From positions 340,803 to 404,802 of the forward strand of contig DASWXP010000002.1 in the NCBI GenBank assembly GCA_036405415.1: a stretch of 64,000 nucleotides of DNA, in the 5' to 3' direction. Shown piece by piece: positions 1 through 64,000 of the stretch. Both the position numbers and the translations under genes were made by a program. The stretch is from Minisyncoccota bacterium. Lineage in GTDB: Bacteria > Patescibacteriota > Minisyncoccia > Phycocordibacterales > Phycocordibacteraceae. The notes beneath the pieces are model-generated. The model was not told where the DNA came from. It made no database searches and saw nothing but the letters and a program-made list of their open reading frames with translations. Numbering within the stretch: position 1 is the first letter of the stretch; every line of letters begins with the position of its first letter.

Positions 1-686
1 TTTGCCTCAGCGAGACGCTTGTCCTCCTCGATCCTGAAGAGTTTCGCGCGCACTAGATCCATAGCCTTCTCGCGGTTGGCCTGCTGGCTGCGTTCTGAAG
101 ACACATGCGCTGACACCCCTGAAGGCGTATGCGTGATACGGACCGCAGTCTCCCGCTTGTTTACGTTCTGGCCGCCAGCGCCGCCTGAGCGCGCGAACTG
201 AATATCCAGGTCGTCAGGCGCAAGGACTATCTCCTCGTTCCCTGAGAGCACCGGCAACACCTCGACCAGCGCGAACGAAGTCTGGCGCTTGGCGTTCGCA
301 TTGAACGGCGAGATGCGCACCAGGCGGTGCACCCCGGCCTCATTCTTCAGCCTTCCGTACGCTCCTTTCCCTGAAACCTCAATAAGCACGTTGCGGAAAC
401 CGCCATGATCGTTCTCGTTGGCATGCAGTTCCCACGTATCCCACCCCTGGCTCGACGCATATCCCTCGTACATCCTGCGGAGCATGCGCGCGAAATCCTC
501 CGCGTCGTCACCTCCGGCTCCGGCAAGGATACCTATCGTTGCGGACCCTGCGTCATGCCCGTCTCCTGATCCTCCTTCTTTCAGGTTCTGATACTCGTGG
601 ATCACGCGCTGCGCGCTTACAGGGTCCTTCCAGAAATCCGGAGAGGCCATCAAAGCCTCGATCTCTGCGATGCGGTCCTCAGACAT
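1..686 (-). CDS. prfB: peptide chain release factor 2 (C-terminal part runs off the window edge; ATG at 686)
   Basis: Minus-strand reading frame open to position 1. Translation shows the GGQ loop (SGGAGGQNVNK), the SPF tripeptide typical of RF2 (RLVRISPFNANAKRQTSF) and a GAGGDDAEDFARMLRRMY block. An in-frame stop lies 7 codons upstream of the ATG at 686, and there is no CTTTGAC frameshift site. Confidence 0.8.
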   Translation of the reverse strand, partial: MSEDRIAEIEALMASPDFWKDPVSAQRVIHEYQNLKEGGSGDGHDAGSATIGILAGAGGDDAEDFARMLRRMYEGYASSQGWDTWELHANENDHGGFRNVLIEVSGKGAYGRLKNEAGVHRLVRISPFNANAKRQTSFALVEVLPVLSGNEEIVLAPDDLDIQFARSGGAGGQNVNKRETAVRITHTPSGVSAHVSSERSQQANREKAMDLVRAKLFRIEEDKRLAEA

Positions 687-711
687 AGGACGAGTGTACC
701 CTACCTAAGGA

Positions 712-749
712 CGAAGCGCCTGCGGAACTAGAGTTCCGCAGGCGCTTCG
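712..749. terminator. perfect 16-bp-stem hairpin (gaagcgcctgcggaac-taga-gttccgcaggcgcttc) between tRNA-Thr and the prfB start
   Basis: Inverted repeat read directly from the sequence; GC-rich stem. It sits immediately 3-prime of the minus-strand tRNA. Confidence 0.5.
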
Positions 750-752
750 CGC

Positions 753-828
753 TGGAGCCACCGGCCAGGATTGAACTGGCGACCTTTTCGTTACGAGTGA
801 AATGCTCTACCAACTGAGCTACGGTGGC
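753..828 (-). tRNA. tRNA-Thr (anticodon CGU), CCA encoded
   Basis: The reverse complement folds as a cloverleaf: 7-bp acceptor GCCACCG/CGGTGGC, D-arm GCTCAGTTGGTAGAGC, anticodon loop CTCGTAA, T-arm GGTCGCCAGTTCAATCCTGGC, then TCCA. Confidence 0.8.
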
Positions 829-863
829 GGTCCCGTCTACCATAGCGGGAAACGCGCTCCGGT

Positions 864-1481
864 TCAAGACTTCGGCTTCCAGAGCAGGCTCGCAGCAAGC
901 GCGCCGATAATAGCGCCGAGGAAGTTAACCGTAAGGTCGACCGCGGTGTTGTAGTACCCGCCGACATTCGAGTCCGGGACCGAGAGCTTGGCAGCGAACT
1001 CGATGATCTCGTTGATCGCCCCCATACCCATGGAAGCGAGGACCGCGAACACGAAGAGGCCGAACGCATGGAACCTACTGTCACGCCTCAAGAAGAAATA
1101 TGAAAGCACGCTCGCAACCAGCGATCCGTACGTATGCACGATCTGGTCGAACTTAATGAAGGTTAGGCCGGTCGGGTTCTCAATATAGACCGGCACGTAG
1201 TTGTACAGCACGTCGCCGTTAACGAGCACTGCTGCCCCGAGCATGTGCAACAGCCCAACGGAGGACAACATCCATAAAAGCCACGCCGGAACGCATTGAT
1301 GCGAGAGGACGCAGCCGCCAAGGATGACGAGCAGCACGATAACGGCTATGTATCCGAGGAATTCGCTGTTCCCTATGGAAACGAAATGGAACGCGGCGAA
1401 TACGGTGTAGAGGACGGTGAACAAGAGCGGCAGGAGGCGCGAGAGCGTGAGGTTCTCGAGCGAGGTTCGTATGAATTGCAT
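864..1481 (-). CDS. integral membrane protein, function unknown
   Basis: ORF 864..1688; the start was chosen at the internal ATG (MQFIRTS...) because upstream codons overlap a terminator hairpin. Multiple hydrophobic helices (LLPLLFTVLYTVFAAF, IAVIVLLVILGG, FGLFVFAVLASMGMG). Confidence 0.55.
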   Translation of the reverse strand: MQFIRTSLENLTLSRLLPLLFTVLYTVFAAFHFVSIGNSEFLGYIAVIVLLVILGGCVLSHQCVPAWLLWMLSSVGLLHMLGAAVLVNGDVLYNYVPVYIENPTGLTFIKFDQIVHTYGSLVASVLSYFFLRRDSRFHAFGLFVFAVLASMGMGAINEIIEFAAKLSVPDSNVGGYYNTAVDLTVNFLGAIIGALAASLLWKPKS

Positions 1482-1523
1482 GACGTGAAGATACCGATAC
1501 CTACATGAAGAGTTCATAAAGCA

Positions 1524-1547
1524 AAAGGGCGCGGTATGGTCCGCGCC
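1524..1547. terminator. hairpin gggcgcgg-tatggt-ccgcgccc
   Basis: 8-bp GC stem located 3-prime of the small ORF 1564..1743 on the minus strand. Confidence 0.4.
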
Positions 1548-1563
1548 CTCGAAAGCTTCTGCT

Positions 1564-1743
1564 TTATGGTCGATCATCGCGAGGATGACTGCCGTCCTGG
1601 TAGAGGTCGTCACCGGGGCGCGTGCGCGAGTCCGGCTGGTAGTCGTCCGGACGCGCATGACCCATGGTCCTGGGCTTGATCTCGCCAACGGAATGTTGTC
1701 CCGTCGGATCAGACCCGTCCCAGGTGTTTGTCGTCTCGGTCAT
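1564..1743 (-). CDS. small hydrophilic Asp/Pro/Arg-rich protein (59 aa), hypothetical
   Basis: ATG at 1743 is preceded by a strong GGGAGG Shine-Dalgarno sequence (ctgagggaggatttctgATG). Low-complexity composition, so coding is uncertain. Confidence 0.35.
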   Translation of the reverse strand: MTETTNTWDGSDPTGQHSVGEIKPRTMGHARPDDYQPDSRTRPGDDLYQDGSHPRDDRP

Positions 1744-1858
1744 CAGAAATCCTCCCTCAGGATCTGGTTGGAACAAAAATCAGGCTTCGCATTGCTGCGA
1801 AGCCACCACTCTCGCCCGTATCCGCCCTTTTGTAAAGCGGTGTTGTGCACTGTGTCGG

Positions 1859-1931
1859 AGCCGATGCCCGGGATTGAACCGGGGACCTCGTCCTTACCAT
1901 GGACGCGCTCTACCGACTGAGCTACATCGGC
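1859..1931 (-). tRNA. tRNA-Thr (anticodon GGU)
   Basis: The reverse complement gives GCCGATG acceptor, GCTCAGTCGGTAGAGC D-arm, anticodon stem CGTCC/GGACG with loop ATGGTAA, and T-arm CCCGGTTCAATCCCGGG. No CCA is encoded. Confidence 0.8.
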
Positions 1932-2040
1932 AATGTCCGCCGGAGCGGACTTTCTGAGAGTACGGCATTTCTCTCTGGTTTTCAACCGAAGGCAGCCCAC
2001 TTCACGATCCGTTCCGAAACCGCCCTGTACCATATATGGA

Positions 2041-2772
2041 ATGCAGATACGAATAGTGGTTGCGAACATCCAGTCGGGCATCGGCGTGACCAGAGGGTAC
2101 CGGCAGTACCTCACGAGCAGCTGGCGGTATATCCTCCCGCATGACGGTCCCGGGGCGCTCGGCGCAGGAGCGTTTCTGCGCGCGGAAGACGCTGATGTCG
2201 CGCTTCTCACAGAAGTCGACGCGGGTTCTCGCAGGTCGCGCGGCATCTCGCAGATCGATGCGATCGCTCTTGAAGCAGGACTCTCGCATGCCCGGTTCTT
2301 CCCTACGAGAAGCGTGGGAACCTCAATCAACGAAGGGAACGCGGTGCTGTCCCGCTTCCCTATCCTCAGCACTAGGACGCACCCACTCAAGAGCGGCGTG
2401 AACCCGAGAGTGCTTGGAGAAGCGATCATCAACGCAGGTGGCACACCGCTTACCGTGCTGGTCGCGCATCTTGCGCTCGGTACGCGCCTGCGCGAGTCGC
2501 AGATCGCGGAGATCGCCGCGCGCGTGAAGGAAGTCGAGGGGCCGCTCATACTCGGCGGCGACTTCAACGAGCGGGACCAGAGCGCCTTCAGGCTCCTGCT
2601 ACAAGCCGGTCTTGCTTCGGTTGCAGTGCCGAGCTACCCCTCCTGGAAGCCGCGCCATGCGCTCCAGATGCTCTTCCATACGAGAGACATACGCATCGAG
2701 AGCGCGGCCGTGCCTCCGGATTCTCGCTTCTCGGACCACCTCCCGCTTATCGTAGCGGCAGCACTGGATTGA
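2041..2772 (+). CDS. endonuclease/exonuclease/phosphatase (EEP) family protein
   Basis: ORF 1933..2772 trimmed to the ATG at 2041 (MQIRIVVANIQ). It carries the GDFNE and SDHLPL motifs characteristic of the EEP fold. Confidence 0.6.
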   Translation: MQIRIVVANIQSGIGVTRGYRQYLTSSWRYILPHDGPGALGAGAFLRAEDADVALLTEVDAGSRRSRGISQIDAIALEAGLSHARFFPTRSVGTSINEGNAVLSRFPILSTRTHPLKSGVNPRVLGEAIINAGGTPLTVLVAHLALGTRLRESQIAEIAARVKEVEGPLILGGDFNERDQSAFRLLLQAGLASVAVPSYPSWKPRHALQMLFHTRDIRIESAAVPPDSRFSDHLPLIVAAALD

Positions 2773-2841
2773 AGTGCTTACGAACGAGAACTCAACTGGC
2801 ACAAAGCACAAAACCGCCCTTCCGGACGGTTTCGTGACGTG

Positions 2842-2915
2842 CGCGGTCGACGAGACTTGAACTCGCAACCTCCCGCGTGACAGGCGGGTGCTCTAACCAG
2901 TTGAGCTACGACCGC
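2842..2915 (-). tRNA. tRNA-Asp (anticodon GUC)
   Basis: The reverse complement gives GCGGTCG acceptor, GCTCAACTGGTTAGAGC D-arm, anticodon loop CTGTCAC, and T-arm GCGAGTTCAAGTCTCGT. Confidence 0.8.
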
Positions 2916-2965
2916 AAACAGCGCACGAGTCGAAATATAGCCTGTTTATAGGCTATACACAACCC

Positions 2966-3042
2966 TGGTGTCGGGGGTGGGGAATGATCCCACGACCTTA
3001 GCGTTATGAGTGCTACGCTCTAACCAACTGAGCTACCCCGAC
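2966..3042 (-). tRNA. tRNA with CAU anticodon (elongator Met or lysidine-type Ile2), CCA encoded
   Basis: The reverse complement gives GTCGGGG acceptor paired with CCCCGAC, anticodon loop CTCATAA, then ACCA. Positions 1:72 are paired and the anticodon stem is not GC-triplet, so this is not an initiator. Confidence 0.7.
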
Positions 3043-3076
3043 AATACACGCACCATACTATATGGAGCGCAGCGGT

Positions 3077-3772
3077 TCAACGGCCGCTTGAGAGGATTTC
3101 CTCTGCTTTAGCGAGGTCCTCCGGCGCCGTTATCTGGATCCACGACGTGGCCGGCACGGCCCAGAGCGGAATCCCACTTTCCTTGGAGGCAGCGAGTACC
3201 GTCTGTGGCAAGCCGTACTCGTCGCTCCCTTCCGCTTTCGGAACCATTGGATAGTCAAAGACGCGGGGATCAAGCGCGAGCATGTTCGTATTCATAAGAC
3301 CTGGCTTGCCCCGATGATCCCCTTCCTCGATAGCGACGATATGCCCGGTATCGTCCATCACCATGCGGCCTCCTGAGCCCATCTGCTCTGTCTCTTCGAC
3401 AAGCACGCTCCAGTCCGGGGAACGAAGACAGGTCTCGACATCCTCGCGCGCGTAGAGGTCGTCCCCCATCATCACCACGAACCGGTCCGTGAGGTACGGC
3501 TTCGCGAGCGCGAGCGCGCCCATGGTCCCATCCAGGTTCTCCTGCACGGCATAGCGGATGGTTCTTCCCTCGAACGAACCTCCGAATGCGCTCCGGATAA
3601 CGTCGCCCTGGTAGCCGACGACAATGATGACCTCGTCGACCTCTGGCGGAAGCGCATCAAGCTTATGCTCGATGAGCGACTTCCCGTGCACAGTAAGCAT
3701 GGGCTTCGGAACGGAATCCGTAAGCTCCTTCATGCGAGTGCCGCGGCCTGCGGCGAGAATGACAGCTTGCAT
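3077..3772 (-). CDS. sugar-phosphate nucleotidyltransferase (NTP-transferase family)
   Basis: N-terminal signature MQAVILAAGRGTRM (G-x-G-T-R), typical of glucose-1-P thymidylyl/uridylyltransferases; 231 aa. Confidence 0.75.
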   Translation of the reverse strand: MQAVILAAGRGTRMKELTDSVPKPMLTVHGKSLIEHKLDALPPEVDEVIIVVGYQGDVIRSAFGGSFEGRTIRYAVQENLDGTMGALALAKPYLTDRFVVMMGDDLYAREDVETCLRSPDWSVLVEETEQMGSGGRMVMDDTGHIVAIEEGDHRGKPGLMNTNMLALDPRVFDYPMVPKAEGSDEYGLPQTVLAASKESGIPLWAVPATSWIQITAPEDLAKAEEILSSGR

Positions 3773-3774
3773 AC

Positions 3775-4869
3775 TTAGAGTGCTTCAAGCACAGAAGCCG
3801 CTTGGTTACTGTCTGGCACCACTACAGACGGCTCGCTCATGGCGTTATACGCAAGGACTGAGAGCGAGACGACAAGAATCGCGAGACCTCCGCTCAGCAC
3901 CTCTCGGTACGCAACCTTCGCATGGAAGACAATTGCGAGCGTAAGCAGGATACCTACCAGCACGGCAAGCGTGGCGAGTACATACATGAGCGTCTGTGCT
4001 GGAGACGTAGCCGCCTGCGCCGCAAAATCAGTTGCCGTAGTAACTACCTCTACTTCGGAACCTTCTTCTTGAGGCGTTGGAGCCGCTACTTCCGCTGGTA
4101 CCATCGGCTCAGTGACTGACGGCTCCTCTGCCATCGTTTCTGCCTCAATACCGAGCACTTGTTCTTCTCCGGTAGGCTCTGGCGCTTGCGTGAGAGAGCT
4201 TTCGATTTCTGCTTTAGGCTGGGGCGCTGCAGAAGCAGCGGCTTTCGGTGTTGCAAAGAACTGTACTACGAACGTAGTGTCCCGGCCCTGATAGGTTCCT
4301 TGCGCTACTCCGATACCAATACGCGTGTACTGAGACTTCACGATGTTTGCGTGATGAGTCGGCGACTTCATCCATGCCTCTTGAACGTCCTCTGAGTCCG
4401 TGAAGTTAACCGCGAGGTTCTCGCCCGCGTAGCTATACTCGTACCCCACCTGCTTCAGCCAGTACCATGGCTGCCGCCCTTCCGGATCAACGTGAGAGAA
4501 ATATCCGCGAGCGGCCATGTCCTCGGCCTTCAGCTGTGCCGCACGGGCAAGATGCGTATCTTCCTGGAGTGCGCTGATTCCGGCCTCTGCACGGTCTTCA
4601 TTAGTAAGCGTAGCAAGTACTCCGGGAAGGACCGATGCGAGGAAGTTCGTTTCCTGGAAGACGAACCGGGTCTGAACGAAATACGCCGCCTGGAGAAGAA
4701 GTATCAGCGCCACGACCGTGACCACGCCGCCAAGCGTGAACAATAGCGGCTTATACGCATTACGCTCATGCGGGAGAAGCGCGTCGTAGAAGTGGTGACG
4801 GAGCTTTTTTCGCGCCATTAATATAAACAATACAACAGGAATAGAAAACAGCAATCCCCGCCGTTTCAA
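3775..4869 (-). CDS. membrane-anchored CAP (SCP/PR1-like) domain protein
   Basis: N-terminal TM helix. CAP-domain block YFSHVDPEGRQPWYWLKQVGYEYSYAGENLAVNFTDSEDVQEAWMKSPTHHANI. Acidic Pro/Glu-rich linker and a second hydrophobic segment. Confidence 0.6.
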   Translation of the reverse strand: MKRRGLLFSIPVVLFILMARKKLRHHFYDALLPHERNAYKPLLFTLGGVVTVVALILLLQAAYFVQTRFVFQETNFLASVLPGVLATLTNEDRAEAGISALQEDTHLARAAQLKAEDMAARGYFSHVDPEGRQPWYWLKQVGYEYSYAGENLAVNFTDSEDVQEAWMKSPTHHANIVKSQYTRIGIGVAQGTYQGRDTTFVVQFFATPKAAASAAPQPKAEIESSLTQAPEPTGEEQVLGIEAETMAEEPSVTEPMVPAEVAAPTPQEEGSEVEVVTTATDFAAQAATSPAQTLMYVLATLAVLVGILLTLAIVFHAKVAYREVLSGGLAILVVSLSVLAYNAMSEPSVVVPDSNQAASVLEAL

Positions 4870-4900
4870 GGCGGGGATTGCTGTTTTACGTCCTTAGAAC

Positions 4901-6541
4901 CTAGTTCGCAGGCGTCGTAGTGCCTGTGGTTTGCGCCGTCATCGTCGCAGCGACTGCTGCGCGCGTAAGCGGACCAAAGTATCCCGTTGACGGAACACCA
5001 TGTGTTGCCTGCCACTGCTTGAGCGCGGCCTGAGTCATCGGGCCGAACCATCCAGTTGGTGCCGGGATCGCGAGAAGACCAGCGTCGATAAGCATCTGCT
5101 GGAGCGCGTTTACATCAGCGCCTGTCTTGCCGTACCAGAGGTCAACCGTGAAGTTGTAGGTCGAGGCACCAAGGACCTGGCCCTGGCCAGGCGTAACGCT
5201 ATTTACCTGACCCGTGACGCTAGCGTTAGCATTTGCGTTCGAGTTGGTGTTTACCGTGCGGCGACTGGAGCCGCTCCGGCCAGAACTGCCACCATTGTTA
5301 TCATCTTCTGGCTGAGCAATAACCGGAGCGATCGTCGCCCAGTCATGCTGTTCAGAGAGAGTCGTGTTTTCTGCAACGATACCATTGACTGTGATGATAG
5401 CCTTTGCAGGTTTCTCTGCTGACTCCCACTCGCCGAGCGTCCAGTACTCTTCAGTTCCGTACGTAAGGTTCTGCGTGATGAACGGGGTGCTGAACTGCGT
5501 CGTGTTCTGTGCAAGCAGTTCGTTTAGCTTCGCGAGATTACCCTCATTGACGGCAAGGGTGTTTCCACTCGCGTCCTGAAGTTCAACCGTGAGTTCAGTA
5601 AACGTGCTGATGTTCGACACATTGAAGCCAACATTGATACCTGTGTAGTCGGTACCTGCGTGAGTGTTGAAGTTCTCTGCATTCACAGCAGGGATGATGG
5701 ACTCCCACGCATGCTGTTCAGAAAGCGTCGTATTCTCTACCTCGATACCGTTAACGGTAATAACTGCGGTCGAAGGCTTTGCATAGGACTTCCACTCGCC
5801 GAGCGTCCAGTACTCTTCCGTTCCGTAGGTAAGGTTCTGCGTGATGAACGGGGTGCTGAGCTGAGCTGCACCATTGACGAGAAGTGGGTTGAGCTTAGCA
5901 GCTACACCCGTGTTAGTAACGATTTCATCGCCATTAGCGTCCCTGAGCTCGACCGTAACATCGTCAAGGTTTGCCATGTTCGTAACCCGGAATCCGACGT
6001 TGATGCCCTTGTAGTCAGTACCAGAATGGGTGTTGAAATTCTCAGCAGTTACACCAGGAACAATGCTTTCCCAGGTCGGCCAACTACCACCTTCGTTAAA
6101 GCTTGAGTTAGTGGTTACGAGATCGCCGTCAGCAGTACTTACGGTAATAGTAACGCTTACAGGTCGAGTATCGACACTCCATGCTGCAGGAGCAGGATTC
6201 CAATAGAGCGTGTCACCTGCCTCAGTAAAGGAACCTTCCTTTATAACGAATGGGGTCGTGAGCTGATTGGTGCCTGGTGAATTAATGATGCCAAGCACAC
6301 CAGCATTTGCTGTTTTAGTTACGCTTGAACCGTCTGCACGGTTCAAGGTTACAGTTACCGCTGTTGCGTTTGTAATATCGGTTGTACGGAAACCGACACT
6401 TATGCCCTTGTAGCTTCCATCGACGGTCACGAACTCCTCAGCATCCACCGCTGGAGCGGCATAGACGCTTACAGGAGCTATGGCTGTGAGAAGCGCGAAC
6501 GCAGAAACCATGCTCGCGAGCTTAGTAAAGGTATTAGTCAT
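4901..6541 (-). CDS. secreted repeat protein with C-terminal peptidoglycan-binding (PG_binding_1-like) domain
   Basis: Start taken at the internal ATG 6541 (MTNTFTKLASMVSAFALLTAIAPVSVYA, a signal peptide). Three ~124-aa repeats (NFNTH.GTDY.GINVGF ... STPFITQNLTYGTEEYWTLGEW). C-terminus GADVNALQQMLIDAGLL...GWFGPMTQAALKQWQ resembles a PG-binding domain. Confidence 0.65.
   Translation of the reverse strand: MTNTFTKLASMVSAFALLTAIAPVSVYAAPAVDAEEFVTVDGSYKGISVGFRTTDITNATAVTVTLNRADGSSVTKTANAGVLGIINSPGTNQLTTPFVIKEGSFTEAGDTLYWNPAPAAWSVDTRPVSVTITVSTADGDLVTTNSSFNEGGSWPTWESIVPGVTAENFNTHSGTDYKGINVGFRVTNMANLDDVTVELRDANGDEIVTNTGVAAKLNPLLVNGAAQLSTPFITQNLTYGTEEYWTLGEWKSYAKPSTAVITVNGIEVENTTLSEQHAWESIIPAVNAENFNTHAGTDYTGINVGFNVSNISTFTELTVELQDASGNTLAVNEGNLAKLNELLAQNTTQFSTPFITQNLTYGTEEYWTLGEWESAEKPAKAIITVNGIVAENTTLSEQHDWATIAPVIAQPEDDNNGGSSGRSGSSRRTVNTNSNANANASVTGQVNSVTPGQGQVLGASTYNFTVDLWYGKTGADVNALQQMLIDAGLLAIPAPTGWFGPMTQAALKQWQATHGVPSTGYFGPLTRAAVAATMTAQTTGTTTPAN
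5330..6075. repeat. two ~370-bp tandem DNA repeats inside CDS 4901..6541
   Basis: Near-identical stretches, e.g. 5417-5500 versus 5787-5870 (ctcgccgagcgtccagtactcttc.gttccgta.gtaaggttctgcgtgatgaacggggtgctga), with a 370-bp period. Confidence 0.7.
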
Positions 6542-6751
6542 AAGTTTGCCTAATAGAAGTAATCGCCCGTTATTACCCCAGGTATGCCACTGCAACCTGC
6601 CCCAGTAATACCTTCACCCTATTCTTCTCAACTCATTTGTCAATAAAAGTTTCTGTTGTGACATGATAAAAAATTCATGTTTTCTTTATGTCTATTCTGA
6701 TCACTTTCAGAGAACGATGCCGCCAGTTTGCGCATGCGGTACCATAGGTCT

Positions 6752-7846
6752 ATGAAATCCTTTAGCGCACTTCTACTTGGAGCACTTCTATTCCTTCCCT
6801 TCACAGGATTTGCTCAAGGAGTAGAAGAGCAGCGTCTCTTGAAGGCGCGTGTGCTCGAAGCCTCCCCTACCACCGAACGGGTCGTGGAAGGTACGAGCAT
6901 CGTGACCGAGACCCAGACCCTCACTATCGAGGTGCTCGAGGGCGAAGACCGGGGACGGACCGCTACCTTCGAGAACGATTTCACGCAGCTTGAGGAAGGC
7001 GACATATTCTACGTACGCCATACGGTCGGCGGATTCGATCTTGAGACCTGGGCGGTCTCAGACCCGTATCGCCTCGACGTACTCATGTGGGTGGGCCTCG
7101 CGTTCCTTGCACTAGTGTTCCTCTTCGGAGGACTCCAGGGCATCCGCGGACTCGCTTCGCTTGCCGGAAGCCTCGTGCTTATCTTCTACCTCCTCCTGCC
7201 CGGCATCTATAGCGGCGGGTCTCCAATTCTCATATCACTTGGCGTGGCAGGACTCATCATCATCGTGGGTTCCTACGTGACGCACGGCGTAAACAAGACC
7301 ACGACCGCAGCCATGCTCGGCATGCTCGCGACAATCCTCGTCACGGGCCTTGCGACCTATCTCGTTATCGGCATGGCCTCGCTCTCGGGATTCACTTCCG
7401 AGGAGAACGCGTACCTTAACTTCGCGACCAGCGGCACGCTCGACATGGTTGGCCTCCTGTTCGGCGGCATCATGATCGGTCTTCTCGGCGTCCTCTATGA
7501 CAGTGCGATTGGCCAGGCGGTCGCGGTAGAAGAGCTGTATACCGCGGGCACGAATTACACCCGCAAGCAGGTATATCTGCGCGCGCTTCGGATCGGGCGC
7601 GAGCATATCGGCGCCTTGGTTAACACGCTCGCTATCGCATACGTAGGTGCGTCGCTCCCGCTCCTGCTTCTCCTGAAGCAGTCGACGGCGAGTCCGCTCT
7701 ATCTTCTCAATAGCGAGATCTTCGCCACGGAGATCATCCGCATTCTCATGGGAAGCATCGGTGTGATACTCGCCGTGCCGATCACGACGCTCATCGCCAC
7801 ATCGCTCCTCAAGGGAACAAAGCCTTCTGGGATCCACGCGCATTAG
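6752..7846 (+). CDS. YibE/F-like multi-pass membrane protein
   Basis: ORF 6728..7846. Preferred start is ATG 6752 (MKSFSALLLGALLFLPFTGFAQG, a signal-like peptide) with aggt 8 nt upstream. Soluble N-domain followed by about 6 Gly-rich TM helices, as in the YibE/F family. Confidence 0.5.
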   Translation: MKSFSALLLGALLFLPFTGFAQGVEEQRLLKARVLEASPTTERVVEGTSIVTETQTLTIEVLEGEDRGRTATFENDFTQLEEGDIFYVRHTVGGFDLETWAVSDPYRLDVLMWVGLAFLALVFLFGGLQGIRGLASLAGSLVLIFYLLLPGIYSGGSPILISLGVAGLIIIVGSYVTHGVNKTTTAAMLGMLATILVTGLATYLVIGMASLSGFTSEENAYLNFATSGTLDMVGLLFGGIMIGLLGVLYDSAIGQAVAVEELYTAGTNYTRKQVYLRALRIGREHIGALVNTLAIAYVGASLPLLLLLKQSTASPLYLLNSEIFATEIIRILMGSIGVILAVPITTLIATSLLKGTKPSGIHAH

Positions 7847-7889
7847 CGCTTGACTCTATCCTCTGCTGGTATAGAGTGCTGGTATTACT

Positions 7890-7908
7890 AATGCAAATTA
7901 ATTGCATT
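7890..7908. promoter_or_regulatory. 19-bp AT-rich imperfect palindrome AATGCAAATTAATTGCATT (candidate Fur-family operator)
   Basis: 8 of 9 symmetric pairs. It sits 6 bp upstream of the CDF transporter ATG, in an operon that ends with a Fur-family regulator gene. Confidence 0.45.
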
Positions 7909-7913
7909 TACCC

Positions 7914-8564
7914 ATGTCACTTACCACGTTTGCTAAGAATCATCCGCTCGCGATATACGGACTCGTCTGGCTATTGAGTCTCTTCATCGTGTCGCTCGAG
8001 CTCGTGGGCTCGGGCGTCTCCGGGAGTCAGGCGCTCCTTGCGGACGTAGGACATGTCGCAAGTGATACCCTGCTCGCGCTCGTCCCGCTCGCAGCGCTCC
8101 TCTTCGTGCGCCTCGGATGGAACTACCGCAAAGTCGCGTTCGTGAGCAGCCTCGCCGCGGTAGCGATTCTCCTGTGGGTTGGCGTGCACGTAGGCGGCGA
8201 AGCATGGGAAGCGCTCATGGGAGAGGAGCATCACGACCATGAAGTTAATGGCGTATTCCTCTTCCTATTCTCAGGCGTAGCAGCGATCGCGAACCTGATC
8301 CAGCACCGCCTTCTCTCGCGCATCGATCCTGAGCATCATCATGGCGCGCACCAGGGCCTCCATTTCCATGTACTCATGGACCTCGTGAAGAACGTGGCGC
8401 TCCCGGTGCTCGGCATCCTGATCGCGCTCGAGTTCCTCCCTGACCACGCGGACCTCTGGGCAGCGCTTGTTATCGGGGTGCTTCTCATCATCCGCGCCCT
8501 CATGCTTCTATATACGACCCTCTTCCAGGAGAAGCGCCTGCATGCAGGTCATGACCACGCCTAG
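7914..8564 (+). CDS. cation diffusion facilitator (CDF) family transporter, short form lacking the C-terminal cytoplasmic domain
   Basis: Six TM helices and His-rich loops (EEHHDHE, EHHHGAHQGLHFH, HAGHDHA). ATG at 7914; the TTG at 7902 would overlap the palindrome. Confidence 0.6.
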   Translation: MSLTTFAKNHPLAIYGLVWLLSLFIVSLELVGSGVSGSQALLADVGHVASDTLLALVPLAALLFVRLGWNYRKVAFVSSLAAVAILLWVGVHVGGEAWEALMGEEHHDHEVNGVFLFLFSGVAAIANLIQHRLLSRIDPEHHHGAHQGLHFHVLMDLVKNVALPVLGILIALEFLPDHADLWAALVIGVLLIIRALMLLYTTLFQEKRLHAGHDHA

Positions 8565-8967
8565 CCACGAGCAGCTACTTCGCGATGCGGGACTGCGTGC
8601 CACGCCTGGGCGCATAGCCTTGCTCCACGCGCTCGCAAAGGAACCGAAGCCCGTACCGGTTGAGAAGCTCGCCAAGTCTCTCAAGGGGAAGCTCAACCAG
8701 GTGACCTTGTACCGAGCACTCGAGGCATTCGAGAACGCGAACATCGTGACCCGCGCAGGGCTCGGGCACGAGCACGCGCACTATGAACTTCTCCTTGACC
8801 GCCCGCATCACCACCATGCTGTATGCCGTGCCTGCGGACATGTCGAGGATATCGAGATCCCGCATTCACCTTCTCCCGAGAAGGATGCCGAACGACGCGC
8901 CAAGGGATTCGCTTCCATAGACCGCTATTCCCTTGAGTTCTTCGGGACCTGCCGCTCGTGCGCTTAG
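8542..8967 (+). CDS. Fur family transcriptional regulator (Zur/Fur/PerR-like)
   Basis: Winged-helix N-terminus (GLRATPGRIALLHAL), a C-terminal HHHAVCRACG...C..C metal site, and a His-rich patch. Overlaps the end of the CDF gene by about 23 nt (operonic). Confidence 0.75.
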   Translation: MQVMTTPSHEQLLRDAGLRATPGRIALLHALAKEPKPVPVEKLAKSLKGKLNQVTLYRALEAFENANIVTRAGLGHEHAHYELLLDRPHHHHAVCRACGHVEDIEIPHSPSPEKDAERRAKGFASIDRYSLEFFGTCRSCA

Positions 8968-9081
8968 CGCTATACACACAGGCAGTAGCAGCACCTGGAA
9001 GCGGCACTTGCGGTGCTAGAATCTAGGTACAAATATGAATCCTTCATTCGGGACGCGCAGTGCTGTCCCGGCAGCTCGCGT

Positions 9082-9750
9082 ATGAGGATACTTGTTGTCG
9101 AAGACGAGGCGCGTATCTCCCGCTTCCTCAAGGAATCGCTCGAAGCAGAGTTCTTCGCGGTCGATGTCGCTGAGGACGGCGAGCAAGGCTCGTACTTCGC
9201 GCGCACCAACGAGTATGATCTCGTCGTGCTCGATAACATGCTCCCGAAGAAGGACGGGTTGCAGGTATGCAAGGAAATCCGCGCGAGCGGCAAGACCATG
9301 CCGATACTCGTGGTGTCCGTGAAGACCGGAACGTTCGATAAGGTGGACCTACTCGACGCAGGTGCGGACGATTATCTCGCCAAGCCTTTCGTGCTTGAGG
9401 AGCTCCTCGCAAGAGTGCGCGCGCTCATGCGGCGACCTACCGTCATCGAGAGTGACGTGCTGCGGGTCGAGGACATCGAGCTCGACGCGAAGGCAGGAAC
9501 CGTTCGCCGCAGCGACCGCGACATCACACTCACGCGCAAGGAATTCATGCTCCTGCAGTACCTCATGCGGAACGAGGGGACGGTGCTTTCCCGCGGCATG
9601 ATACTTGAGCACGTATGGGATATGAGCGTGGACATCTTCTCCAACACCATTGAGTCCCACATCCTTTCCCTCCGCAAGAAGCTCGGGGACACGAAGGACG
9701 ACCGTATCATCCAGACCATCTCAGGACGCGGATACCGCATGGGCGGATAG
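9082..9750 (+). CDS. response regulator transcription factor, OmpR/PhoB family
   Basis: Receiver domain MRILVVEDE...DLVVLDNMLP (phospho-acceptor Asp)...LAKPF, then winged-helix TLTRKEFMLLQYLMRNEGTVLSR...GYRM. Confidence 0.85.
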   Translation: MRILVVEDEARISRFLKESLEAEFFAVDVAEDGEQGSYFARTNEYDLVVLDNMLPKKDGLQVCKEIRASGKTMPILVVSVKTGTFDKVDLLDAGADDYLAKPFVLEELLARVRALMRRPTVIESDVLRVEDIELDAKAGTVRRSDRDITLTRKEFMLLQYLMRNEGTVLSRGMILEHVWDMSVDIFSNTIESHILSLRKKLGDTKDDRIIQTISGRGYRMGG

Positions 9751-9831
9751 CCGCTATCTTTTCTTCATATTTTCGTTATCGCTCTCTGAGAGAGTGTGTG
9801 CGGACTGGTCATTACATACAGGGAGACTCTG

Positions 9832-10503
9832 ATGACCGATGAGATTAGTGATACGAAAGCCGCATACGATCGCATGGGCGTTGCGTACGACGCCCTTTCA
9901 GAAGACTTCCATCAACAGGTCGCCTACCCCGCACTCCTTGCGCTTCTTGAGCGAGGGCTCGGCCCGCTACGAGCCCGAACGATACTGGACGTGGGCTGCG
10001 GTTCAGGGAGACTCGTGCGGCTTCTGCAGCAGAAAGGCGCAATCGCTTCTGGCATCGATCTTTCCGATGGCATGGCGTCGCGTGGCAGAGCAGCGGGAGT
10101 TCCGATAACTACCGGCTCGATGCTCGATCTTCCTTACGAGGACGAATCGTTCGATGCGGTGGTCTCGTACCACTCGTTCAACTATGTTCCGTTCCCGTAT
10201 CAGAGGCGCGCCATCGAAGAGCAGTCTCGAGTGCTCAAGCGCGGAGGAACATTGCTCCTCTCCCTCTTCCATACAGACACACCTGTACGGACTCCGCGCG
10301 CGGTTACGAGCGAAGGCGAGGAGCTCATACTGTATCTCAGAACACTCGATGAGATGCGTGACTTGGTGAGCTCGTGCCACTGCATCACACACCAAGCGCC
10401 GGTAGCGACGCCCGCGCAAGCAGCGCTCGTCCCTGAGAATGTGCGTGCGCTCGTGACCGAACGCCCCTACGCTCTGTTCATCGTCGCGCACCGCATTGTC
10501 TGA
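9832..10503 (+). CDS. class I SAM-dependent methyltransferase
   Basis: Motif I ILDVGCGSGRL, acidic motif II GIDLS, post-II DAVVS. A GGGAG Shine-Dalgarno precedes the ATG. Confidence 0.75.
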   Translation: MTDEISDTKAAYDRMGVAYDALSEDFHQQVAYPALLALLERGLGPLRARTILDVGCGSGRLVRLLQQKGAIASGIDLSDGMASRGRAAGVPITTGSMLDLPYEDESFDAVVSYHSFNYVPFPYQRRAIEEQSRVLKRGGTLLLSLFHTDTPVRTPRAVTSEGEELILYLRTLDEMRDLVSSCHCITHQAPVATPAQAALVPENVRALVTERPYALFIVAHRIV

Positions 10504-10510
10504 ACCCTTC

Positions 10511-10540
10511 GACATCCCGCTTCTGCGGGATGTCTTCTTA
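10511..10540 (+). terminator. intrinsic terminator gacatcccgc-ttct-gcgggatgtc followed by TTCTTAT
   Basis: Perfect 10-bp stem immediately after the methyltransferase stop, then a T-rich tract. Confidence 0.6.
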
Positions 10541-10645
10541 TGCGAAATTCATATTTCGATTACCTTTTCTTGATCGTGGCTCTACATCGGGACTCGTACC
10601 CTTCACTCTGGTTGTTCCTTACACGCATCAGAAAAGGAGTTTGCG

Positions 10646-11620
10646 ATGCACATGTTTACCGGCGTCTCGCTTCCAGAGAATCCAGGCCACGATACGGTCT
10701 ACACGCTTCTGCCGAGCGCTTCAGACGATGCCTACTACCGCGAGCGCACCAACCGGAATATCGGCTGGATAACGGAGACCGAGCAGCAAATCCTCCGGGA
10801 TTCTGTAATCGGCATCGCCGGCTGCGGCGGCATGGGAGGCCTGCTCGCTTCCCTATTCTGCCGGATGGGCATCGGCGAGGTCCGGGTTGCGGATTCTGAG
10901 GTCTTCGATCTCTCGAACGTGAATCGGCAGTTCGGCGCGAGCCGCACGAGCATCGGGCGCTCAAAAGCGCTCGAGACCGCACGGCTCACCCGCGCCATAT
11001 GTGACGACAATACGCTCATGGTGTTCCCGCAGGGCATCACCGAGGAGTCTGCCCAGGATTTCGCCCAGGGATGCCATATCATTCTCGACGAGATCGAATT
11101 CTGGGCAGTAGGGTCCCGCATCCTCCTGCATCAAGCCGCCCGTTCCTTTGGCGCGTCGCTTCTTAACTGCAATGCCGTCGGGTTCGGATCACGATTGTTC
11201 CGCTTCGATCCCGAAGGATTCACCATGGAGGAGCTTCTCGATCTCTCCTATGAGGACGCGAAGGTCCTGCAGGAACGCATTCAGTCCGGGACGGCCAGTA
11301 CCGAGGAAGTAACGCTCGTGATGGAGCGTATGTTCCGCGGCCTGGTGCCGGAACTGCCTGAATACGCTTCGGAAGACGCGGGCTACAGCACCGTCTCTGC
11401 GGTGCGAACACGGCTTCTGACCGAGCAACGTGCATCCATCGTCTCGTCAACGCCGCTCCTCGCCTCAGGATTCCTCGCGACGCATACCGTCTTCGAGCTC
11501 CTGAGTAAGAGTACTATCCCGCGGGTATACCAGCGACCGCCTGCGGCACCGGGCTACCTGATCATCGACGCGGGCTTCCACGAGGCCCGGGTCGTACACC
11601 GGAAAGGATCCGACCTATGA
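10646..11620 (+). CDS. ThiF/MoeB/E1-like adenylyltransferase (no CxxC zinc motifs)
   Basis: Rossmann motif GIAGCGGMGGLLA, SNVNRQ arginine finger, and the conserved Lys and Asp positions (GRSKALE, IILDEIEF). A ~150-aa C-terminal region has no Cys pairs. Shine-Dalgarno aaaaggag. Confidence 0.75.
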   Translation: MHMFTGVSLPENPGHDTVYTLLPSASDDAYYRERTNRNIGWITETEQQILRDSVIGIAGCGGMGGLLASLFCRMGIGEVRVADSEVFDLSNVNRQFGASRTSIGRSKALETARLTRAICDDNTLMVFPQGITEESAQDFAQGCHIILDEIEFWAVGSRILLHQAARSFGASLLNCNAVGFGSRLFRFDPEGFTMEELLDLSYEDAKVLQERIQSGTASTEEVTLVMERMFRGLVPELPEYASEDAGYSTVSAVRTRLLTEQRASIVSSTPLLASGFLATHTVFELLSKSTIPRVYQRPPAAPGYLIIDAGFHEARVVHRKGSDL

Positions 11621-12198
11621 CCGAAGGATTGAGCGTCTTCCTGGCAGAGCGCGAGGAAGACATAAGCGAGGTACACCGCCTCGTTGAGCGCATCTATCTG
11701 GCTTCGTACGGCACCGTGCCAAAGTCAGCCCATGCGTACGGCGCGGTTCGCCGCGGAGATGAGGTGGTTGCATGCCTCGGGTTCGACCACGCCGAGCCTG
11801 ATGGCAGATTCGCGATAGAGCGTATCTACTCGCTCGACCGCAGCACCTATCCGGTTCCTGTCGAGAGCAAGAGCACTGCCCAGTTCGGCCGCCTCGTCTC
11901 GAGCGAGCCGTGTCTCGGTAGGCTCGCAGTACATACCGGCATCTGGTTTGCGGTCAGGTCCGGAAAGCGGCTCGGCATTATCGAGCACACCGATACTATC
12001 CATCGCGTGGCGCTCGGATTCGGCCTTGTGCTCATCGATATACCTGTATGGGAAATCGACCTCAGCGAGACTCTTCCCGGAGACCGCGGTTACTACGAGA
12101 AGCGCGAGGGCAAACCGTACCTCATGGACCTCGAGCGATCCCTTGAGCGTACGGCTGCAAAGCTCCCATCGGACGTTCTCGCGCTTTTCGGGGAATGA
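11617..12198 (+). CDS. hypothetical protein, possible LuxI/FeeM/thermostable-hemolysin-like (GNAT-fold) acyltransferase
   Basis: Start ATGA-overlaps the ThiF stop (translational coupling). ~193 aa. Contains FGRLV and EPCLGRLAV blocks reminiscent of the E-x-S-R-L-A-V motif of autoinducer-synthase-like acyltransferases. The assignment is tentative. Confidence 0.4.
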   Translation: MTEGLSVFLAEREEDISEVHRLVERIYLASYGTVPKSAHAYGAVRRGDEVVACLGFDHAEPDGRFAIERIYSLDRSTYPVPVESKSTAQFGRLVSSEPCLGRLAVHTGIWFAVRSGKRLGIIEHTDTIHRVALGFGLVLIDIPVWEIDLSETLPGDRGYYEKREGKPYLMDLERSLERTAAKLPSDVLALFGE

Positions 12199-12266
12199 TG
12201 TTTTTTCACGATACAAGCTTCTGGTGCGGGCTGCCTCGCATGCCCGCACCTCTATATACTTAGACC

Positions 12267-14222
12267 ATGGCACCGAACCTCACGCCGGATATCCTGCTGC
12301 TTGCGATCGTCGCGGTCGCTAACGTCTCTATCGGGACGTATGTGTTTCTGCGCAAGCCTGAGGACCGAGCGCGACAGGCCTTCTTCCTCTTTGTTACCGG
12401 AGGCGCGCTCTGGGTAGGAGGGTTCGTGCTGCTTTCGCTCACACATAATTTCTCGTTCGACATCGTGACGAACTACGGAGGGCTGCTCCTCATCGCCGGC
12501 ACCCTCTGGTTCGCGCAGAACTTCCCGCGCCCCATCATGCTTCCGGTGCGGTCTTGGCTGCTCTATTTCCCGTTCCTAATAATCGCGGCCGGTGTCATAC
12601 CGCAGCAGCTCATCGTGCTTGGCATTGAGCCGCTTCCGGGTGGCGGCTTCGTGCCGATCGTGGGGCCGCTGTTGCCGCTCTGGAGCCTCATAGCGGTTAC
12701 CTATACGCTCGCTGCAATCTTAATCCTTATATATCGATTCCGGAGATCAACCGGACGCGAGCGCCTGCAGCTCGGATACGTATTCGCCGGCGTAAGCACG
12801 TTCGCTTTGTCTGCCGTCGCGTTCGATATGGTACTGCCCGTATTCGGCGTCACGGAACTCAAAGGTATCGGTCCCCTTACCTCCATCGTCTTCGTGGGAG
12901 CGACCGCCTATGCGATAGCACGGCATCAGCTCATGGATATCCGCATCGTCATACAGCGAGGGTTCACGTACAGCGTCTTGCTCGGACTCATCGTCATCTG
13001 CTACCTGAGCGTGCTCTCCGTACTCGGAACGCTCTTCCCGAATGAGGCGAGCGGCATATCTCTCGCCGCGTCACTCGTTACTATCACGCTCGGCATCATC
13101 GGCGTTCCGTACATCGAACGCTGGTTCAGGAAAGCTACGGATCGCATATTCTTCAAGGGAACGTATGAGTACGCCACCGCTCTTGAGACCCTATCTGCGG
13201 TACTGCATGCGAACGTGGAGCTTTCAGACCTCGTGCGTGAATCAGAGCAGGCGCTTGCGCGTATCCTGAGAGCGACATCCGTCCGCATCGCGCTTGGCCA
13301 AAGCGCTCACAAGAACGCAGTGCTTCTCGTTCCTATTGGCCTTGATGGCGAGCACATCGGCTGCATCCAGGTTGAAGCGAAGCGATCCGGCGACCCGTAT
13401 ACTCCGCAGGACCTCCAGCTCCTCAAGACATTCGCATACCAGGCAGCCACAGCGCTCTCGCGCGCGCAGCTGTACGCTGACGTGAAAGAGCACGCGAGGG
13501 ATCTTGAAGCTAAGGTTGCGGAACGCACCCGGGAACTCTCGCAGACGCAGGCACGCGAGCGGCAGATGCTGAATGATCTCTCGCATAACCTGCAGACCCC
13601 ACTCACCGTGCTCCAGACGAGACTTGATCGCTTGAAGCCGATCCTGAAGGACCAGGCCGAGGTACGCGCGCTCGAGCAATCCCTCGGGAGTTTCTCGGGA
13701 TTCGTCTACGAGCTGCTTTCACTTGCGCGCCTTGAAGGAGGCAGGCGCGTGGCGCGAATCCCGCTTGATCTGAGCGCGCTCGTGAGCGAGCTCGTTGACG
13801 AGATCAGCGTTATCGCGGAGAATCGCGGCATATGGGTTGAAAGCCGTATCGATGAGGGCTTGTATGTAAAGGGCGACGAGAGGCAGCTTCGCGAGGCGCT
13901 CATGAATCTGGCGAGCAATGCACTCAAATACCTGAAACCAGACGGAGAACGGAGCATAGCTTTTACGCTCATGCGAGAGAGCGATGCTGTCGTGCTTGAG
14001 ATACGCGACACAGGTACGGGCATTGCTCCTGAGGATCTGCCACGCATATTCGAGCGGTTCTATCGGGGAAGCCGCGTTCGGGACGACCTGCAGGGCACGG
14101 GCCTCGGGCTCGCGATCGTCAAGCGCATAGTCGAGCAACATAAAGGCACCGTCTCAGCGCAAAGTGTTCATAGTCAGGGTACGACCATGACGGTGCGCTT
14201 GCCGCTCCTTTCGGAGCACTAG
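12267..14222 (+). CDS. sensor histidine kinase with N-terminal ~8-helix integral-membrane sensor module
   Basis: N-terminal 330 aa are almost entirely TM helices. This is followed by a GAF-like linker, HisKA (LSHNLQTPLTVLQTRLDRL with the phospho-His) and HATPase_c (NLASNALKY, DTGTGI, GTGLGLAIV). Confidence 0.8.
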   Translation: MAPNLTPDILLLAIVAVANVSIGTYVFLRKPEDRARQAFFLFVTGGALWVGGFVLLSLTHNFSFDIVTNYGGLLLIAGTLWFAQNFPRPIMLPVRSWLLYFPFLIIAAGVIPQQLIVLGIEPLPGGGFVPIVGPLLPLWSLIAVTYTLAAILILIYRFRRSTGRERLQLGYVFAGVSTFALSAVAFDMVLPVFGVTELKGIGPLTSIVFVGATAYAIARHQLMDIRIVIQRGFTYSVLLGLIVICYLSVLSVLGTLFPNEASGISLAASLVTITLGIIGVPYIERWFRKATDRIFFKGTYEYATALETLSAVLHANVELSDLVRESEQALARILRATSVRIALGQSAHKNAVLLVPIGLDGEHIGCIQVEAKRSGDPYTPQDLQLLKTFAYQAATALSRAQLYADVKEHARDLEAKVAERTRELSQTQARERQMLNDLSHNLQTPLTVLQTRLDRLKPILKDQAEVRALEQSLGSFSGFVYELLSLARLEGGRRVARIPLDLSALVSELVDEISVIAENRGIWVESRIDEGLYVKGDERQLREALMNLASNALKYLKPDGERSIAFTLMRESDAVVLEIRDTGTGIAPEDLPRIFERFYRGSRVRDDLQGTGLGLAIVKRIVEQHKGTVSAQSVHSQGTTMTVRLPLLSEH

Positions 14223-14481
14223 CTTCCCCATCCTCATACCGGACCAGCTATCCGACCTTCGATAGAAGACCGGTGTTGCGCAAGCTGGCCCGATATAAAG
14301 AAACGCAAGCGTGCGAGTCACTGGACAGAGTCTACTTGAACGACCTAAAGGAATTCTAAAATTTCCATAGAGCGAAGATGGAGTGGCAGTTATGCACCGT
14401 GTTCTGCAAAACCTGGTTCCCAGGGCCCATACTTACTAGGTGTCGCGATTATCCGGTTCCTTAAGAGTCATAACGTATCGT

Positions 14482-14685
14482 ATGTCTGCACTTAAGCCTG
14501 TCGCGTTCATCCTCGTTATCGTCGGTGCCCTCAACTGGGGGCTCGTCGGTCTAGGCGGGTTCATGGGTTCTGAATGGAATCTCGTGAACATGCTGTTCGG
14601 CATGTGGCCGATGGTCGAGTGGATCATCTATATCCTCGTCGGCCTTTCGGCTATCGTCCTCCTCGCAACCAAGCGCAGGATGTAG
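14482..14685 (+). CDS. DUF378-family small membrane protein
   Basis: MSALKPVAFILVIVGALNWGLVGL matches the hallmark VGALNWGL of DUF378 proteins; 67 aa with two TM helices. Confidence 0.65.
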   Translation: MSALKPVAFILVIVGALNWGLVGLGGFMGSEWNLVNMLFGMWPMVEWIIYILVGLSAIVLLATKRRM

Positions 14686-14700
14686 CGGCACCCCCAAGCG

Positions 14701-14731
14701 AGAAAGCGCCGCTTCAAAGCGGCGCTTTCTC
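14701..14731. terminator. bidirectional hairpin agaaagcgccgctt-caa-agcggcgctttct
   Basis: Perfect 14-bp stem between convergent genes 14482..14685 (+) and 14738..16426 (-). Confidence 0.65.
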
Positions 14732-14737
14732 TATCTC

Positions 14738-16426
14738 CTACCACCAGATGCCTTGCATCCCGGCTATCTTCATATGCGTTCTCGTTACCGGACCGAGGTA
14801 GCCTAGAGCGGGCGCGATGCCGTGCGCCGCCTGGTACCCAGCGAGTGCAGCGCGCGTCAGTGCACCAAAGAGATCAGTCTCGCTCCCTGCAGAACCAGGG
14901 CCCGTATTCGCAACTACGAATCCATTTGCATTCAATAGCTTCTGGAGCGACCGCACGTCCTCTCCCGACATGCCTGTCACAAGATCCCGGACCGGCAGCG
15001 GTACCGTGCTGTCATGCTTGTTCACTTCCTCCTCCGGGAAGAGTCTCGGGTACTGGCGCATGAGCTCCTCTGCGCGTGCGGTATTGCCCATTCGGATAAG
15101 TGCTTTCACGCGGGACTGGATGCTGGTCCCGGTTCTCCGGCTTGACGTCTCCTCGACCTCAGTCGGAGCAGGTTCCGGCTCAGTAGATATGTACTGGAAG
15201 AGGCGCACGCCGGGCGTGCCGTTCTGTCCTACCGCGACTGTTATGCGCTCATCCTCGTAATAGAGATGCGGCTCGCCGAGAAAGTCCATGGCGAGGTCGA
15301 CTACCCCGCTCGTTCCGAAGCTCGATATCGGATCCCCATCCAGATCGTAGGCGCGAAGCACGCCCTGGTCTCCGGAGAGAATGCCTCCTACCACGAGCGC
15401 CCCATCGCCATCAGCAACCATACCCTGGATCTGGTCGTTCACCGCCGAATCGTCCACGGTTACGACGTCGAAATCTTCTCCATCCTCGTCGATTCGGACA
15501 TAGAACGCATGACGGTCGAAGTTATCGCTCACGTACCCGCCGAGCATGATGCTTCCGTCGCTCGCGATCGAGAGGTGCTCGCTGCGGGCATAATCCACGC
15601 CAGGAACGGCTTCGGTGAAGATACCGTTCGACGCGAAGCTCGTATCGAGATCGCCATCGGCTTCAACCGCATAGACTGCCACATCGTCTCCCACATACCC
15701 GCCAAGCAGGAAGCTGCCGTCCTCGCGCATGGCCATGTCGGTCAGGTTCGTGTTCGCGAACGTGGTGATACCGTTGATACCGAACGAAGGATCAAGGACT
15801 CCGGCTTGGGAATAGCGCGCAAGGAACGAGTCTCCCTGATCGTTATCCTCGCCGAGCACGATGATGCGGTTGTTGCTGTCGACCTCGACCGCAAGGAAGC
15901 TGTACTGGTCGCCGATCATGAGCGCGTACCCGTCATGGGTCGTTCCGCTCTCGCTGTAATGGTTGCCGAAGGAGGTATCAAGGACTCCTCCTGAGGACAA
16001 CCGCCCGATAAAGCCGCCATAGCTGTCTGTCGTATTGCCGTAGTTTCCGACGAAGAGGATCTGGCTCCCCTGGAGCGCGATATCTCGCACCACCGCTAGG
16101 CCATTGATATCGAACGTGAACGAGCCTCCGGTGCCGAACGAGGTATCGAGCGCTCCGGCTGCGGTAACGCGCACGATGCTCGACGGGTAGGGATCCGGAC
16201 CCACGAACGAGTTCGCGGAGAATATGATCTTCCCGTCCGGCTGCTTCAGGAGTCCCGTTACCTCAGGCTCGCTGTCAGCAAGCCCTACCTGGGTCGCGGT
16301 GAAGAACACCGAACCATCGGTATCAAAAGCGGTATCAAGCCCGCCATACGCGGCGTGAACGAAAGTAGACGGCACTGCGAGAAGCGATAGGAGCATCGCA
16401 GCAAAAAATGCGGTATTCCTGAGCAT
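14738..16426 (-). CDS. secreted delta-60-type repeat protein with C-terminal peptidoglycan-binding domain
   Basis: Signal peptide MLRNTAFFAAMLLSLLAVPSTFVHA. About 8 repeats each containing D(T/P)SFG..G. C-terminal GEDVRSLQKLLNANGF...LFGALTRAALAGYQAAHGI resembles PG_binding_1. Confidence 0.6.
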   Translation of the reverse strand: MLRNTAFFAAMLLSLLAVPSTFVHAAYGGLDTAFDTDGSVFFTATQVGLADSEPEVTGLLKQPDGKIIFSANSFVGPDPYPSSIVRVTAAGALDTSFGTGGSFTFDINGLAVVRDIALQGSQILFVGNYGNTTDSYGGFIGRLSSGGVLDTSFGNHYSESGTTHDGYALMIGDQYSFLAVEVDSNNRIIVLGEDNDQGDSFLARYSQAGVLDPSFGINGITTFANTNLTDMAMREDGSFLLGGYVGDDVAVYAVEADGDLDTSFASNGIFTEAVPGVDYARSEHLSIASDGSIMLGGYVSDNFDRHAFYVRIDEDGEDFDVVTVDDSAVNDQIQGMVADGDGALVVGGILSGDQGVLRAYDLDGDPISSFGTSGVVDLAMDFLGEPHLYYEDERITVAVGQNGTPGVRLFQYISTEPEPAPTEVEETSSRRTGTSIQSRVKALIRMGNTARAEELMRQYPRLFPEEEVNKHDSTVPLPVRDLVTGMSGEDVRSLQKLLNANGFVVANTGPGSAGSETDLFGALTRAALAGYQAAHGIAPALGYLGPVTRTHMKIAGMQGIWW

Positions 16427-16474
16427 TACAACGTATCTAAGAGCAATGACTTCAGTATACAGGTCCTGATAGCA

Positions 16475-16500
16475 GAAAGACCGCTTCTGAGCGGTCTTTC
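16475..16500. terminator. hairpin gaaagaccgc-ttctga-gcggtctttc
   Basis: Perfect 10-bp stem located 3-prime of the minus-strand tRNA. Confidence 0.5.
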
Positions 16501-16513
16501 TGCGTAACGCGTG

Positions 16514-16584
16514 TTGCGGGGGCCGGAATCGAACCGGCGTCTGGAGGTTATGAGCCTCCCGAGGTACCTCTCCTCTACCCCGCT
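16514..16584 (-). tRNA. tRNA-Met (CAU), initiator-like
   Basis: The reverse complement gives AGCGGGG...CCCCGCA-A: a 1:72 A-A mismatch as in the bacterial initiator (which has C1-A72), anticodon loop CTCATAA, and T-arm GCCGGTTCGATTCCGGC. Ends AACA (CCA not encoded). Close to E. coli tRNA-fMet in the acceptor and T arms. Confidence 0.7.
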
Positions 16585-16624
16585 ATAGGCATATAATACG
16601 CCATATCCTGACGTATTGCAAGTC

Positions 16625-17221
16625 CTAAATCTCGCCGTGCTCGCGCATCACCGTCTCATAGAGCGCGATGGTTCGATGCGCCATGTGCTCCTCGAGCTGG
16701 TAGGCCGAACCGGAGTGCGCTATCTCATTGCGCACCTTGTGCGCGTCCCACGCGTTCTGGAGGGTATGGAAGCGGGATGGGTCCACCGCCTTGAGCTTCT
16801 CCCCTACCGAGTCGCCCGGATACCCGAGCTGCGAAAGGAGGTCGTCGAGCATGATGTCGGCTTCGATGATGGCCTGGCGCCAGTCGCTCTCATGCGGGCT
16901 CTCGATGAGCTGCCGCACATGCGCCCAGCGGCTATGGTCGCGTGTCTCCTCGGCATGCTCCGCATGGAGCGTCGCGTGACGCACTTCGTCCTCGTGCTCG
17001 GTCTGGTGGTACCGGATGACCGCGTTCACGAATACGATGAGGAGCGCTATGGAGATGACGAGCGAGAGCGCCGTCACGAGAAGCCAGATCTGGCTCGCGA
17101 GCGCCATGATGCCGCCCGCCTCGAACACGAACCCTCGCGGGCTCGTGATGAGCTCATAGAAGAGCCTGAAGAAGTACTCGACGTTGAGGAAATGTACGGT
17201 CGGTGCGGTAGTCGTTCCCAT
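16625..17221 (-). CDS. membrane-anchored hypothetical protein with an R-x4-H (HEPN-like) motif
   Basis: TM helix IWLLVTALSLVISIALLIVFV. The C-terminal helical domain contains KVRNEIAHSG. The alternative start ATG 17107 (MALASQIW) is probably the real one. Confidence 0.45.
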   Translation of the reverse strand: MGTTTAPTVHFLNVEYFFRLFYELITSPRGFVFEAGGIMALASQIWLLVTALSLVISIALLIVFVNAVIRYHQTEHEDEVRHATLHAEHAEETRDHSRWAHVRQLIESPHESDWRQAIIEADIMLDDLLSQLGYPGDSVGEKLKAVDPSRFHTLQNAWDAHKVRNEIAHSGSAYQLEEHMAHRTIALYETVMREHGEI

Positions 17222-17229
17222 TGAGACGA

Positions 17230-18663
17230 TTATAGCGTCTCTCCGGTCACATCGGCGCCGATTCTAAACAGTACGTCGTCCGCGCCAAGAGGCGCAGTGA
17301 AATGGATGCCGGTCGGAAGCGAGACATCGTCACGCGTTACGTCTCCCATAGGCACCGAGAGCGCAGGCATTCCGGTGAGGTCCGCGGTAACCGTGAACAC
17401 GTCCTCAAGGTACATCGAAACCGGGTCGCTCTTCTCCCCGAACCGGAACGCAGGAGACGGCGTCGTCGGGAACGCGATCACGTCGCACGACTTAAACGCT
17501 TCCTGGTACTCGGCACGCAGCATGTCGCGCGTGCGCTCGGCCTTGCGGTAGTACGCATCGATGTACCCTGAAGAGAGCACGAACGTGCCGAGAAGTATGC
17601 GGCGCACCGTCTCCCTGCCAAACCCCGCAGTCTTGGACTTAACATAATCCTCAAGCAGCGTATCGCCGCGCTCGGCGAGCCCGTAGCGGATGCCGTCGAA
17701 GCGCGCGAGGTTCGCAGACGCTTCCGCCGGCATGACCACGTAGTACGCAGGGAGCGCGTACCCGCTCGTCGGGAGCGATACCTCGACGAGCGTGTGACCC
17801 TTTGCCTTGAGCGCTTCCAGGGTGTTCCTGAAATTTGCAGCCACGTCCTCGTCCAAGCCTTCGCGAAGCAGATGCTCCGGCACGCCGATGCGGAGCGTCT
17901 TGCTCTCGGTTGGCGCAGGATAGGTATCTACCCCTATCGTGGTTGCGTCATTCGCGTCCTTGCAGCGCATCGCATCGAACAGAACCTTCGCATCCGCGAC
18001 CGTCTTTGCGATAGGACCTGCCTGGTCAAGCGAGCTCCCAAGCGCGATGAGACCGAAGCGCGAGATCGCGCCATAGGTAGGCTTGAGCCCTACGAGCCCG
18101 GTGTGTGCCGCCGGCTGGCGGATGGAGCCGCCGGTATCGGTGCCGAGTCCTCCGAGCGCCATATCAGCGCGCACGGCTGACGCGGAGCCGCCGGAAGAGC
18201 CGCCTGCGGTACGTGCCGTGTCGATAGGATTGCGCGCAACGCCATAGGCCGAGTTCTCGGTCGAGGAACCCATCGCGAACTCATCCATATTGGTGCGTCC
18301 TATGAAGAGCGCGCCTGCCTCCTTGAGCTTCTTCGTGATGGTCGCGTCGTACACGGCGCGATGATTCTCAAGCATCCGCGAAGCCGCGCTTGCGATCTTC
18401 CCTTCGATGAGAATGTTGTCCTTCATCGCAAGCGGTATGCCGCAGAGCAGCGGCGCATCGTCTCCCTTCTCGTCGATGCGCTTCTGTGCGGCAGCGATCG
18501 CATCCTCATCGGCTTCGAAGAGCTCGAGATACGCGTTCAGTTCAGGATTCTTCTCCTTCGCTCTAACAGCGCACGCGTCCCAGAGCTCGCGTACGGAAAA
18601 TTTCTTGGCGCGGAGCCCCTTCGCCGCTTCGGTTATGGAAAGCTCGTTCAAGGACTTAGTCAT
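17230..18663 (-). CDS. gatA: Asp-tRNA(Asn)/Glu-tRNA(Gln) amidotransferase subunit A
   Basis: Amidase signature GGSSGGSASAV; 477 aa; lies downstream of gatC with an 8-nt overlap. Confidence 0.85.
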   Translation of the reverse strand: MTKSLNELSITEAAKGLRAKKFSVRELWDACAVRAKEKNPELNAYLELFEADEDAIAAAQKRIDEKGDDAPLLCGIPLAMKDNILIEGKIASAASRMLENHRAVYDATITKKLKEAGALFIGRTNMDEFAMGSSTENSAYGVARNPIDTARTAGGSSGGSASAVRADMALGGLGTDTGGSIRQPAAHTGLVGLKPTYGAISRFGLIALGSSLDQAGPIAKTVADAKVLFDAMRCKDANDATTIGVDTYPAPTESKTLRIGVPEHLLREGLDEDVAANFRNTLEALKAKGHTLVEVSLPTSGYALPAYYVVMPAEASANLARFDGIRYGLAERGDTLLEDYVKSKTAGFGRETVRRILLGTFVLSSGYIDAYYRKAERTRDMLRAEYQEAFKSCDVIAFPTTPSPAFRFGEKSDPVSMYLEDVFTVTADLTGMPALSVPMGDVTRDDVSLPTGIHFTAPLGADDVLFRIGADVTGETL

Positions 18664-18952
18664 GGCTGATGATCTGCTTCACCTTGAGCGAATCGCCTTC
18701 GCGCTCGGGGAACTGCGCGGCTATCGCGTCGGTCCAGGTACCGGGCGCGCTCGGGTTCTCATCTTTGCGAAGCACGTTACGGACCGGCGAGAGGTTCCTG
18801 CCGGTCTCTGGCAAATCGAGTTCCTCGAGCTTCCCTACGTATTCGAGGATGCTGTCAAACTCGGCCGCGAAGCGTGGAAGGTCCGTTTCCGGAACCTCCA
18901 CGCGAGCGAGCGCTGCCAGGCGCTTCACGTCTTCTGCGGATGCCTTGCTCAT
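18656..18952 (-). CDS. gatC: Asp-tRNA(Asn)/Glu-tRNA(Gln) amidotransferase subunit C
   Basis: 98 aa (MSKASAEDVKRLAALARVEVPE...). Typical GatC size, and its position directly before gatA. Confidence 0.75.
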   Translation of the reverse strand: MSKASAEDVKRLAALARVEVPETDLPRFAAEFDSILEYVGKLEELDLPETGRNLSPVRNVLRKDENPSAPGTWTDAIAAQFPEREGDSLKVKQIISHD

Positions 18953-18968
18953 ATATAGGATAGGTATA

Positions 18969-21008
<2,040 letters not shown>

Positions 21009-21019
21009 CTACCCGGGCG

Positions 21020-21487
21020 CTAGTAGAAGACCTTGAGACCGCGCTCGATGCGGCGCGGATCGGTCGCGGTACAGGTGTTGTAGCCTGTAGCGTAGATGCA
21101 GCTTGTCGCGGATCCTGAGCTGCAGGAAGCGCCGGTGGTCTTGTAGACCGTGACCGACGCGGTCACCCCGTCTACGCACGGAGTCGCGAACGTCGAGGTC
21201 CTGGTCCCGCCGCTCACGCTTGAGGAGACGGAGATACTCGAGCCGGCGCACTGGATAGTGCCGATCGGTGCAGCGTATGCGAACGCATTCTCCTTCTGGT
21301 CCCAGTAGAGAGCGCACTCGATGGCAGAGTCCGCGGCATAGAACGCGTACTGCGACTGGCGCGCGGTCGAGGAGAGCACGATCTGCTTGTATGAGATATC
21401 GAGGAGCGCGAGCCCCACGGAAAGGAGGACCGAGGTCAGGATGACCGCGATGAGGAGCGTGAACCCGCGAGAAGGATGCGTCATCAT
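21020..21487 (-). CDS. type IV pilin-like minor pilin/pseudopilin
   Basis: N-terminal prepilin-like leader plus hydrophobic helix (SRGFTLLIAVILTSVLLSVGLALL); Ser/Thr/Cys-rich C-terminal domain. Confidence 0.55.
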   Translation of the reverse strand: MMTHPSRGFTLLIAVILTSVLLSVGLALLDISYKQIVLSSTARQSQYAFYAADSAIECALYWDQKENAFAYAAPIGTIQCAGSSISVSSSVSGGTRTSTFATPCVDGVTASVTVYKTTGASCSSGSATSCIYATGYNTCTATDPRRIERGLKVFY

Positions 21488-22026
21488 AGCCAGTTATGGA
21501 GACGGTCAGTCAAAGTTACCGTCTGCGTCTGCCCGAGCACGCTCCAGCTGACCGTCACAGTCACCACCATCTCGGTCGTACTGCCGGGGACCGCAGTGAG
21601 ACGGACCCTGCGCGTAAACTTCGTCGCAGACCCGCTCCCCTGCTGGTTATAGAGCCCTGCGGAACTGAGATAGAGCGGCGTGATCGTCCGCGAGATCGTG
21701 TTCTGCGTCGGGTCCACGACACAGTCGGCAGTGATGCAGTTCGCATATGAGGAGGTCCCTCCCTGAGTACCGTCGAATCCTGAAAGCCAGCTGCGACTGC
21801 CGGGAGATATGAGGTTTGTTATGTAGTTGCCGTCACGAACGGCGCGCACGTATTCGATCCCTTCTTGCGCGAGAGACGACGCGATAAGGACGTCTCGTGC
21901 AACCCTGGAGGCGTTCAGCGCCTGCTGTACTGCATACAACGGACCGATGATCGCAACCGCGATGATCGTGATCGCGACCAACGTCTCGACAAGAGTGAAT
22001 CCGCGCTGCTCCATTGTCTGCATCAT
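21484..22026 (-). CDS. type IV pilin-like minor pilin/pseudopilin
   Basis: Class III signal peptide QRGFTLVETLVAITIIAVAI (cleavage after G, Glu at +5). Confidence 0.65.
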   Translation of the reverse strand: MMQTMEQRGFTLVETLVAITIIAVAIIGPLYAVQQALNASRVARDVLIASSLAQEGIEYVRAVRDGNYITNLISPGSRSWLSGFDGTQGGTSSYANCITADCVVDPTQNTISRTITPLYLSSAGLYNQQGSGSATKFTRRVRLTAVPGSTTEMVVTVTVSWSVLGQTQTVTLTDRLHNWL

Positions 22027-22613
22027 ATCTCGATAAGCCGCTGCGTCGCTGCGGTCTGAATAGAGAAGCTCGTGCTCTCGCCTGAATCGGTCACCATCGT
22101 GCCCGAGACCACGAAGATGACTTGCGGCTGCAGATATGCATCCGCTCCTGAAGTCCCTACGCCGCGCACGTAGAAGCGCAGCGCATTCACGGTGATGCGC
22201 GGGTCCGTAAGGGATACGGCGGTCGCATCAGTACAGATGCTTCCGGTGCACTGCCCTATGCTGCCATCGCTCTTCAAGCGATAGGTCACGAGATACTGCG
22301 TTCCGCCTCCGCTCCGGCAATCCTGTCCCTCGAGACAGAACGAGATGCTCGTGCCGCCGCCGGAGCAGTTCGGCGAGGAAGTATTCCCGTTGCACGCATA
22401 TTCGCTGCCCGTACGCATCGAGCGCGCCATGCTTTCGGTCGCGAACGAGAGTGTTGCTGCGAGCTGATTGTTCGCGCGCGCCTGACGGTCGAGGCTTATG
22501 AGCGTCAGATACGCTCCGGTAACCACCAGCATCACGACGCTGAAGATCCCGAGCGACACGATGAGCTCGAGAAGCGAGTAGCCGCGCTGAGGTGTGTGGT
22601 TCGTCATGGGCAT
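22023..22613 (-). CDS. type IV pilin-like minor pilin/pseudopilin
   Basis: QRGYSLLELIVSLGIFSVVML prepilin N-terminus. Confidence 0.65.
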   Translation of the reverse strand: MPMTNHTPQRGYSLLELIVSLGIFSVVMLVVTGAYLTLISLDRQARANNQLAATLSFATESMARSMRTGSEYACNGNTSSPNCSGGGTSISFCLEGQDCRSGGGTQYLVTYRLKSDGSIGQCTGSICTDATAVSLTDPRITVNALRFYVRGVGTSGADAYLQPQVIFVVSGTMVTDSGESTSFSIQTAATQRLIEI

Positions 22614-23326
22614 CCTTCGTCTCCCTTCTGCGCGACCGATACGTGTCCCACCTTCGTCACGAGCACGCAGCGCTCCCCCACTCCGTCAGGAGATACCACG
22701 CGTATCGTCGCGTCCGTGAGCGCAACGCGCGAGGAAAGTGAAGGCGGCACCGCGCTTGAGGTGATGCCCGTGATGACGGACTGGGTGTTCGGGCGCATGT
22801 ACAGGATATCGAGCGCCAGGATGCCCGAGTCACTGCATACCTGCTGCCCGTTGCTTGCCCGGGTGCCGCAGAAGCTCTTGATGCGGAACCCGTTATTGAG
22901 CGAGTAGCTCCGGACCGTTTCGGTCGCCGTATCCTGGATGCAGTTGCCGGGCTTCGATTCGGGGTTAGCGCTTCCGAGGTTTGGGTGCCCTGGACACACG
23001 GTAGGATTGCTCACGTCGCCCGGACGCACCGGATCCACATCAGCGAACAGCGTATACGCGTTCGGCGAGCCTGCGGAGAAGTGCACGCCGTATCCGGCGT
23101 TCGTGGTGCTGCCTGAGCGCCTGCTCGAGATGCCGTAGGACTGCGCTTCGCGTATGGAAAACGCGATGGTGTAGGAGATGTCCGTAAGTACGAGCGAGCG
23201 GTTGAACGAGCTCTGACCGAGAAGCGCGATGGTCGTGATGATCACGATGATCGCGAGCACTACGACCATCTCCACGAGCGTGAAGCCTCGCGACGTTATC
23301 AAAGCGGAAGAAGGAGCGGATTCCAT
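22604..23326 (-). CDS. type IV pilin-like minor pilin/pseudopilin (GspH/FimT-like)
   Basis: SRGFTLVEMVVVLAIIVIITT prepilin N-terminus. Confidence 0.65.
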   Translation of the reverse strand: MESAPSSALITSRGFTLVEMVVVLAIIVIITTIALLGQSSFNRSLVLTDISYTIAFSIREAQSYGISSRRSGSTTNAGYGVHFSAGSPNAYTLFADVDPVRPGDVSNPTVCPGHPNLGSANPESKPGNCIQDTATETVRSYSLNNGFRIKSFCGTRASNGQQVCSDSGILALDILYMRPNTQSVITGITSSAVPPSLSSRVALTDATIRVVSPDGVGERCVLVTKVGHVSVAQKGDEGCP

Positions 23327-24057
23327 TGGGTGAAGTACGCGAGCAGGAAGCCTGCGGCGAGGAACGGTACGAACGGGACCTCAATACCCATTCTATGGCC
23401 TTTAGGGCGGCCTACCAATATCGCTATGCCCACGATAGCGCCAATCCAGAACGAGAACAGAAGCCCGGGAAGCGCGAGATATGGCCCAACGAGGAGCGCG
23501 AGCGAGAGCGCTACGGGAGTATCGCCGAGACCCATGGCCCTTCCCCGTGAGAGAGCATAGAAGAGAAAGAAGAAGAGACCGACGAACCCGGCAACCGAAA
23601 GCGCAAGACCGAACTCAGGAACCGCGCGCGCTGAGAGCCAGGCGAACCCGAGCGATAGGAACATGAGGAGCGTGGACGCCGCAACCGGGACCACGGTATG
23701 CCGGAGGTCGTAGAGGACGATGAACGCAAGCGCGAGCATCGCGAGCAAGAACGCTGGCAGCGGAACCCCAAAGCCGAGCTTCAGGTATGCGAGCGCGAAC
23801 ACGAGACCGAGCAGGAGCTCGCTCGCAACATACGTCCCCGGAAGTCGTGCGCCGCAGCATCGCGCCCTGCCCAGGGTCGTAACGTAGGAGAGCACGGGCA
23901 TCAGGTCCCGCCAGTCCAGAGGCTCGCTGCAAGAGTTACATCTCGAGCGGTCCCGGACCCAGGATTGCCCGGTGTGCACGCGCTCGGCGACCACTCCCAA
24001 GAAACTCGCGAGGACGCCTCCGAGAAGCGCGAACCCAATGACTCCGATGGAGAGCAT
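23299..24057 (-). CDS. pilD: prepilin peptidase (A24 family)
   Basis: Start at ATG 24057 (MLSIGVIGFALL). Zinc tetracysteine C-x-x-C...C-x-x-C (CNSCSEPL...CCGARL), a catalytic Asp within GLGD, and 6-8 TM helices. Confidence 0.8.
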   Translation of the reverse strand: MLSIGVIGFALLGGVLASFLGVVAERVHTGQSWVRDRSRCNSCSEPLDWRDLMPVLSYVTTLGRARCCGARLPGTYVASELLLGLVFALAYLKLGFGVPLPAFLLAMLALAFIVLYDLRHTVVPVAASTLLMFLSLGFAWLSARAVPEFGLALSVAGFVGLFFFLFYALSRGRAMGLGDTPVALSLALLVGPYLALPGLLFSFWIGAIVGIAILVGRPKGHRMGIEVPFVPFLAAGFLLAYFTQWNPLLLPL

Positions 24058-24059
24058 CT

Positions 24060-24533
24060 CTACGGGCACACGTAGATGGACGCGCCAAGTACGGCAGTCG
24101 CCTGCTCGGCGGTGCCGGTACTGTCTACGCAGAATCCTACGATCGATCCGCTTGCAGAAGCCTTGAGCGGCACCCACGCAGCCCAGGCGTTCGTGGAGTC
24201 ATGACACTGGCCGGTCTGCCAGGTGGAAGCGGTGCCGTCCGCGTACGTGGTCGGCGAGCCGTCGTATGCGTTCTCTGCAGCGTTCACGCTGTCGCCGATG
24301 CGGTTCGCGCCCGTGGTCGCGCACACGCCTTCGTAGCTCCAGCCGTTGCCGTCATAAAAGAGCTCGGCCTCGGAACGTGCGTTGGCAAGGTTCGACTTGA
24401 TGGATGAGTCTGCACCGCGGTTACGCGCGGTGTTAAGGGACGCGAGCACCACAGACGAGAGGATGCCGATGATCGCGATCACCACGAGAAGCTCGATGAG
24501 GGTGAAGCCTCGTGCAACGGGATTGTTTTTCAT
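24060..24533 (-). CDS. pilA: type IV major pilin (PilA-like), copy 1
   Basis: Start ATG 24533: MKNNPVARGFTLIELLVVIAIIGILSSVVLASLNTARNRG, the canonical type IVa pilin N-terminus; C-terminal disulfide pair (C...C). Confidence 0.85.
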   Translation of the reverse strand: MKNNPVARGFTLIELLVVIAIIGILSSVVLASLNTARNRGADSSIKSNLANARSEAELFYDGNGWSYEGVCATTGANRIGDSVNAAENAYDGSPTTYADGTASTWQTGQCHDSTNAWAAWVPLKASASGSIVGFCVDSTGTAEQATAVLGASIYVCP

Positions 24534-24589
24534 ACCTTCACTATACACGCTTCCCTGCAACGAACGTGGGATTCTGTGTATTAAACGCA

Positions 24590-24610
24590 AAAGCGCCCAA
24601 AGGGCGCTTT
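24590..24610 (-). terminator. intrinsic terminator aaagcgccc-aaa-gggcgcttt after pilin copy 2
   Basis: Perfect 9-bp stem directly 3-prime of the stop at 24632; flanking A/T runs. Confidence 0.6.
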
Positions 24611-24631
24611 TGCTATCCGAAAGATTCGGGA

Positions 24632-25090
24632 TTACGGGCAAGCGCCGTCCGTAAGGGTCGGAGCCGAGCTCGTGGTGCTTGCGTAGCCAGAGGAGTCAAC
24701 GCAGTAGTACTGCGAGGTGCTGCTCTTCATCTGTGCAGAAGCTGCCCAGAGAGTGTTGCTTGCGTAACACTGCACTGCGCCAGAGCCTGCCGAGGTTGCT
24801 GCAGCGATGTTATCGCCGATGACGTTGGTGCCGGAAGCTGCACAAACGCCTGCATTCGCAGTCACGGTGCCGCTTGATGCGTACGCGTTGCTGTTTCCGT
24901 CGTAGTAGAGCTCAGCCTCTGCGCGAGCGTTGGCGAGGTTCGACTTGATGGCAGCATCTGCACCGCGGTTACGCGCGGTGTTAAGGGACGCGAGCACCAC
25001 AGACGAGAGGATGCCGATGATCGCGATCACCACGAGAAGCTCGATGAGGGTGAAACCGCGGTCGGCCTTTGAGTGTCCGAGAAGGGTCAT
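24632..25090 (-). CDS. pilA: type IV major pilin (PilA-like), copy 2
   Basis: The N-terminal 33 codons are identical at the DNA level to copy 1 (RGFTLIELLVVIAIIGILSSVVLASLNTARNRGAD); divergent Ser/Thr/Ala-rich C-terminal domain. Confidence 0.85.
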   Translation of the reverse strand: MTLLGHSKADRGFTLIELLVVIAIIGILSSVVLASLNTARNRGADAAIKSNLANARAEAELYYDGNSNAYASSGTVTANAGVCAASGTNVIGDNIAAATSAGSGAVQCYASNTLWAASAQMKSSTSQYYCVDSSGYASTTSSAPTLTDGACP

Positions 25091-25192
25091 AGTATCAATT
25101 AGGGCGTAATTACTGGGCAGAATGCTAAATATCCGCTTGCTGCTAATTGTACGGCACTGCGGTTACGCGAGGCCCTGCCGTGGGGATAACCC

Positions 25193-26401
25193 TTAGGAAA
25201 TCGAGCCTGCGAGGTTGTAGATCGGAATGAGCACCGAGGCGAGCAAGGTTCCCACGCCGAGGCCGAGGAGCACGATCATCATCGGCTCGATGAGGTCGAC
25301 GAGCGTATCGACCGCGGTCGTCACCTCGCGCTGGTAGAACTTCGCGAGCGTCTGGAGGATATTTCCGAGCTCGCCTGTCTCCTCACCCACGCGCACCATG
25401 GCGGTCATGATGCCCGGGATCTCCGCATGCTGTGCGAGCGCGTCGGAAATGGACGCGCCGCCCTTCACCGCCTCCCCGACGTCCTTGAGTATGTTCTCGT
25501 AGGTGTTACTTCCCACCACCGACGCGGTGATCTCAACCGCCTCGACGACCGGAACGCCGGACACGAGCATCGTCGCGAAGTTGTCCGCAATGCGCGAGAG
25601 GTAGAGCTTCTGATAGAGATCGCCCACGTACGGAACCTGGAGCTTCACCTGGTCGAAGAACAGCTTGCCGGAAGGGGTCTGGAGCGAGCGGTATGCGAAG
25701 AATATACCCACGCCGATCGCGATCAGGATGAAGAATCCGAAGTTCACGAGGAAGTCGGAGATTGCGATGACGATAGCCGTATAGATCGGAATCTCCTGGC
25801 CGGAATCCTTGAGTATCGAGGAGATGCGCGGGATCACGAGCGTGAGCATGAGCGCCATCACGAGCACGAAGACGCCGATGACGAACGCCGGGTAGATAAG
25901 CGCGTTCTGCGCCTTGCTCATGACCTCGTATGTGCGATCGAGGTAGTCCGCGAGGTAGCCGAACGTCTCTGAGAGCTTTCCTGACTCCTCGCCCGAACGG
26001 ACCATGTTCACGTAGAACCCGGAGAACACCTTCGGATGGCGCGCAAGCGCCTTGGAGATCGGGCTTCCCCCCTGAAGGTCGTCCGCGATCTGCGTCATGA
26101 TGTCGGAGAGGTACTTATTCTCCACTTCTGCCGCGAGCAAACGGAAGATGCGGAGCGCCGAGACCTGCGCCTCGAACAGGGTCGCGATCTGGCGCGAGAG
26201 GATCACTACCTCCTTATTCGATACCTTCTTGAAGAAGCCGAACTCGATAGCGAGCGGCGACTTCTTCTCGATCGGCTCGATCGACGAGACGATAAGGCCG
26301 CGTCGCTGCAGCGTCGTGACCGCAACATCGACCGAGAGCGCCTCTACGGTTCCTGCGCGCTCATGGCCGTCCTTATCGAGTGCGTGATACGAGAAAAGCA
26401 T
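25193..26401 (-). CDS. pilC: type IV pilus assembly platform protein PilC (GspF family)
   Basis: Two GspF-type cytoplasmic domains and three TM segments; 402 aa. Confidence 0.85.
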   Translation of the reverse strand: MLFSYHALDKDGHERAGTVEALSVDVAVTTLQRRGLIVSSIEPIEKKSPLAIEFGFFKKVSNKEVVILSRQIATLFEAQVSALRIFRLLAAEVENKYLSDIMTQIADDLQGGSPISKALARHPKVFSGFYVNMVRSGEESGKLSETFGYLADYLDRTYEVMSKAQNALIYPAFVIGVFVLVMALMLTLVIPRISSILKDSGQEIPIYTAIVIAISDFLVNFGFFILIAIGVGIFFAYRSLQTPSGKLFFDQVKLQVPYVGDLYQKLYLSRIADNFATMLVSGVPVVEAVEITASVVGSNTYENILKDVGEAVKGGASISDALAQHAEIPGIMTAMVRVGEETGELGNILQTLAKFYQREVTTAVDTLVDLIEPMMIVLLGLGVGTLLASVLIPIYNLAGSIS

Positions 26402-26404
26402 AGA

Positions 26405-27472
26405 CTATAGGTAGCGTTCGAACGTCTTCGGATCGTTCGCGCGCTCGTACGCGTGCTCGATTGTCACTTCGCCGCGTCGCACGAGCTCAGCCAAAGAACG
26501 GTCCATGTCGATCATGCCCTCCTGGCTCGAGGTCTGGATCACGGTGGTGATCTCATGCGTGCGGCCCTCGCGGATAAGGTTCGCGATAGCGCTGTTATTT
26601 ATGAGAAGCTCGTACGCCGGAAGCTGCCCGCCCGAGATGCGCGGAATGAGGCGCTGCGAGAAGATGCCCGCGAGCGAGCCTGCGAGCTGCACGCGGACCT
26701 GGTCCTGCTGGTTCGGCGGGAACATGTCGATGATGCGGTCGATGGTCTGCGCCGCATTATTAGTGTGAAGCGTCGAGAGGACGAGGTGTCCGGTCTCAGC
26801 CGCGGTAACCGCCGAAGAGATGGTCTCCTGATCGCGCATCTCGCCCACCATGATCACGTTCACGTCCTCGCGGAACGCGGACTTGAGCGCTGCCGCGAAG
26901 TTCGGCGTATCGATGTGCACCTCGCGCTGGTGGATGAGCGACTTCTTCTGATCAAAGATGTACTCGATCGGATCCTCGATCGTAACGATATGCTCCGCGC
27001 GCGTCTCGTTGATTCGGTCGAGGATCGTCGCGAGCGTCGTCGACTTGCCCTGCCCCACCGGACCCACCACGAGGAAGAATCCCTGCGAGCGCTGGCTGAA
27101 GACTTCGAGGATCGGCGGGAGATTCAGGTTCTCGAACGAGCGGATCTCGTGCGGGATGAGGCGCATCGCGATCGCCACGTTCCCCTGCACGGTGTAGCCG
27201 TTCACGCGAAAGCGCGCTTTCTCGGTGTGCGCGTACGAAAAGTCTATGGCCTGCTCGCTCGAGAAAGCTGCATAGCGGTTCTCCGGCGCGATCGCCTTGA
27301 GGATGGTGGCGGTATCAGCGGGCGTAAGGACTGGGTGCTGCAGAAGCGGCACCAGGGAGCCTGAGATGCGGAGGATCGGGTTGTTCCCTGGAGAAAGATG
27401 GATGTCCGACGCGCCTTCGGAGACGACGGTATCGAGGAGCGTCTTTACCTGTGCACCTGCATCGGCGCTCAT
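26405..27472 (-). CDS. pilT: type IV pilus retraction ATPase PilT
   Basis: Walker A GPVGQGKST, Asp box, Walker B, His box (TLHTNNAAQTIDRI); 355 aa. Confidence 0.85.
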   Translation of the reverse strand: MSADAGAQVKTLLDTVVSEGASDIHLSPGNNPILRISGSLVPLLQHPVLTPADTATILKAIAPENRYAAFSSEQAIDFSYAHTEKARFRVNGYTVQGNVAIAMRLIPHEIRSFENLNLPPILEVFSQRSQGFFLVVGPVGQGKSTTLATILDRINETRAEHIVTIEDPIEYIFDQKKSLIHQREVHIDTPNFAAALKSAFREDVNVIMVGEMRDQETISSAVTAAETGHLVLSTLHTNNAAQTIDRIIDMFPPNQQDQVRVQLAGSLAGIFSQRLIPRISGGQLPAYELLINNSAIANLIREGRTHEITTVIQTSSQEGMIDMDRSLAELVRRGEVTIEHAYERANDPKTFERYL

Positions 27473-27855
27473 GCGGCCTCAATTATCTTGATAGTCTCTG
27501 CGAACACTTCAGACGGAATCGCGGAAGCCTTAATGATGTACCCGTCCGCGCCAAGCGCCTTCGCCTGCTCAATGTCTGATTCTTGTCCCTGGTTCGAGAG
27601 GATGATGACCTTCGTGCTGCGTTTGAGGTTCTCGCGCTTGATCACCTCGAGGATCTCAAGACCCGTCATGCCCGGCATCACGATATCAAGGAGAAGCGCG
27701 TCAGGACCTTCGCCTTCGCGCAGCACCTTGAGGAGCTCGTCGCCCCCTGAGAACGCGGTTACCGCATGCCCCGCCGCCTTGAACTTGACGGCATACATAT
27801 CAAGGAGGAATCGGTCGTCATCGACCAGGTAGAGCGTGTACGGGGCAGTAGGCAT
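27469..27855 (-). CDS. single-domain CheY-like response regulator (receiver only)
   Basis: DDD acidic pocket (LYLVDDDRF), phospho-Asp in LLLDIVMPGMTG, and the conserved Lys (GADGYIIKA); 128 aa; overlaps the pilT start. Confidence 0.75.
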   Translation of the reverse strand: MPTAPYTLYLVDDDRFLLDMYAVKFKAAGHAVTAFSGGDELLKVLREGEGPDALLLDIVMPGMTGLEILEVIKRENLKRSTKVIILSNQGQESDIEQAKALGADGYIIKASAIPSEVFAETIKIIEAA

Positions 27856-27866
27856 GATTCTGGTTC

Positions 27867-29615
27867 TTAGGCAGGCGTCTCTTCAGCATCGATGAGCATC
27901 TGTCCGCCGAGGGCGTTCACTTCCTCGAACGGAATCTCTCCTGCTAACGCCTTAATGATAGCATCCTCGCGCATCGTCAACATGCCCTTGGCGCGGGCTG
28001 CCGCGTACACGCTTTCCTCGGTCGGCTTCGTAAGGACGACGTGCTCGAGGTCCGCATCCATGCGCAGGAACTCGAACACCGCGAGACGGCCGCGCGTGCC
28101 GTTCGGACAGTCCGCGGTAGGGCTCGCCCGGTAGAACTGCTTGAACTCCGGAAGGTTCTTATGGAATTCCTGCGGGAGGTCCGCGAACTCCTTATCAAGG
28201 AGCCCACGCATGCTCTCAGAAAGCGGGATCGGCTGCCCTGCCCCCGGGCAGAGCCTTCTCACGAGGCGCTGGCCGATGGCTGCGATCAAGGTCGGCGCGA
28301 TGAGATACGGATCCACGCCCATGTCCACCAGGCGCGGGATCACGCCCGCGGCGGTATTCGTGTGGATGGTCGAGAACACCAAGTGTCCGGTGAGGGCCGC
28401 CTGGATCGCGAGCTGCGCGGTCTCCTTATCGCGGATCTCTCCCACCATGATGATGTCCGGGTCCTGACGGAGTATGGAGCGCAGACCTGACGCGAAGGTG
28501 TAGCCGATCTCGGGCTTCACCTGCGACTGCGCGACGCCCGGGATCTCGTACTCGACCGGGTCCTCGATGGACACCACGTTCGCGGCTTCGCGATCGAGCT
28601 CTGAGAGCATCGAGAACAGGGTCGTCGACTTACCTGAACCGGTCGGTCCTGCGATAAGCACGATGCCGTACGGCTGGCGGATGATCTCGCGAACCTGTTC
28701 GAGGTCGCGCTTGGAAAGACCCACGGTCTCAAGTGTTGCGACCGAACGCGCGCTATCGAGGATACGCATCACCACCTTCTCTCCTCCCTGTGTCGGGAAG
28801 GTCGAAACGCGGAAGTCGATGCGGCGTCCTTCCACGGTAGCGGAAAAGCGGCCGTCCTGCGGCTTTCGCTTCTCGTCGAGGCGGATCTGCGAGAGGATCT
28901 TGATACGCGCCACCACGGCCGCATGCACCTTTGCCGGAAGCTCGAGCGAAGTGTGGAGCTCGCCGTCCATGCGGAATCGTACCCGCGTCTTCTCTGGCGT
29001 CGGCTCGATATGGATATCAGACGCACCGCCTTCAACCGCATAGCGGAGGATCGTGGCGACGATTTTCGTTACCGGCGCGTCCGCCTTGATGGTGGTCTCA
29101 ACCGCCTCGGGAGCCGCGCCCTTCTCCTCCCCGTCTGCGGGCGCAGCGGTCGTGCCTTCAAACTCCGAGAGCGCTTCGCCCACTTCCCCGGAAAGGTTCT
29201 CGTACTCTTTCAACACGCGATCGAAGTCCGCTTCCGAGATCAGGAAGAGCTTGTACGGCATACCCACGCGGCTCGAGATGAACTGAAGCGCATCCAAGGC
29301 TTCTATATTGTCCGGATCGACGATACCGACCGAGAGCGCGCCATCCGCTACCGAGAGCGGGACGAAGCGGTAGTGCCGCGCAGACTCTTCCGGGATATAG
29401 CCGAGCGTCTCCTTGGAAGCCGGTTCCTGCGGGAGCGCGAGGTACGGGATCGAATAGTGCTCGCTTGCGACCTGGTACGCCTTCTCGATAGAGATCCCGC
29501 GCTTGTCGAGCGCGGACGCAAGCGTGCTGCCGGGCGCGCGCGCCTCTTCAGCAACGCGTGCCGCGTCTTCCTTTGAGAGAAGCCCCTGTTCCGTAAGCAG
29601 CGAAAGAAGATTCAT
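27867..29615 (-). CDS. pilB: type IV pilus assembly ATPase PilB (GspE family) with N-terminal T2SSE_N domain
   Basis: Walker A GPTGSGKST, His box, tetracysteine-less GspE core; 582 aa. Confidence 0.85.
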   Translation of the reverse strand: MNLLSLLTEQGLLSKEDAARVAEEARAPGSTLASALDKRGISIEKAYQVASEHYSIPYLALPQEPASKETLGYIPEESARHYRFVPLSVADGALSVGIVDPDNIEALDALQFISSRVGMPYKLFLISEADFDRVLKEYENLSGEVGEALSEFEGTTAAPADGEEKGAAPEAVETTIKADAPVTKIVATILRYAVEGGASDIHIEPTPEKTRVRFRMDGELHTSLELPAKVHAAVVARIKILSQIRLDEKRKPQDGRFSATVEGRRIDFRVSTFPTQGGEKVVMRILDSARSVATLETVGLSKRDLEQVREIIRQPYGIVLIAGPTGSGKSTTLFSMLSELDREAANVVSIEDPVEYEIPGVAQSQVKPEIGYTFASGLRSILRQDPDIIMVGEIRDKETAQLAIQAALTGHLVFSTIHTNTAAGVIPRLVDMGVDPYLIAPTLIAAIGQRLVRRLCPGAGQPIPLSESMRGLLDKEFADLPQEFHKNLPEFKQFYRASPTADCPNGTRGRLAVFEFLRMDADLEHVVLTKPTEESVYAAARAKGMLTMREDAIIKALAGEIPFEEVNALGGQMLIDAEETPA

Positions 29616-29690
29616 CGCGTAGGCCTTCGCGGAGGATTACACCTTCCGCAACGCATCGTTATGCACCCTGGTATGTACGTAGTGTAACGC

Positions 29691-29718
29691 GTAAGAGGCA
29701 CGTTGCCGTGCCTCTTAC
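29691..29718 (-). terminator. hairpin gtaagaggcacg-ttgc-cgtgcctcttac
   Basis: Perfect 12-bp stem just 3-prime of the minus-strand ORF 29739..30047, separating the pilMNO transcript from pilB. Confidence 0.55.
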
Positions 29719-29738
29719 TGCGGACCTGTGGGATATCG

Positions 29739-30047
29739 CTACTGCGCAGCGACGCCCGGGAGCGGCGAGAAGGGATCAGGACGACCGCCCGCTTCAGGGA
29801 GAATCGCGGTCTTGATGTCGATGAGCGCTGCGAAGCGCGGATCGCTCAGGATGCTCGCGTCGAACCCGATCGGTTCGAGCTGCGCGGCGAGCGTGAGGAA
29901 CGAGGCCTGGGCCTCGCTGGTCGGGCCGCCGTCCATATATGAGATATCAGGCTGCGCCGGCTGGCTTTGCCAGAGGAAATAGAGCGCTGCTCCGCCAACG
30001 ACGATAGCCAGAGCGATGTACATGAGGGTGTTCTTCTTGAGCGCCAT
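29739..30047 (-). CDS. small membrane-anchored protein (possible PilP-like pilus assembly component)
   Basis: 102 aa; TM helix MYIALAIVVGGAALYFLW; sits directly downstream of pilO in the same orientation. Confidence 0.45.
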   Translation of the reverse strand: MALKKNTLMYIALAIVVGGAALYFLWQSQPAQPDISYMDGGPTSEAQASFLTLAAQLEPIGFDASILSDPRFAALIDIKTAILPEAGGRPDPFSPLPGVAAQ

Positions 30048-30057
30048 AAGAGTACGG

Positions 30058-30630
30058 TTATCGGAGCCAGTAGAGGCGGAACGTTATGTCGTAGGTGTAC
30101 ACGCCCGTGTTCGAGTCGTCGACCGACAGCTCCACGATATCGAGCGGCCGCAGGCTCTGCTCCACGCCCGCGAGGAACGTGCGGAAGGCGCCGTAGCTGC
30201 CGGTAGCAGAGACCGAGAGCTCGAGCGAATCCGTGGTATCGGACGCCTCGAGCGGGATCGCGCCGCTATCAATAACGGGCTGCGTGCTCGTTCCAGCGGT
30301 CTCCCCTCCCTCGATATCGAAATCAGAGAGCGTAACCCCGGAGCGCGCTGCGAGCGAATTCAGATCGACGATGAGCTGCACGTTATCGACATTGTCGGGA
30401 AGGAACGCCTCGAGGCGCGCGAGCTGGTCCGCTGAGAGCGTGTTGCGTTCCTGCGTAAGTGCGAGCTCCTTCTCCTTGAACTGTCGTGCTGCCATAAGCG
30501 CCGAATCGAGATTCTCGATCTCGTCCTGCAGCACCGCGACGGATCCGCTGAACGTCGGCTGCACGTATGCGAGGAATATGCCTACCGCGAGGACTATGAA
30601 GAAGAGCGGGAGAAGTCGTGAGGAGATCAT
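30058..30630 (-). CDS. pilO: type IV pilus assembly protein PilO-like
   Basis: N-terminal TM helix then a coiled-coil periplasmic domain; gene order pilM-pilN-pilO. Confidence 0.6.
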   Translation of the reverse strand: MISSRLLPLFFIVLAVGIFLAYVQPTFSGSVAVLQDEIENLDSALMAARQFKEKELALTQERNTLSADQLARLEAFLPDNVDNVQLIVDLNSLAARSGVTLSDFDIEGGETAGTSTQPVIDSGAIPLEASDTTDSLELSVSATGSYGAFRTFLAGVEQSLRPLDIVELSVDDSNTGVYTYDITFRLYWLR

Positions 30631-31334
30631 AGGCGGTTGGTGGTTGTCGCGGTGGTCGTGGCCCTGGTACTCGTCGCAGGCGCCGATACCGGTGCTTGCG
30701 GCTGCGCAGGCGCTTCGGCACCTTCTGCCGGCGCCGAAGAATCAGGGATGCCTGGCAATACCTCCCCTGCGGTTATGAGGCGCGGATCGAGTGATGCGGT
30801 AAGCGTGAACGAGACCGTGCCGTTCGTGTTAACAGAGATGTTCGAGAATATCGCGCGCTTGATGCGACGCTCCCCTGCGAGCGCTGCGCTCTGCGCTGCA
30901 AGCGCGTTGAAGGAACGCGCCACGCCTTCGGTCTCGATCTCCGCAGTGCGATCATCCGCTACCGAGATGGAAAGCGTGCTGAAGCGCACGTTCTGGAGCG
31001 TGCGCGCCTCGAGCGTATCGAAGAACTCGGAAAGCGTAATGTGCTTGTTGAGGATCGTCTCGACCGATTCGAGGCGGTCGCGCAGACGCACGAAGTCCTC
31101 TACCGCATCGATATCGACGCTCTGCTGCGCGACCGCGAGCTCCGCTGCCTTCGCGTCGCGCGCGCTCTTGAGGTAGAACTCGTATCCGAAGGTGGCGAGC
31201 GCTCCCACGATGCTTACGCCAAGAAGCACGAGCGCCATGACAGAGAAGATATTCGTGCCGCTCTTCTGCCGCATCGATGGCGCGACAGGCTGTTTCGGCA
31301 CGAATGACGTCGGTATGGTCGGAGGAAGGGCCAC
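30627..31334 (-). CDS. pilN: type IV pilus assembly protein PilN-like
   Basis: TM helix IFSVMALVLLGVSIVGALATF followed by a coiled-coil; overlaps pilO by 4 nt. Confidence 0.6.
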   Translation of the reverse strand: MALPPTIPTSFVPKQPVAPSMRQKSGTNIFSVMALVLLGVSIVGALATFGYEFYLKSARDAKAAELAVAQQSVDIDAVEDFVRLRDRLESVETILNKHITLSEFFDTLEARTLQNVRFSTLSISVADDRTAEIETEGVARSFNALAAQSAALAGERRIKRAIFSNISVNTNGTVSFTLTASLDPRLITAGEVLPGIPDSSAPAEGAEAPAQPQAPVSAPATSTRATTTATTTNRL

Positions 31335-31390
31335 AGTAGTATCAGTATACGAGGCAGAAGCGCATTTTACGCCGCTTTATGCACAGCGCG

Positions 31391-32479
31391 CTATCCTTGC
31401 TCCTCGAGCTTGCGGAGTGCAAGCCCTACCGCAACCGCGAACTCAGGACCGATCTCCTCGAGCACCGGGCGCATGAATGCCGGAGCCTGCGTCTTCCCGA
31501 ACGGATTCGCGACATGCACTTCCATATTAAAGAAACTCTTCGCGTATGCCTGGAGCGCCTTGGTGACGCCGCCGCCGCCGGTAAGCACGAGTCCTGAAAC
31601 CTGGGTACCCTTCACTTGCTGGTACTGGTCCAGGGCCCGCTTCGCTTCCTCGAAGATGCGCGAGAACATGAGCTCTATTGAGCGCGGATCATAGGACCCG
31701 GATCCGTCAGCGAATCCGTGCTCTTTCTTGAGCGCTTCTGCGCTCGCGACCGGGATGCCGCTCGCGGTCGCGATGGTGCGCGTCACATCCTGCCCGCCGC
31801 GCGGGATGTTATGCGAGAGCGCGACGACGCCATGCTCGACCACGTATACCTTGGTTGCGGACGCACCGATATCAAGCACCAGCACCGGCTTCACCGGCTC
31901 GTCCACCACCGAGCGGATCGTACTGAAGATCTCGATCTCGTAGAACGTAGCCGCAAGCTGCGACGTGGTAACCACGCTCTCAAGGAGCGTGAGCTCGTCG
32001 TTATGTACCGCGACAAGTAGTACCTGCACCTTGGAAGGCGGTGCCGCACCCTCAGGAATCGCTTCGGGGATGATGAACCAGTCAAGCTGCACCTCGGAAA
32101 CCGGCACCGGGATGTACTTGCGCGCCTCAAGCTCGATAACCGTCTTCTGCTCATCCGGGTTCTCGCGGCGCGGAAGCTCCACGAGCGTGAGCAAGGAACG
32201 CGAGAACGGTATGGAAATACCCGCGTCCTTCGTAGTGACGTTCGCTTCGCGCAAGAGATCGTTCAGGCACTCCGCGATCTTCGCTGCCGGAAGGTTCGTC
32301 GCCTGCCCGATCTCGCCGCCTGCGTAGGGCCCGAGCGCGAGCTCGCCGTAGGTCTCAAGTATCGCGGCACCACCCTCGCGGCGCAGCTGCACCACTTTCA
32401 AGGATGACGAACCGATGTCGACGCCAATCACGCTCGCGCCTTTCTTTCCTCCGCCGAATAGTTTTGAGAGGAATCCCAT
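31391..32479 (-). CDS. pilM: type IV pilus assembly ATPase-fold protein PilM
   Basis: Start at ATG 32479 (MGFLSKLFGGGKKGASVIGVDIGSSSLKVV); actin/FtsA-like fold. Confidence 0.75.
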   Translation of the reverse strand: MGFLSKLFGGGKKGASVIGVDIGSSSLKVVQLRREGGAAILETYGELALGPYAGGEIGQATNLPAAKIAECLNDLLREANVTTKDAGISIPFSRSLLTLVELPRRENPDEQKTVIELEARKYIPVPVSEVQLDWFIIPEAIPEGAAPPSKVQVLLVAVHNDELTLLESVVTTSQLAATFYEIEIFSTIRSVVDEPVKPVLVLDIGASATKVYVVEHGVVALSHNIPRGGQDVTRTIATASGIPVASAEALKKEHGFADGSGSYDPRSIELMFSRIFEEAKRALDQYQQVKGTQVSGLVLTGGGGVTKALQAYAKSFFNMEVHVANPFGKTQAPAFMRPVLEEIGPEFAVAVGLALRKLEEQG

Positions 32480-32502
32480 CGCGCGAATTGTATCATGCAT
32501 GC

Positions 32503-33126
32503 ATGAAGCTTCTCCGGGCAATCCTCGACCTCCTGTTCCCGCCGCGCGACGCCGAAGCGCTCGTGAACGGGGCGACACAGGAATCGCTCGGCGCCCTCGT
32601 GCGCGTACGCACCCACGATGACGGAACGGTCTCGCTCCTTCCCTATCGCGCGCCCCAAGTGAAAGCATGCATAACGGAAACGAAGTTCAGGGACAGCGAG
32701 AACGCGCAGACGCTGCTCGCGTCCGTCCTCAGGGAATACGTAGCGGCGCTTGAAGAAGACCTCGAGAGCTTTGAGGCGCAGACCATCGTAGTAGTGCCGG
32801 TCCCGCTCTCAGAAGCCCGAAGAAAGGAACGCGGCTATAACCAGACCGAGCGCATCGCGACGAAGGCTCTTTCTGGATTAGCGGACACCACGCTCAACAC
32901 AAAGATCCTGGTACGTACCCGCGATACCCTGCCCCAGACCTCGCTCGGAGGCCGCGAACGCAGGGAGAACCTCAAGGACGCATTCGAAGCGTCTATTCCC
33001 GACGCAACACATACCTATATAGTGTTCGATGACGTCCGAACCACCGGAACCACCCTCTCTGAAGCCGTGCAAGCACTGAAGAACGCCGGAGCCCTCAAGG
33101 TATACGGCCTTTCATTGGCGCATTAG
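32503..33126 (+). CDS. comF: ComF family protein (phosphoribosyltransferase-domain competence protein)
   Basis: PRTase motif IVFDDVRTTGTTL near the C-terminus; divergent from pilM with only a 23-bp spacer. Confidence 0.75.
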   Translation: MKLLRAILDLLFPPRDAEALVNGATQESLGALVRVRTHDDGTVSLLPYRAPQVKACITETKFRDSENAQTLLASVLREYVAALEEDLESFEAQTIVVVPVPLSEARRKERGYNQTERIATKALSGLADTTLNTKILVRTRDTLPQTSLGGRERRENLKDAFEASIPDATHTYIVFDDVRTTGTTLSEAVQALKNAGALKVYGLSLAH

Positions 33127-33153
33127 GGCGGAAATGATACTTTGATACCTACA

Positions 33154-33243
33154 GGAGACGTGGCTGAGTGGTCGAAAGTACCTCACTGCTAACGAGGCGA
33201 GCTGTAAAAGGCTCCGAGGGTTCGAATCCCTCCGTCTCCGCCA
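33154..33243 (+). tRNA. tRNA-Ser (anticodon GCU), CCA encoded
   Basis: GGAGACG acceptor paired with CGTCTCC, anticodon loop CTGCTAA, a long variable arm (CGAGCTGTAAAAGGCTCC), T-arm GAGGGTTCGAATCCCTC, then GCCA. A gccccg-cc-cggggc terminator hairpin follows. Confidence 0.85.
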
Positions 33244-33304
33244 AGTCGAAGGCCCCGCCCGGGGCTTTCAGCCGTTTCTCACTCTCCATCCGTACAATCT
33301 GCGC

Positions 33305-33979
33305 ATGCACGCATGGAACATAAAGCCCCGCGACGCTATCGCGCTTCAGAAAGAGCTCGCCGAGGAAGTGAAACTCGTGCCGCTTGAGAAACAACCGGTG
33401 CTCATTGGAGGCTGCGACGTCTCTATGAACCGGTTCGCGAAGGACGGGTTCGCCGGATTCGTGACACTCACGTACCCCGAGCTTCAAACGGTAGACCATG
33501 CCGTACACAAGGGCGTGATTCCCTTCCCCTACATCCCCGGACTCCTCTCGTTTCGTGAGATACCGATGCTGCTTGAAGCATGGAAAGAACTCAAGCAGAA
33601 GCCTGACGTGCTGCTCGTTGACGGCATCGGCATCGCGCACCCTAGGCGCCTTGGCATCGCGTCGCACCTCGGCGTGCTCCTTGATATACCAACCATTGGC
33701 GTCGCCAAGAGCGTTCTTATAGGAAGCTTCGAGGCTCCAGGAAACGAACCAGGCGACACCAGCCCTCTCGTGGACCAAAAGAACGGCGAGACAATAGGCA
33801 TGGCGCTCCGCACCAAGAAGAACGTAAAACCCGTATTCATCTCTCCAGGACACCGCGTAACACTTGAAGATGCGGTCTCGCTCGTCGCTTCCTGCGTGCG
33901 GAAGCACCGCATCCCGGAACCGACTCGCGCGGCGCACAACCTCATGAACGAGTATCGGCGTAAGGATATGGCTTCCTGA
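33305..33979 (+). CDS. nfi: endonuclease V (deoxyinosine 3-prime endonuclease)
   Basis: Conserved GGCDVS, PYIPGLLSFRE and GIAHPRR blocks; 224 aa. Confidence 0.8.
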   Translation: MHAWNIKPRDAIALQKELAEEVKLVPLEKQPVLIGGCDVSMNRFAKDGFAGFVTLTYPELQTVDHAVHKGVIPFPYIPGLLSFREIPMLLEAWKELKQKPDVLLVDGIGIAHPRRLGIASHLGVLLDIPTIGVAKSVLIGSFEAPGNEPGDTSPLVDQKNGETIGMALRTKKNVKPVFISPGHRVTLEDAVSLVASCVRKHRIPEPTRAAHNLMNEYRRKDMAS

Positions 33980-34015
33980 TTCGTCTTCGTACGCGATACC
34001 TGGTATACAACCTAC

Positions 34016-34873
34016 ATGAACAAGCGTCTCAAGATAGCGCTCGTAGCGCTCCTCATCCTGTTTGCATTGATCGGTCTCCTCTTCACGGGAGTCTTTGTCG
34101 CCATGCAGCTCGGCCTCACCAATGTCCGGGGCTCTATCTCGGACCGTAACGCGTTCTTTCTCGGGAAGGATGAAGAGACTGCGGTCGCGTCGATCCCCAC
34201 AAAGCCTTGCATCGATGCAGGCGCGAACACCTGCGCATGGAACGAGACGCCTGAATGGGTGGTGGTCGAAGGCGGCCTTGCCAAAGACGCTGCTATTATC
34301 GCCCGCGTATCCGCCGAGACCGGCGTCCCGGCGCGCCTTATCGCCGCGAGCGTGGTTCCGGAGCAGATCCGCTTCTTCACCTCCGAACGCGAGGTGTTCA
34401 AGCGCTACTTCGAGCCGCTGAAGATCCTCGGCTCCCTCTCGCAGTTCTCGCTCGGCGTCTCAGGAATCAAGCAGGAGACGGCGCGACTCGTCGAAAAGCA
34501 TGCGCTTGACTCAGAGTCCCCGTTTTATCCGGGACCGGAAGCAGCACGCCTCATCGCGTACAGCGATCAGGTCGGCAAGGACGAGGAACTCTATCGCCGC
34601 CTCACCGACGAGAAGGACCACTATTACTCCTACCTCTACACCGCGCTCTACCTCAAGGAAGTCATGGCGCAATGGGAGCGTGCCGGGTTCCCGATAGAGG
34701 ACGATCCGTACGCGCTCGTGACGCTTTTCAACATCGGCTTTGCTAACTCCGTGCCGAAAGCCGACCCGAGGCCCGGCGGCGCGCCAATCACGGTTGGCGG
34801 CGTAACCTACGCGTTCGGACAGCTCGGCGGCGACTTCTTCGTGTCTGACGAACTGCGAGACGTGCTTCCCTAG
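34016..34873 (+). CDS. hypothetical membrane-anchored protein
   Basis: N-terminal TM helix IALVALLILFALIGLLFTGVFVAMQLGL, then a 250-aa soluble domain with no recognised motif. Confidence 0.5.
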   Translation: MNKRLKIALVALLILFALIGLLFTGVFVAMQLGLTNVRGSISDRNAFFLGKDEETAVASIPTKPCIDAGANTCAWNETPEWVVVEGGLAKDAAIIARVSAETGVPARLIAASVVPEQIRFFTSEREVFKRYFEPLKILGSLSQFSLGVSGIKQETARLVEKHALDSESPFYPGPEAARLIAYSDQVGKDEELYRRLTDEKDHYYSYLYTALYLKEVMAQWERAGFPIEDDPYALVTLFNIGFANSVPKADPRPGGAPITVGGVTYAFGQLGGDFFVSDELRDVLP

Positions 34874-35134
34874 CTTCACCGCCACATCATCAACATGTGC
34901 GTATAGTACGGAGCGTATGAACGTTCCGAGCATCGAGTCGCATCTCTCGCGCAGACAGGAAGAGCGCACGTATCCGATCGCAAAGCGCATGCATGACCTG
35001 CCGGTAGTGGGCATCATCGCGCGCGCCTGGGTGCGCGCTACGCAGTCTGAGGAGCCGAGGGTCTGGGCGAGCCTCCCTCCGGTCGTCGCGTAGAGCACGG
35101 TACACTGTAGGGAGCCAATTCCGGCTTAATCTCT

Positions 35135-35635
35135 TTGCCTATGAATGCCAAAGTCATCTGGATCGTACTCGTGCTTATCGGAATCATCGGTATCGGCTGG
35201 CTTGCCTTCGGCAGCCGCGCGGGCGCACCGGCTGATACCCAGACCGCGACGACTACCGAAATGACCCGAGGAGAGGAACCAGCTCCTATAATAGACGGCG
35301 AGGATGGCGGACCCGCATTCGCGGTCGTGACGCTCACCGACTCGGGATTCACTCCGAGCACGCTTACCGTGAATGCAGGCGAGACCGTGCGCTTCATTAA
35401 CGAATCGTCTCGCGGCATGTGGGTAGGCTCAGACGACCATCCGACGCATACCGATTACGACGGCACCGCCACCCGCGAGCACTGCGCGAACGGCATGGCT
35501 ACCAATGGCACCTTCGATCAGTGTGCTTCTGTAAACAAAGGTGACTACTGGGACTACACCTTTGAGCGCGCAGGTTCCTTCGGATATCACAATCACGTCG
35601 GCGCTTCCAACACCGGCACGATCGTAGTGCGCTAG
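35135..35635 (+). CDS. membrane-anchored cupredoxin-like domain protein (tentative)
   Basis: N-terminal TM helix. The beta-rich domain with VTLTDSGFTPSTLTVNAGETVRFINES...H..H resembles copper-binding cupredoxin folds. Confidence 0.35.
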   Translation: MPMNAKVIWIVLVLIGIIGIGWLAFGSRAGAPADTQTATTTEMTRGEEPAPIIDGEDGGPAFAVVTLTDSGFTPSTLTVNAGETVRFINESSRGMWVGSDDHPTHTDYDGTATREHCANGMATNGTFDQCASVNKGDYWDYTFERAGSFGYHNHVGASNTGTIVVR

Positions 35636-35636
35636 C

Positions 35637-36014
35637 ATGACTACCAACCCGCTCCATCTTCCTGCGCCCGAGCTGCTCCTGCGCGCAGGCCTTGCGATCT
35701 CGTTCCTGTATCCGGCGCTCCATGCGCTCACGGATCCCTACGCATGGGTCGGGTACTTCCCGCCGTTCCTACTGTCGCTCGCGGGCGAACACACTATCCT
35801 GATGCTCCATGCCTGGGGCGCGATCGAAGTAGTGCTCGCGCTCTGGGTCTTGTTCGCGCGGAATGTCTTTGTCCCGAGCGCGATCATGGCAGTCGCGCTC
35901 ATGGCGGTAGTCATCGCGAATCCTGCGCAGTTCCCTATCCTCTTCCGCGACGTGACGATAGCGCTCGCTGCTGGCGCGCTCGCATGGATGCATCGCCCGA
36001 AGCATGAAGCGTAG
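35637..36014 (+). CDS. DoxX-like small membrane protein (tentative)
   Basis: 125 aa, 4 predicted TM helices; its start overlaps the previous stop (tagcATG). Confidence 0.4.
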   Translation: MTTNPLHLPAPELLLRAGLAISFLYPALHALTDPYAWVGYFPPFLLSLAGEHTILMLHAWGAIEVVLALWVLFARNVFVPSAIMAVALMAVVIANPAQFPILFRDVTIALAAGALAWMHRPKHEA

Positions 36015-36444
36015 GACCCGTACCGCAGGCGGCGTGGTGCTGGGGGACAGCGGCACCATTGCGCTGGTGCGCACCACGGGCGGGAGCGGATGGACCTTCC
36101 CGAAGGGCCATATCGAGGAAGGCGAATCAGACGAAGACGCAGCGCGCCGCGAGATCGAAGAAGAGACCGGACTTACGGATCTCGAGCTCATCGATGACCT
36201 CGGTTCTTATGAACGCTACCGCATCGGCAGGGACGGTTCTGGCGACGACAAGTCTGAACTGAAAGAGATCCACCTGTATCTCTTCGCGGCACGTCCCTAT
36301 TGCGCCCTCGTCCCTGCGCACGAGATCGGCGAAGCAGAATGGGTAGCGATGCCGCGCATGATGGAAAGGCTCACCCACCCCAAGGACCGTGCGTGGTTCA
36401 CCACGGTATTCGAGCGCGTACGGCACGCGATCCAAAGAGACTAA
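36004..36444 (+). CDS. NUDIX hydrolase
   Basis: Nudix box GHIEEGESDEDAARREIEEETGL (G-x5-E-x7-REUxEExGU). Confidence 0.8.
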   Translation: MKRRTRTAGGVVLGDSGTIALVRTTGGSGWTFPKGHIEEGESDEDAARREIEEETGLTDLELIDDLGSYERYRIGRDGSGDDKSELKEIHLYLFAARPYCALVPAHEIGEAEWVAMPRMMERLTHPKDRAWFTTVFERVRHAIQRD

Positions 36445-36474
36445 GAGAAAGGCCCGCATCAGCGGGCCTTTCTC
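36445..36474. terminator. bidirectional hairpin gagaaaggcccgc-atca-gcgggcctttctc
   Basis: 13-bp stem between the convergent NUDIX (+) and malic enzyme (-) genes. Confidence 0.65.
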
Positions 36475-37623
36475 TTATCGAATCGCTTTCGCGATAGCGG
36501 GCACCACCCGCTTGTCCAGCACGTCAGGAATGATCTTCGTTGCCGCAGGCTTTGCGACGAGCGCTGCGAGCGCCTTGGCAGCGCGAACCTTGGACTCTTC
36601 CGTAATCCGGGTGACGCCGCGATCGAGCGCGCCGCGGAACACGCCTGGGAACACGAGCGCGTTGTTGATCTGGTTCGGGAAATCGGAACGGCCAGTCGCG
36701 ATGACCACGGCACCTCCCTTCTTCGCCTCTTCAGGCATGATCTCCGGGACCGGATTGGAGAGCGCGAATACGATGGCACGCTCCGCCATGGAAGAGACAT
36801 GCGCGCTCGTAAGGAGATTCGGTCCGGAGACGCCTATGAAGACGTCAGCGCCAGGAAGCACCGCAGAGAGTTCTCCTGAGACGTTGCGCGGATTAGTTAG
36901 CACGGCGAGCTCCTGCTTACTGTGGTTGAGGTCAGGACGCCCTTCGTAGATAGCGCCGCCGCGATCGAGCAAGACGATGTCGTCGATGCCCGAGATCTTA
37001 AGGAGCTTCGCAATCGCGACGCCGGCCGCGCCTGCGCCCGAGATGACGATACGAAGCTTCTTGAACGGCTTCCCCACGACCTTCGCCGCGTTCATGAGTC
37101 CTGCGAGCACGACGATGGCGGTGCCGTGCTGGTCGTCATGCATAACCGGGATGTTGAGCGACTCGATGAGCTTCTTCTCTATCTCGAAGCACTGCGGCGC
37201 CTTGATGTCCTCGAGGTTGATGCCGCCGAACGAGGGCGCGATAACGCGCACGGTACGGATGATCTCGTCCGGGTCCTGGGTATCGAGCACGATCGGCCAC
37301 GCATCGATTCCGGCGAGCTCTCGGAATATGAGCGCCTTCCCTTCCATGACAGGGAGCGCCCCGTACGCGCCAATATTCCCGAGCCCGAGCACGGCCGAGC
37401 CGTCTGAAATGACCGCGACCGAGTTCTTCTTTACGGACATTCTGCGCGCGTCTTCAGGATGCGTTGCGAGATGCGAGGATGCCGCGCCTACGCCAGGCGT
37501 ATAGAAGAGCGCGAACGCTTCCTTGGTCTTAAGCGGGACGCGCGCCTTCGTCTCGATACGCGGACCGGTCTTCTTAAAGGCTGCAACTATCTGCGCTGGA
37601 GTGCGCTTCTTTGGGTTCGGCAT
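36475..37623 (-). CDS. NAD(P)-dependent malic enzyme
   Basis: Start ATG 37623 (MPNPKKRTP). Malic-enzyme blocks FYTPGVG, VISDGSAVLGLGNIG, FGGINLEDIKAP and GAGAAGVAIA (NAD binding). Confidence 0.8.
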   Translation of the reverse strand: MPNPKKRTPAQIVAAFKKTGPRIETKARVPLKTKEAFALFYTPGVGAASSHLATHPEDARRMSVKKNSVAVISDGSAVLGLGNIGAYGALPVMEGKALIFRELAGIDAWPIVLDTQDPDEIIRTVRVIAPSFGGINLEDIKAPQCFEIEKKLIESLNIPVMHDDQHGTAIVVLAGLMNAAKVVGKPFKKLRIVISGAGAAGVAIAKLLKISGIDDIVLLDRGGAIYEGRPDLNHSKQELAVLTNPRNVSGELSAVLPGADVFIGVSGPNLLTSAHVSSMAERAIVFALSNPVPEIMPEEAKKGGAVVIATGRSDFPNQINNALVFPGVFRGALDRGVTRITEESKVRAAKALAALVAKPAATKIIPDVLDKRVVPAIAKAIR

Positions 37624-37642
37624 GTCGCAGAGTATCCCACGC

Positions 37643-39157
37643 CTAGTTCCCCGCTGTCGAACACCAGGCCAAAAGCTTCGCCTTGGTTGCCGGACCCACG
37701 AGGCCGTAGGCACTCGAGGAAGCGGTGACGATCGCTTCCTTCAGCTGGAAGCGCTTCACGGCGCGGTCCGTAGCAGGACCGTAGAAGCCGGTAATGAGTC
37801 CCTCGGGGTATATCTGCGTGTCCTTAGCGAGGATGGTCTGCAACCGCGTCACCTCGCCATTAGTGTCAGCATCCGTAGCATCAAGCGATAGCTCGCTCGT
37901 AAAGGCAGCGCACGCTGGAGCTGGCGTCACGGGAACCGATGGGGCCGGTGCCGCAGCGGCAACGCCCTGCGCCGCGTTAAGCGCCGCACGAGTGCGCGGC
38001 CCGAGCGTCCCTGTCTGCTCGAGATTGTTACGTGCCTGGAACGCCTTCACCGCGAGCGTCGTGCACTCGTTCGTAAGCCCTGAGATCGGACATACCCCGA
38101 GCGATGCTTCGCTTCCCGGATAGAGATCGAGGTCTCTAAGGAGCGCCTGAAGCGCATAGATGCCGGTTGCGTTCGTGCTGGTGGCGGTCGAGGTCGCAAG
38201 CAGGTCGCTACTGAAGGTGTATGGAAGCGCCTTGGTATCGAAGCGCGGACGGCCCGGCGAGCCGAAGAAATCCTTCACGCCCTGCGCGGTCTGGAACGCG
38301 AAATCCGCGAACACGGAGTCGCGCGCGCCGTCCCCTGTTATGCGTGGCTCGTAGATATAACCGTACTCGAGCAGAAGGCTCGGCGCCTCGCTCGTGTTGT
38401 AGGCGCCTACGGCGATCAGCTCGCGGTCCTCGACGATACCCTTTGTCTCGTAGCCGAAGTTCGATACCGCGCTCGTCGACTTGAGGCGCTCGAGCACCGG
38501 CTCCGCGATGGCGCGTGACGCATCCGCATTGCCGTATATCGCGTCCGGCACGTAGATCGCGGCGCCTGAGTACGCGCCCCGTTCGTTGGACCCATGTCCG
38601 GTCTCGTCGTTGAGGTGAAGGTGGATCACGAGGTCGATACCGTTCTCGTTCGCCCACTTCGAGACGCCGTAGAGGCGGGTTGCCACGTCCCCGGGAGCGG
38701 CGTTGTGCGACGCCTGCTCCTCGAACACGTCGATCCTGCCGCGCTTCACGAGCTTCTCGTAGTCCTCCTTATGGTCCTCCACAAAGCGCGTGATCTTCCG
38801 CATCTGGCGGTCGAAGTATGGAGCAAGGTCGTCATTCCACCCCAAACCGTCGCGTGCGACGGACACCTCGAAGTTCGGGTCGGTCTCGAGCTCACGCTTC
38901 AGGCGCTCCGCGATATCGACGACGAACTCGCGCTCGTAGTAGCCCATGAACTCAGCGCCGCCGTACATCGGCTCGTGTCCCGGCATGATGAGTATGCGCA
39001 CCTTCGCTCCCCCGAAGGAGGCTTCTTGATAGGCGATCGCAAGGTCGTCCGCGCTTACCGTCTCCTCATATGACTTGGACGCAGCCTGCACGCTCGTGCC
39101 GAACGTGAGCAATCCAATCAAGAGAACGGCGAGGGAAAGATGTAGGGTACGCTTCAT
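37643..39157 (-). CDS. N-acetylmuramoyl-L-alanine amidase (Amidase_3-like) with two C-terminal peptidoglycan-binding domains
   Basis: Signal peptide; zinc-amidase catalytic region (ILIMPGHEP...VIHLHLNDETGH); two C-terminal PG_binding_1-like repeats (LAVKAFQARNNLEQTG..LGPRTRAAL and LQTILAKDTQIYPEGLITGFYGPATDRAVKRFQ). Confidence 0.7.
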   Translation of the reverse strand: MKRTLHLSLAVLLIGLLTFGTSVQAASKSYEETVSADDLAIAYQEASFGGAKVRILIMPGHEPMYGGAEFMGYYEREFVVDIAERLKRELETDPNFEVSVARDGLGWNDDLAPYFDRQMRKITRFVEDHKEDYEKLVKRGRIDVFEEQASHNAAPGDVATRLYGVSKWANENGIDLVIHLHLNDETGHGSNERGAYSGAAIYVPDAIYGNADASRAIAEPVLERLKSTSAVSNFGYETKGIVEDRELIAVGAYNTSEAPSLLLEYGYIYEPRITGDGARDSVFADFAFQTAQGVKDFFGSPGRPRFDTKALPYTFSSDLLATSTATSTNATGIYALQALLRDLDLYPGSEASLGVCPISGLTNECTTLAVKAFQARNNLEQTGTLGPRTRAALNAAQGVAAAAPAPSVPVTPAPACAAFTSELSLDATDADTNGEVTRLQTILAKDTQIYPEGLITGFYGPATDRAVKRFQLKEAIVTASSSAYGLVGPATKAKLLAWCSTAGN

Positions 39158-39230
39158 GGGAGTACGGTATCACGCATACAAACAATCCCCAGTCTCGCCG
39201 ATCGGGGATGATGTAGGGATGAAGAGGCGC

Positions 39231-39620
39231 TTAGCGCTTCTTCGCGTGCACGAACACCTTGGCGGTGCAGGTCGAAGTCGCACCGTTCTTTCCGATAAAG
39301 GTCATCGGGAACTCATGCTTGCCGCGGACCGCGATTGTCACCTTCTGGCGGCCATCTGCCGGCCACTCCTTCTCTCCCTGTACGAGCCCAACCATCTTCA
39401 CGGCGTCCTTGCTCTTCCAGACGATGTCGACCGAGCTGCCGGAGGTCATGACCTTCTTCGACGCGCGCGCCTCACAGGTTGGCGGCTTCGGGATCATGGT
39501 CACGTTCTTCACCGTGAGCGCGATGTCCTGAGTGGCAGCGCGTGCTGCCAGCGGAAGCCCCATCAGAAGGAGCGTTGCGAGCATGAAGGATGCGCTGAAG
39601 CGCGATAGGTTCGTAGTCAT
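39231..39620 (-). CDS. small secreted protein, hypothetical
   Basis: Start ATG 39620 (MTTNLSRFSASFMLATLLLMGLPLAARAATQ, a signal peptide); 129 aa. Confidence 0.45.
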   Translation of the reverse strand: MTTNLSRFSASFMLATLLLMGLPLAARAATQDIALTVKNVTMIPKPPTCEARASKKVMTSGSSVDIVWKSKDAVKMVGLVQGEKEWPADGRQKVTIAVRGKHEFPMTFIGKNGATSTCTAKVFVHAKKR

Positions 39621-39696
39621 AGGTATATATATGAGAGCATTCTTCATCGAAAAATGCCAGATGCCCTGAACCGGTACTCGAGCGTATACTCTAGGC

Positions 39697-41871
39697 ATGA
39701 AGCCTACGGACCTGCTCACCGAACACTTCACGCGCCTCAAGCCTGACCAGAAGAAAGCGCTCGAGCGCCTCGGCATCAGGACCGTTCGCGACCTCCTCTA
39801 CCACTTCCCCTCCCGCTACGAAGCATCGGGTCCGACCGGTACCATCGGCAACGTCTCGCCCGGAAGCGAGGTGACTCTATACGGCACGATCAGGAAGCCT
39901 GAAGCGAAGAAGGCATGGAAGTCGAAGCGCCCCATGGCTGAAGCCTGGCTTGAGGACGCCTCAGGTCGTATCAAGCTGCGCTGGTTCTCGCAGCCGTACA
40001 TCGCGAAGACCCTTCAGGACGGGATGGTGGTAAAAGCGAGCGGCAAGGTAACCGGGACCGAGGGCAAGGTGTACCTCGCGAATCCAGAGATAGACCGCTC
40101 TCCAGTGCCGCCAGAGGACGTGCACGAGTCACTCTTCACACAGGACGAGGCGGTGCCACTCATCGAGGATACGCTGTTTGCGATTTATCCCGAATCAAAG
40201 GGCGTTTCCTCTCTGTGGCTTTCGCACGCGGTGAAGCGCGTATTCGAATCAGGCATGCACGAGACGCTTGTTGATCCGATACCTAAAGATATGCTCGACC
40301 GGTACAGCCTCCCCACCCTCCAGACCGCGCTCATCTGGATGCACGCGCCTCGGAAGCTACCTGACGCGCAGGCCGCGCGCAAGCGCTTCGCGTTCGAAGA
40401 AGTATTTGCCATACAGCTCACGACTCAAAGACGGCGGCTCGAAGCATCCAAGGAACGAGCGCTTCCCGTGCATGCCGATCGTGATCGCCTGAACGAGTTC
40501 ATCGCGTCTTTCCCGTTCCCGCCAACCGAAGCGCAGTCTTCTTCGATCGAGCGCATCGTCTCTGACTTCGAGAAGCCGCATCCGATGCGCCGCTTGCTTG
40601 AAGGTGACGTAGGAAGCGGCAAGACCGCGGTAGCGGCCGCAACCGCCTACATGGTTGCGACCTCGAAGCCGCCCGGAAGAATTGCCGGCGCGCTCCAGGT
40701 CGCGTATATGTGCCCCACCGAGATCCTCGCGAAGCAGCACTTCTCTACCTTCGTCTCCTATTTCAAGGACCATCCGATCCCTATCGGTCTCATAACCGGT
40801 ACCGAGTGTCGGAAGTTCCCCTCGAAGGTCCGGTACGAAGAGTCCGCGAAGGTATCGCGCGCGCAGTTTGCGAAATGGGTAGCCAACGGGGAGATCCCGA
40901 TCGTGATCGGTACCCACGCGCTCGTCTATAAGTCTCTGTCGTTCCAGAACCTCGCGTACGCCATCATCGACGAGCAGCATCGCTTCGGAAAGGCACACCG
41001 CCAGAAGCTCGCGCGCAAAGGCACGGAACCCATGCCGCATCTCCTTTCCATGACCGCGACCCCTATCCCGCGTACGCTCGCCCTATCTATTTACGGAGAC
41101 CTCGACCTCTCCCTGCTCGACCAGATGCCGCTCGGTCGCAAACCCATCATCACGGAAGTCCTTGGACCCGAGAAGCGCGAGCGCGCGTACGAACGCGTGC
41201 GCGAGGAACTCAAGAAAGGACACCAGGCATATGTCATCTGCCCACGCATCAACGAACCGGACCCCTCAAAGGAATCAGCAATCCAGGCGAAGAGCGTAAA
41301 AGCGGAAGCAGAGCGCCTTTCGCGCGACATATTCCCTGACGCTGCGATAGACATCCTTCACTCGAAGATGCTTCCGAAGGACAAGGAGGACGTGATGAAG
41401 CGGTTCGAGAAGAACGAGGTACAGATACTCGTCGCGACATCCGTGGTTGAAGTGGGCGTGAACGTCCCGAACGCGACCGTGATCCTAATCGAAGGCGCCG
41501 AGCGCTTCGGGCTCGCCCAGCTGCATCAGCTGCGCGGCCGCGTCATCCGCTCATCGAATCAGGCGTATTGTTTTGCACTCCCTGAGTCGTATGGTCCAAC
41601 CACGAAGGAGCGCCTGACCGCGCTTACTACCGCAAAGAACGGATTCGAGCTTGCCGAATACGATCTCGCGCTACGCGGTGCTGGAGAGCTCTACGGAGCG
41701 AAGCAATGGGGCGTCTCAGATATCGCTATGGAAGCACTCAAGAACGTGAAGATGGTGGAAGCGGCACGTAACGAGGCGCAGGCGCTCATCGAGAAGGATC
41801 CGGAACTAAAGAAGCATCCCCTACTCGCGACACTCGCAAAGGAAGTAGACGAGGAGGTGCATCCTGAATAA
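39697..41871 (+). CDS. recG: ATP-dependent DNA helicase RecG
   Basis: N-terminal wedge/OB domain; helicase motif I DVGSGKTAVAA, DEQHRFG (DEAH-like); motifs V/VI QLHQLRGRVIRS; 724 aa. Confidence 0.85.
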   Translation: MKPTDLLTEHFTRLKPDQKKALERLGIRTVRDLLYHFPSRYEASGPTGTIGNVSPGSEVTLYGTIRKPEAKKAWKSKRPMAEAWLEDASGRIKLRWFSQPYIAKTLQDGMVVKASGKVTGTEGKVYLANPEIDRSPVPPEDVHESLFTQDEAVPLIEDTLFAIYPESKGVSSLWLSHAVKRVFESGMHETLVDPIPKDMLDRYSLPTLQTALIWMHAPRKLPDAQAARKRFAFEEVFAIQLTTQRRRLEASKERALPVHADRDRLNEFIASFPFPPTEAQSSSIERIVSDFEKPHPMRRLLEGDVGSGKTAVAAATAYMVATSKPPGRIAGALQVAYMCPTEILAKQHFSTFVSYFKDHPIPIGLITGTECRKFPSKVRYEESAKVSRAQFAKWVANGEIPIVIGTHALVYKSLSFQNLAYAIIDEQHRFGKAHRQKLARKGTEPMPHLLSMTATPIPRTLALSIYGDLDLSLLDQMPLGRKPIITEVLGPEKRERAYERVREELKKGHQAYVICPRINEPDPSKESAIQAKSVKAEAERLSRDIFPDAAIDILHSKMLPKDKEDVMKRFEKNEVQILVATSVVEVGVNVPNATVILIEGAERFGLAQLHQLRGRVIRSSNQAYCFALPESYGPTTKERLTALTTAKNGFELAEYDLALRGAGELYGAKQWGVSDIAMEALKNVKMVEAARNEAQALIEKDPELKKHPLLATLAKEVDEEVHPE

Positions 41872-41893
41872 GGGTGCGTTACAGTAGCTTAAG

Positions 41894-41970
41894 CCACCCT
41901 TAGCTCAGTTGGTTAGAGCGCGGAGCTTATACCTCCGTGGTCCTTGGTTCGAGTCCAAGAGGGTGGACCA
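41894..41970 (+). tRNA. tRNA with UAU anticodon (tRNA-Ile reading AUA), CCA encoded
   Basis: CCACCCT acceptor paired with AGGGTGG, D-arm GCTCAGTTGGTTAGAGC, anticodon stem CGGAG/CTCCG with loop CTTATAC (U33, A37), T-arm CTTGGTTCGAGTCCAAG, then ACCA. Confidence 0.65.
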
Positions 41971-42028
41971 GAAATCTGATTCTGATATAAGGAAGCTAGT
42001 CTTGGCACCTTAGGAAAGGAGACGTTCC

Positions 42029-42466
42029 ATGGACTGCACGAACTGCGGCGCATGCTGCGTCGGCCAGATCATTCCGCTCACCAAGCTCGAGCGTGGCACC
42101 ACGCCGCCTGAGCTCATGGATGGAAAAGGTAATCTGAAATCCGTCGACGGGCACTGCATCCTCTTCGATCCGAAAACTCGAAGCTGTACCGACTACGAAC
42201 ACCGACCTCAAATATGCCGCGATTTCAAAAGCGGCTGCGATCGGTGCGTCGTTATGCGGGCGTTCGGGTCAGCGCGGCTCGGCATGGGCCCTGAACCCGT
42301 ACCGACACCAGTCGCTGAAAGCGCATTCGCCGACTTCGCAGTCCGTCTTCACCTTGAAGAAGACGGCGGGCGTATCCGACGGATATCTCACCCGGAACCT
42401 GACGCAGTAACACAAGCGGCACTTCTCATTGCGAACGAGGAGCTCCGGAATGCGGAAGGATACTGA
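42029..42466 (+). CDS. YkgJ/UPF0153 family Cys-cluster (zinc/iron-chelating) protein
   Basis: N-terminal CxxCxxCC motif (MDCTNCGACC) plus downstream Cys residues. Confidence 0.55.
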   Translation: MDCTNCGACCVGQIIPLTKLERGTTPPELMDGKGNLKSVDGHCILFDPKTRSCTDYEHRPQICRDFKSGCDRCVVMRAFGSARLGMGPEPVPTPVAESAFADFAVRLHLEEDGGRIRRISHPEPDAVTQAALLIANEELRNAEGY

Positions 42467-42499
42467 AACGGCGACCCTTTTGGGCCGCCGTTTTCTCTT

Positions 42500-44446
42500 T
42501 TACTTGTGCCCTGCCCCGACCGCAGGCGCTGAGATCTCCTCTTCAGGCTCGGGCGCCTTCGGCGTGATGCCGTTGGCGATGAGGATCTTCTCGAACTCCT
42601 CGCGCTCGATGGTCTCGACCTCTACGAGCTTCTCCGCGATCGCATCGAGCGCGCCGCGGTGCTGCTCGAGCACCTCGCGCGCACGGCCCTTCGCCTCCTC
42701 GATGATGCGTGCTACTTCCGCGTCGATCTTGCCAGCAACCTCCTGCGAGTACGCAGCGTCTCCATACCGATCTGCGGCGTACGCGACCGGACCGAGCGAA
42801 TCGCTCATGCCGTAGCGCGCCACCATATCGCGCGCGAGCGCCACGATAACCGCGAGGTCGTTCGAAGGGCCCGTCGTGAGGTCGCCGAAGATCATCTCTT
42901 CTGCGACGTAGCCGCCCAAGGTTCCTGCGATATCGTCCAGGAACGACTTCCTCGACTGCATCTTCTTATCGTCAAACGGAAGCTTCAGCGTGTAGCCTGC
43001 AGCACGCCCGCGGCTGATGATAGAGATCTTGTGGATCGGATCCGCGTGCTCGAGCACGGAACCAACGAGTGCATGACCCGCTTCGTGATACGCGGTGACC
43101 CGCTTCTCTTTCTTGCCGAGGATGTGGCTCTTTCGCTCCGGACCGAGCATCACCTTCTCGATGGAGCGGATGAGATCGTACTGGGTAATCTCCTTGCGAT
43201 TCTCACGCGCAGCAAGGATCGCGCCCTCGTTCATTAAGGAATAGAGCTCAGCGCCGGAGAAGCCCGGGGTGCGCTCTGCGATAACCTCAAGGTTCACGTC
43301 AGGACCGAGCGGCTTCTTGCGCGCATGTACGCCGAGGATCTCGAGGCGGTCCTTGCGGTCCGGAAGGTCGATCGTCACGCGACGATCGAAGCGACCCGGA
43401 CGAAGAAGCGCCGGATCAAGCACGTCAGGACGGTTGGTTGCTGCCATCACGATCACCTTCTCCGTCGGATCGAAGCCGTCCATCTCAACGAGGATCTGGT
43501 TTAAGGTCTGCTCACGCTCATCATTTCCGCCGCCAATACCGGTACCGCGCACGCGCCCAACGGCATCAATCTCGTCAACGAAGATGATCGCCGGAGAAGT
43601 GCGCTTTGCCATGAGGAAGAGGTCGCGCACGCGCGACGCGCCCACGCCCACGAACATCTCCACGAACTCAGAACCTGAGATGGAGAAGAAGGGCACGCCC
43701 GCCTCGCCCGCAACCGCGCGCGCAAGCAAGGTCTTTCCGGTTCCCGGTGCGCCCATGAGTAGGATGCCCTTCGGGATACGCGCACCGATATCGAGGAACT
43801 TCTTCGGGTTCTTGAGGAAGTCCACGATCTCAAGCAACTCTTCCTTCGCTTCCTTGGCGCCTGCGACGTCCGCGAACATCACGCGCTGCGACGTGTCCGC
43901 AGGATCGATCATGCGCGCCTTTGACTGTCCGAAGGAGAACGCCTGCATACCCGCGCCTCGCACCTGGCGCGTAAGGAACCAGAAGAGTACGGCAAGGAAG
44001 ACGATCGGAAGCAGGATCGGCGCGAGGTTGAAGAACCAGTACGTGAACCCGCCTTCCTTCTCAATGGAGGCAGAGACAACGGAAAGCTGCTCCGGTGTCA
44101 CGCCGTACGCGGAGAGCGTCTCCGGGAGCGACGCTTCCGGATCCTTCATCGAGGTCTTCTTCGTGCCGTCCTGGTACGTAAGCGCCACCTCGTTGCCGCT
44201 GATCTCGAGCGCAGACACCGAGCCCGCCTTCACGTCAGCGGCTACCTGCGAAAGCGAGATCTGCTCCGGCTTCGTGCTCTCGCCCATGAGGAGCGAGTAG
44301 ATGCCGGTGAGGGCGATGAGGATAAGGACCGTCGAAATGACGTTCGCCGTGAATCCCCCACCCTTAGGCATCGGGACCTTCCCTTTCGGGAGCTTCGGGC
44401 CTCCTTTCCTTGAAGCTTTCAACGCGGGTTTTTTAGTAGGTGCCAT
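42500..44446 (-). CDS. ftsH: ATP-dependent zinc metalloprotease FtsH
   Basis: Two TM helices; AAA Walker A GAPGTGKT; SRH; zinc site HEAGHA. Confidence 0.9.
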
Positions 44447-44505
44447 AGTCGTTCCAGTATACGCGAGCAGCGCATTTGCCGAAATCCTGCTACCTTTTAT
44501 AGGTC

Positions 44506-44952
44506 ATGGCACCCTTGCTCGAGAATAAGAAGGTACGGCTCCGTTTCGAGTCGCTTGAGACCTTCACCGCCGGGATCGAACTCTTCGGGTTCGAGGTTAA
44601 GTCGCTGCGCGCGAGGCTCGGAAGCCTCGAGGGCTCGCGCGTCGTGGTGCGCGGCGGCGAGGCCTTCCTAACAGGCATGACCATCCCGCCGTACCAGATG
44701 GCGAACGCTCCTAAGGAGTACGACCCTGAGCGCGCACGCCGCCTTCTCCTTTCTCGCAAGGAGATCGCTGAACTCCTTGATGCAGAATCTAAGAAAGGGT
44801 TGACAGTTGTGCCTTTTGAGGTATACAATAAGGGAAGATACCTGAAGGTGCGCATCGACATCGTGCGCGGCAAGAACAAGGCTGACAGACGCGAGGACAT
44901 CAAACGTCTGGAAGCGAAGAAGGAAGCCGATCGCGCGATGCGAGAGAAATAG
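44506..44952 (+). CDS. smpB: SsrA-binding protein
   Basis: 148 aa with conserved SmpB blocks (ENKKVR..FE..E....GIEL.G.EVKS..). Confidence 0.8.
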   Translation: MAPLLENKKVRLRFESLETFTAGIELFGFEVKSLRARLGSLEGSRVVVRGGEAFLTGMTIPPYQMANAPKEYDPERARRLLLSRKEIAELLDAESKKGLTVVPFEVYNKGRYLKVRIDIVRGKNKADRREDIKRLEAKKEADRAMREK

Positions 44953-44998
44953 TCGATCAGTCGCGTTCTACAACCGTTCTCCTGAACGGTTGTAGAAC

Positions 44999-45407
44999 GG
45001 GGGTGACCGGCTTTGACGGTCCTGTACCTTGAGAGACGTGCGACGCGGTGGAAGTGTGCTGACCACCTAAAAACGTACACAAAAATACTTGCAAAGAACA
45101 CTCTTGCAAGCGTGAAGTCTCCGTTCACCATGAACGACTTCGCGTTCGCTTACGTACGGACGGCTTAAGCCTCCTCGCCTAAGCGACGTTCGTACTTCCC
45201 CGTTCCTTCAGGGGGAAGTACGGGCGGAATCTTCTGAAGGATAGGTATCTGCGCTCTCCCAGGCGCAGACTGAAGCGACGGGATCAGGTAGAGGCGTTTT
45301 CGTTACCGTTCCTATTCCTCTACTGAATTGCTAACGGTAACTACGCGTCGTAGACTCGCTCTTGAGACGGGATTCGGACCGGAGTTCGACTCTCCGCACC
45401 TCCACAT
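44999..45407 (+). ncRNA. ssrA: tmRNA (transfer-messenger RNA)
   Basis: Lies directly downstream of smpB. The 5-prime end GGGGGUGACCGGCUUUGACGG resembles the tmRNA consensus. The 3-prime T-arm CGGAGTTCGACTCTCCG and acceptor CACCTCC pair with the 5-prime GGGGGTG, including the G3-U70 alanine identity pair. Followed by a strong terminator. A candidate tag reading frame ends at TAA 45166-45168. Confidence 0.7.
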
Positions 45408-45415
45408 AACCAATA

Positions 45416-45451
45416 AAAAGAACGCGGTCCCTAAAGGGACCGCGTTCTTTT
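45416..45451 (+). terminator. intrinsic terminator aaaagaacgcggtccc-taaa-gggaccgcgttctttt
   Basis: Perfect 16-bp stem plus a T-run immediately after the tmRNA 3-prime end. Confidence 0.7.
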
Positions 45452-45463
45452 TAGAGCGAATGC

Positions 45464-45715
45464 TTACGCCCTGCGAACGAGCTTCACGATCGCAAGCAGC
45501 ACAACCGCGCCAAGGATCGCGACGATGAGGCTGTAGAGGTTGAACCCGTCTACGCCGCCCTCGCCGAACGTGTTCATGATGAAACCGCCGAGGATCGCGC
45601 CGATGATACCGACGATGATATCGAGCAAGAGACCCTGCTGGCCGTTCGTCTTCATGATGAGAGACGCGATCCAGCCTGCAATAGCACCGAAGATGATCCA
45701 AAGAATGATTCCCAT
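45464..45715 (-). CDS. GlsB/YeaQ/YmgE family stress-response membrane protein
   Basis: 83 aa with Gly-zipper helices (WIIFGAIAGWIASLIM ... IVGIIGAILGGFI). Confidence 0.6.
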   Translation of the reverse strand: MGIILWIIFGAIAGWIASLIMKTNGQQGLLLDIIVGIIGAILGGFIMNTFGEGGVDGFNLYSLIVAILGAVVLLAIVKLVRRA

Positions 45716-45746
45716 AGTGTTGGTGAGTTAGAAGAGGTAAGGACTA

Positions 45747-45959
45747 TTACTGCGCTGCGCCGCCCATGTCTGGCGTCGGCACCTCGACATTGATCTGCGT
45801 TGGTGCCGGAGCTGCTGCCCCGCCCCCGAGGCCCGGCCACACGAAGATGGCTACGAGCGCGATGATGATGAGCAGCACGGCAGCGATAATCCATCCGCCT
45901 GCGCCTCCACTCCCTGAATCAGAATTGTTTACAACGGTTGCCATTTGAATTTGCATCAA
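45747..45959 (-). CDS. small membrane protein, hypothetical
   Basis: 70 aa; one TM helix (WIIAAVLLIIIALVAIFVW) flanked by Gly/Ala-rich tails. Confidence 0.35.
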   Translation of the reverse strand: MMQIQMATVVNNSDSGSGGAGGWIIAAVLLIIIALVAIFVWPGLGGGAAAPAPTQINVEVPTPDMGGAAQ

Positions 45960-46083
45960 CTTATATAGCCGCTGAGTATAGTCATCACGCGTGAAATCAA
46001 GATGAAGCCTTCAGGTCCAAGACTTCATGAAAGGCTCAGGCTTCCTTGTGTACGCTTCCTGCATACCCTAATAACGAAACCGC

Positions 46084-46518
46084 ATGAACCGAACCGGACT
46101 TATTGTGCTTATTATCGCTATCATCGGACTACTCGTGCTCTTCTTCGCATTCAATCGCCCCGCGATGGATGAGGCTCGCGAGAACACCGAGGACATGGCG
46201 ACTACCACTGCCTCGGCAATGAATCAGACGGCCACCCGCGCTGAGGCAGCCGCCGAGCTCACGGCGCTTCGTGCGCGCGTCGAGGCCGGCGAGACCTACG
46301 CAGACCTCCAGGAAGACTTCGCCCGGGTCCGCGCACGCGTTGCCACCTCCTATGAGAATGCTGAGGGAGCCGCAGCAGACGAGTGGGCTGAGGTTCAGGC
46401 TGATTTCGACAACCTCGAGGCATCCGCCCGCGCCGGAACGAGCTCCTTCCTTGATTCGCTTGCGTCCCTCATCGCCCGCCTCTCCGCAGACGTGCGCGTA
46501 GAGTCCGAGACCGAATAG
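46084..46518 (+). CDS. membrane-anchored hypothetical protein
   Basis: N-terminal TM helix LIVLIIAIIGLLVLFFAF followed by an Ala/Glu-rich helical domain. Confidence 0.45.
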   Translation: MNRTGLIVLIIAIIGLLVLFFAFNRPAMDEARENTEDMATTTASAMNQTATRAEAAAELTALRARVEAGETYADLQEDFARVRARVATSYENAEGAAADEWAEVQADFDNLEASARAGTSSFLDSLASLIARLSADVRVESETE

Positions 46519-46603
46519 GGGCTCTGAGGCCATACCAAGACTAAAATGCAATAAGCCGTACCTTGAGTACGGCCTATTTGCGTGCTAAAATGCTCTAAAC
46601 GCC

Positions 46604-47176
46604 TTGAATACGACCGAACGAATCCGCATAAACCGTGAGATCCGCGCAAGCGAGCTCCGGGTGATAGGCGCCGAGGGAGAGAACCTCGGCGTGATTTCGA
46701 CGTCTGAGGCCCTCAAAAAGGCCCAGGATGCGGGTCTAGACCTCATCGAAATCTCGCCGAACGCGGTCCCTCCCGTTGCGAAAATCATGGATTATGGTAA
46801 GTTTCAGTACGAGCATAAGAAGCGAGAGAGTGCTGCTCGAGCCAAGGTTAAGGTATCCGAGACCAAGGAAGTCCAGATCAAGGTCGGGACTGGAGAGAAC
46901 GACATGCGCCTCAAGGCCAAGAAGGCAGCCGAATGGCTCGCCGAAGGCCATCGAGTGCGTGTCGAGCTCTTCCTCAAGGGCCGATACAAGGGCATGGAGG
47001 AAGCATTCCTCAAGACCCGCCTCGAGAAGTTCGTGCTCCTCATCCCCTATCCGTATAAGATAGCCGAGCCTATCGCGCGCGCCCCGAAGGGCTTCGCCGG
47101 TATCCTCGAGCGGGATGCGAAGGCCGTGGCTGCCGGAACCAAAAAGCCAGAGAATCCTGACCCACAAACACCGTAA
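46604..47176 (+). CDS. infC: translation initiation factor IF-3
   Basis: Non-ATG (TTG) start, as is usual for infC. Conserved IN..IR..EVR..G..G...G and LDLVE..P blocks. Forms an infC-rpmI-rplT operon. Confidence 0.85.
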   Translation: MNTTERIRINREIRASELRVIGAEGENLGVISTSEALKKAQDAGLDLIEISPNAVPPVAKIMDYGKFQYEHKKRESAARAKVKVSETKEVQIKVGTGENDMRLKAKKAAEWLAEGHRVRVELFLKGRYKGMEEAFLKTRLEKFVLLIPYPYKIAEPIARAPKGFAGILERDAKAVAAGTKKPENPDPQTP

Positions 47177-47178
47177 CC

Positions 47179-47370
47179 ATGAAAACCAACAAGTCGTACA
47201 GCAAGCGCATCAAAGTGACCCGCAACGGGACGCTTGTTGCACGCAAGCCGGGTCAGAACCATTTCAACGCAAAGGAGCGCGGACGCACCAAGGGTGTGAA
47301 GGGTCGCACGAACATTCTCAATGTTCCAAAGCGCATCGTCCGCCAGTTCTTGAGCAAGACGAGCGCATAA
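47179..47370 (+). CDS. rpmI: 50S ribosomal protein L35
   Basis: MKTNKSYSKRIKVTRNG... 63 aa, basic. Confidence 0.85.
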   Translation: MKTNKSYSKRIKVTRNGTLVARKPGQNHFNAKERGRTKGVKGRTNILNVPKRIVRQFLSKTSA

Positions 47371-47390
47371 CTTTCAGTAACTAATTCCGT

Positions 47391-47741
47391 ATGGCACGAG
47401 TAAAGGGTGGTGTAATTGCAGCAAAGAAGCGTCGCAGCATTTTGAAGCGCGCGAAGGGCTACCGCCACGGCCGCTCCACGAAGGTTCGCCTCGCGAAGGA
47501 GTCCTTGGTACATGCAGGCAAGAACGCGTTCAACCACCGCCGCGACAAGAAGACCGACTTCCGCCAGCTCTGGATCGTGCGCCTCAACGCAGCGCTCCGC
47601 GATCTCGGCTTCAAGTCCTACAGCACCTTCATCGCCGCTAAGGCAAAGGCTGGCATCGAGCTCGACCGCAAGGTCCTCGCGACGCTTGCCGCAACCGAGC
47701 CTGAGGTATTTGCGCGCGTCGCAAAGAAGATTCAGGGCTAA
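47391..47741 (+). CDS. rplT: 50S ribosomal protein L20
   Basis: MARVKGGVIAAKKRR...; 116 aa. Confidence 0.9.
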   Translation: MARVKGGVIAAKKRRSILKRAKGYRHGRSTKVRLAKESLVHAGKNAFNHRRDKKTDFRQLWIVRLNAALRDLGFKSYSTFIAAKAKAGIELDRKVLATLAATEPEVFARVAKKIQG

Positions 47742-47758
47742 GCCCTTTCTTCATAGGG

Positions 47759-47783
47759 AAAGCCCCGCACTTAGCGGGGCTTT
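47759..47783 (+). terminator. hairpin aaagccccgc-actta-gcggggcttt followed by TCTTATTTCC
   Basis: Perfect 10-bp stem after the rplT stop. Confidence 0.65.
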
Positions 47784-47785
47784 TC

Positions 47786-48595
47786 TTATTTCCTGAACAG
47801 CTCGTCGACAAACGCGCAACTCTCGCCTATGTACCCATGCTCGGCAAGCTCTGCCCGGATCGCTTCATCAACCATTTCAGACGTACTTGAAGACAGGTCT
47901 TCTGGATCAAGATGCTGGAGTTGATTCGTATTGCAGTAGATATGGTCTTTGTCACGAGTAAGGCCTACGTTGGAGAGCGCCTCAGGAAGAAGTACAAATG
48001 TCTTCGGGTCAGCGCCTGCAACTATCCCAGTCCAGCAGCCACCTGGAATGCCACATGCGGAGATATAGACCTGCGAGCCATCAGTCGCAAAGGATTCTTC
48101 ATGTCTTAAAACCCCTATGAAACGGAACCGATCGGGATTGAAGCCGCTGATTATGAGTCTGTTCGAATAGACATGATTCTTGTCTAGGGCATATCCCCCA
48201 TCCTTAACTTGAAAGGTATCCCTATCAGCTTCAGGCATACCCAAAACTCTTTCTGAGTCGCGCTCGTATCCGGTGAGATGGAGTATCGAGTCTCCTTGCC
48301 GCGCAACAGAGACCTCCAGATCGCTAGCGTCAGGGTAGTGGACTATTTCACCAGAAGCAGAATCTGCGTATACCTTCCCATCTCGAACTGTGTAATGTGT
48401 CATCTCTTCAGGGAGCGACAGGAGCGGAACGAAAACATACTGTATCTCATCCCCGGGACTTGAGAGTCGCTCACTTTCATTTGAAACCAAATATCTTGAA
48501 TAGACCAAGAGACTAAGAACTATCGTGAGGAGTATGAACACTGTGCCCATTCCGATGATGTGCCATTTATTCTTAAATTGCTCAAGAATTCCCAT
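47786..48595 (-). CDS. DKNYY-repeat family protein, membrane-anchored
   Basis: N-terminal TM helix. Repeated DKNHVY / DKDHIY / DGKVY motifs. The local GC content is visibly lower (~45%) than the flanks. Confidence 0.5.
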   Translation of the reverse strand: MGILEQFKNKWHIIGMGTVFILLTIVLSLLVYSRYLVSNESERLSSPGDEIQYVFVPLLSLPEEMTHYTVRDGKVYADSASGEIVHYPDASDLEVSVARQGDSILHLTGYERDSERVLGMPEADRDTFQVKDGGYALDKNHVYSNRLIISGFNPDRFRFIGVLRHEESFATDGSQVYISACGIPGGCWTGIVAGADPKTFVLLPEALSNVGLTRDKDHIYCNTNQLQHLDPEDLSSSTSEMVDEAIRAELAEHGYIGESCAFVDELFRK

Positions 48596-48597
48596 AT

Positions 48598-49986
48598 CTA
48601 TAGTTTCTTAACTCCCTCCTTCCCTATCTCCCACACCTCCCCCTGACTCGGCACCACCGCCTTCGCCCCGAGGAAGTCATGGATACGCTGCGCGAGAAAT
48701 CTTTGTGCGCTCGGCTCGCCGATAGACACGAAGATCGCTTTTGCGCGTGGAAGTGAGCCCTTTGCGAACCTGAGAAGCCCTTCCCTGTCCGCATGCGCGG
48801 ACCAGCTCGTAAGGCTTTCTATTGTTGCGCGCACCTTCACCTCCTGTCCGTCGATTCGTACCTTCTTCGCCCCGTCCTGAAGCAGACGTCCCGGAGAGCC
48901 TGGTGCCTGGTACCCCACGATAAAGAGCGTGGTGTCGGGGTCCGGAAGATACTTCCGCTCCCATTTCCCGATGCGGCCGCCATGAGACATGCCGGCACCC
49001 GCGATGATGAGCTTCGGATCCGGCTCGCCTGCGATGGTCTCCGAGTCCTCCCTGCTCTGCGTCATGGTTAAAAACGGGAATCGGAAGATGCTCGTCTCCT
49101 TCTTCGTCTCAGCCTTCGCGGCGTCATTGAAATACTCTGCCGCATGCTGCTCGTAGATATCCGTAACCCCAATCGCAAGTGGCGAATCGAGGAACACCGG
49201 GAACTTCGGAAGCTCCCCTGCTTCCATAAGGTTCGAGAGCTCGTACAGCATGAGCTGCGTGCGCTCCATGGAGAAAGCCGGCATGAGCATGGTTCCGCCA
49301 CGAGCAAGCGCGCGCTTGAGCGCATCGCGAAGCGCAGGTACGCGTTCCTCCACATGCTCGTGCACCCGGTCCCCGTACACCGCCTCCATGATAAGCGCGT
49401 CCGCATCAGGCACGGGTTCTGCATCGCGCAGGTACGGGTTCGGCGAGTTCCCGATGTCTCCCGTGAACGCTGCAGTGGTCCCATCCGCGTCCTTCACGCG
49501 CACGCTCCCCGCGCCAAGGATATGCCCGGTATCACGCAGGTATACGGAAAGTCCCGGCGCTATCTCCCGCTCTTCGTGATACGGAAGGATCTCAACCAGC
49601 GAGAGGAGGCGTGTCACGTCCTCCTCGCCATAGAGCGGCGTCTGTCCGTAGCGCTTCGCTTCCTGCGCGAGCAGCCCTACGCTGTCGGTCAGCATGAGCG
49701 CCATGAGGTCGCGCGTCGCCTCCGTCATATACGCTTTGCCGCGGAATCCTTCGCGCACGAGCTTCGGAGCGCGCCCTATATGATCGAGGTGCGCGTGTGT
49801 AATGACGAGCGCATCGATCTTGGTCGTGTCATATGGGAATGGCGCGTACATGCACGGAACGCAAAAGTCCTTGCCCTGCTCGAGCCCGCAGTCTATGAGG
49901 ATCCTTCCCCCTTTGATGCCCTCGACGAGGAAGTTCGAGCCGGTGACGGCACCGGCGCCGCCATGGAAGGTTACGCGGAGCGCCAT
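48598..49986 (-). CDS. MBL-fold metallo-hydrolase of the beta-CASP family (RNase J/CPSF-like ribonuclease)
   Basis: HxHxDH motif (ITHAHLDHIG), beta-CASP region, and a C-terminal RNA-metabolising domain; 462 aa. Confidence 0.7.
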   Translation of the reverse strand: MALRVTFHGGAGAVTGSNFLVEGIKGGRILIDCGLEQGKDFCVPCMYAPFPYDTTKIDALVITHAHLDHIGRAPKLVREGFRGKAYMTEATRDLMALMLTDSVGLLAQEAKRYGQTPLYGEEDVTRLLSLVEILPYHEEREIAPGLSVYLRDTGHILGAGSVRVKDADGTTAAFTGDIGNSPNPYLRDAEPVPDADALIMEAVYGDRVHEHVEERVPALRDALKRALARGGTMLMPAFSMERTQLMLYELSNLMEAGELPKFPVFLDSPLAIGVTDIYEQHAAEYFNDAAKAETKKETSIFRFPFLTMTQSREDSETIAGEPDPKLIIAGAGMSHGGRIGKWERKYLPDPDTTLFIVGYQAPGSPGRLLQDGAKKVRIDGQEVKVRATIESLTSWSAHADREGLLRFAKGSLPRAKAIFVSIGEPSAQRFLAQRIHDFLGAKAVVPSQGEVWEIGKEGVKKL

Positions 49987-50330
49987 AGCGTATAGCGGGC
50001 TATCAGGTATCCGAGCGACATGCCGACCGCATCCATCAACAGATCAAGCGACGTATCAAAGCCGAAATTCGCTTCCCGTTCAGCGTTGATACCGAGCTCA
50101 AACAGCTCCCACCCCACGGCGATAGCGAACATGCCGGAGAGGAATACGATCGCCCGATGCTTGTCCAAGAGCGCGATAAGGAAGGCCGAGACCGTAAGGC
50201 CTCCCAGGAAGTGCATGAACGTATCGAGCCAGAGGTACCGCCAGTACAGGTAGTACTCGAGCGCGACGTACTGGAAGTACGCAAGAAGCGAGGCGAGCAC
50301 GAGCGCAGCAAGGAGCCAGAAAAGGCGCAT
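49971..50330 (-). CDS. small multi-pass membrane protein, hypothetical
   Basis: 119 aa with 4 hydrophobic helices; its start overlaps the MBL gene end. Confidence 0.45.
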   Translation of the reverse strand: MRLFWLLAALVLASLLAYFQYVALEYYLYWRYLWLDTFMHFLGGLTVSAFLIALLDKHRAIVFLSGMFAIAVGWELFELGINAEREANFGFDTSLDLLMDAVGMSLGYLIARYTLWRSA

Positions 50331-50350
50331 GGCTACACTCTAGCACGCGA

Positions 50351-50376
50351 AAACCCGAGACCTTCGTCTCGGGTTT
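50351..50376. terminator. hairpin aaacccgagac-cttc-gtctcgggttt
   Basis: Perfect 11-bp stem 3-prime of the gene 49971..50330 (minus strand). Confidence 0.6.
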
Positions 50377-50379
50377 CTC

Positions 50380-50530
50380 GGAAGAACCGTCCCTAGTGGC
50401 AACTTTTGGATGCCACGTGGGTGCCCGCATCGCGGTCCCGTGAAAGCCCGAAAGCTTTGTGGAAACGCGGAATATAAGGCTCCCTGAAATTGAGCAAGTT
50501 GCGTTTTGGGACGGCTCTGAAGGCAGTATA
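50380..50530. ncRNA. candidate structured small RNA (unidentified family)
   Basis: A ~150-nt intergenic segment bracketed by two intrinsic terminators. Nested long-range complementarity (ccgtccc...gggacgg enclosing gcaactt...aagttgc) plus local hairpins (gtggc/gccac, aagc-ccgaa-gctt). No ORF with a ribosome-binding site. Confidence 0.3.
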
Positions 50531-50533
50531 CCA

Positions 50534-50556
50534 AAATCCGGCCAGAGGCCGGATTT
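50534..50556. terminator. hairpin aaatccggcc-aga-ggccggattt
   Basis: 10-bp stem 3-prime of ndk (minus strand). Confidence 0.55.
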
Positions 50557-50563
50557 CCGTGGA

Positions 50564-51172
50564 TTACTCGAGGATGCCGTCGAGGTTCACGTCGTAGAGG
50601 ATCTGGTCTCCTACGAGGCGATAGTCGATAAGCTCGTCGTCCTTGAACCAGAGCGCGATCTCCGTCTCCGCATTCTCCGGGGTGTCGGAGCAGTGGATCA
50701 GGTTGCGCACCGCGCGATCGTCGATAGCCGCGATGTTGTAGGAATCGACCGTGAAGTCGCCACGGATGGTTCCCACATCGGACGAGGACGGCTCGGTATC
50801 GCCCACGAGCTTGGTCACAACCGATACCGCGGAATTGCCCTCCCACGCCATCATCACGACAGGACCCGAAGTCATGAAGCGCTCAAGCGCGCGGATGATG
50901 TCCTTGCCGTACTCTATCGGCTCCTTCTCAGCGGAAAGGCCGGCAGCGGCACGGTCCTCGGCGATCTTCGTTCCCTTCTTGATGAACCAGGCGTCGTCCT
51001 TGTTGTAGTGCTTCCAGATGCGGTCTGCATCGAGAACGGCGAGCTTGAGGCCCACGAGCTTGAGGCCCGTGCGCTCGAAGCGCTTAATAATCTCACCGAT
51101 GAGAGAACGCTGGACGCCGTCTGGCTTCACGATAACGAACGTTCGCTCAAGCTTCGGGTGCGGAATAGGCAT
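50564..51172 (-). CDS. ndk: nucleoside diphosphate kinase (long form)
   Basis: Start ATG 51172 (MPIPHPKLERTFVIVKPDGVQRSLIGEII). NDK active-site region with the catalytic His in NLIHCSD; C-terminal extension of about 50 aa. Confidence 0.75.
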   Translation of the reverse strand: MPIPHPKLERTFVIVKPDGVQRSLIGEIIKRFERTGLKLVGLKLAVLDADRIWKHYNKDDAWFIKKGTKIAEDRAAAGLSAEKEPIEYGKDIIRALERFMTSGPVVMMAWEGNSAVSVVTKLVGDTEPSSSDVGTIRGDFTVDSYNIAAIDDRAVRNLIHCSDTPENAETEIALWFKDDELIDYRLVGDQILYDVNLDGILE

Positions 51173-51323
51173 GGATTCGATACTAAAAATCGCCCTGGGG
51201 CGTATTAATGCCATGAGTATACCCTGTTATGGAAGGAGTTACCATAATTTTGACAATAGATTTCTCAAGTTGTACATTCCTAATTAAGTTCTTTAACTGC
51301 CATGTTTACGGAAGGGTCTGGCA

Positions 51324-51686
51324 ATGGATTACGCGGATTTAAAGGCTATCGAGCCGATAGTCACAATCGGGACCACTCGCTATAAGGAGGAGATCGAAAG
51401 CTTTCTTCGTAAGGCTCTCGCCTCCGAAGGGGAAGCGTTCCCTCACTACACCATCGTCAGGGGAGGACCTGGATCTATGAGGCTCCACCTGCAAACACCG
51501 TATGCAGATTCGATAGATCTGCCGGCGAAATATCCTGATCAACTGGCGGAGGCGTATGTCGGCTTCATCGAGAATGAAGCACGGTATCCGGATCAGCCGC
51601 ATCCAGACAGGGTTCGTGGCATCGCAGTACGCACAGCGAGCATCAACGGCAAGCGCGCTGCGCTCGTCGAAGCGGTGTGGATCTGA
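51324..51686 (+). CDS. hypothetical protein
   Basis: 120-aa ORF downstream of an AT-rich 110-bp region; no motif recognised. Confidence 0.35.
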   Translation: MDYADLKAIEPIVTIGTTRYKEEIESFLRKALASEGEAFPHYTIVRGGPGSMRLHLQTPYADSIDLPAKYPDQLAEAYVGFIENEARYPDQPHPDRVRGIAVRTASINGKRAALVEAVWI

Positions 51687-51731
51687 AAAAGATCAAACGA
51701 TGAAGGGTCGCTCCGCTAGAGCGACCCTTTC

Positions 51732-52514
51732 CTATTTCTTCTCGTCTGGCCGTCTCGTCACCACAATCGTCCCTTCCTCTTCGATAAGAATCGTATGCTC
51801 TGAATGCGACGAGATGGAACCATCCTTCGATCGGTACGTATGTCCGTCCGGCGCAATGATAACCGTACCCTTTCCTGCGTTCGCAATCGGCTCGAGCGCG
51901 AGTACCATGCCCGGTACGAGCTCCTCTCCGGTGCCTGCGTGCCCGAAGTTCGCAATGTACGGCTCCTCGTGCACCTTGCGCCCCACCGCGTGCCCGCCGA
52001 GCACCTTCACGATGGAAAACGGCGAGCTCTTGAAGGTAGCACCAATGGCTGCCGAGATGTCGCCGATACGGCCACCAACCTTCGCCGCCTTGATGCCCTC
52101 TTCGAGCGCGTACTCGGTAGCCGCGATGAGCGCAGCAGCTTCCTTGGAGACCTTTCCGACCGGCACCGTAACCGCGGAATCCGTGAAGTACCCCTGGTGC
52201 ACGATGCCGAAATCAAGCGACACGATATCGCCCTCCTTGAGGATGCGCGGATTCTCATTCGGGATGCCGTGGACCACCTCCTCGTTCACCGACACGCAGA
52301 GCGCCGCAGGGAACGGGCGCGGCGCGCCTTCTGGCGTGTAGCCCTTGAACGCAGGCTTATCGCCGCCTTCCTCGATAAGGCGCACGGCTTCGTCCTCAAG
52401 CGTCTGCGTAGAAACTCCCGGCGCAACCATGGCTTCGAGCTTCCCAAGGATCACGCCGAGCCGGCGACCCGACTCGATGATACCCTCGCGTTCCTCAAGC
52501 GTGCGTACGACCAT
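51732..52514 (-). CDS. map: type I methionine aminopeptidase
   Basis: Metal ligands D..D..H..E..E in conserved blocks (VHGIP, DIVSLDFG, GHAVG, LALEP); 260 aa. Confidence 0.85.
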   Translation of the reverse strand: MVVRTLEEREGIIESGRRLGVILGKLEAMVAPGVSTQTLEDEAVRLIEEGGDKPAFKGYTPEGAPRPFPAALCVSVNEEVVHGIPNENPRILKEGDIVSLDFGIVHQGYFTDSAVTVPVGKVSKEAAALIAATEYALEEGIKAAKVGGRIGDISAAIGATFKSSPFSIVKVLGGHAVGRKVHEEPYIANFGHAGTGEELVPGMVLALEPIANAGKGTVIIAPDGHTYRSKDGSISSHSEHTILIEEEGTIVVTRRPDEKK

Positions 52515-52516
52515 GG

Positions 52517-53131
52517 CTATAGTGAAGCACGGATTGCCGCAGCAACCTCGTCCGGAGTCTGCATACCGTCGAGCTCTGTGAAGGCGCCCTTCTCCCGGAA
52601 GAAGTCGAGCATGGGCGCGGTGTGGTTCTCGTAGACCTTGAGACGGGCGCGAACCTGAGCATCGGTACCGCTATCCGGGCGGTCCTCTACGAGCGCGCGG
52701 GTCTTCATGCGAGAAATGGCCTCCTCTTCCTCGACGGCAAGATCAAGCACGATGTAGGGGCGCTCGAGCCACTGCATAACCGCATGAAACCGCTCCGCCT
52801 GCTGGCGGGTGCGCGGATACCCGTCGCACACGAGGCCCTGGCCCTCGGGAAGCGAAAGCGCTACTTCCTCAAACAGGTAGTTCGCGAACCAGTCCGGAAG
52901 AAGCTCACCCGCGTCGTACGCCTCCTTCACATGGGCCGCAATAGGGCCGGTACCGTCGCGCAGCTGCTTGAAGCGCTCGCCGGTCGAGAAGTGGGTCCAG
53001 CCGAATTCAGCCGCAAGGCGCTTTGCCTGAGTGCCCTTCCCTGAACCAGGGCGGCCGGTAAGAAGCACGCTATGAAAAGATGATGATTGCATATGTATCG
53101 CTACTGTATCAATAAAGCTGCTGGCGCGCAC
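52517..53131 (-). CDS. adk: adenylate kinase paralog 2 (short type, no LID zinc finger)
   Basis: P-loop GRPGSGKGTQA and NMP-binding region; the probable start is the internal MQSSSFHSVLL. Lies immediately downstream of another adk copy. Confidence 0.7.
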   Translation of the reverse strand: MRASSFIDTVAIHMQSSSFHSVLLTGRPGSGKGTQAKRLAAEFGWTHFSTGERFKQLRDGTGPIAAHVKEAYDAGELLPDWFANYLFEEVALSLPEGQGLVCDGYPRTRQQAERFHAVMQWLERPYIVLDLAVEEEEAISRMKTRALVEDRPDSGTDAQVRARLKVYENHTAPMLDFFREKGAFTELDGMQTPDEVAAAIRASL

Positions 53132-53133
53132 CG

Positions 53134-53721
53134 CTACGCGATGCCAAGGACACGTGCGACCTCGCCTGCAACCTCGTCGGGACTCTGCTCGCCGTCTATA
53201 TCGATACAGACGCCTCCAGCACGGAACCGCGCGAGCGCGTGCTCCGTATAGCGTGCGTATTCTTCAAGGCGTACCGAGACGAAATGGTCGTCCGCACGCC
53301 CAGACTCTCCTTTGCGCGTATCCAGCCTCCGGTGCACCTCTTCGTCTGAAACGGATATGTTGATTACCGTGAATGGTCTCTCGAGGAATTCCGAAGCTGC
53401 GAAGATGAGCTCCGCTTCCTCGATCTTACGATTAAATCCGTCGAATATGACGCTTTCTCCGTCCGGAAGCCTGAGTGCAATCTTCAAATAGAGATACTCA
53501 ACGAACCACGGCGGCGAGAGCAGGCCCTGGTCTATCTCAAAGCGTGTCTTTCGGCCGGCAGGAGTGTCCTCCGTCGCGATAGCGCGGAACTGGTCGCCGG
53601 AGCCGAACACGCTCCACCCCGTGCGCTCCGCAAGGCGCTTGGCCTGGGTGCCCTTCCCGCTTCCCGGCTTTCCAAGAAAGAATACGGTCTGTGTATCCAT
53701 GGATTGTATAGACTCTATCAC
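53134..53721 (-). CDS. adk: adenylate kinase paralog 1 (short type)
   Basis: P-loop GKPGSGKGTQAKRLA; conserved R..D.GLL...W and DGFNRK blocks; in the canonical position after secY. Confidence 0.75.
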   Translation of the reverse strand: MIESIQSMDTQTVFFLGKPGSGKGTQAKRLAERTGWSVFGSGDQFRAIATEDTPAGRKTRFEIDQGLLSPPWFVEYLYLKIALRLPDGESVIFDGFNRKIEEAELIFAASEFLERPFTVINISVSDEEVHRRLDTRKGESGRADDHFVSVRLEEYARYTEHALARFRAGGVCIDIDGEQSPDEVAGEVARVLGIA

Positions 53722-53759
53722 CCCAAAACGCAGAAAGCCTCCCGGAGGAGGCCTCGCTG

Positions 53760-55028
53760 CTAGTACTCCCTAAGGGACGCCTGCGCGTCAATCTTACGGA
53801 TGAGGTCGAGGACCACGTTCACCACGATGAGGAGCGCCGTACCGCCCACGAGGATCGCCGTGATGCCGGTGAGGCCCTGCACGATGAACGGAATAACCGC
53901 GACGAAGCCGAGGAAGAGCGCGCCCGGAAGGGTGACGCGATTAACCACGTTCCCGATGAAGGTCTCCGTCTCGCGACCAGGGCGCACGCCTGGCACGAAG
54001 GCACCCGACTTCTGGAGATTGTCCGCTACGCGCTTAGGCTCGAACGTGATGGAGGTGTAGAAGTACGTGAACATAATGACGAGCACGAAGTACACCGCGC
54101 CGTGCCACCACGGATTCGCACTGAATGCCTGGTATGCCGCGAGCGCGCCAGCCGTACCTGCGACGCCGATCGCAGAGAGACCCGTAAGGACCATCTGCGG
54201 AAGGAGGAGGAGGGAGAGCGCGAAGATGATCGGCATCACGCCGGCCTGAAGGAGGCGGATCGGAAGATAGGTCGGTGCCATAGACATCGCGCCGCGCGTC
54301 GCGCGCGCGTAATGGATCGGGATGGAACGTTCAGCCTCGGACACGAGCACCACCGCGAAGATGATCGCAAGGCCGATGAGGGCGAACCCAAGGTATGCCG
54401 GGATGTTCGCCGCGGTCGCGGTGAAGAGCACCTGCGAGAGGCCTGCCGGAAGCGCAGCCACGATACCTGCGAAGATGATGAGCGAGACGCCGTTGCCGAT
54501 GCCGAACTCCGTGATGAGCTCGCCGATCCACATGAGGAGGATGGAACCTGCCGCGACGAGGAAGACGTTAACCGCGAAATCGAACGGGGTGAGCGAGCGG
54601 ACGATGCCCTGACTCTCAAGCAAGGAGAGGAACGCCACGCCCTGAAGCACCGCAAGCGGAATGGTGAGCGCACGCGCGATAGACGTGAACTTCGTGCGTC
54701 CTGCGTCCCCTTCCTCGGTGTACATAGCCTTCACCTTCGGGATGAGCACGGTCGCGAGCTGCATAATGATGGACGCGGTAATGTACGGTCCTACGCCGAG
54801 CATAACGATCGAGAGGCTCGAGAGGCCGCCGCCCGAGAAGATATTCAAAAGGCCGAGGAACTGATTGTTCGCGAAGAACTGGGAGAGCGCTACCTGGTCG
54901 ACGCCCGGGATCGGGATCGCGGCAAGGAAGCGGAACACCGCGAACGCGGCAAGGATGAAGAGGATCCGGTTCCTGATGACCCGATCCGAGAAGACGACCT
55001 TGAGCTTGTGCATCGCCTTTCCGAACAT
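53760..55028 (-). CDS. secY: preprotein translocase subunit SecY
   Basis: 10-TM protein with conserved SecY blocks (FLGLLNIFSGG, GVGPYITASII); 422 aa. Confidence 0.9.
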   Translation of the reverse strand: MFGKAMHKLKVVFSDRVIRNRILFILAAFAVFRFLAAIPIPGVDQVALSQFFANNQFLGLLNIFSGGGLSSLSIVMLGVGPYITASIIMQLATVLIPKVKAMYTEEGDAGRTKFTSIARALTIPLAVLQGVAFLSLLESQGIVRSLTPFDFAVNVFLVAAGSILLMWIGELITEFGIGNGVSLIIFAGIVAALPAGLSQVLFTATAANIPAYLGFALIGLAIIFAVVLVSEAERSIPIHYARATRGAMSMAPTYLPIRLLQAGVMPIIFALSLLLLPQMVLTGLSAIGVAGTAGALAAYQAFSANPWWHGAVYFVLVIMFTYFYTSITFEPKRVADNLQKSGAFVPGVRPGRETETFIGNVVNRVTLPGALFLGFVAVIPFIVQGLTGITAILVGGTALLIVVNVVLDLIRKIDAQASLREY

Positions 55029-55032
55029 ACGA

Positions 55033-55482
55033 TTAGACGAGAGAGCCGCCGGCAGCCTCGATAGCTGCCTTCGCTGCCGCAGAGGCCGTGCAGTCAGAAA
55101 CCTTGAGCGCCTTAGTGATGGAACCGGTGCCGAGAATCTTCACGTACGCGATACGGCCGCCACGTGCTGGGATAAGCCCCTTCTTGTAGAGGGTCTCTGG
55201 AGTTACTGCGTCGCCTGCAGCGAACGCTGCCTCGAGAGTCGCGAGGTTGACCGGTGCGTACTCGCGTCGCTTCGCGCGCACGGTGCGAGCGCGGTTCTGG
55301 CCGTGACCGCGAAGCTTCGGGAGCTTCTTCAAGATGTCACGCATCTCCGGGCGCTTCCTATGACCGGCGCGCGCGTTCTGGCCCTTGGTGCCGCGACCTG
55401 AGGTCTTGCCGCGCTTACCGCCACGACCTACGCGAGGTGAGGTGATGCGCTCTGTCTTCGGGGCGAGAGTGTTGGACTGCAT
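55033..55482 (-). CDS. rplO: 50S ribosomal protein L15
   Basis: Gly/Arg-rich N-terminus GRGGKRGKTSGRGTKGQ; 149 aa. Confidence 0.85.
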   Translation of the reverse strand: MQSNTLAPKTERITSPRVGRGGKRGKTSGRGTKGQNARAGHRKRPEMRDILKKLPKLRGHGQNRARTVRAKRREYAPVNLATLEAAFAAGDAVTPETLYKKGLIPARGGRIAYVKILGTGSITKALKVSDCTASAAAKAAIEAAGGSLV

Positions 55483-55493
55483 GGTAAATGGGA

Positions 55494-56090
55494 TTATCGG
55501 CTGCCTGCCTGCGCAAGCGCTGCTACGGTCGCGCGAGCAATGGTGAGCTTGTTCTTGGTGCGCGTGAGGATCTTCGCGATCACGTTGGTCACGCCAGCGT
55601 GCTCGAGCACCTGACGCATAGCGGAACCGGCGACGATACCGCGGCCCGGGGACGGGATGATGGTAACGATCGAGGAAGAATTCTTCACGGTCACGTCGTG
55701 CGCAATGGAGTTGTCCGCGGTGCGGTTAACCGTTACGAGGTGCTTCTTCGCATCACGTACTGCCTTGTCGATAGCGAGTGCGGTATCAGCACCCTTTCCA
55801 AGACCAACACCGACACGACCCTTCTTGTCGCCGATGACAACTGTTACGGAGAAGGAGAAGCGGCGACCGCCGGCCATAACGCGGGCCACGCGGCGAACCT
55901 CAAGCGTTGCCTGCTCGAACTCAGAGCGCTCGCGCGGGGCACGAGGACCGCGGCCACGAGCGTCGCCGCCACGGCCACGCATGCCGCCACGACCGCGAGG
56001 AGCGCCACGACGATCGTCGCGGGCAGGAGCTGCAGCCTGTGCGCCTGCTGCCGGAGCGTTCGTATTCGTGTCGAGAGTGGTATCAGTCAT
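55494..56090 (-). CDS. rpsE: 30S ribosomal protein S5 with a Gly/Arg-rich N-terminal extension
   Basis: Start ATG 56090. S5 core VRRVARVMAGGRRFSFSVTVVIGDKKGRVGVGLGKG, preceded by an RGRGG-repeat tail. Confidence 0.85.
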   Translation of the reverse strand: MTDTTLDTNTNAPAAGAQAAAPARDDRRGAPRGRGGMRGRGGDARGRGPRAPRERSEFEQATLEVRRVARVMAGGRRFSFSVTVVIGDKKGRVGVGLGKGADTALAIDKAVRDAKKHLVTVNRTADNSIAHDVTVKNSSSIVTIIPSPGRGIVAGSAMRQVLEHAGVTNVIAKILTRTKNKLTIARATVAALAQAGSR

Positions 56091-56094
56091 GTGT

Positions 56095-56439
56095 TTAGAA
56101 AGTAAGCCCTGCCTCGCGAGCGGCGTCAGCGAGTCCCTTAACCTGTCCTGCGTAGGCGTACCCGCCGCGATCGAACACGACGCTCGAGATGCCTGCTGCC
56201 TTCGCCTTCTCGGCGATAGCCTTGCCGACACCTGCTGCCTGGGCGCTCTGCGCGCCGCCGATGGTCTTGCCGTGCGCTGCTGCTACGGTCTTCCCTGCTA
56301 CGTCGTCGATAAGCTGTGCGGACACGAACTTGTTCGACTTGTATACCGCAAGGCGAGGACGCGCTGCAGTGCCAGAGACCTTGGCGCGTACGCGGTTATG
56401 ACGGCGATCGCGAAGCTGCTTGTTAGTGAGAGTTGCCAT
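56095..56439 (-). CDS. rplR: 50S ribosomal protein L18
   Basis: 114 aa ([21 protein letters not shown]...). Confidence 0.85.
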
Positions 56440-56448
56440 ACGTAAATA

Positions 56449-56982
56449 CTAGACGGCCTTCTTGCCCTGCTTACGGCGGATAACCTCGTTGTCGTAGGCG
56501 ATGCCCTTTCCGAGGTACGGCTCGGGCGGCTTGATGCCACGGACCTCAGCCGCGAACTGGCCGACCTTCTGCTTGTCTGCACCCTCAACCGTGATGGTGA
56601 GCTTCTCAACCTTCACTTCGATACCCTCAGGAACGGCAAGGGATACCGGGTGCGAGAAGCCTACGTTGAGCACGAGCTCGCGGCCACGAAGCTCAACCTT
56701 GTATCCGACGCCCTTCATGATGAGGACCTTCTTGAACGGGGTCTCGACGCCAGAAATCATCGCGCGAGCGTGTGCGGCGTAGGTGCCGGTAAGCGCACGA
56801 GCGAGCTTGGAATCGTCGCTCGGCGCAACGACGACGCCCTCAGGGGTGATCGAAAGGGTTACGGCCGGATGGATCGGGCGCTCGAGGGCAGCGGAAGGAC
56901 CCTTCACCGAGAGGAGGCCGCCGTCAGTGGAGACAGTTACCTTGGAAGGGATTGCGATTGGCTTGCGTGCGAGGCGGGACAT
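56449..56982 (-). CDS. rplF: 50S ribosomal protein L6
   Basis: Start ATG 56982 (MSRLARKPIAIPSKVTV...); two L6 repeats. Confidence 0.85.
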   Translation of the reverse strand: MSRLARKPIAIPSKVTVSTDGGLLSVKGPSAALERPIHPAVTLSITPEGVVVAPSDDSKLARALTGTYAAHARAMISGVETPFKKVLIMKGVGYKVELRGRELVLNVGFSHPVSLAVPEGIEVKVEKLTITVEGADKQKVGQFAAEVRGIKPPEPYLGKGIAYDNEVIRRKQGKKAV

Positions 56983-56992
56983 AGTACGGGTA

Positions 56993-57382
56993 TTACCAGA
57001 TCTCAAAGAGGTTCTCGCCACCTACGCGCACCTTGCGCGCCTCAGCGTCCGTAAGGACGCCCTTCGGGGTCGAGATGAGGCGTGCACCGATGCCGTTCTT
57101 CACGCTGTGCGCCTCGGCTGCAGGGACGTAGAGACGACGGCCCGGCTTCGAGATACGCTTTACGCCCTTGATCTTGTGGCGGCCGCGCTCGTCGTACGCG
57201 AGGGTAACCTCGAACGAGTACGGGCTCTTTCCCTTCTCAACGTCTGCGACGTAGCCGAGAGCCTTAAGCTTGTGCGCGATCTCCTCGACGTGCTTTGAGA
57301 ACGGAACCGTGACCGTCGGCTTGTTAATAGCGCCGGCGTTCTTGAGACGGATGATGAAATCTCCTACGCGATCAGTAACCAT
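56993..57382 (-). CDS. rpsH: 30S ribosomal protein S8
   Basis: Start ATG 57382 (MVTDRVGDFIIRLKNA...ENLFEIW). Confidence 0.85.
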   Translation of the reverse strand: MVTDRVGDFIIRLKNAGAINKPTVTVPFSKHVEEIAHKLKALGYVADVEKGKSPYSFEVTLAYDERGRHKIKGVKRISKPGRRLYVPAAEAHSVKNGIGARLISTPKGVLTDAEARKVRVGGENLFEIW

Positions 57383-57392
57383 ATACGAAAAT

Positions 57393-57662
57393 CTACCAGG
57401 AAGCCTTCTTAACGCCCGGGATCTTGCCCTCGCGCGCGAGCTCGCGGAACGCGATGCGGGAGAGGCCAAAATCGCGCATGAATCCGCGCTGGCGGCCGGT
57501 GATGGCGCAGCGGTTCTTGATGCGGACCGGGCTTGAATTCTTCGGAAGCTTCTGGAGGCCCTCATAATCGCCAGCAGCCTTAAGCTCAGCACGCTTGGCA
57601 GCGTACTTGGCCGCAAGCTTAATGCGGCGCTCGTTCTTTGCGATTGATGAGGTCTTGGCCAT
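57393..57662 (-). CDS. rpsN: 30S ribosomal protein S14 (long, non-zinc type)
   Basis: 89 aa ending ...[18 protein letters not shown]. Confidence 0.85.
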
Positions 57663-57733
57663 AAGAAAAATAAGCTCCGGGGAGCCGTGGAAGTAATCTA
57701 TCAGTCAGGAAGTAGGCTGTCAAATCAATGAAG

Positions 57734-57790
57734 GCTCCTTTCTTAGGAGCTGAGATACAACTCGGGGGCCCGCAACCAAATGCGGGCCCC
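57734..57790. terminator. two hairpins (gctcct-ttctt-aggagc and ggggcccgca-accaaa-tgcgggcccc) between the inserted ORF and rpsN
   Basis: A perfect 10-bp GC stem at 57765-57790 and a 6-bp stem at 57734-57750, 3-prime of ORF 57801..58130 on the minus strand. Confidence 0.45.
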
Positions 57791-57800
57791 AGGGCAGTAT

Positions 57801-58130
57801 CTATTTCCAGCTGACGAGCATTCTAAGGCGTCGCGGGTTCTCGATCGGCACGTCCGGTTGTACGAAATACACCGTTAAATCGCCCAGTATCTCCGCTATG
57901 GCCCGTTGAGCCATTCTGTCCTCTGCTAGGAACGGAGTAACGATTTCTACCTTAAAAGCACGGCTTCCAGCAGCCTCCATGAGGATCGGCTGCCAATACA
58001 TTTCGCACTCGTAGTAAATGCGCTTGTAGAGCCGACTCATCTTGAGGGAACGCTCGACTGCCCTCCTCTTGTGTCCAGCTTTCTGTACTTGGCGACCGTG
58101 GGCGCCGAGAGGTAATCTTAGATCTCGCAT
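57801..58130 (-). CDS. hypothetical protein inserted between rplE and rpsN (lower-GC island)
   Basis: Start at ATG 58130, preceded by a perfect AGGAGG Shine-Dalgarno sequence; 109 aa with a basic N-terminus and an acidic C-terminus. The TTG at 58199 used by the ORF track overlaps the upstream terminator stem. Local GC is about 52%. Confidence 0.45.
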   Translation of the reverse strand: MRDLRLPLGAHGRQVQKAGHKRRAVERSLKMSRLYKRIYYECEMYWQPILMEAAGSRAFKVEIVTPFLAEDRMAQRAIAEILGDLTVYFVQPDVPIENPRRLRMLVSWK

Positions 58131-58197
58131 CGGCACCTCCTTCTGAGAATCCAGATTGGGTATACCACTGACACATCTAAGTGTCGATATTAAATGC

Positions 58198-58222
58198 AAA
58201 AGACCCGCATCGCGGGTCTTTT
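58198..58222 (-). terminator. intrinsic terminator aaaagacccgc-atc-gcgggtctttt after rplE
   Basis: Perfect 11-bp stem directly 3-prime of the rplE stop (58239), inside the ribosomal-protein operon. Confidence 0.65.
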
Positions 58223-58238
58223 GCTTAGAACGTAAATA

Positions 58239-58772
58239 CTAGTCCTTCTTGAACGGAATGCCGAGGTGGCGGAAGAACGCATCTGCCTCCTCCTTGGTCT
58301 TCGCGGTGGTCACGAGGGTGATCGCAAGGCCGAATACGTCCTTGAGGTCCTCGTCTGCGGTCTCAGGAAAGATCGTGTGATCCTTGATTCCGATAGTGAG
58401 GTTGCCCATCTCATCGATCGCGGTCGCGTTAAGGCCGCGGAAGTCGCGGGTACGCGGAAGCGTGATGTGGATGAGCTTGTCGAGGAACTCGCGCATGCGC
58501 TCTCCGCGAAGCGTCACCTGGTAGCCGATTATCTCGCCCTGGCGCATCTTGAACTGCGCGATGGACTGCTTGGACGCGCGAGGCGCTGCCTTCTGGCCCG
58601 TGATGCGGGCGAGGCGGTCCTCAACGAGCGCCTTCTTGGTCTTGTCTGCCTTACCGACGCCGGAAGATACGACGATCTTAAGGAGACGCGGGGACGCGTT
58701 CACGTTGGTGTAGCCGAACTGCTCCTTGAGAGTGTCGAATGCACCGGCGAGCTTTTCTTTGGTCATCATCAT
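58239..58772 (-). CDS. rplE: 50S ribosomal protein L5
   Basis: 177 aa with conserved L5 blocks (NVMQVPRLEKIVVNMGVG-like: SPRLLKIVVSSGVG). Confidence 0.85.
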   Translation of the reverse strand: MMMTKEKLAGAFDTLKEQFGYTNVNASPRLLKIVVSSGVGKADKTKKALVEDRLARITGQKAAPRASKQSIAQFKMRQGEIIGYQVTLRGERMREFLDKLIHITLPRTRDFRGLNATAIDEMGNLTIGIKDHTIFPETADEDLKDVFGLAITLVTTAKTKEEADAFFRHLGIPFKKD

Positions 58773-58783
58773 ACTGAGTATCG

Positions 58784-59125
58784 TTAGCCGAGCTTGGTGC
58801 CGCTCTTAACGGTGACACGAACCTTCTTGCCGTCTACGGTCTCGCGCTTTACGCGGGTTCCCTTCTTCTCCTTGGGATCCTGGAGCATGACGTTTGAGAT
58901 GGAGATAGCGCGTGGCTTCTCGACGATGCGGCCGGTCTGGCCAGCGCGTCCGCGGTTGTGGCGCTTTACGAGCGCGACACCCTCAACCACTACCTTCGCG
59001 TCCTCGCGAAGCACCATCTCGACCTTGCCGGTCTTGCCCTTATCCTTTCCAGAAATAACGACAACGGTGTCGCCCTTCTTGATCTTGAACTTTGCGGTCT
59101 GGAGACCCTTAGATGCCTTGGACAT
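58784..59125 (-). CDS. rplX: 50S ribosomal protein L24
   Basis: KOW motif KIKKGDTVVVISGKDKGKTGKV. Confidence 0.85.
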   Translation of the reverse strand: MSKASKGLQTAKFKIKKGDTVVVISGKDKGKTGKVEMVLREDAKVVVEGVALVKRHNRGRAGQTGRIVEKPRAISISNVMLQDPKEKKGTRVKRETVDGKKVRVTVKSGTKLG

Positions 59126-59136
59126 AATCGTATGCG

Positions 59137-59514
59137 TTAGACGACCTCAGGGGCGATGCTTGCAATGTTCTGCCAGCCGCGATCAACGAGATCGCGCGGC
59201 ACCGGACCGAAGACACGGTTCCCCTTCGGACCCATCTCCTTACCCTGCTTCTCGATGAGGACAACGGCGTTGTCATCGAAGCGGACGTAAATGCCTGATG
59301 CGCGGCGGAACGCCTTCTTCTGGCGGACGACGACGGCCTTGTAGATGTCCTTCTTCTTTACGGGCTTCCTCGGCTCTGCGGTCTGGATCGATACGACCAC
59401 GACGTCGCCGATCTCCGCGTAGCGGCGCTTTGAACCGCCGAGCACCTTGAAGACGCGGGCTACCTTGCCTCCTGAGTTATCTGCGACGGTGACGATTGTC
59501 TGTGGCTGTACCAT
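59137..59514 (-). CDS. rplN: 50S ribosomal protein L14
   Basis: MVQPQTIVTVADNSGGK...LAPEVV-type C-terminus; 125 aa. Confidence 0.9.
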   Translation of the reverse strand: MVQPQTIVTVADNSGGKVARVFKVLGGSKRRYAEIGDVVVVSIQTAEPRKPVKKKDIYKAVVVRQKKAFRRASGIYVRFDDNAVVLIEKQGKEMGPKGNRVFGPVPRDLVDRGWQNIASIAPEVV

Positions 59515-59525
59515 AACTAAAAGTA

Positions 59526-59765
59526 TTACTTAGCGATCTTGAAGGTCTTCAGCTTCGAGACCGGCGCGCAGGCGACGATGGTTACCTGATCCCCCACCTT
59601 TACGGTGTTGCCCTCGTCATGCACGAGGAACTTCTTGGTGCGGGTCTGGTACTTCTTGTACTTTGCGTGCTTCACGTAGCGGGAGACCGCGACGGTAGCC
59701 GTGTCCTTCATCGCCGTCTTTACGACGGTTCCCTGGAACGACTGAGGCTTGGTGGTGTTTTCCAT
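59526..59765 (-). CDS. rpsQ: 30S ribosomal protein S17
   Basis: 79 aa (GTVVKTAMKDTATVAV...KTFKI). Confidence 0.85.
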   Translation of the reverse strand: MENTTKPQSFQGTVVKTAMKDTATVAVSRYVKHAKYKKYQTRTKKFLVHDEGNTVKVGDQVTIVACAPVSKLKTFKIAK

Positions 59766-59773
59766 AGTAAATG

Positions 59774-59971
59774 TTATGCAGCCTTCTCTTTCGCGGTCTT
59801 CTCAGTAAGGAGGCGTGCGATATCCTTACGAACCTTCTTGCGTGCGGACGGATCCTTCGCGCGACCACCGGTCGCCTCGAAGCGGAGCGTGCGGAGCTCC
59901 TCGCGCTTCTCGACGAGAAGCTTTGCGATGTCCTCAGCACTCGTATCCTTGAATGAAGTCTTCTTTGCCAT
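59774..59971 (-). CDS. rpmC: 50S ribosomal protein L29
   Basis: 65 aa helical protein (ELRTLRFEATGG). Confidence 0.8.
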   Translation of the reverse strand: MAKKTSFKDTSAEDIAKLLVEKREELRTLRFEATGGRAKDPSARKKVRKDIARLLTEKTAKEKAA

Positions 59972-59977
59972 ACCAGG

Positions 59978-60397
59978 TTATCGGGTGATCACGGTCGTCT
60001 TAAGCGGAAGCTTCGCGCCAGCACGGCGAAGTGCATCGCGTGCCTTAGCATCCTCAACACCGTCGAGCTCGAAGAGGATACGCCCTGGACGTACCTCGAA
60101 CACGAAGTGCTTCGGATCTCCCTTACCCTTACCCATACCCACCTCAGCCGGCTTGTTCGTGATCGGACGGTCCGGGAAGATGCGGATCCAGAGCTTGCCG
60201 CCCTTACCGGTTACGCGGGTAAGCACCTTACGAGCTGCCTCGATCTGATTCGAAGTGATGCGGGACGGGGTGGTCGCGCGAAGGCCGTAGGAGCCAAAGG
60301 ACACGGTGATGCCGCGGGTATCGGGACGCGCGAGCTTCTCCGGGGACTTGCGTCCGGTCTGCCACTTGCGGTGCTTTACTTTCTTAGGAAAAAGCAT
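59978..60397 (-). CDS. rplP: 50S ribosomal protein L16
   Basis: MLFPKKVKHRKWQTGR...; 139 aa. Confidence 0.9.
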   Translation of the reverse strand: MLFPKKVKHRKWQTGRKSPEKLARPDTRGITVSFGSYGLRATTPSRITSNQIEAARKVLTRVTGKGGKLWIRIFPDRPITNKPAEVGMGKGKGDPKHFVFEVRPGRILFELDGVEDAKARDALRRAGAKLPLKTTVITR

Positions 60398-60408
60398 AGG
60401 TCGAAGTA

Positions 60409-61119
60409 TTAGCGGCGCGGGCCGTTAGTGCGCTCCTGTGCCGGGCGTGCGCTCTGCTCCTGAGTAAAGGTCTCACCGAGGTATACCCATACCTTGATGC
60501 CGATGACGCCGTACGGAAGGAGTGCCTCCGTGTGTGCGTAATCGATGTTCGCGCGGAAGGTCTGAAGCGGGATACGACCACGCTTGATCTGCTCGGTGCG
60601 GCTCATGTCTGCGCCACCAAGGCGACCGGACACCACGATACGGACACCCACAACCTCGCGGACTGCCATGACCTTCTCAACCGTCTGCTTGAGGACGCGG
60701 CGGAACGGCATGCGCTTCTCAAGGCCCTCAGCCACCATGTAGCCGATAACCTGAGCGCTGGTCTCCGGCTGGCGGATCTCCATGATGTCGAGCTTCACCT
60801 GAGGCTTCGCTGCACCCGTGGTCTTTGCATGCACGAGCTTGGTTACCTCGGCGCGGAGCTTGGTTGCGTTCTCGCCAGAGCGGCCGATAACCATACCTGG
60901 GCGTGCGGTGTGGAGGATGACGCGAACCTCGTTTGCGCCGCGCTCGATCTCGATGTCAGAGATGTGCATCTGCTTGCCGCGCTTCTTGAAGAAGGCACGG
61001 ACAGCCGCATCCGCCGCAATGTTCTCGCGGTAGGACTTCTTATCACCAGCGAACCAGCGGCTCTTCCAGTCACGGATGATGCCGAGGCGGTGTGCGTACG
61101 GATGGACAGTGTGAGTCAT
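60409..61119 (-). CDS. rpsC: 30S ribosomal protein S3
   Basis: KH domain and the C-terminal S3 domain; MTHTVHPYAHRLGIIRDWKSRWFA. Confidence 0.9.
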   Translation of the reverse strand: MTHTVHPYAHRLGIIRDWKSRWFAGDKKSYRENIAADAAVRAFFKKRGKQMHISDIEIERGANEVRVILHTARPGMVIGRSGENATKLRAEVTKLVHAKTTGAAKPQVKLDIMEIRQPETSAQVIGYMVAEGLEKRMPFRRVLKQTVEKVMAVREVVGVRIVVSGRLGGADMSRTEQIKRGRIPLQTFRANIDYAHTEALLPYGVIGIKVWVYLGETFTQEQSARPAQERTNGPRR

Positions 61120-61124
61120 GGTAA

Positions 61125-61517
61125 TTACTTGGAATCAGCGGAAAGGCGCACGACGATGCGGCTGCGGCGCTTGCGGATAGGCGCTGCACGGCCCATAGCG
61201 CGCGGCATGAAGCGCACGAGCATGCCCGCAGAGTCAACGCGGATATCCTCGACACGGAGGCTCTCTACGTTCTCGCCGCGAGCCTTCGCGTTAGCAACGG
61301 CAGACTGGATGAGCTTCTTAACCGGCTCAGCAGCGCGCTTTGAGAGGAAGGAGAGCTCGGCGATAGCCTCCTCTGCCTTCTTGCCCTTAACGAGGTCAGT
61401 AACGAGGCGCACCTTGCGAGGCGACTGGTTGTAGGTATCGATAGACGCACGGATGGCCTTCTTTGCCTCCTCCTTACGTGCCTTTGCTGGCTGCTTGTGG
61501 GTGCCGACGGATGCCAT
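61125..61517 (-). CDS. rplV: 50S ribosomal protein L22
   Basis: 130 aa with the conserved L22 hairpin region (FMPRAMGRAAPIRKRRSRI). Confidence 0.85.
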   Translation of the reverse strand: MASVGTHKQPAKARKEEAKKAIRASIDTYNQSPRKVRLVTDLVKGKKAEEAIAELSFLSKRAAEPVKKLIQSAVANAKARGENVESLRVEDIRVDSAGMLVRFMPRAMGRAAPIRKRRSRIVVRLSADSK

Positions 61518-61520
61518 ACG

Positions 61521-61868
61521 CTACTTCTTCTTAGCTGGAGCAGGCGCTGCCTTAGCGGCCTTTGCGGCTGCGATCTCGGCCTGCTTCTTCTTCTCCTCGA
61601 GCTGCTTCTGCATCTTACCGCCGTGACGTACGAACTTCTTGGTCGGCGAGAACTCGCCGAGGCGGTGGCCTACCATCTCCTCTGCTACGAGGACGTCTAC
61701 GTGCTGCTTGCCGTTATGTACGCCGAAAGTGAATCCGACGAACTCAGGCGGGATCTGGCTTGCGCGAGCCCACGTCTTAATCACGCCGGTCTCCGACGGC
61801 TTCTTGCCCTGAACCTTTTTCATAAGCTTCAGGTCAACGTATGGGCCTTTCTTGAGTGAGCGTGACAT
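61521..61868 (-). CDS. rpsS: 30S ribosomal protein S19 with Lys/Ala-rich C-terminal tail
   Basis: S19 core [19 protein letters not shown]...[18 protein letters not shown], followed by [25 protein letters not shown]. Confidence 0.85.
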
Positions 61869-61996
61869 GGGATAGACAATGGAAAGCCCGCCAAGCGGGA
61901 TAGATAGAATCTATAGGAAACGTGAATCTATGTCAAATTTAGGGCCTCCGTGCTAGGGTTCTGGCAGGTGTTCAATTCCTCGATGGGGCAGATTCG

Positions 61997-62452
61997 ATGC
62001 GCATATCACCGGTTATTGGAATCCAATTCTGGAATTCCTACCCAGGACGGGCTTCTTGGCAGCCTGGAGACCTAGATACGACCCGCCTTCGGTGCGGAGA
62101 CCCGTGCAAGGTGCTTATGCCGCTTTTAGAGCGGCTCGACAAGCTTGATAGGAGCGAGCAAATCGCTGAACGAAGGCTTTGGGGAGCCACCAACCGCCCT
62201 ATCCAGCTCTTCTGGAGTTGGCGCATGAGTCATCTCAGACGGTCAGGCGTAAAGACCCTAGCCAAGGCCAAAGCGCACATTCAGAAGCTTCTGGAAGGGA
62301 GACTGCCGGAAAGAAAAGGACGTGAAGTCTTCTTGATAGAGCGTGGCGAGGATGGATTTCTTCCTATGCACGAAAATGAGCGCAGGCACATCTCGCGCAA
62401 ACTCGCAGATTCAGTCCGGACTGTGCTATTCCTGGCGAGCCCTTCCACCTGA
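61997..62452 (+). CDS. hypothetical protein (possibly shorter, starting at ATG 62117)
   Basis: Plus-strand ORF in the insertion between rpsS and rplB, followed by its own terminator. Trp/Arg-rich N-terminus, so the coding assignment is tentative. Confidence 0.3.
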   Translation: MRISPVIGIQFWNSYPGRASWQPGDLDTTRLRCGDPCKVLMPLLERLDKLDRSEQIAERRLWGATNRPIQLFWSWRMSHLRRSGVKTLAKAKAHIQKLLEGRLPERKGREVFLIERGEDGFLPMHENERRHISRKLADSVRTVLFLASPST

Positions 62453-62466
62453 TACGCTTTCCGACC

Positions 62467-62490
62467 GGGTCCTTGCTTCAGCAAGGACCC
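62467..62490 (+). terminator. intrinsic terminator gggtccttgc-ttca-gcaaggaccc followed by GTTTCTTT
   Basis: Perfect 10-bp stem plus a T-tract after ORF 61997..62452. Confidence 0.6.
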
Positions 62491-62516
62491 GTTTCTTTAG
62501 GCTATACTTTCCACAT

Positions 62517-63332
62517 ATGATCGACCTCACTTCCCCGTCTGCTAGGCGTGCAGAACTCCTCGGTGCCGCAGCCCTCATAGCCCTCGTTCTCGGCTTCACG
62601 CTCTGGTATATGGCCACGCACCAGGCTCCAGAGCCGTATTCCCCGACTCCTGAGACCGAAGAGGTGGCTGAGTCGCTTCCGCCAGAGACCTACGAAGAGC
62701 ACGGCCAGTACTTCGATATAGAGGCCACCTACCCTGCCGAGACCCCGCTCAAGGCAACCGCAGGCGAAGACGCAGACGCCGCGGCCGTAGCGCTCATGGA
62801 GGATTTCGTAGATGAGACTATCGCGGACTTCAAGCGCCAGGGCAATTTCGACAACCTCACCCCTGAGGACGTGCAGATCATGGGTCTCTCAGACACCCGC
62901 AAAGAGTCCCTTACCCTTCTTTACGAGGAGCGCATGGGAGACGACACTATTACCTACGTATTCACGCTCCACGTTGATACCCTCGGCGCGCACCCGAACA
63001 CCTTCTACCGCTCCTTCACCTTCGATCGGATCTCAGGCAAGGAAATTGCTATACAGAACCTATTCGTATCAGGTTCCGGATACCTTACCCGACTTTCCGC
63101 AATTGCTGAGTTTGAGCTTTCGAAGCTCCTCGGCGAGTTCGCAGATCTCGACTACATCCGCCAGGGCGTGGCCGCAGAGGCAATAAACTTCCAGAGCTAC
63201 GCTATAGAAGGCCAGGATCTCATCCTCATCTTCCCGCCGTATCAGGTAGCGCCCTACGCCGCAGGCACGCAGACCGTCGCGATCCCGCTTGCGCAGCTCG
63301 CAGAGATTCTGAAGCCTGAGTATCGTCCCTAG
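62517..63332 (+). CDS. DUF3298/DUF4163-type (RsiV/PdaC-like) membrane-anchored protein
   Basis: Start ATG 62517 (MIDLTSPSARRAELLGAAALIALVLGFTLWY, a TM anchor). The C-terminal block IFPPYQVAPYAAGTQTVAIP is the hallmark of DUF3298 domains. Confidence 0.65.
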   Translation: MIDLTSPSARRAELLGAAALIALVLGFTLWYMATHQAPEPYSPTPETEEVAESLPPETYEEHGQYFDIEATYPAETPLKATAGEDADAAAVALMEDFVDETIADFKRQGNFDNLTPEDVQIMGLSDTRKESLTLLYEERMGDDTITYVFTLHVDTLGAHPNTFYRSFTFDRISGKEIAIQNLFVSGSGYLTRLSAIAEFELSKLLGEFADLDYIRQGVAAEAINFQSYAIEGQDLILIFPPYQVAPYAAGTQTVAIPLAQLAEILKPEYRP

Positions 63333-63401
63333 TGCACGCGACATAAGGGTTCGTTTCTGCTATAAACGACATCAGTCTGTACACAACAACCGGGGGCAAG
63401 T

Positions 63402-63713
63402 ATGAATCAATGCACGCCGTGCAAACGAGTCATTCAGGCGATCGCAAAATCGCTTGCGCAACTCGATGCAGCGACAGGGTCTGACCCTACGAAGGCCATA
63501 CAATATGTTCGCGTGAACTCGAAATTCGAAACTCTTCCTCGGAAGGTATTCACGAATATTTTTATCGAGCCTATACAGATCTCTGACATGGTCCGTGAAG
63601 TGATCGTCAGGATCACGAGAATGCTTGGAGACTTCATGCAGGACATCATCGTGCTTACCGTGCGTCTCGAATGGCATGACGGCCGCTGGAGGCGTATCGG
63701 TCCTTGCTATTGA
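63402..63713 (+). CDS. hypothetical protein (lower-GC)
   Basis: GGGGG Shine-Dalgarno 8 nt upstream of the ATG; 103 aa; followed by a terminator hairpin at 63732-63754. An overlapping antisense ORF 63372..63677 is considered less likely. Confidence 0.4.
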   Translation: MNQCTPCKRVIQAIAKSLAQLDAATGSDPTKAIQYVRVNSKFETLPRKVFTNIFIEPIQISDMVREVIVRITRMLGDFMQDIIVLTVRLEWHDGRWRRIGPCY

Positions 63714-63773
63714 ACTGTACGCCCGGTTCCGAGGGGTCCTAGAACGGGACCCCTTCGCTTATATAAAGAAAAA

Positions 63774-63791
63774 GCCCCGCTTCCGCGGGGC
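63774..63791 (-). terminator. intrinsic terminator gccccgc-ttcc-gcggggc with a T-run (on the minus strand) after rplB
   Basis: GC-rich 7-bp stem 7 nt after the rplB stop codon (63798-63800). A run of A on the plus strand at 63765-73 gives a U-tract on the rplB transcript. Confidence 0.6.
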
Positions 63792-63797
63792 CTTCTC

Positions 63798-64000
63798 TTA
63801 TCGCTTCTTTCCGACCTTGCGGCGGCTAACGATAAATTTGTTCGAGTACTTCTTCGGGGTACGGGTCTTCTGGCCCTTGCCGGTTGGCTTACCCCACATG
63901 CTCTTGGCACGGCGGAGACCGCGGCCCTGAACGCCCTCACCGCCTCCGTGCGGATGGTCTACCGGGTTCATGGCAGTACCGCGGACGGTTGGGCGGATGC
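63798..64000 (-). CDS. rplB: 50S ribosomal protein L2 (C-terminal end; runs off the window)
   Basis: The minus-strand translation ends ...[55 protein letters not shown], the conserved L2 C-terminus. Confidence 0.8.

Follow-up and report, generated by a model that had tools for sequence, protein, structure and literature searches.

The locus considered here raises the question of why a transporter from a family of metal exporters should be encoded behind an operator that, in related bacteria, would control the uptake of metal. In the window (the whole 64-kb stretch of DNA that was analysed), a short CDF gene is preceded by a palindromic box and followed by the overlapping gene of a Fur-family regulator (Table 1). 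The problem of logic to which the earlier note drew attention is real: the same box fronts importers in sister lineages and yet sits here, before a CDF gene, in a position that implies repression. What does not hold is the view of a metal-regulated CDF circuit as unprecedented, since control of CDFs by Fur-family proteins is known in Streptomyces, Xanthomonas, and Corynebacterium. To our knowledge, essentially no experimental study has addressed metal homeostasis in the Patescibacteria (CPR), and both the clade-wide Fur-type regulon and the operator described below have been defined from sequence alone. They probably reflect a system in which the metal-loaded repressor is the form that binds the operator, the box blocks both the CDF gene and the repressor's own gene, and the CDF is produced under metal scarcity.

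Table 1. Features of the locus and their positions in the window.
Feature	Position	Strand	Details
YibE/F-like membrane protein gene	6728-7846	+	PF07907 at 2.3e-62; constant syntenic neighbour of the regulator
Predicted sigma-70-type promoter TTGACT-16 nt-TAGAGT	7850-7877	+	inferred transcription start near 7884
Operator palindrome (very probable) AATGCAAATTAATTGCATT	7890-7908	.	core TGCAAATTAATTGCA at 7892-7906; extended match 7888-7910
CDF transporter gene	7914-8564	+	216 aa; PF01545 Cation_efflux at 6e-14; TIGR01297 at 1.7e-13
Fur-family metalloregulator gene	8542-8967	+	141 aa; PF01475 FUR at 1.9e-17
OmpR-type response regulator gene	9082-9750		downstream of the Fur-family gene

The 19-bp palindrome previously noticed ahead of the short CDF gene was recovered, with two corrections: its region begins at 7890 and not at 7880, and the gap to the ATG of the CDF gene, which the palindrome does immediately precede, is of 5 nt instead of 6. 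It has a 9-1-9 architecture with one mismatched pair and is present in a single copy in the 64 kb, where 100 shuffles led to an expectation of no chance occurrence. When scored with a PWM trained only on sites of other loci, leaving the window site out, it reaches 35.2 bits, whereas the runner-up in the 64 kb scores 3.7 and the best site of the shuffled windows 13.5. No further copies are present in the 64-kb window, whether searched with the exact pattern (up to 3 mismatches), with a half-site pattern, or with the PWM; the additional copies that a regulon would leave are found instead in related genomes.

Around 90 related loci were compared, 6 of them obtained through exact-protein look-ups, 74 through a metagenome scan, and 13 through relatives of the CDF. 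Across 324 kb of these loci, the core motif TGCAAAT-N-ATTTGCA appears 52 times with no more than 2 mismatches, where shuffles of the same 324 kb yield a mean of 1.0 and a maximum of 4. Nearly all copies lie within about 100 nt upstream of a Fur-like gene or operon, whichever genes adjoin it, and in several loci two boxes stand in tandem. Close relatives that seem to be devoid of the box carry variants with equal geometry, such as AACGCAA-N5-TTGCGTT, and the logo built from 53 sites reads T/A-TGCAA-ATNAT-TTGCA-A/T. Ahead of the CDF/Fur operon, where a Fur-type operator had been suspected, both the position and the sequence of the box are conserved in relatives whose regulators are 35-90% identical.

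Dozens of loci have the motif together with the Fur-like gene but no response regulator nearby; the motif tracks the former and not the latter, which argues that the Fur-like protein is the binding partner. The OmpR-type regulator encoded downstream was also considered as the protein binding the box, and is ruled out by this same distribution. The palindrome is very probably the operator of the co-encoded Fur-family regulator, a pairing of predicted partners that is established by phylogenetic footprinting. It may, we presume, bear some resemblance to the alpha-proteobacterial Mur box. In its form, the box can be described as a 7-1-7 Fur-box variant (5 of the 7 positions per half-site are shared with the classical one) that holds the outer hexamers and the spacing of the Nur box: TTGCAA-ATNAT-TTGCAA here, compared with the tTGCaa-N5-ttGCAA of Streptomyces coelicolor (PMC2691836), which the logo fits. 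The inner positions are conserved as well, and the box reads 8-1-8, unlike the 6-5-6 Nur box.

The promoter layout indicates how such a box would act. Only one promoter-like match was predicted from the consensus in the region 6500-9800, 40 bases 5' of the palindrome, which places the latter at about +7 to +25 relative to the predicted transcription start. A separate promoter of the form TTGACY-16/17-TAnnGT also precedes the box in six related loci (L001, L002, L004, L007, L024, and L085), with both hexamers kept and a spacer of variable sequence. ZIP-type loci use their left half-site, TTGCAA, as the -35 element; the -10 element follows 16-17 nt further on and the ATG 6-8 nt beyond it, and these are predicted to be leaderless promoters with a built-in operator. 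The right half-site takes the part of the -35 element in the predicted leaderless CDF promoter of L015. Whether downstream of the -10 element or over the -35 element, the box is placed in every layout found in a way that implies repression. In the window it falls within the stretch from the predicted transcription start to the start codon of the CDF gene, where binding would block transcription of both genes.

The CDF start codon has no Shine-Dalgarno sequence, and a palindrome in the predicted leader only 5 nt away from it could be imagined to form an RNA hairpin affecting translation; the coincidence of the left half with the -35 hexamer in ZIP-type loci could likewise reflect a mere promoter element, with no protein operator involved in either case. 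Both are very improbable explanations. The hairpin would be weak (-5.2 kcal/mol, with a z-score of -1.0), no riboswitch or other RNA element was matched in Rfam upstream of the CDF gene (E up to 1) apart from one spurious miRNA match, and the predicted transcription start is downstream of the box in most loci, so that the box would not be transcribed there. Moreover, the conservation is at the level of sequence, is dyad-symmetric, and covers spacer positions for which a promoter has no need, and boxes occur in tandem.

The protein that would bind this operator belongs to the Fur superfamily according to Pfam, an AF2 model, and Foldseek, with a winged-helix DNA-binding domain and a dimerisation domain. 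It is 100% identical to a database protein annotated 'Fur family transcriptional regulator', encoded on a 622-kb contig of a Candidatus Paceibacterota (Patescibacteria) MAG. Its AF2 model (pLDDT 84) presents the Fur order of secondary structure, and the top Foldseek matches of this model consist entirely of Fur, PerR, Zur, Nur, and Mur structures. The overlap of its gene with the stop codon of the CDF gene (8562-8564) stands as earlier described, and amounts to 23 nt, or to 14 nt if translation starts at the ATG at 8551 called by NCBI (138 aa). The regulator is predicted to be translationally coupled to the CDF gene. A structural Cys4 zinc site is present (C95, C98, C137, and C140, invariant in 36 sequences), and E34, H76, H78, H80, E82, H89-92, and H108 are invariant as well. 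Of these, H76-x-H78-x-H80 in the S1-S2 wing is a conserved, clade-specific feature. All candidate metal ligands are invariant between CDF-linked and ZIP-linked regulators, and thus give no sign of altered allostery.

The ligands of the regulator do not assign it to any one of the named subfamilies (Zur, Mur, Nur, or PerR) among which the earlier note had hoped to place it. Sequence searches against the PDB return Nur, V. cholerae Fur, and PerR at 1e-13 to 2e-12, ScZur at 1e-10, and Mur at 3e-7, the best match being Nur (3eyy, 1.4e-13), with B. subtilis PerR among the three best. Together with the fold searches, they put the regulator about equally far from Fur, PerR, Nur, Zur, and Mur, and the NCBIfam equivalog models for Fur, PerR, and Irr all score this regulator far under their cut-offs. 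The zinc-sensing site of Zur, as seen in the Sc, Mt, and Ec structures, is formed by a Cys together with Asp/His/His. Here, unlike in Zur, the sensory Cys is missing, as the protein has the four CxxC cysteines only and the clade shows no conserved fifth one; the site is partly present in that the two following His of the HHHH stretch are kept. At the level of the clade, the genes behind the box would suit a Zur-type regulon, as they include ZIP and ZnuABC-like operons (candidate zinc-uptake genes), none of which lies within the window.

The S1-S2 wing of the DNA-binding domain carries histidines, as it does in Nur, but the nickel triad of Nur (H70/H72/H126) aligns to R71/G73/S130, with R71 invariant in the clade, and the targets differ too, being ZIP, ZnuABC-like, and CDF genes in place of nik and sodF. 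Site 2 of Fur and Mur (H33, E81, H88, and H90 in V. cholerae, plus E101) is represented by E82, H90, H92, and E105, with H33 replaced by P37. Of site 1 (V. cholerae H87, D89, E108, and H125), H89 and H91 are present, and E108 and H125 are replaced by P112 and R128. The PerR site H37/D85/H91/H93/D104 aligns to P37/E82/H90/H92/D103, where P37 is invariant and D103 is either D or N. The regulator can be placed in a Patescibacteria-specific Fur clade.

The proximity to PerR among the PDB matches deserves consideration, as a PerR-like metal-loaded repressor inactivated by peroxide would allow oxidative stress to induce importers and exporter together, and one signal would cover both. PerR-controlled metal efflux is, besides, known in Firmicutes. 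Such a regulator is nonetheless quite improbable at this locus: the His of the DNA-binding domain (H37 in PerR, H33 in Fur) is replaced by the invariant Pro, no peroxide-detoxification genes lie behind the boxes among the loci examined, and the Fur paralogues found beside peroxiredoxin/flavodiiron-like genes (L073-L078) form a separate outgroup without the box.

The genes behind the box are the main guide to its function. After clustering of the neighbouring ORFs and scanning of the cluster representatives against Pfam, a ZIP transporter (PF02535) was found behind the box in about 29 loci, mostly in the order Fur->ZIP or divergent from Fur, as were the genes for a ZnuA/ZnuC/ZnuB-like ABC importer (PF01297, PF00005, and PF00950). 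ZIP transporters and binding-protein-dependent ABC systems are metal importers. Members of the YibE/F family (PF07907) and a CooC/MinD-like ATPase with a C-x-H motif (PF01656) also lie under the box in related loci. The gene orders include Fur->ZIP, ZIP<-box->Fur, ZnuA(BC)<-box->Fur, Fur->ZnuABC->YibEF, Fur->YibEF, and CooC-like ATPase<-box->Fur. In the lineage of the window, the CDF occupies the importer's place behind the box, with about 12 loci of this CDF type, and tblastn detected no ZIP, ZnuABC, or CooC-like genes in the 64-kb window.

Further arrangements are seen in three loci. In L085, the CDF gene has its own promoter and box, and the regulator is encoded 2 kb away behind two further boxes; L082 has the order box-Fur-CDF, and L086 the order box-CDF-Fur-YibEF. 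These arrangements argue that the CDF is not linked to the regulator merely through a shared transcript; it can be regarded as a genuine member of the regulon and an independent target. Most of the CDF-linked regulators group, in a neighbour-joining tree, into a single clade that lies within the ZIP-linked ones; those of L004 and L082 fall elsewhere, which suggests that the CDF was recruited at least twice.

The CDF itself is of an unusual kind. Its Cation_efflux match spans profile positions 6-194 of 198, that is, the six-helix transmembrane domain, and the protein ends about 13 residues past TM6 with no other Pfam match, so that it lacks the C-terminal domain and falls into the CTD-lacking subclass. 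Pfam coverage and sequence, with the His-rich stretches EEHHDHE, PEHHHGAHQGLHFH, and the C-terminal HAGHDHA, bear out the earlier picture of a short, TM-only CDF with His-rich loops. As all 58 homologues found are 201-231 aa long, the family as a whole is devoid of the cytoplasmic C-terminal domain. The TM2/TM5 metal-site quartet, which had been singled out for inspection, is made of HVASD (H47 and D51, TM2) and HVLMD (H152 and D156, TM5), invariant in alignment A2; this HxxxD + HxxxD (HD-HD) quartet assigns the protein, by its motifs, to the Zn-type group. The nearest solved structures are those of ZnT3, ZnT4, and ZnT8, which are Zn/H+ antiporters, and TM2 aligns to the ZnT3/ZnT4 motif. A conserved HHxHE is found in the TM3-TM4 loop.

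Regarding the metal that is sensed, zinc is the leading candidate because of the importer partners and the Zn-type site of the CDF. Manganese and iron are also possible, since the ZnuA-like protein has a Glu at the position of a His ligand in Synechocystis ZnuA, and nickel is a further possibility.

We know of no bacterial CDF that has been shown to import. CDFs have been described as cytoplasmic exporters (PMC8341793), and those lacking the CTD are numerous, with a function described as unclear (PMC6465983; PMC8341793). According to Kolaj-Robin et al. 2015, in the account given in PMC6465983, this class is widespread in bacteria; like the protein described here, its members consist of a six-helix transmembrane domain only and have His-rich tails, and the same account assigns them neither function nor regulation. 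The predicted regulon would provide the first regulatory context for CTD-lacking CDFs, and its direction is 'wrong' for an exporter.

This direction follows from the combination of operator, ligands, and layout. Since the same box fronts importers in sister lineages, the repressor would bind DNA when metal is sufficient, and from the nature of the co-regulated genes we infer binding in the holo (metal-loaded) form. Shared box, identical candidate ligands, and repressing geometry point in turn to a CDF that is made when metal is scarce. In the proposed mechanism, a dimer of the metal-loaded regulator would bind the box, and occupancy of the box would shut off the CDF gene and the regulator gene alike at the level of transcription, resulting in negative autoregulation. 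The operon would be off at plentiful metal and on at scarcity.

The opposite, and for an exporter the usual, logic would be that of an apo-repressor, or of an activator at high metal, with the CDF induced by metal excess and exporting the sensed metal. There are precedents for it among Fur-family proteins. The CDF genes zitB of S. coelicolor, XC2976 of X. campestris, and zrf of C. glutamicum are under control of Zur, with ScZur and XcZur activating at high zinc and CgZur repressing zrf at low zinc (PMC6103462). In these cases, as is predicted for the window, a Fur-family sensor acts directly at the CDF promoter and uptake genes are controlled too (PMC6103462). The HD-HD site and the ZnT antiporters as nearest solved relatives are typical of exporters. 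A 52%-identical relative of the CDF, also without a C-terminal domain but outside this group, is encoded beside a CsoR/RcnR-type gene in L081, which points to a CDF family of exporters that are induced when metal is in excess.

This logic is nevertheless unlikely to operate at the locus, given that in sister lineages the identical palindrome stands ahead of ZIP and ZnuABC importers, whereas the exporter sites of C. glutamicum and X. campestris are different sequences (PMC6103462). The activating box of zitB lies upstream of the -35 element, and none of the layouts found here is similar, the box being downstream of the -10 element or over the -35 element; promoter geometry thus speaks against activation in particular. 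The candidate ligands, in addition, are alike in CDF-linked and ZIP-linked regulators. The CDF genes under Zur also differ in not being co-transcribed with their regulator, whereas here the two genes form a common operon with the same palindrome in a repressing position.

A circuit of more similar appearance is that of CzrA, an ArsR/SmtB-type regulator paired with a CDF (czrAB in S. aureus, czrA/czcD in B. subtilis), which, by a well-established allostery, is released from DNA by metal. It resembles the operon described here in being small and autoregulated, with a metal sensor and a CDF behind a palindromic operator. It differs in regulator family, and the Fur fold and the importer partners of the present system point to the opposite switch.

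If the CDF is made under scarcity, as the repressor logic favoured here suggests, its task has to be compatible with that condition, as an efflux-type CDF would be harmful at scarcity if it exported the sensed metal itself. Export in the normal direction is ranked first. It could serve as a safety valve during metal shock, clear the cell of a competing metal, or provide metal to extracytoplasmic proteins. A precedent exists in the zinc-deficiency regulon of yeast Zap1, which induces, along with importers, the CDFs ZRC1 (for zinc shock) and ZRG17 (for supply of the ER) (PMC2535606). Zap1 is an activator from a eukaryote and its CDF targets are organellar transporters; the precedent is one of logic only, with no homology between the regulators. 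In our analysis, then, the control of a CDF by a Fur-family sensor and the induction of CDFs by a deficiency regulon count as already known, and a CDF switched on at metal scarcity appears unusual but not unprecedented.

Import is ranked second. A CTD-lacking CDF involved in metal acquisition, as an importer or reversed antiporter, would functionally replace the ZIP of the ancestral operon, and the repressor logic would be the same for both transporters. ZIP and CDF are together beside the regulator in none of the loci (about 29 of the ZIP type and about 12 of the CDF type), and no CDF-type contig appears among the best 120 ZIP orthologues (at least 69% identity), which do include contigs of ZIP-type loci; even the 622-kb contig of the window is absent from them. 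With weak to moderate confidence, this distribution suggests that the CDF came in place of ZIP and not in addition to it. The HHxHE of the TM3-TM4 loop would face outwards if the canonical CDF topology, which is assumed, holds, and the unclear function of CTD-lacking CDFs (PMC6465983) leaves room for such a role. On the other hand, the description of CDFs as cytoplasmic exporters (PMC8341793) and the CsoR/RcnR-type neighbour of the relative in L081 point to export, and the absence of ZIP refers to the best 120 orthologues at the level of contigs, matched by their lengths, rather than to whole genomes. An importing CDF is for these reasons doubtful; if true, it would make this CDF the first importer of its family in bacteria and give a function to the orphan CTD-lacking class.

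Besides the transporters, the analysis ties two uncharacterised families to metal handling, the YibE/F family and the CooC/MinD-like ATPases with the C-x-H motif. A literature search on the function of YibE/F returned nothing relevant, and the PWM finds no box upstream of the YibE/F-like gene of the window. About half of the related loci have a relative of this gene, often adjoining the Fur-like gene, and in several of them it lies within an operon under the predicted control of the box.

At the loci related to the window's Fur-type regulator or CDF transporter, the regulatory palindrome (core TGCAAAT-N-ATTTGCA) is the predicted binding site of the regulator. In most relatives the left half-site, TTGCAA, is also the -35 hexamer (L026:395-450, L010:30-80, L046:1415-1470, L062:2960-3010), and in these the distance from the -10 element to the start codon is 6-8 nt. 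Their mRNAs would be leaderless, with the operator built into the promoter itself. The half-sites vary systematically by sub-clade, with the variants TGCGAA...TTCGCA (L034, L050, L052, L053, L057, L058) and CGCAA...TTGCG (L018:400-425, L025:362-386), which may reflect co-evolution of operator and recognition helix. At L018:390-432 the box is enclosed in a perfect palindrome of ~43 bp, ccacaccgatttaacgcaa-cttga-ttgcgttaaatcggtgtgg, which far exceeds the length required for an operator.

Two further protein families accompany the regulator. About half of the related loci carry a relative of the YibE/F-like membrane protein, often adjoining the regulator gene, and in several the gene lies within the box-controlled operon, in the orders Fur-YibEF, Fur-ZnuABC-YibEF, and CDF-Fur-YibEF. 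A literature search for PF07907 proteins found no characterised function; the adjacency to the regulator, together with the place inside box-controlled operons, suggests a role in metal transport. The second family, a CooC/MinD-like P-loop ATPase with a conserved C-x-H motif, is encoded divergently from the regulator, usually with two tandem boxes in between. By analogy, this ATPase may be a metallochaperone, the counterpart of the COG0523 GTPases of Zur regulons.

Genomic features of the window and related loci
Feature	Pfam	Location (strand)	Also in
CsoR/RcnR-family gene + CDF without C-terminal domain	PF02583 (CsoR/RcnR)	L081:3604-4654 (493-kb contig)	
YibE/F-like membrane protein	PF07907	window 6728-7846	L045, L051, L053, L055, L058, L061, L070, L086
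CooC/MinD-like P-loop ATPase	PF01656	L030:2042-2923 (-); L085:4452-5306 (-)	L033, L035, L049, L053, L057, L058
564-aa ORF		window 4901-6595 (-)	

The same CDF family is also found in an exporter-type regulatory context, the CsoR/RcnR-CDF pairing of L081, where the transporter (52% identical) is immediately preceded by the CsoR/RcnR-family gene. Five loci (L073, L074, L075, L077, L078) encode distant Fur paralogues, 23-27% identical and without the box, that adjoin a peroxiredoxin-like or flavodiiron protein-like gene (neighbours assigned by eye). These are probably true PerR-type regulators, apart from the box-linked Fur clade.

Elsewhere in the window, the 564-aa ORF carries a hydrophobic stretch at its N-terminal end, possibly a signal peptide. 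A unit of roughly 110 aa (ENFNTH.GTDY.GINVGF...) occurs three times in its interior, and its C-terminus holds a peptidoglycan-binding domain (PF01471).

Follow-up and report, generated by a model that had tools for sequence, protein, structure and literature searches.

Does a bacterium with a tiny genome (Candidatus Paceibacterota) make and sense a chemical signal of its own? The question is raised by one locus in the window, i.e. the whole 64-kb stretch of DNA that was analysed, where the first-pass annotation saw a methyltransferase, an adenylating enzyme and an acyltransferase lying between a response regulator and a multi-helix membrane kinase. All five ORFs were confirmed at the coordinates originally given, and Pfam and NCBIfam agree with the original assignments. 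The locus contains the following features:

9082..9750, + strand: OmpR/PhoB-type response regulator, 222 aa (Response_reg 2.6e-27, Trans_reg_C 1.2e-25)
9764..9780, + strand: 17-nt box TTCATATTTTCGTTATC before the methyltransferase, where the regulator may bind
9832..10503, + strand: SAM-dependent methyltransferase of class I, 223 aa counted from the ATG (ORF open from 9796), accessory gene with a presumed tailoring role (Methyltransf_11, E 2.6e-22)
10511..10534, + strand: terminator-like hairpin between methyltransferase and ThiF, 10-bp stem (7 GC) followed by TTCTTAT (consensus scan)
10548..10564, + strand: 17-nt box TTCATATTTCGATTACC before the ThiF operon, where the regulator may bind
10646..11620, + strand: ATP-dependent adenylating enzyme of the ThiF family, 324 aa, predicted to activate a carboxylate for cyclisation (PF00899, E 7e-27)
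11617..12198, + strand: LuxI/FeeM-fold acyltransferase, 193 aa, T_hemolysin-like branch, predicted to synthesise N-acyl amino acids
12223..12250, + strand: stable intercistronic hairpin between acyltransferase and kinase, possible attenuator or stability element (-23 kcal/mol, z -4.65)
12267..14222, + strand: sensor histidine kinase, 651 aa, with TM segments followed by GAF, HisKA and HATPase_c (Pfam and hydropathy)

A recurrent cassette with a four-gene core

The locus is one copy of a cassette of Patescibacteria composed of a regulator, an optional methyltransferase, a ThiF-like enzyme, a LuxI/FeeM-fold acyltransferase and a 7TM-GAF histidine kinase. We compared it with 48 related species-level loci, each from a different GTDB species and nearly all carrying a Patescibacteria label. 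ThiF, the acyltransferase and a homologous 7TM kinase occur together in 36/48 loci, the homologous sensor module lying 3′ of the acyltransferase (36/48), and in 27 of those 36 the regulator is also present directly upstream of ThiF or of the methyltransferase-ThiF pair. The gene order is also kept in the close relative L001 and in L003 and L004, although the 193-aa protein of the latter two is only 53-56% identical. This recurrence in a close relative, in diverged loci and across species goes far beyond what chance would give. Of the five genes described earlier, four make up the conserved core, namely the OmpR-type regulator, the ThiF-like adenylating enzyme, the 193-aa acyltransferase and the 7TM-GAF histidine kinase. 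In 11 loci an ABC exporter lies close to the cassette.

The methyltransferase recurs as an accessory gene and has a promoter box of its own. It does not belong to the core, because it is present in only six of the loci examined (the window, L001, L003, L005, L031 and L045), stands in a different position in L031, after the acyltransferase, and is separated from ThiF by a strong terminator-like hairpin (-20.5 kcal/mol, z -6.35). L003 has a hairpin of another sequence at the equivalent site. No NCBIfam equivalog was reached for the methyltransferase, the best being the DVU_1556 family, where it scores 71 bits and 155 are required. The second hairpin, between acyltransferase and kinase, is identical in L001, and L003 again carries one of other sequence in the same position.

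The ThiF-like enzyme and the acyltransferase

The ThiF-like protein lacks a Cys-x-x-Cys over its whole length, in line with the earlier remark, and stays under every ThiF/MoeB equivalog cut-off in NCBIfam, its top match being PRK08223 ('hypothetical'). As a ThiS/MoaD ORF is also missing, its identity as a sulfur-carrier ThiF/MoeB enzyme was rejected. Its catalytic residues are intact: those for ATP and Mg (G59-G64, N91, R94, Q95, K107 and D148) are invariant across 32 homologues. The top PDB match of the family profile is the cyclodehydratase TcdA (6.6e-15). The protein matched the TrzS family model with E 1e-14 and true ThiF with E 1e-16, i.e. it is not demonstrably nearer to TrzS.

The start of the 193-aa ORF overlaps the ThiF stop in an ATGA, as the first-pass annotation described, and the two sequence blocks it singled out, FGRLV and EPCLGRLAV, are residues 90-94 and 97-105 of the protein. 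From these blocks it proposed a fold shared by LuxI, N-acyl amino acid synthases (NAS) and thermostable hemolysins. The fold and the family affinity stand. Out of 81 family members 43 match T_hemolysin (PF12261) and 16 match FeeM (PF21926); the window protein itself is under the Pfam threshold (15.3 bits against 27). The LuxI signature fails: the Pfam search gave no Autoind_synth (PF00765) match in the window protein, the DxxD segment is deleted, the next Arg is not conserved and the Glu of ExSR is replaced by Gln. In other loci its place is taken by GNATs that resemble LuxI/FeeM (PF13444/PF00765) and are homologous according to hhalign (96.6%), and in L030 by a third, divergent GNAT-like ORF.

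Fusions and strict adjacency tie the acyltransferase functionally to ThiF. Ten of the 120 ThiF homologues listed are proteins of 492-527 aa; the six of these that were read are all ThiF-acyltransferase fusions, with both acyltransferase types represented, and a precomputed GNAT-type Pfam domain is found in 5/10. Two further fusions are present in L018 and L022. ThiF forms the N-terminus and the acyltransferase the C-terminus. Elsewhere, relatives of the ThiF-like protein share their loci with a FeeM-like GNAT, a transporter and an acyl-CoA ligase of the long-chain type (on a Rhizobium etli plasmid, also in P. syringae), or with an ACP and an ORF that looks FabH-like by sequence.

Sensor kinase and promoter repeats

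The kinase matches HisKA_7TM with 29.9 bits (cut-off 28.6), and hydropathy shows about 8-9 hydrophobic TM segments between residues ~9 and 280. The first-pass length of ~330 residues for the membrane module has to be shortened to about 285, as the hydrophobic segments end near 280 and the Pfam GAF domain occupies about 319-399. The sole usable sensor-domain homologue found independently (P0274) again adjoins ThiF and a 185-aa ORF.

In the 64 kb there are just two copies of the pattern TTCATATTTNNNTTAYC, one before the methyltransferase and one before ThiF (chance expectation 0.00), and this box is also present upstream of the methyltransferase in L001. Upstream of ThiF in 30 loci, direct repeats are enriched relative to shuffles at spacings of 11 bp (z 7.5) and 22 bp (z 8.7). 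Their density is 16.5 and 19.0 per kb, respectively, compared with 7.0 and 4.0 per kb in 130 control intergenic regions, so the 11/22-bp periodicity is a specific property of the DNA before ThiF. In the window promoter no 6-mer (<=1 mismatch) recurs at 11-bp spacing and the 11-bp repeats are degenerate only. The repeats spaced by 11 bp across loci and the 17-nt box before both methyltransferase and ThiF suggest control by the cognate regulator, which would bind there.

Relation to characterised systems

The nearest characterised chemistry, a precedent missed by the first-pass annotation, is that of the acyl-oxazolone pathways OxzAB, TyzACB and TrzAS. There an N-acyl amino acid synthase is paired with a ThiF-like enzyme, which cyclises the N-acyl amino acid with ATP (TyzACB, PMC10404671, where OxzAB is also reported, as it is in the paper on TrzAS, PMC12856293; see also PMC12479983). 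OxzAB comes from Pseudoalteromonas rubra, TyzACB and TrzAS from Mycobacterium tuberculosis (PMC10404671, PMC12856293). The window shares with them a predicted LuxI/FeeM-fold N-acyl amino acid synthase adjoining a ThiF-family ATP-dependent enzyme that would act on the carboxylate of the N-acyl amino acid, and its accessory methyltransferase recalls the stieleriacine-type clusters of Stieleria, which combine NAS, methyltransferase, ThiF and nitroreductase. Unlike these pathways, the window has no adjacent or fused nitroreductase-type flavin desaturase; none turned up when the families of genes that recur over a range of about 8-11 kb were compared for 42 loci, nor in the neighbourhoods annotated with Pfam. 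Moreover, the acyltransferase is from the T_hemolysin-like branch, the pair sits inside a two-component system, and some genomes fuse ThiF to the acyltransferase, not to an oxidase. We liken the ThiF-like protein to TyzB, OxzB and TrzS by predicted role only. TcdA (tRNA threonylcarbamoyladenosine dehydratase) shares the ThiF fold, and its activity, an ATP-driven cyclodehydration of an N-acylated (carbamoylated) amino-acid carboxylate, resembles the one predicted here; it differs in that it acts on a tRNA nucleoside and has no acyltransferase partner, and the similarity does not extend beyond the Rossmann-type core (roughly residues 52-183). For PF12261, the literature examined for this analysis contained no biochemical activity.

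In LuxM/LuxN, CqsA/CqsS (LqsA/LqsS) and PhcB/PhcS-PhcR, a synthase adjoins a multi-helix membrane kinase without a large periplasmic domain, accompanied by a response regulator; PhcB is a methyltransferase, and a methyltransferase likewise takes part in the window cassette. The conserved position of the acyltransferase-ThiF pair beside a multi-TM kinase and an OmpR-type regulator follows the same genomic logic. Neither the synthase enzymes nor the sensor domain is related to theirs, and since the 193-aa protein fails the LuxI signature, the parallel drawn earlier with LuxM/LuxN is one of circuit logic only.

The earlier claim that such a system would be uncharacterised for this lineage is mostly true, except that LuxI homologues next to kinases have already been listed: Table S4 of Bernard et al. 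2020 (mSystems, PMC7567580) contains 18 beside a sensory kinase in CPR genomes, with the product interpreted as AHL. The accessible parts of its text and supplementary text make no mention of ThiF (PMC7567580). These pairs are probably the same cassette in cases where the acyltransferase is recognisably LuxI-like. The T_hemolysin-like variant would probably escape a LuxI survey, as it has no PF00765 match and no recognisable LuxI homology.

A putative signalling circuit and its alternatives

We consider an autoinducer-like circuit with an N-acyl-amino-acid-derived signal to be the best reading and give it about an even chance. It builds on what is directly established, i.e. the genes, folds, intact ThiF catalytic residues, conserved synteny, fusions and promoter repeats. 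Judging from fold and family, the acyltransferase would N-acylate an amino acid or related amine from a fatty acyl thioester to give an N-acyl amino acid. The ThiF-like enzyme would then adenylate the free carboxylate with ATP and promote an intramolecular cyclodehydration, the product being of oxazolone type or some other cyclic or activated compound, a step suggested by the TyzB/TrzS/OxzB and TcdA precedents and by the ThiF-acyltransferase fusions. Where present, the methyltransferase may tailor the product. The 7TM module of the kinase, going by strict synteny only, could sense the lipophilic product in the membrane and phosphorylate the OmpR-type regulator, which would bind the 11-bp-spaced direct repeats before the ThiF-acyltransferase-kinase operon and, in this genome, also before the methyltransferase. 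Positive feedback would thereby be closed, as in an autoinducer, quorum-sensing-like circuit.

Several points count against this model. The flavin desaturase that goes with all characterised oxazolone pathways is missing from the neighbourhoods examined; since an oxazolone that stays saturated would be labile, the actual product could be a different one. The acyltransferase has Gln at the ExSR Glu and misses the DxxD/Arg cluster, the ThiF-like protein is not demonstrably nearer to TrzS, and the window promoter repeats are degenerate. To our knowledge many Patescibacteria lack fatty-acid synthesis, which makes the acyl donor a difficulty. Two-component systems beside biosynthetic genes can also sense other cues, and the link between kinase and product is one of synteny.

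This last point bears on the strongest alternative, to which we assign roughly half the weight of the circuit: the same biosynthetic pair could make an effector, such as an antibiotic, an envelope lipid for episymbiotic host interaction, or a lipoamino acid that acts on membranes or in the manner of a haemolysin, its production being turned on by another cue (host contact, envelope stress or host lipid). The 'thermostable hemolysin' Pfam branch of the acyltransferase family, the ABC exporter in 11 loci and the description of N-acyl amino acids as antibiotics and membrane constituents (PMC10404671) agree with it. However, the kinase lies downstream within the synthase operon and its sensor module is conserved specifically with the synthase genes; the apparently autoregulatory repeats upstream also give a layout typical of autoinduction loops, still compatible with an effector.

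A reversed order of catalysis seems doubtful. ThiF would adenylate a free acid, e.g. a fatty acid scavenged from the host, and the GNAT-fold enzyme would acylate an amine from the acyl-adenylate, which replaces acyl-ACP/acyl-CoA and bypasses the missing fatty-acid machinery. The domain order of the fusions, the deviations of the acyltransferase at LuxI-conserved residues and the common lack, as far as we know, of ACP/FAS in Patescibacteria would fit. We found no precedent, though, in which a LuxI/FeeM-fold enzyme receives its substrate from a member of the ThiF family, and related proteobacterial clusters bring their own acyl-CoA ligase or ACP. Every characterised NAS-ThiF pair acylates first and cyclises second (PMC10404671, PMC12856293).

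It is improbable that the pair acts on a protein or peptide, be it one activated at its C-terminus and transferred in the manner of ubiquitin, or the kinase or regulator itself. Protein C-termini are classic adenylation targets of ThiF-family enzymes and PADLOC gave weak generic matches to CBASS E1-E2 models, but these span the Rossmann segment only, and the core has no E2/JAB partner and no conserved small ubiquitin-like or precursor ORF. The stretches upstream of ThiF in 31 loci measure 92-517 nt (12 of them <=128 nt), each including about 30-40 nt of coding sequence, and are occupied by the promoter repeats, which counts against a precursor ORF. A single small ORF was called (L085, 35 aa); it overlaps the RBS, and the window contains nothing equivalent. 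Slightly less probable still is the pairing of a LuxN-like receptor kinase with a genuine acyl-homoserine-lactone synthase of LuxI type, in view of the failed LuxI signature described above and because LuxI lactonises via SAM without ThiF, whereas ThiF is invariably attached here. Least credible, and rejected here, is the microcin-C-type peptidyl-nucleotide pathway (MccB/MccD/MccE-like) that the first-pass annotation offered, or a canonical sulfur-carrier (ThiS/MoaD) activating enzyme: a ThiF fold, a methyltransferase and a GNAT are present and there is weak similarity in the PDB to ThiF (1e-10) and MccB (E about 6e-5), but the latter is confined to the nucleotide-binding segment, there is no precursor or ThiS/MoaD ORF (and in many loci no room for a precursor), CxxC and equivalog-level matches are lacking, the GNAT is of LuxI/FeeM type and most loci dispense with the methyltransferase.

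We therefore keep the autoinducer-like circuit as the preferred reading. Judged from its genes, the cassette, carried by dozens of related species, would be a good candidate for the source of a self-made chemical signal in these bacteria.

Gene content and conservation of the cassette

The first-pass annotation had described five co-directional ORFs between positions 9035 and 14222 as a candidate small-molecule signalling system, and all five are present exactly as claimed.

Genes of the cassette (positions in the window, basis of the assignment in brackets)
9082-9750, plus strand: OmpR/PhoB-type response regulator (Pfam, NCBIfam)
9832-10503, plus strand: class I SAM methyltransferase (Pfam, NCBIfam)
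10646-11620, plus strand: ThiF-family protein (Pfam, NCBIfam)
11617-12198, plus strand: 193-aa ORF, whose start codon and the ThiF stop codon overlap as ATGA
12267-14222, plus strand: kinase with HisKA_7TM, GAF, HisKA and HATPase_c domains (Pfam, NCBIfam)

A copy identical to the 193-aa protein is found in an NCBI record from a Candidatus Paceibacterota MAG. Genes of the ThiF and acyltransferase types are now annotated as 'molybdopterin/thiamine biosynthesis adenylyltransferase' and 'hypothetical protein', and our finding corrects such labels.

To sample related loci, one genome per GTDB species was scanned with the ThiF alignment. This yielded 80 loci, in which ORFs were called and then searched with profiles of the window proteins. 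The 48 closest loci are almost all labelled as Patescibacteria, Paceibacterota, Nomura-, Azam-, Taylor-, Adler- or Doudnabacteria, Minisyncoccia or 'Saccharibacteria', the last a label from automated submissions. In 36 of the 48, ThiF is followed by the acyltransferase and then by a kinase whose membrane sensor is homologous, and 27 of these 36 loci have an OmpR-type regulator directly upstream; several of the remaining loci end at contig edges. ThiF and the acyltransferase are adjacent in about 40 loci. The methyltransferase was found only in the window, its closest relative L001, L003, L005, L045 and L031, where it is placed after the acyltransferase. Because it is limited to these six loci, we regard it as a recurrent accessory gene and not as part of the core. 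The proposed co-occurrence of all five genes thus stood for ThiF, the acyltransferase, the kinase and the regulator, but not for the methyltransferase.

The acyltransferase position is mostly taken by the 193-aa type, with LuxI/FeeM-like GNATs in four loci (L016, L034, L041 and L042) and a third, divergent GNAT-like ORF in L030. The one usable homologue of the kinase sensor region from an independent search, P0274, adjoins ThiF and a 185-aa ORF. In the surroundings of 42 cassettes, an ABC exporter (11), RadC (10) and an unknown 171-aa protein (9) recurred, and no gene family beyond the cassette was consistently linked. Locus L015 (1930-5354) carries two tandem kinases of the same 7TM sensor type after a single ThiF-acyltransferase pair, which may represent receptor duplication. 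Two short contigs from automated MAG submissions, labelled 'Gammaproteobacteria' (L020) and 'archaeon' (L045), carry a typical Patescibacterial ThiF-acyltransferase-7TM kinase cassette, L045 with the methyltransferase in addition; both contigs are probably mis-binned.

The cassette is flanked by two large predicted secreted proteins.

Flanking secreted proteins (positions in the window)
4901-6595, minus strand: large predicted secreted protein
14738-16426, minus strand: large predicted secreted protein

Judging from the Pfam domains of their syntenic counterparts in L001, each seems to end in a peptidoglycan-binding (PG_binding_1) module at its C-terminus. Three internal repeats of about 100 aa are present in one of them, and a weak match to a DUF5122 beta-propeller-like domain in the other. 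The block directly upstream of the cassette (6728-8967) comprises, by synteny with Pfam-annotated L001, genes for a membrane protein of the YibE_F-like type, a cation-efflux (CDF) protein and a regulator of the Fur family. Its content suggests a role in metal homeostasis, and it is conserved with the cassette in the closest relative only.

The acyltransferase

Taken singly, the 193-aa protein scored 15.3 bits (E 0.018) against the Pfam family T_hemolysin (PF12261), whose cut-off of 27 it does not reach, and had zero NCBIfam matches. A word-index search recovered just 6 homologues, and the AF2 model built on those 6 sequences was poor (pLDDT 60). An exhaustive profile search with the family resulted in 161 cluster representatives and gave the needed alignment depth. 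Since 43 of 81 family members match T_hemolysin (best 1.4e-8) and 16 match FeeM, the acyltransferase fold guessed in the first-pass annotation proved correct, and the protein belongs to the LuxI/FeeM-type GNAT fold. Nothing was found among PDB sequences searched with the 193-aa protein, and literature searches returned nothing relevant joining thermostable hemolysin to ThiF or on PDB 9EGB.

Membership in the LuxI family itself was rejected. The 193-aa protein had no match to PF00765 (Autoind_synth) at E up to 1, and with a limit of E 0.01 the 81 family members had none either. The key residues of LuxI are D46/D49, R70 and E101/R104 (the ExSR motif). We aligned the family by hhalign with the LuxI-like GNATs that occupy the acyltransferase position in other loci; the profiles match (96.6% probability, E 4.8e-10), and the LuxI-like proteins keep D44, D47, R66, E95 and R98. 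Members of the 193-aa family have a deletion where the DxxD segment would be, the Arg that follows it aligns to Gly/Phe and is not conserved, and 58 of 81 members have Gln in place of the Glu of ExSR. R92 (75/81) and E68 (62/81) alone are retained.

The ThiF-like enzyme

The ThiF-like protein is not a canonical ThiF/MoeB sulfur-carrier enzyme. It scored 60.7 bits against adenyl_thiF (cut-off 275) and 27-46 bits against the MoeB models (cut-offs 266-633). The Cys-x-x-Cys reported as lacking in it is indeed absent, and no small ORF that could be a ThiS/MoaD partner is conserved at the cassette loci. Among NCBIfam models it comes closest to PRK08223, PRK14851 and PRK14852, all uncharacterised, with PRK08223 ('hypothetical') on top at E 1.1e-41, under its cut-off.

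A microcin-C pathway (MccA-F), proposed earlier as an alternative, did not survive either. No small precursor ORF near ThiF is conserved across the cassette loci, and similarity to MccB is low (E about 6e-5) and confined to residues 46-108. In L085/L086, a 35-aa ORF (4300-4407) was called directly upstream of ThiF with an overlap of 4 nt; it spans the RBS region, and the window has nothing that corresponds to it, so that the call is probably spurious and we rejected it as a precursor peptide.

The nucleotide- and Mg-binding residues GxGxxG (G59-G64), N91, R94, Q95, K107 and D148 are invariant in 32 ThiF homologues, and the protein should therefore be an active adenylating enzyme, as predicted from these residues. 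A search with the family profile identified TcdA as the best solved relative, and D148 aligns with the Asp of the TcdA 'IDAID' motif. TcdA is a ThiF-fold enzyme which cyclodehydrates the N-carbamoyl-threonine carboxylate of t6A with ATP.

Among the best 120 ThiF homologues, 10 proteins are 492-527 aa long, and the six inspected were all ThiF-acyltransferase fusions. Their C-terminal half is of the 193-aa type in P0037 and P0080 and of the LuxI/FeeM/Acetyltransf_5 type in P0035, P0040, P0073 and P0077; further fusions are found at L018 and L022. These fusions argue that the ThiF-like protein and the acyltransferase would work in a single pathway.

Comparison with known systems

For the pairing of these two enzymes, the acyl-oxazolone pathways offer a direct precedent with known biochemistry; the first of them was OxzAB from P. 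rubra, according to PMC10404671 and PMC12856293. In TyzACB of M. tuberculosis, an acyltransferase of the FeeM/LuxI fold yields N-acyl-tyrosine, which the ThiF homologue TyzB turns into an oxazolone with ATP (PMC10404671). In TrzAS, N-acyl-tryptophan is cyclised by the ThiF domain and then desaturated by a fused flavin oxidase, and the Asp-to-Ala substitution D217A abolishes cyclisation (PMC12856293). Stieleria clusters add a methyltransferase (PMC12479983). The window shares with these pathways a gene, here for a predicted N-acyl amino acid synthase, adjoining the ThiF-family gene (by the ATGA overlap; by fusion elsewhere) and a ThiF domain with an intact ATP site and catalytic Asp. However, all characterised pathways have a flavin oxidase, whereas no nitroreductase-type flavin oxidase was found in the Pfam-annotated neighbourhoods or among the families recurring around the 42 cassettes. 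As to orthology with TyzB, OxzB or TrzS, the match of the window protein to the TrzS (Rv1355c) family model (E 1.1e-14) is no better than that to ThiF proper (1.2e-16).

The layout follows the same circuit logic as LuxM/LuxN, CqsA/CqsS and PhcB/PhcS, but the proteins are unrelated. A survey by Bernard et al. 2020 (PMC7567580) reported 18 CPR LuxI homologues beside sensory kinases as candidate quorum-sensing systems, so the cassette is already partly glimpsed there; ThiF is mentioned neither in its text nor in the portions of its supplementary files that were searched. The T_hemolysin-like variant of the window would probably escape a survey of this kind, as it is not a recognisable LuxI homologue.

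The sensor kinase and transcription signals

The kinase has about 8-9 hydrophobic segments ending near residue 280, followed by a GAF domain at residues about 319-399. The membrane module is thus multi-helical as first described, but about 285 residues long instead of about 330. A word-index search with residues 1-330 was saturated by hydrophobic words and gave 2 matches. In the literature, HisKA_7TM was found only in two archaeal two-component-system surveys, and searches on Patescibacteria quorum sensing via a histidine kinase and an acyltransferase, or on N-acyl amino acids in Patescibacteria, returned nothing relevant. For quorum sensing and two-component systems in Patescibacteria, the literature yielded only community surveys that were unrelated.

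Several candidate regulatory elements lie between the genes.

Elements in the intergenic regions (positions in the window)
9764-9780: 17-nt box TTCATATTTNNNTTAYC, upstream of the methyltransferase
10511-10534: terminator-like hairpin just 3' of the methyltransferase, 10-bp stem and T-rich tail (-20.5 kcal/mol, z -6.4)
10548-10564: 17-nt box TTCATATTTNNNTTAYC, upstream of ThiF
12223-12250: stable GC-rich hairpin past the acyltransferase stop and ahead of the kinase start (-23 kcal/mol)

The second hairpin is identical in L001, and the related locus L003 has hairpins of different sequence in both places. The element at 12223-12250 may be an attenuator or an mRNA-stability element setting the synthase:kinase ratio. 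Upstream of ThiF in 30 loci, direct repeats with a unit near CTTTAYA are enriched at 11- and 22-bp spacing relative to shuffles (z 7.5 and 8.7), with 24 of 31 sequences contributing. Their density there is 16.5 and 19.0 per kb; a further 130 intergenic regions from these loci show 7.0 and 4.0 per kb. The window's own repeats are degenerate. The 17-nt box occurs in exactly 2 copies in 64 kb, and in L001 it stands in front of the methyltransferase. Binding sites of the OmpR/PhoB family are usually direct repeats one helical turn apart, and the repeats and the shared box fit this format as putative feedback sites of the regulator. We infer three transcription units, namely the regulator, the methyltransferase, and ThiF-acyltransferase-(hairpin)-kinase, of which the second and third would be controlled by the regulator. 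In the stretch that separates the Fur-like gene from the regulator (8990-9082), the minus strand contains TTCATATTTGTACC, which reproduces half of the 17-nt box and might be an autoregulatory site of the regulator gene.

ThiF relatives outside Patescibacteria

Proteobacterial homologues from Legionella norrlandica (L032), L040, Rickettsiales MAGs (L035/L036) and L028 share 44-49% identity with the window ThiF, as near as many Patescibacterial homologues. L032 and L040 pair ThiF with a 193-aa-type acyltransferase, and the kinase is absent. This pattern points to horizontal gene exchange of Patescibacteria with host-associated Proteobacteria.

ThiF, a FeeM-like N-acyltransferase, an EctB-like diaminobutyrate (DABA) transaminase and a transporter occur together on Rhizobium etli plasmid pRetIE4771a (L088), which also encodes a long-chain acyl-CoA ligase and an alpha/beta hydrolase, and in Pseudomonas syringae (L080). 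Both look like an uncharacterised route whose end product would be a cyclised N-acyl-diaminobutyrate, perhaps a lactam or a 'lipo-ectoine'-like compound. A Xanthobacteraceae MAG has a ThiF relative with an ACP and an ORF judged FabH-like from its sequence, not by HMM. The cluster on Salmonella enterica plasmid p28NP2 (L087) consists, in this order, of a GNAT, ThiF, a methyltransferase and a member of the PEP mutase/isocitrate lyase family, and holds the same enzyme classes as the trio in the window. Its methyltransferase belongs to the leucine-carboxyl-methyltransferase (LCM) family and has no similarity to that of the window, and orthology of the two was rejected.

Actinomycete relatives (L053-L077) share 30-35% identity, and the cassette profiles found no acyltransferase beside them. 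More distant relatives (about 31-33% identity) comprise L089 on 8-10 kb plasmids of Staphylococcus epidermidis, with a split aspartate/ornithine carbamoyltransferase and an MFS pump; L090 on a Bacillus cereus plasmid, with a formyltransferase-like gene and an MFS pump; and L057 in Amycolatopsis, directly after carB. Because such distant relatives adjoin other N-acylating enzymes, an N-acylating enzyme with ThiF may be a general biosynthetic motif.

Interpretation and significance

The cassette is real, conserved and biologically coherent. It joins two known kinds of system, biosynthesis by an N-acyl amino acid synthase with a ThiF cyclase and signalling by a synthase with a membrane kinase, in a variant that is new. 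In the best-supported reading, the acyltransferase would make an N-acyl amino acid, ThiF would adenylate its carboxylate to give a cyclised or activated product, and the methyltransferase would tailor this product in some lineages; fold, fusions and published precedent point to these steps. The lipophilic product would then be read within the membrane by the 7TM kinase, and the regulator would feed back onto the operon, as read entirely from synteny and promoter repeats.

In the main alternative, the same chemistry would instead make an effector, such as a membrane-active lipid or antibiotic, while the two-component system, sensing another cue, controls its production. We consider this less likely than the signal reading; the linkage of synthase, kinase and regulator at the cassette loci is a layout typical of autoinduction loops. 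A reversed enzyme order, with ThiF supplying an acyl-adenylate to the GNAT-fold enzyme, seems quite improbable; in the characterised TyzACB pathway acylation precedes the ThiF step. Specific tests contradict each of the other readings: true AHL synthesis, a microcin-C-like pathway, activation of a sulfur carrier, modification of a protein, and phage defence, for which PADLOC matches were generic and domain-level only.

Returning to the best-supported reading, we tentatively propose, as possible rather than probable, that Patescibacteria (CPR) own a widespread autoinducer system with a new signal class, a two-enzyme or fused synthase and a dedicated 7TM-GAF kinase reader, the signal being an N-acyl amino acid that is cyclised or activated by the ThiF-type enzyme and methylated in some lineages. 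If true, these ultra-small episymbionts would have their first defined circuit of intrinsic cell-cell signalling, and it would be an ATP-driven, SAM-independent alternative way to an AHL-like signal. As the four-gene circuit is kept across many lineages despite minimal genomes and a mostly host-attached life, it likely matters for how these bacteria live. Should the product prove to be a signal, the cassette would offer a concrete, clonable entry to the study of how they sense density or a host, in a group of which almost no member has been cultured.

Follow-up and report, generated by a model that had tools for sequence, protein, structure and literature searches.

A zinc-less ThiF-family enzyme and its GNAT-fold acyltransferase partner in a two-component cassette of Patescibacteria: a candidate small-molecule synthase

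The locus and its ThiF-family enzyme

The window analyzed here is a 64-kb stretch of patescibacterial DNA, and the genes and features of interest lie on its forward strand in the following order.

9082..9750, + strand: OmpR-type response regulator, receiver plus winged helix, 222 aa (Response_reg 3.4e-27, Trans_reg_C 1.4e-25)
9832..10503, + strand: SAM-dependent methyltransferase of the Methyltransf_11 class (Pfam Methyltransf_11, 3.1e-22)
10511..10534, + strand: terminator-like hairpin between the methyltransferase and ThiF genes (10-bp stem with 7 G-C pairs, 4-nt loop, then TTCTTAT)
10535..10645, + strand: intergenic leader, putative promoter/regulator-binding region of the ThiF-partner(-kinase) unit, as inferred from sequence
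10646..11620, + strand: ThiF-family adenylating enzyme without a zinc site, 324 aa, small-molecule carboxylate as predicted substrate (Pfam/NCBIfam, homologs, AlphaFold2 model)
11617..12198, + strand: GNAT-fold acyltransferase, 193 aa, of the AHL-synthase/FeeM/T_hemolysin branch, functional partner of the ThiF enzyme
12267..14222, + strand: membrane sensor histidine kinase, 7TM-GAF-HisKA-HATPase_c, 651 aa (Pfam)

The two central open reading frames, ThiF-like (10646-11620) and partner (11617-12198), have the coordinates given in the first-pass annotation, as well as the overlap described there, in which the TGA stop of the first and the ATG start of the second share the nucleotides ATGA. A ribosome-binding site, AAAGGAG, lies 8 nt ahead of the ATG at 10646. 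The response-regulator ORF opens with GTG at 9013, its likely start being the ATG at 9082, which gives a protein of 222 aa as in its orthologs (222 aa in locus L089); that of the methyltransferase opens with GTG at 9796, with a likely start at ATG 9832. Genes within 5 kb encode peptidoglycan-binding proteins, YibE/F, a cation-efflux protein, Fur, a DUF378 protein, the response regulator, the methyltransferase and the histidine kinase. As had been reported, no JAB peptidase, E2 or beta-grasp protein is found among these neighbors, and no GG-terminated small protein is encoded near the ThiF gene or, on extending the search, among the ORFs of 40–160 aa in the whole window.

The ThiF-like protein matched Pfam PF00899 over residues 36–286 (E = 7e-27). 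Its ATP-binding and adenylation residues were confirmed to be intact (GCGGMG at 59–64, D83, N93-R94-Q95, K107 and D148), and in an alignment of 107 homologs they are invariant or nearly so. Missing are the paired zinc-binding CxxC motifs and the crossover-loop Cys: there is indeed no C-x-x-C motif in the 324 aa, residues C169/C172 and C184 of E. coli ThiF align with M194/L197 and E260, respectively, and the second CxxC of the E. coli protein falls past the C-terminal end of the window protein. The earlier label of “Cys-less” was incorrect, as five Cys residues are present (60, 72, 119, 143 and 175), of which C60 and C143 are kept in at least 90% of the family. The C-terminal region, which had been read as a unique extension of 150 aa, proved to be the canonical ThiF C-terminal subdomain with a helical insert of ~55 aa at ~198–255. 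Homologs with 48–86% identity span 93–99% of the protein length, more than 100 homologs keep this region, and the AlphaFold2 model (pLDDT 96) superposes 228–235 residues on MoeB and AclA. Upstream of the ThiF domain, which starts at residue 36, the model shows just a short beta-hairpin.

Among NCBIfam models the best match was PRK08223 (NF006077), at 142.8 bits (E = 1e-41), without reaching the cut-off of 266. Scores for the ThiF model TIGR02356 (60.7 bits; cut-off 275), MoeB PRK08762 (45.6 bits; cut-off 449), MoeZ (30.3 bits; cut-off 647) and TcdA (34.6 bits; cut-off 304) were lower still. The Rv1355c-family model gave 53.6 bits with the window ThiF and 63 bits with one member of the OxzB-like clade described below, and these similarly low scores indicate that the window protein, that clade and the Rv1355c family are all mutually distant. 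Similarity to MccB/PaaA was marginal (E ~6e-5) and limited to residues 46–116. In GTDB species genomes, 197 related ThiF stretches were found. A defense-system reading was dropped, PADLOC having returned generic E1 Rossmann matches for ThiF and nothing for the partner.

The acyltransferase partner and its coupling to the ThiF enzyme

The partner, listed as unknown in the first-pass annotation, can now be placed in the AHL-synthase / N-acyl-amino-acid-synthase branch of the GNAT fold. Searches of PDB sequences with the partner, both single-sequence and profile, gave no significant match, so that a fold search was needed; this gave AHL synthases and FeeM, an N-acyl amino acid synthase, as the best structural matches, and the AHL-synthase variant of the GNAT fold is present in the protein. 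In Pfam, the window partner scored 15.3 bits (E = 0.018) on T_hemolysin (PF12261), short of the gathering score of 27. Across 104 members of the partner family, 48 matched T_hemolysin and 23 matched FeeM (PF21926) at E ≤ 0.01, with best values of 1.4e-8 and 1.9e-6, respectively; the one further match, to a DUF, was at chance level, and Autoind_synth (PF00765) matched neither the window partner nor any of the 104. No NCBIfam model matches the window partner, and there is none for its family. In place of the LuxI-type strand motif E-x-S-R the partner has Q89-F-G91-R92, keeping the Arg alone, and its catalytic chemistry may therefore differ. The family comprises 316 cluster representatives at 50% identity, as collected by an exhaustive HMMER search; a word-indexed homolog search had given just 6–8 relatives. 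No useful literature was found on E1-like proteins with thermostable hemolysin, on Tenacibaculum AclA, on the biochemistry of PF12261 or on patescibacterial N-acyl amino acids.

A Shine-Dalgarno-like element, GGAAAGGA, is positioned 9–16 nt upstream of the partner ATG. Elsewhere the two enzymes are joined: several ThiF homologs with 49–54% identity end in a domain homologous to the partner (P0050, P0068, P0080, P0057 and P0037; BLASTP 7e-22 to 6e-12), and others (P0035, P0040, P0073 and P0077) carry a LuxI / Acetyltransf_5 / FeeM-type GNAT domain there instead. Alignment of these two kinds of fused domain by hhalign was weak (36% probability), and for this reason no close kinship is claimed between them beyond a shared fold and locus position. 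Considering 57 distinct related loci, a GNAT partner is fused to ThiF or encoded directly 3′ of it in 48, and a FeeM-like protein occupies the partner slot in 2 more; the commonest partner type, matched by no LuxI model, accounts for 44 of the 57, the window included. Overlapping genes here and single fused polypeptides elsewhere show that the acyltransferase and the ThiF enzyme are functionally coupled.

Similar gene pairings were seen in more distant relatives on Firmicute plasmids, whose ThiF proteins share 31–33% identity with the window protein over 90% of its length (family HMM 1e-66 to 1e-69). Their genes overlap a downstream gene for an aspartate/ornithine carbamoyltransferase-like protein or a formyltransferase, with an MFS exporter nearby. 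ThiF is thus repeatedly coupled to enzymes of unrelated folds that add an acyl, carbamoyl or formyl group to an amine. A wider rule suggested by this, that the ThiF superclade recurrently pairs with transferases of N-acyl, N-carbamoyl or N-formyl groups, could be put to use in genome mining.

The two-component cassette and kinship with oxazolone systems

The kinase gene downstream of the pair encodes a protein that passed the Pfam cut-off for HisKA_7TM (29.9 bits; cut-off 28.6) and matched GAF (30.5 bits) and HATPase_c (104 bits), HisKA falling just below its cut-off (25.7 against 26.9 bits). Conservation of this neighborhood was counted over related loci. Of the 51 with enough upstream sequence, 35 have an ortholog of the response regulator immediately 5′ of the ThiF gene (phmmer 1e-51 to 6e-112), and an ortholog of the kinase lies 3′ of the pair in 46 of 51; most kinase orthologs had phmmer values of 1e-84 to 1e-163, compared with ~1e-13 for unrelated kinases at the same loci. 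As these counts show, the pair is passed on in Patescibacteria together with an OmpR-type regulator and a 7TM-GAF kinase, as a single cassette. Given the tiny genomes and host dependence of these organisms, a conserved cassette of four to five genes is likely to matter for their biology.

The methyltransferase aligned over its full length with the C-terminal half of two proteins, P0162 and P0241 (33–34% identity; E = 7e-38 and 1e-37), the N-terminal half of which is a partner-like GNAT domain, so fusions of partner and methyltransferase exist. The gene for P0162 is directly 3′ of a ThiF gene, in a locus ordered response regulator, ThiF, partner–methyltransferase fusion, and a similar methyltransferase adjoins the pair in six loci (L001, L022, L035, L053, L089 and L090). 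Judged from these comparisons, the methyltransferase is an accessory component that some of the lineages have.

In the characterized systems OxzA/OxzB, TyzA/TyzB/TyzC and TrzA/TrzS, N-acyl amino acids are made and then cyclized to oxazolones at the expense of ATP (bioRxiv 10.1101/2020.06.11.147165; PMC10404671; PMC12856293; review PMC12596934). The OxzA/OxzB oxazolone synthetase is found in Pseudoalteromonas rubra and other proteobacteria (de Rond et al., bioRxiv 10.1101/2020.06.11.147165), and the substrates of OxzB are N-acyl amino acids (bioRxiv 10.1101/2020.06.11.147165; PMC10404671; PMC12856293). The nearest relatives of the window ThiF outside its own family are proteobacterial ThiF or ThiF-nitroreductase proteins that adjoin an N-acyl amino acid synthase in the OxzAB layout. 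ThiF domains of this kind, beside a PF13444/FeeM/TIGR03694 acyltransferase, pass PRK08223 at 413–435 bits and are fused or adjacent to a nitroreductase/Acg-type oxidase; the layout was found at four loci (L066, L076, L081 and L084), and in two more (L068 and L078) the oxidase is separate. The link to OxzB, TyzB and TrzS is drawn via these same-layout proteins and NCBIfam models.

In a neighbor-joining tree the window family (92/100 bootstraps) and the OxzB-like clade (100/100) each formed a clade of its own, and the two were set apart from E. coli ThiF, MoeB and TcdA in 99/100. Eleven family-conserved residues are common to the OxzB-like clade and not present in the three E. coli proteins, although overall identity of the window ThiF to that clade is ~28%. 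On the strength of these sequence comparisons, the locus is part of a sizeable, uncharacterized sister family of the characterized oxazolone systems. Its kinship also bears on the substrate. With the OxzAB-layout proteins as nearest relatives, and with no zinc site, crossover-loop Cys or GG carrier, the sequence data support the earlier proposal that the enzyme would act on a peptide or small-molecule carboxylate and not on a ThiS/MoaD carrier; two props of the original argument, the unique extension and the lack of Cys, were wrong. Between the two options, a small molecule is favored over a peptide as the predicted substrate.

Like OxzAB, the window system is a two-gene unit in which an N-acyl amino acid synthase of GNAT fold, predicted as such in the window, is paired with a ThiF adenylating enzyme that has no zinc site. 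The mycobacterial systems TyzABC and TrzAS (Mycobacterium tuberculosis) likewise use a synthase of AHL-synthase/FeeM-like fold and a ThiF homolog for ATP-dependent cyclization (PMC10404671; PMC12856293), and the Asp of TrzS that matches D148 of the window protein is required for activity, as seen with the D217A variant (PMC12856293). Several differences are equally clear. OxzB is a ThiF-nitroreductase didomain, whereas the window system has no oxidase domain or gene in 64 kb; the gene order is ThiF then acyltransferase in the window and the reverse in oxzAB; the window partner belongs to the T_hemolysin/FeeM-like branch, whereas acyltransferases of the OxzAB type belong to PF13444/TIGR03694; and the window pair is embedded in a two-component system, which OxzAB is not. 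The mycobacterial systems also have a flavin-dependent oxidase, separate or fused, that leads to conjugated tyrazolones or tryptazolones. An HMM built from six ThiF-fused oxidase domains matched the OxzB-like loci only, and no nitroreductase-type oxidase was detected in the 57 related loci (~6 kb on each side) or among ORFs of at least 60 aa in the window, although one may be encoded elsewhere in the genome. The characterized oxazolone systems are proteobacterial or mycobacterial, and a flavin oxidase belongs to every one of them; the present family is set apart by the missing oxidase, by an acyltransferase too divergent for current Pfam and NCBIfam models to recognize and by its two-component wiring in Patescibacteria. 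The ThiF-fold dehydratase TcdA, which converts t6A to cyclic t6A, differs from the window ThiF in acting on tRNA and in having no acyltransferase partner.

Predicted chemistry and role of the cassette

We regard it as fairly probable that the two enzymes together synthesize a small molecule and that they do not form a system for protein tagging or sulfur-carrier activation. By analogy with OxzA, TyzA and TrzA and from its fold, the partner would acylate the amino group of an amino acid, with acyl-CoA or acyl-ACP as donor, to form an N-acyl amino acid. The free carboxylate of this product would then be adenylated by the zinc-less ThiF enzyme, as suggested by its intact ATP/Mg residues and by OxzB, TyzB, TrzS and TcdA. 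Intramolecular capture of the acyl-adenylate with release of AMP would yield a 5(4H)-oxazolone if the amide oxygen attacks, or a lactone-type ring if a side-chain nucleophile does, and the methyltransferase would add a tailoring step in this lineage. This order of events is taken over from the homologous systems. As far as the acyl donor is concerned, it counts against the scheme that fatty-acid synthesis is usually missing in Patescibacteria; further points against it are the sub-threshold PRK08223 and T_hemolysin scores, the ~28% identity to the OxzB-like clade, the reversed gene order, the altered E-x-S-R motif and the missing oxidase. Since no gene for a flavin-dependent desaturase lies with the pair, the product would be a saturated, fairly reactive heterocycle or other activated derivative and not a conjugated tyrazolone or tryptazolone; in the case of TrzS, a saturated cyclized intermediate is detectable when the oxidase step is blocked (PMC12856293).

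The resemblance to OxzAB, together with the position of the pair between a response regulator and a kinase, indicates that the product is probably a small molecule derived from an N-acyl amino acid and that it may act as a signal. We infer that it is either made under two-component control or is itself the ligand of the kinase. In tentative form, the second option would make the cassette a self-contained signaling circuit in most of the CPR lineages that carry it, in which an ATP-activated, cyclized N-acyl amino acid is sensed by the 7TM-GAF kinase and the OmpR-type regulator responds; candidate products would be a saturated oxazolone or a side-chain lactone, the latter amounting to a SAM-independent route to AHL-like molecules. 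In LuxM/LuxN, CqsA/CqsS, LqsA/LqsS and PhcB/PhcS/PhcR, too, genes for small-molecule synthesis adjoin those for a polytopic membrane histidine kinase and its response regulator. PhcB is a SAM-dependent methyltransferase, an enzyme type that the window cassette also has, but the synthases of all four systems are unrelated to those in the window. In CPR genomes, a LuxI homolog next to a sensory kinase has been described, with 18 LuxI-kinase pairs (Bernard et al. 2020, PMC7567580), and those orthologous cassettes that have an Autoind_synth/Acetyltransf_5-type domain in the partner position (such as those of P0040 and P0073) may represent the same kind of pairing. The text of that paper and the supplementary files searched make no mention of a ThiF gene, and a simple AHL synthase using SAM is hard to reconcile with a ThiF partner that is obligatory. 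If true, such a circuit would mean that ultra-small, host-dependent bacteria have an autoinducer chemistry and a class of receptor not recognized before, and a product that serves as kinase ligand would offer both an experimentally tractable handle on CPR cell–cell or symbiont–host signaling and a new enzymatic route to reactive azlactone/lactone signals.

The same enzymology could serve another role, namely envelope modification or production of an antimicrobial or defensive metabolite, induced by an external cue (compare pmrCAB and vanRS-vanHAX), with a kinase that does not sense the product. This is a serious possibility that falls somewhat short of an even chance. Enzyme genes in an operon with a regulator and a kinase are common outside quorum sensing, and relatives outside the CPR have no two-component system, their MFS exporters and MarR, ArsR or wHTH regulators being typical of secreted metabolites; in Legionella norrlandica, for example, genes for an alpha/beta hydrolase, an MFS transporter and a MarR regulator come after the pair. 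The terminator-like hairpin, too, parts the response-regulator and methyltransferase genes from those for ThiF, partner and kinase. The points against, none of them decisive, are that in nearly all CPR loci the regulator and kinase genes flank those of the synthase and that 7TM sensors without a large extracytoplasmic domain bind lipophilic autoinducers in LuxN and CqsS.

The order of the steps could also be the reverse, which we consider unlikely: ThiF would adenylate a free acid, such as a scavenged host fatty acid or an amino acid, and the partner would use the acyl-adenylate without CoA or ACP, to give an N-acyl amino acid or amide. Fusion or translational coupling would let a labile acyl-adenylate pass directly between the enzymes, and a route that needs neither CoA nor ACP would suit organisms that generally lack fatty-acid synthesis. 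The loss of the Glu and Ser of E-x-S-R, the failure of any CoA-dependent GNAT model to exceed its threshold with the partner and the missing oxidase, both in the window and at the 57 related loci, point the same way. We know of no enzyme of the GNAT/AHL-synthase fold that uses an acyl-adenylate as donor, however, and the carbamoyl- and formyltransferases of the Firmicute loci have donors of their own (carbamoyl phosphate and formyl-tetrahydrofolate), which fits a transferase that acts first. In OxzAB, TyzABC and TrzAS, moreover, it is the acyltransferase that acts first, with acyl-CoA, and ThiF that acts on its product (PMC10404671; PMC12856293).

A RiPP-type pathway, in which a ThiF like MccB or PaaA acts on a tiny precursor peptide, the GNAT protein serves for tailoring or self-immunity (compare the C-terminal domain of MccE) and the methyltransferase is MccD-like, is quite improbable. 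No peptide-clamp or RRE-sized domain precedes the ThiF domain, the fold of the partner is nearest to AHL synthases and FeeM and not to RimL-type immunity acetyltransferases, and direct ThiF-GNAT fusion is unlike RiPP clusters. No conserved small ORF is evident, although very short ones could escape detection; the overlap of the ThiF and partner genes leaves no room for one between them, and the leader is not conserved as coding sequence in L001. A sulfur-carrier or ubiquitin-like E1 with its partner encoded elsewhere (ThiF/MoeB, CBASS Cap2, Bil or Bub-type), or a TcdA-type tRNA ct6A dehydratase, is more improbable still, given the missing CxxC zinc site and crossover-loop Cys, scores far under every ThiF, MoeB, MoeZ, UbaA and TcdA cut-off in NCBIfam, no GG-ending small ORF in 64 kb, no E2 or JAB protein within 5 kb, and GNAT coupling or fusion in ~50 of the 57 related loci compared with a beta-grasp protein in none. 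On these grounds the sulfur-carrier E1, TcdA, CBASS/Bil-type E1 and MccB-like RiPP assignments were rejected in favor of the small-molecule synthase.

The leader ahead of the ThiF gene was also inspected. An Rfam scan of positions 8800–14700 placed no RNA family in it, and a scan for consensus promoters gave nothing beyond the expectation from shuffles. A conserved block within 10535..10645, AAATTCATATTTCGATTACCTTTTCTTGAT, is kept in L089 and L090; the stem of the preceding hairpin is kept in both of these loci as well as in L001, where the sequence has changed on both sides of the stem. The one hint of autoinduction comes from direct repeats with a spacing of 11 bp, a pattern picked post hoc: of 35 loci, 9 have them ahead of the ThiF gene, compared with 0.3 expected from shuffles.

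The ThiF-like protein and its GNAT-fold partner

Two ORFs, both on the forward strand, occupy the interval 10646–12198, and they lie within a cassette that also encodes a two-component system and a methyltransferase.

Genes of the cassette (window numbering)
9082–9750, OmpR-type response regulator, upstream of the pair
9832–10503, SAM-dependent methyltransferase, between the response regulator and ThiF
10646–11620, + strand, ThiF-like protein (324 aa)
11617–12198, + strand, GNAT-fold acyltransferase (193 aa), the partner
12267–14222, 7TM-GAF histidine kinase, downstream of the pair

The stop codon of the ThiF gene overlaps the start codon of the partner gene (ATGA), as the first-pass annotation had reported; a Shine–Dalgarno-like sequence, GGAAAGGA, is located 9–16 nt 5′ of the partner start, and a strong ribosome-binding site (AAAGGAG) precedes the ATG at 10646. 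The product of 10646–11620 is a member of the ThiF family (Pfam PF00899, E = 7e-27, residues 36–286). All of the ATP-binding and adenylation residues listed in that annotation were found (G59-x-G61-G62-x-G64, D83, N93-R94-Q95, K107, and D148), and across 107 homologs these vary little or not at all. The reported lack of CxxC motifs was likewise borne out, as was that of a JAB peptidase, E2, or beta-grasp protein within 5 kb; no GG-ending ORF of 40–160 aa was present in the whole 64 kb. Two descriptions required correction. The protein had been called Cys-less but contains five Cys residues, two of them kept by at least 90% of family members, and the C-terminal 150 aa had been called unique, whereas more than 100 homologs with 48–86% identity span 93–99% of its length. 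The AlphaFold2 model was confident throughout (pLDDT 96.1). When aligned with MoeB and ThiF of E. coli, the protein has M194/L197 in place of the first CxxC and E260 in place of the ThiF crossover-loop Cys184, and it stops short of the second CxxC; ~55 extra helical residues fall at roughly 198–255, the site of the crossover loop. Based on homolog coverage, model confidence, and this alignment, the C-terminal region is a standard subdomain that has lost its zinc site and carries a helical insert. The original observation was largely right, and its main inference, that the substrate is unlikely to be a classical sulfur carrier, was upheld.

Searches with the partner sequence gave a match to Pfam T_hemolysin at E = 0.018 and none in NCBIfam, PADLOC, or PDB sequences, and a Rosetta-stone argument from natural fusions was used to identify it. 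Several ThiF homologs (49–54% identity) are ~500–525 aa long and carry an added C-terminal domain, in the same order as the two genes in the window. In P0050, P0068, P0080, P0057, and P0037, this domain and the partner are homologous (BLASTP 7e-22 to 6e-12); in P0035, P0040, P0073, and P0077, the added domain is instead a GNAT of the Acetyltransf_5/Autoind_synth/FeeM type. An exhaustive HMMER search returned 316 cluster representatives of the partner, mostly stand-alone proteins of 180–215 aa. Among 104 family members, 48 matched T_hemolysin (best 1.4e-8) and 23 matched FeeM (best 1.9e-6), the sole further Pfam match being one chance-level DUF; with these 104 sequences as input, AlphaFold2 gave a model of pLDDT 97. 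The fusions, the Pfam links of the family, and the predicted fold together identify the partner as a divergent acyltransferase of the AHL-synthase/N-acyl-amino-acid-synthase branch of the GNAT fold. Its catalytic details may differ, because the LuxI-type E-x-S-R strand motif reads Q89-F-G91-R92. At two related loci (L034 2783–3409 and L046 6877–7518), a third type of protein (~210 aa), FeeM-like (E = 2e-3 and 3.7e-7, respectively) and undetected by both partner HMMs, occupies the partner slot, and GNAT modules thus appear to be swapped within an otherwise constant cassette.

Relation to known acyltransferase–ThiF systems

The top NCBIfam model for the window ThiF was PRK08223 (142.8 bits), ahead of PRK14851 and PRK14852; the ThiF, MoeB, TcdA, and Rv1355c-family models scored 35–61 bits. 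A scan of GTDB species genomes gave 80 loci, in which ORFs were called and searched with purpose-built HMMs. More distant proteobacterial relatives pass PRK08223 at 413–435 bits; these are ThiF–nitroreductase/Acg-oxidase didomain proteins, or ThiFs with such an oxidase adjoining, and usually have an Acetyltransf_5/FeeM/TIGR03694 acyltransferase alongside, an arrangement that matches the oxazolone synthetase OxzAB (bioRxiv 10.1101/2020.06.11.147165). When 84 ThiF domains were placed in a neighbour-joining tree (100 bootstraps), the window family (57 distinct loci) was monophyletic in 92 replicates, the OxzB-like clade formed by these proteobacterial proteins in all 100, and both stood apart from E. 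coli ThiF, MoeB, and TcdA in 99. Eleven family-conserved positions are common to the OxzB-like clade and absent from the E. coli proteins. The proposed link to OxzB (A0A5S3UR53), TyzB (P95234), and TrzS (Rv1355c) themselves is drawn through architecture and curated models rather than by direct sequence comparison.

In the known systems, an amino acid receives an acyl group from acyl-CoA through OxzA, TyzA, or TrzA; the ThiF homolog OxzB, TyzB, or TrzS then uses ATP to close the N-acyl amino acid into an oxazolone, which is desaturated by a flavin oxidase of the nitroreductase superfamily (PMC10404671; PMC12856293; review PMC12596934). With TrzS, the saturated cyclised intermediate accumulates once the oxidase step is blocked (PMC12856293). 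Oxazolones are lost to hydrolysis or alcoholysis in acid or alcohols (PMC12856293). In Stieleria, genes for a methyltransferase, ThiF, nitroreductase, and acyltransferase are clustered together (PMC12479983). None of the 57 related loci gave a match to an HMM of the fused oxidase domain, nor did the window over its full 64 kb. Unlike the known oxazolone systems, the window locus has its acyltransferase downstream of ThiF rather than upstream, and, in contrast to known acyltransferase–ThiF synthases, the pair is without an oxidase and sits inside a two-component system. It adds an oxidase-less form to the acyltransferase–ThiF small-molecule synthases, and the cassette is widespread in Patescibacteria and hitherto uncharacterised. 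Bernard et al. (PMC7567580) described 18 CPR "LuxI homologs" beside sensor kinases as candidate quorum-sensing systems, the ThiF gene being unmentioned, and a literature search found no paper linking such cassettes to ThiF or oxazolone chemistry.

From the coupling, folds, conserved residues, and conserved context of the pair, we infer two enzymatic steps. Most likely, the acyltransferase would first make an N-acyl amino acid, the carboxylate of which would then be adenylated by the zinc-less ThiF, and the adenylate would be captured within the molecule or handed to another nucleophile. Since an oxidase is absent, a saturated oxazolone or related ring would result, and the methyltransferase would provide a tailoring step in some lineages. 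On the enzymatic side, the chief rival reverses the two steps: ThiF would activate an acid and the GNAT would transfer it. The product could serve the adjacent kinase as its ligand, in an autoinducer-like circuit, or could instead be a metabolite or an envelope modification under two-component control.

Conservation and putative transcription signals of the cassette

Six loci retrieved by exact-protein look-up, as well as the GTDB set, show the gene order response regulator, (methyltransferase), ThiF, GNAT, kinase. Of the 57 distinct loci, 48 have the GNAT partner and two more a FeeM-like protein in that slot; the kinase lies downstream in 46/51 loci and the response regulator upstream in 35/51. 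At about 1e-84 to 1e-163 in most loci, versus ~1e-13 for generic kinases, these are specific kinase orthologs; four of the five kinase-less loci are labelled as non-CPR organisms, Legionella norrlandica among them. Natural fusions (P0162 and P0241; L091 2190–3581) join an N-terminal partner-like GNAT domain to a C-terminal Methyltransf_11 domain with 33–34% identity to the window methyltransferase (E about 1e-37), and the P0162 gene is directly 3′ of a ThiF gene with a response regulator upstream. The fusions and the P0162 context argue that the methyltransferase is a genuine accessory member of the cassette.

Directly after the methyltransferase stop, between that gene and ThiF, lies a terminator-like hairpin (10511–10534; GACATCCCGC-TTCT-GCGGGATGTC, then TTCTTAT) with a 10-bp stem and a T-rich stretch after it. 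L089, L090, and L001 all retain the stem, which in L001 has changed on both sides. This arrangement suggests that response regulator–methyltransferase and ThiF–partner–kinase are separate or attenuated transcription units, and the latter may be a unit with its own regulated leader (10535–10645), which close relatives share in part. AT-rich direct repeats at 11-bp spacing occur in this leader and in the response regulator–ThiF gaps of L002, L005, L009, L021, L025, L035, L042, and others (CTTTACA three times in L009, TTTAAG/TTTAAT in L005 and L035, and TTTAGA in many). Direct repeats of the form TTTAVR-N5-TTTA (11-bp spacing) precede ThiF in 9/35 loci, against 0.3 expected in shuffles; as the pattern was picked post hoc, after viewing the sequences, it is only a hint of a putative OmpR-type binding site. 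The 68-bp partner–kinase gap contains an inverted repeat (12224–12249; GTGCGGGC...GCCCGCAC) with 8-bp arms and a 10-nt loop and no T-run after it.

The broader family and flanking genes

ThiF relatives on Firmicute plasmids align over 90% of the length at 31–33% identity (family HMM 1e-66 to 1e-69). On Staphylococcus plasmids (L092 4953–6712 and L094 3965–5771), the gene overlaps a downstream aspartate/ornithine carbamoyltransferase-like gene, which is split into two ORFs in pSE45A5-4; on Bacillus cereus pBCM301 (L093 4962–8196), it overlaps a formyltransferase gene. An MFS exporter and a wHTH or ArsR regulator are encoded near each, and the loci look like uncharacterised small-molecule cassettes. 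Three unrelated transferase folds, each of which puts an acyl-type group on an amine, therefore occupy the same position beside ThiF, which supports the idea that this ThiF superclade acts on N-acylated (or N-carbamoylated or N-formylated) amino acids. TcdA likewise acts on the N-carbamoyl-threonine moiety of t6A.

In Legionella norrlandica (L036 5980–10200), genes for an alpha/beta hydrolase, an MFS transporter, and a MarR regulator come after the ThiF–partner pair (47% identity); this cultured carrier of the pair would be a tractable host for the pathway. Upstream of that pair, and divergent from it, are genes for a haem-oxygenase-like di-iron enzyme and a cupin. Two Rickettsiales MAGs (L039 and L040, ~5960–11330) encode a ThiF of the same family, then a TonB-dependent receptor, a YfiR/HmsC-like protein, and a histidine kinase; a GNAT partner was detected at neither locus.

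Directly upstream of the window cassette (6728–8967) are genes for a YibE/F-like membrane protein, a cation-efflux protein, and a Fur-family regulator, and synteny of this block extends to the close relatives L089 and L090. Two further genes flank the region.

Flanking genes for large, secreted-looking proteins (window numbering)
4901–6595, − strand, ~560 aa, C-terminal PG_binding_1 domain
14738–16426, − strand, ~560 aa, C-terminal PG_binding_1 domain

One of the two also has a DUF5122 beta-propeller repeat, and three internal repeats of ~120 aa each are visible in the translation of the upstream protein.
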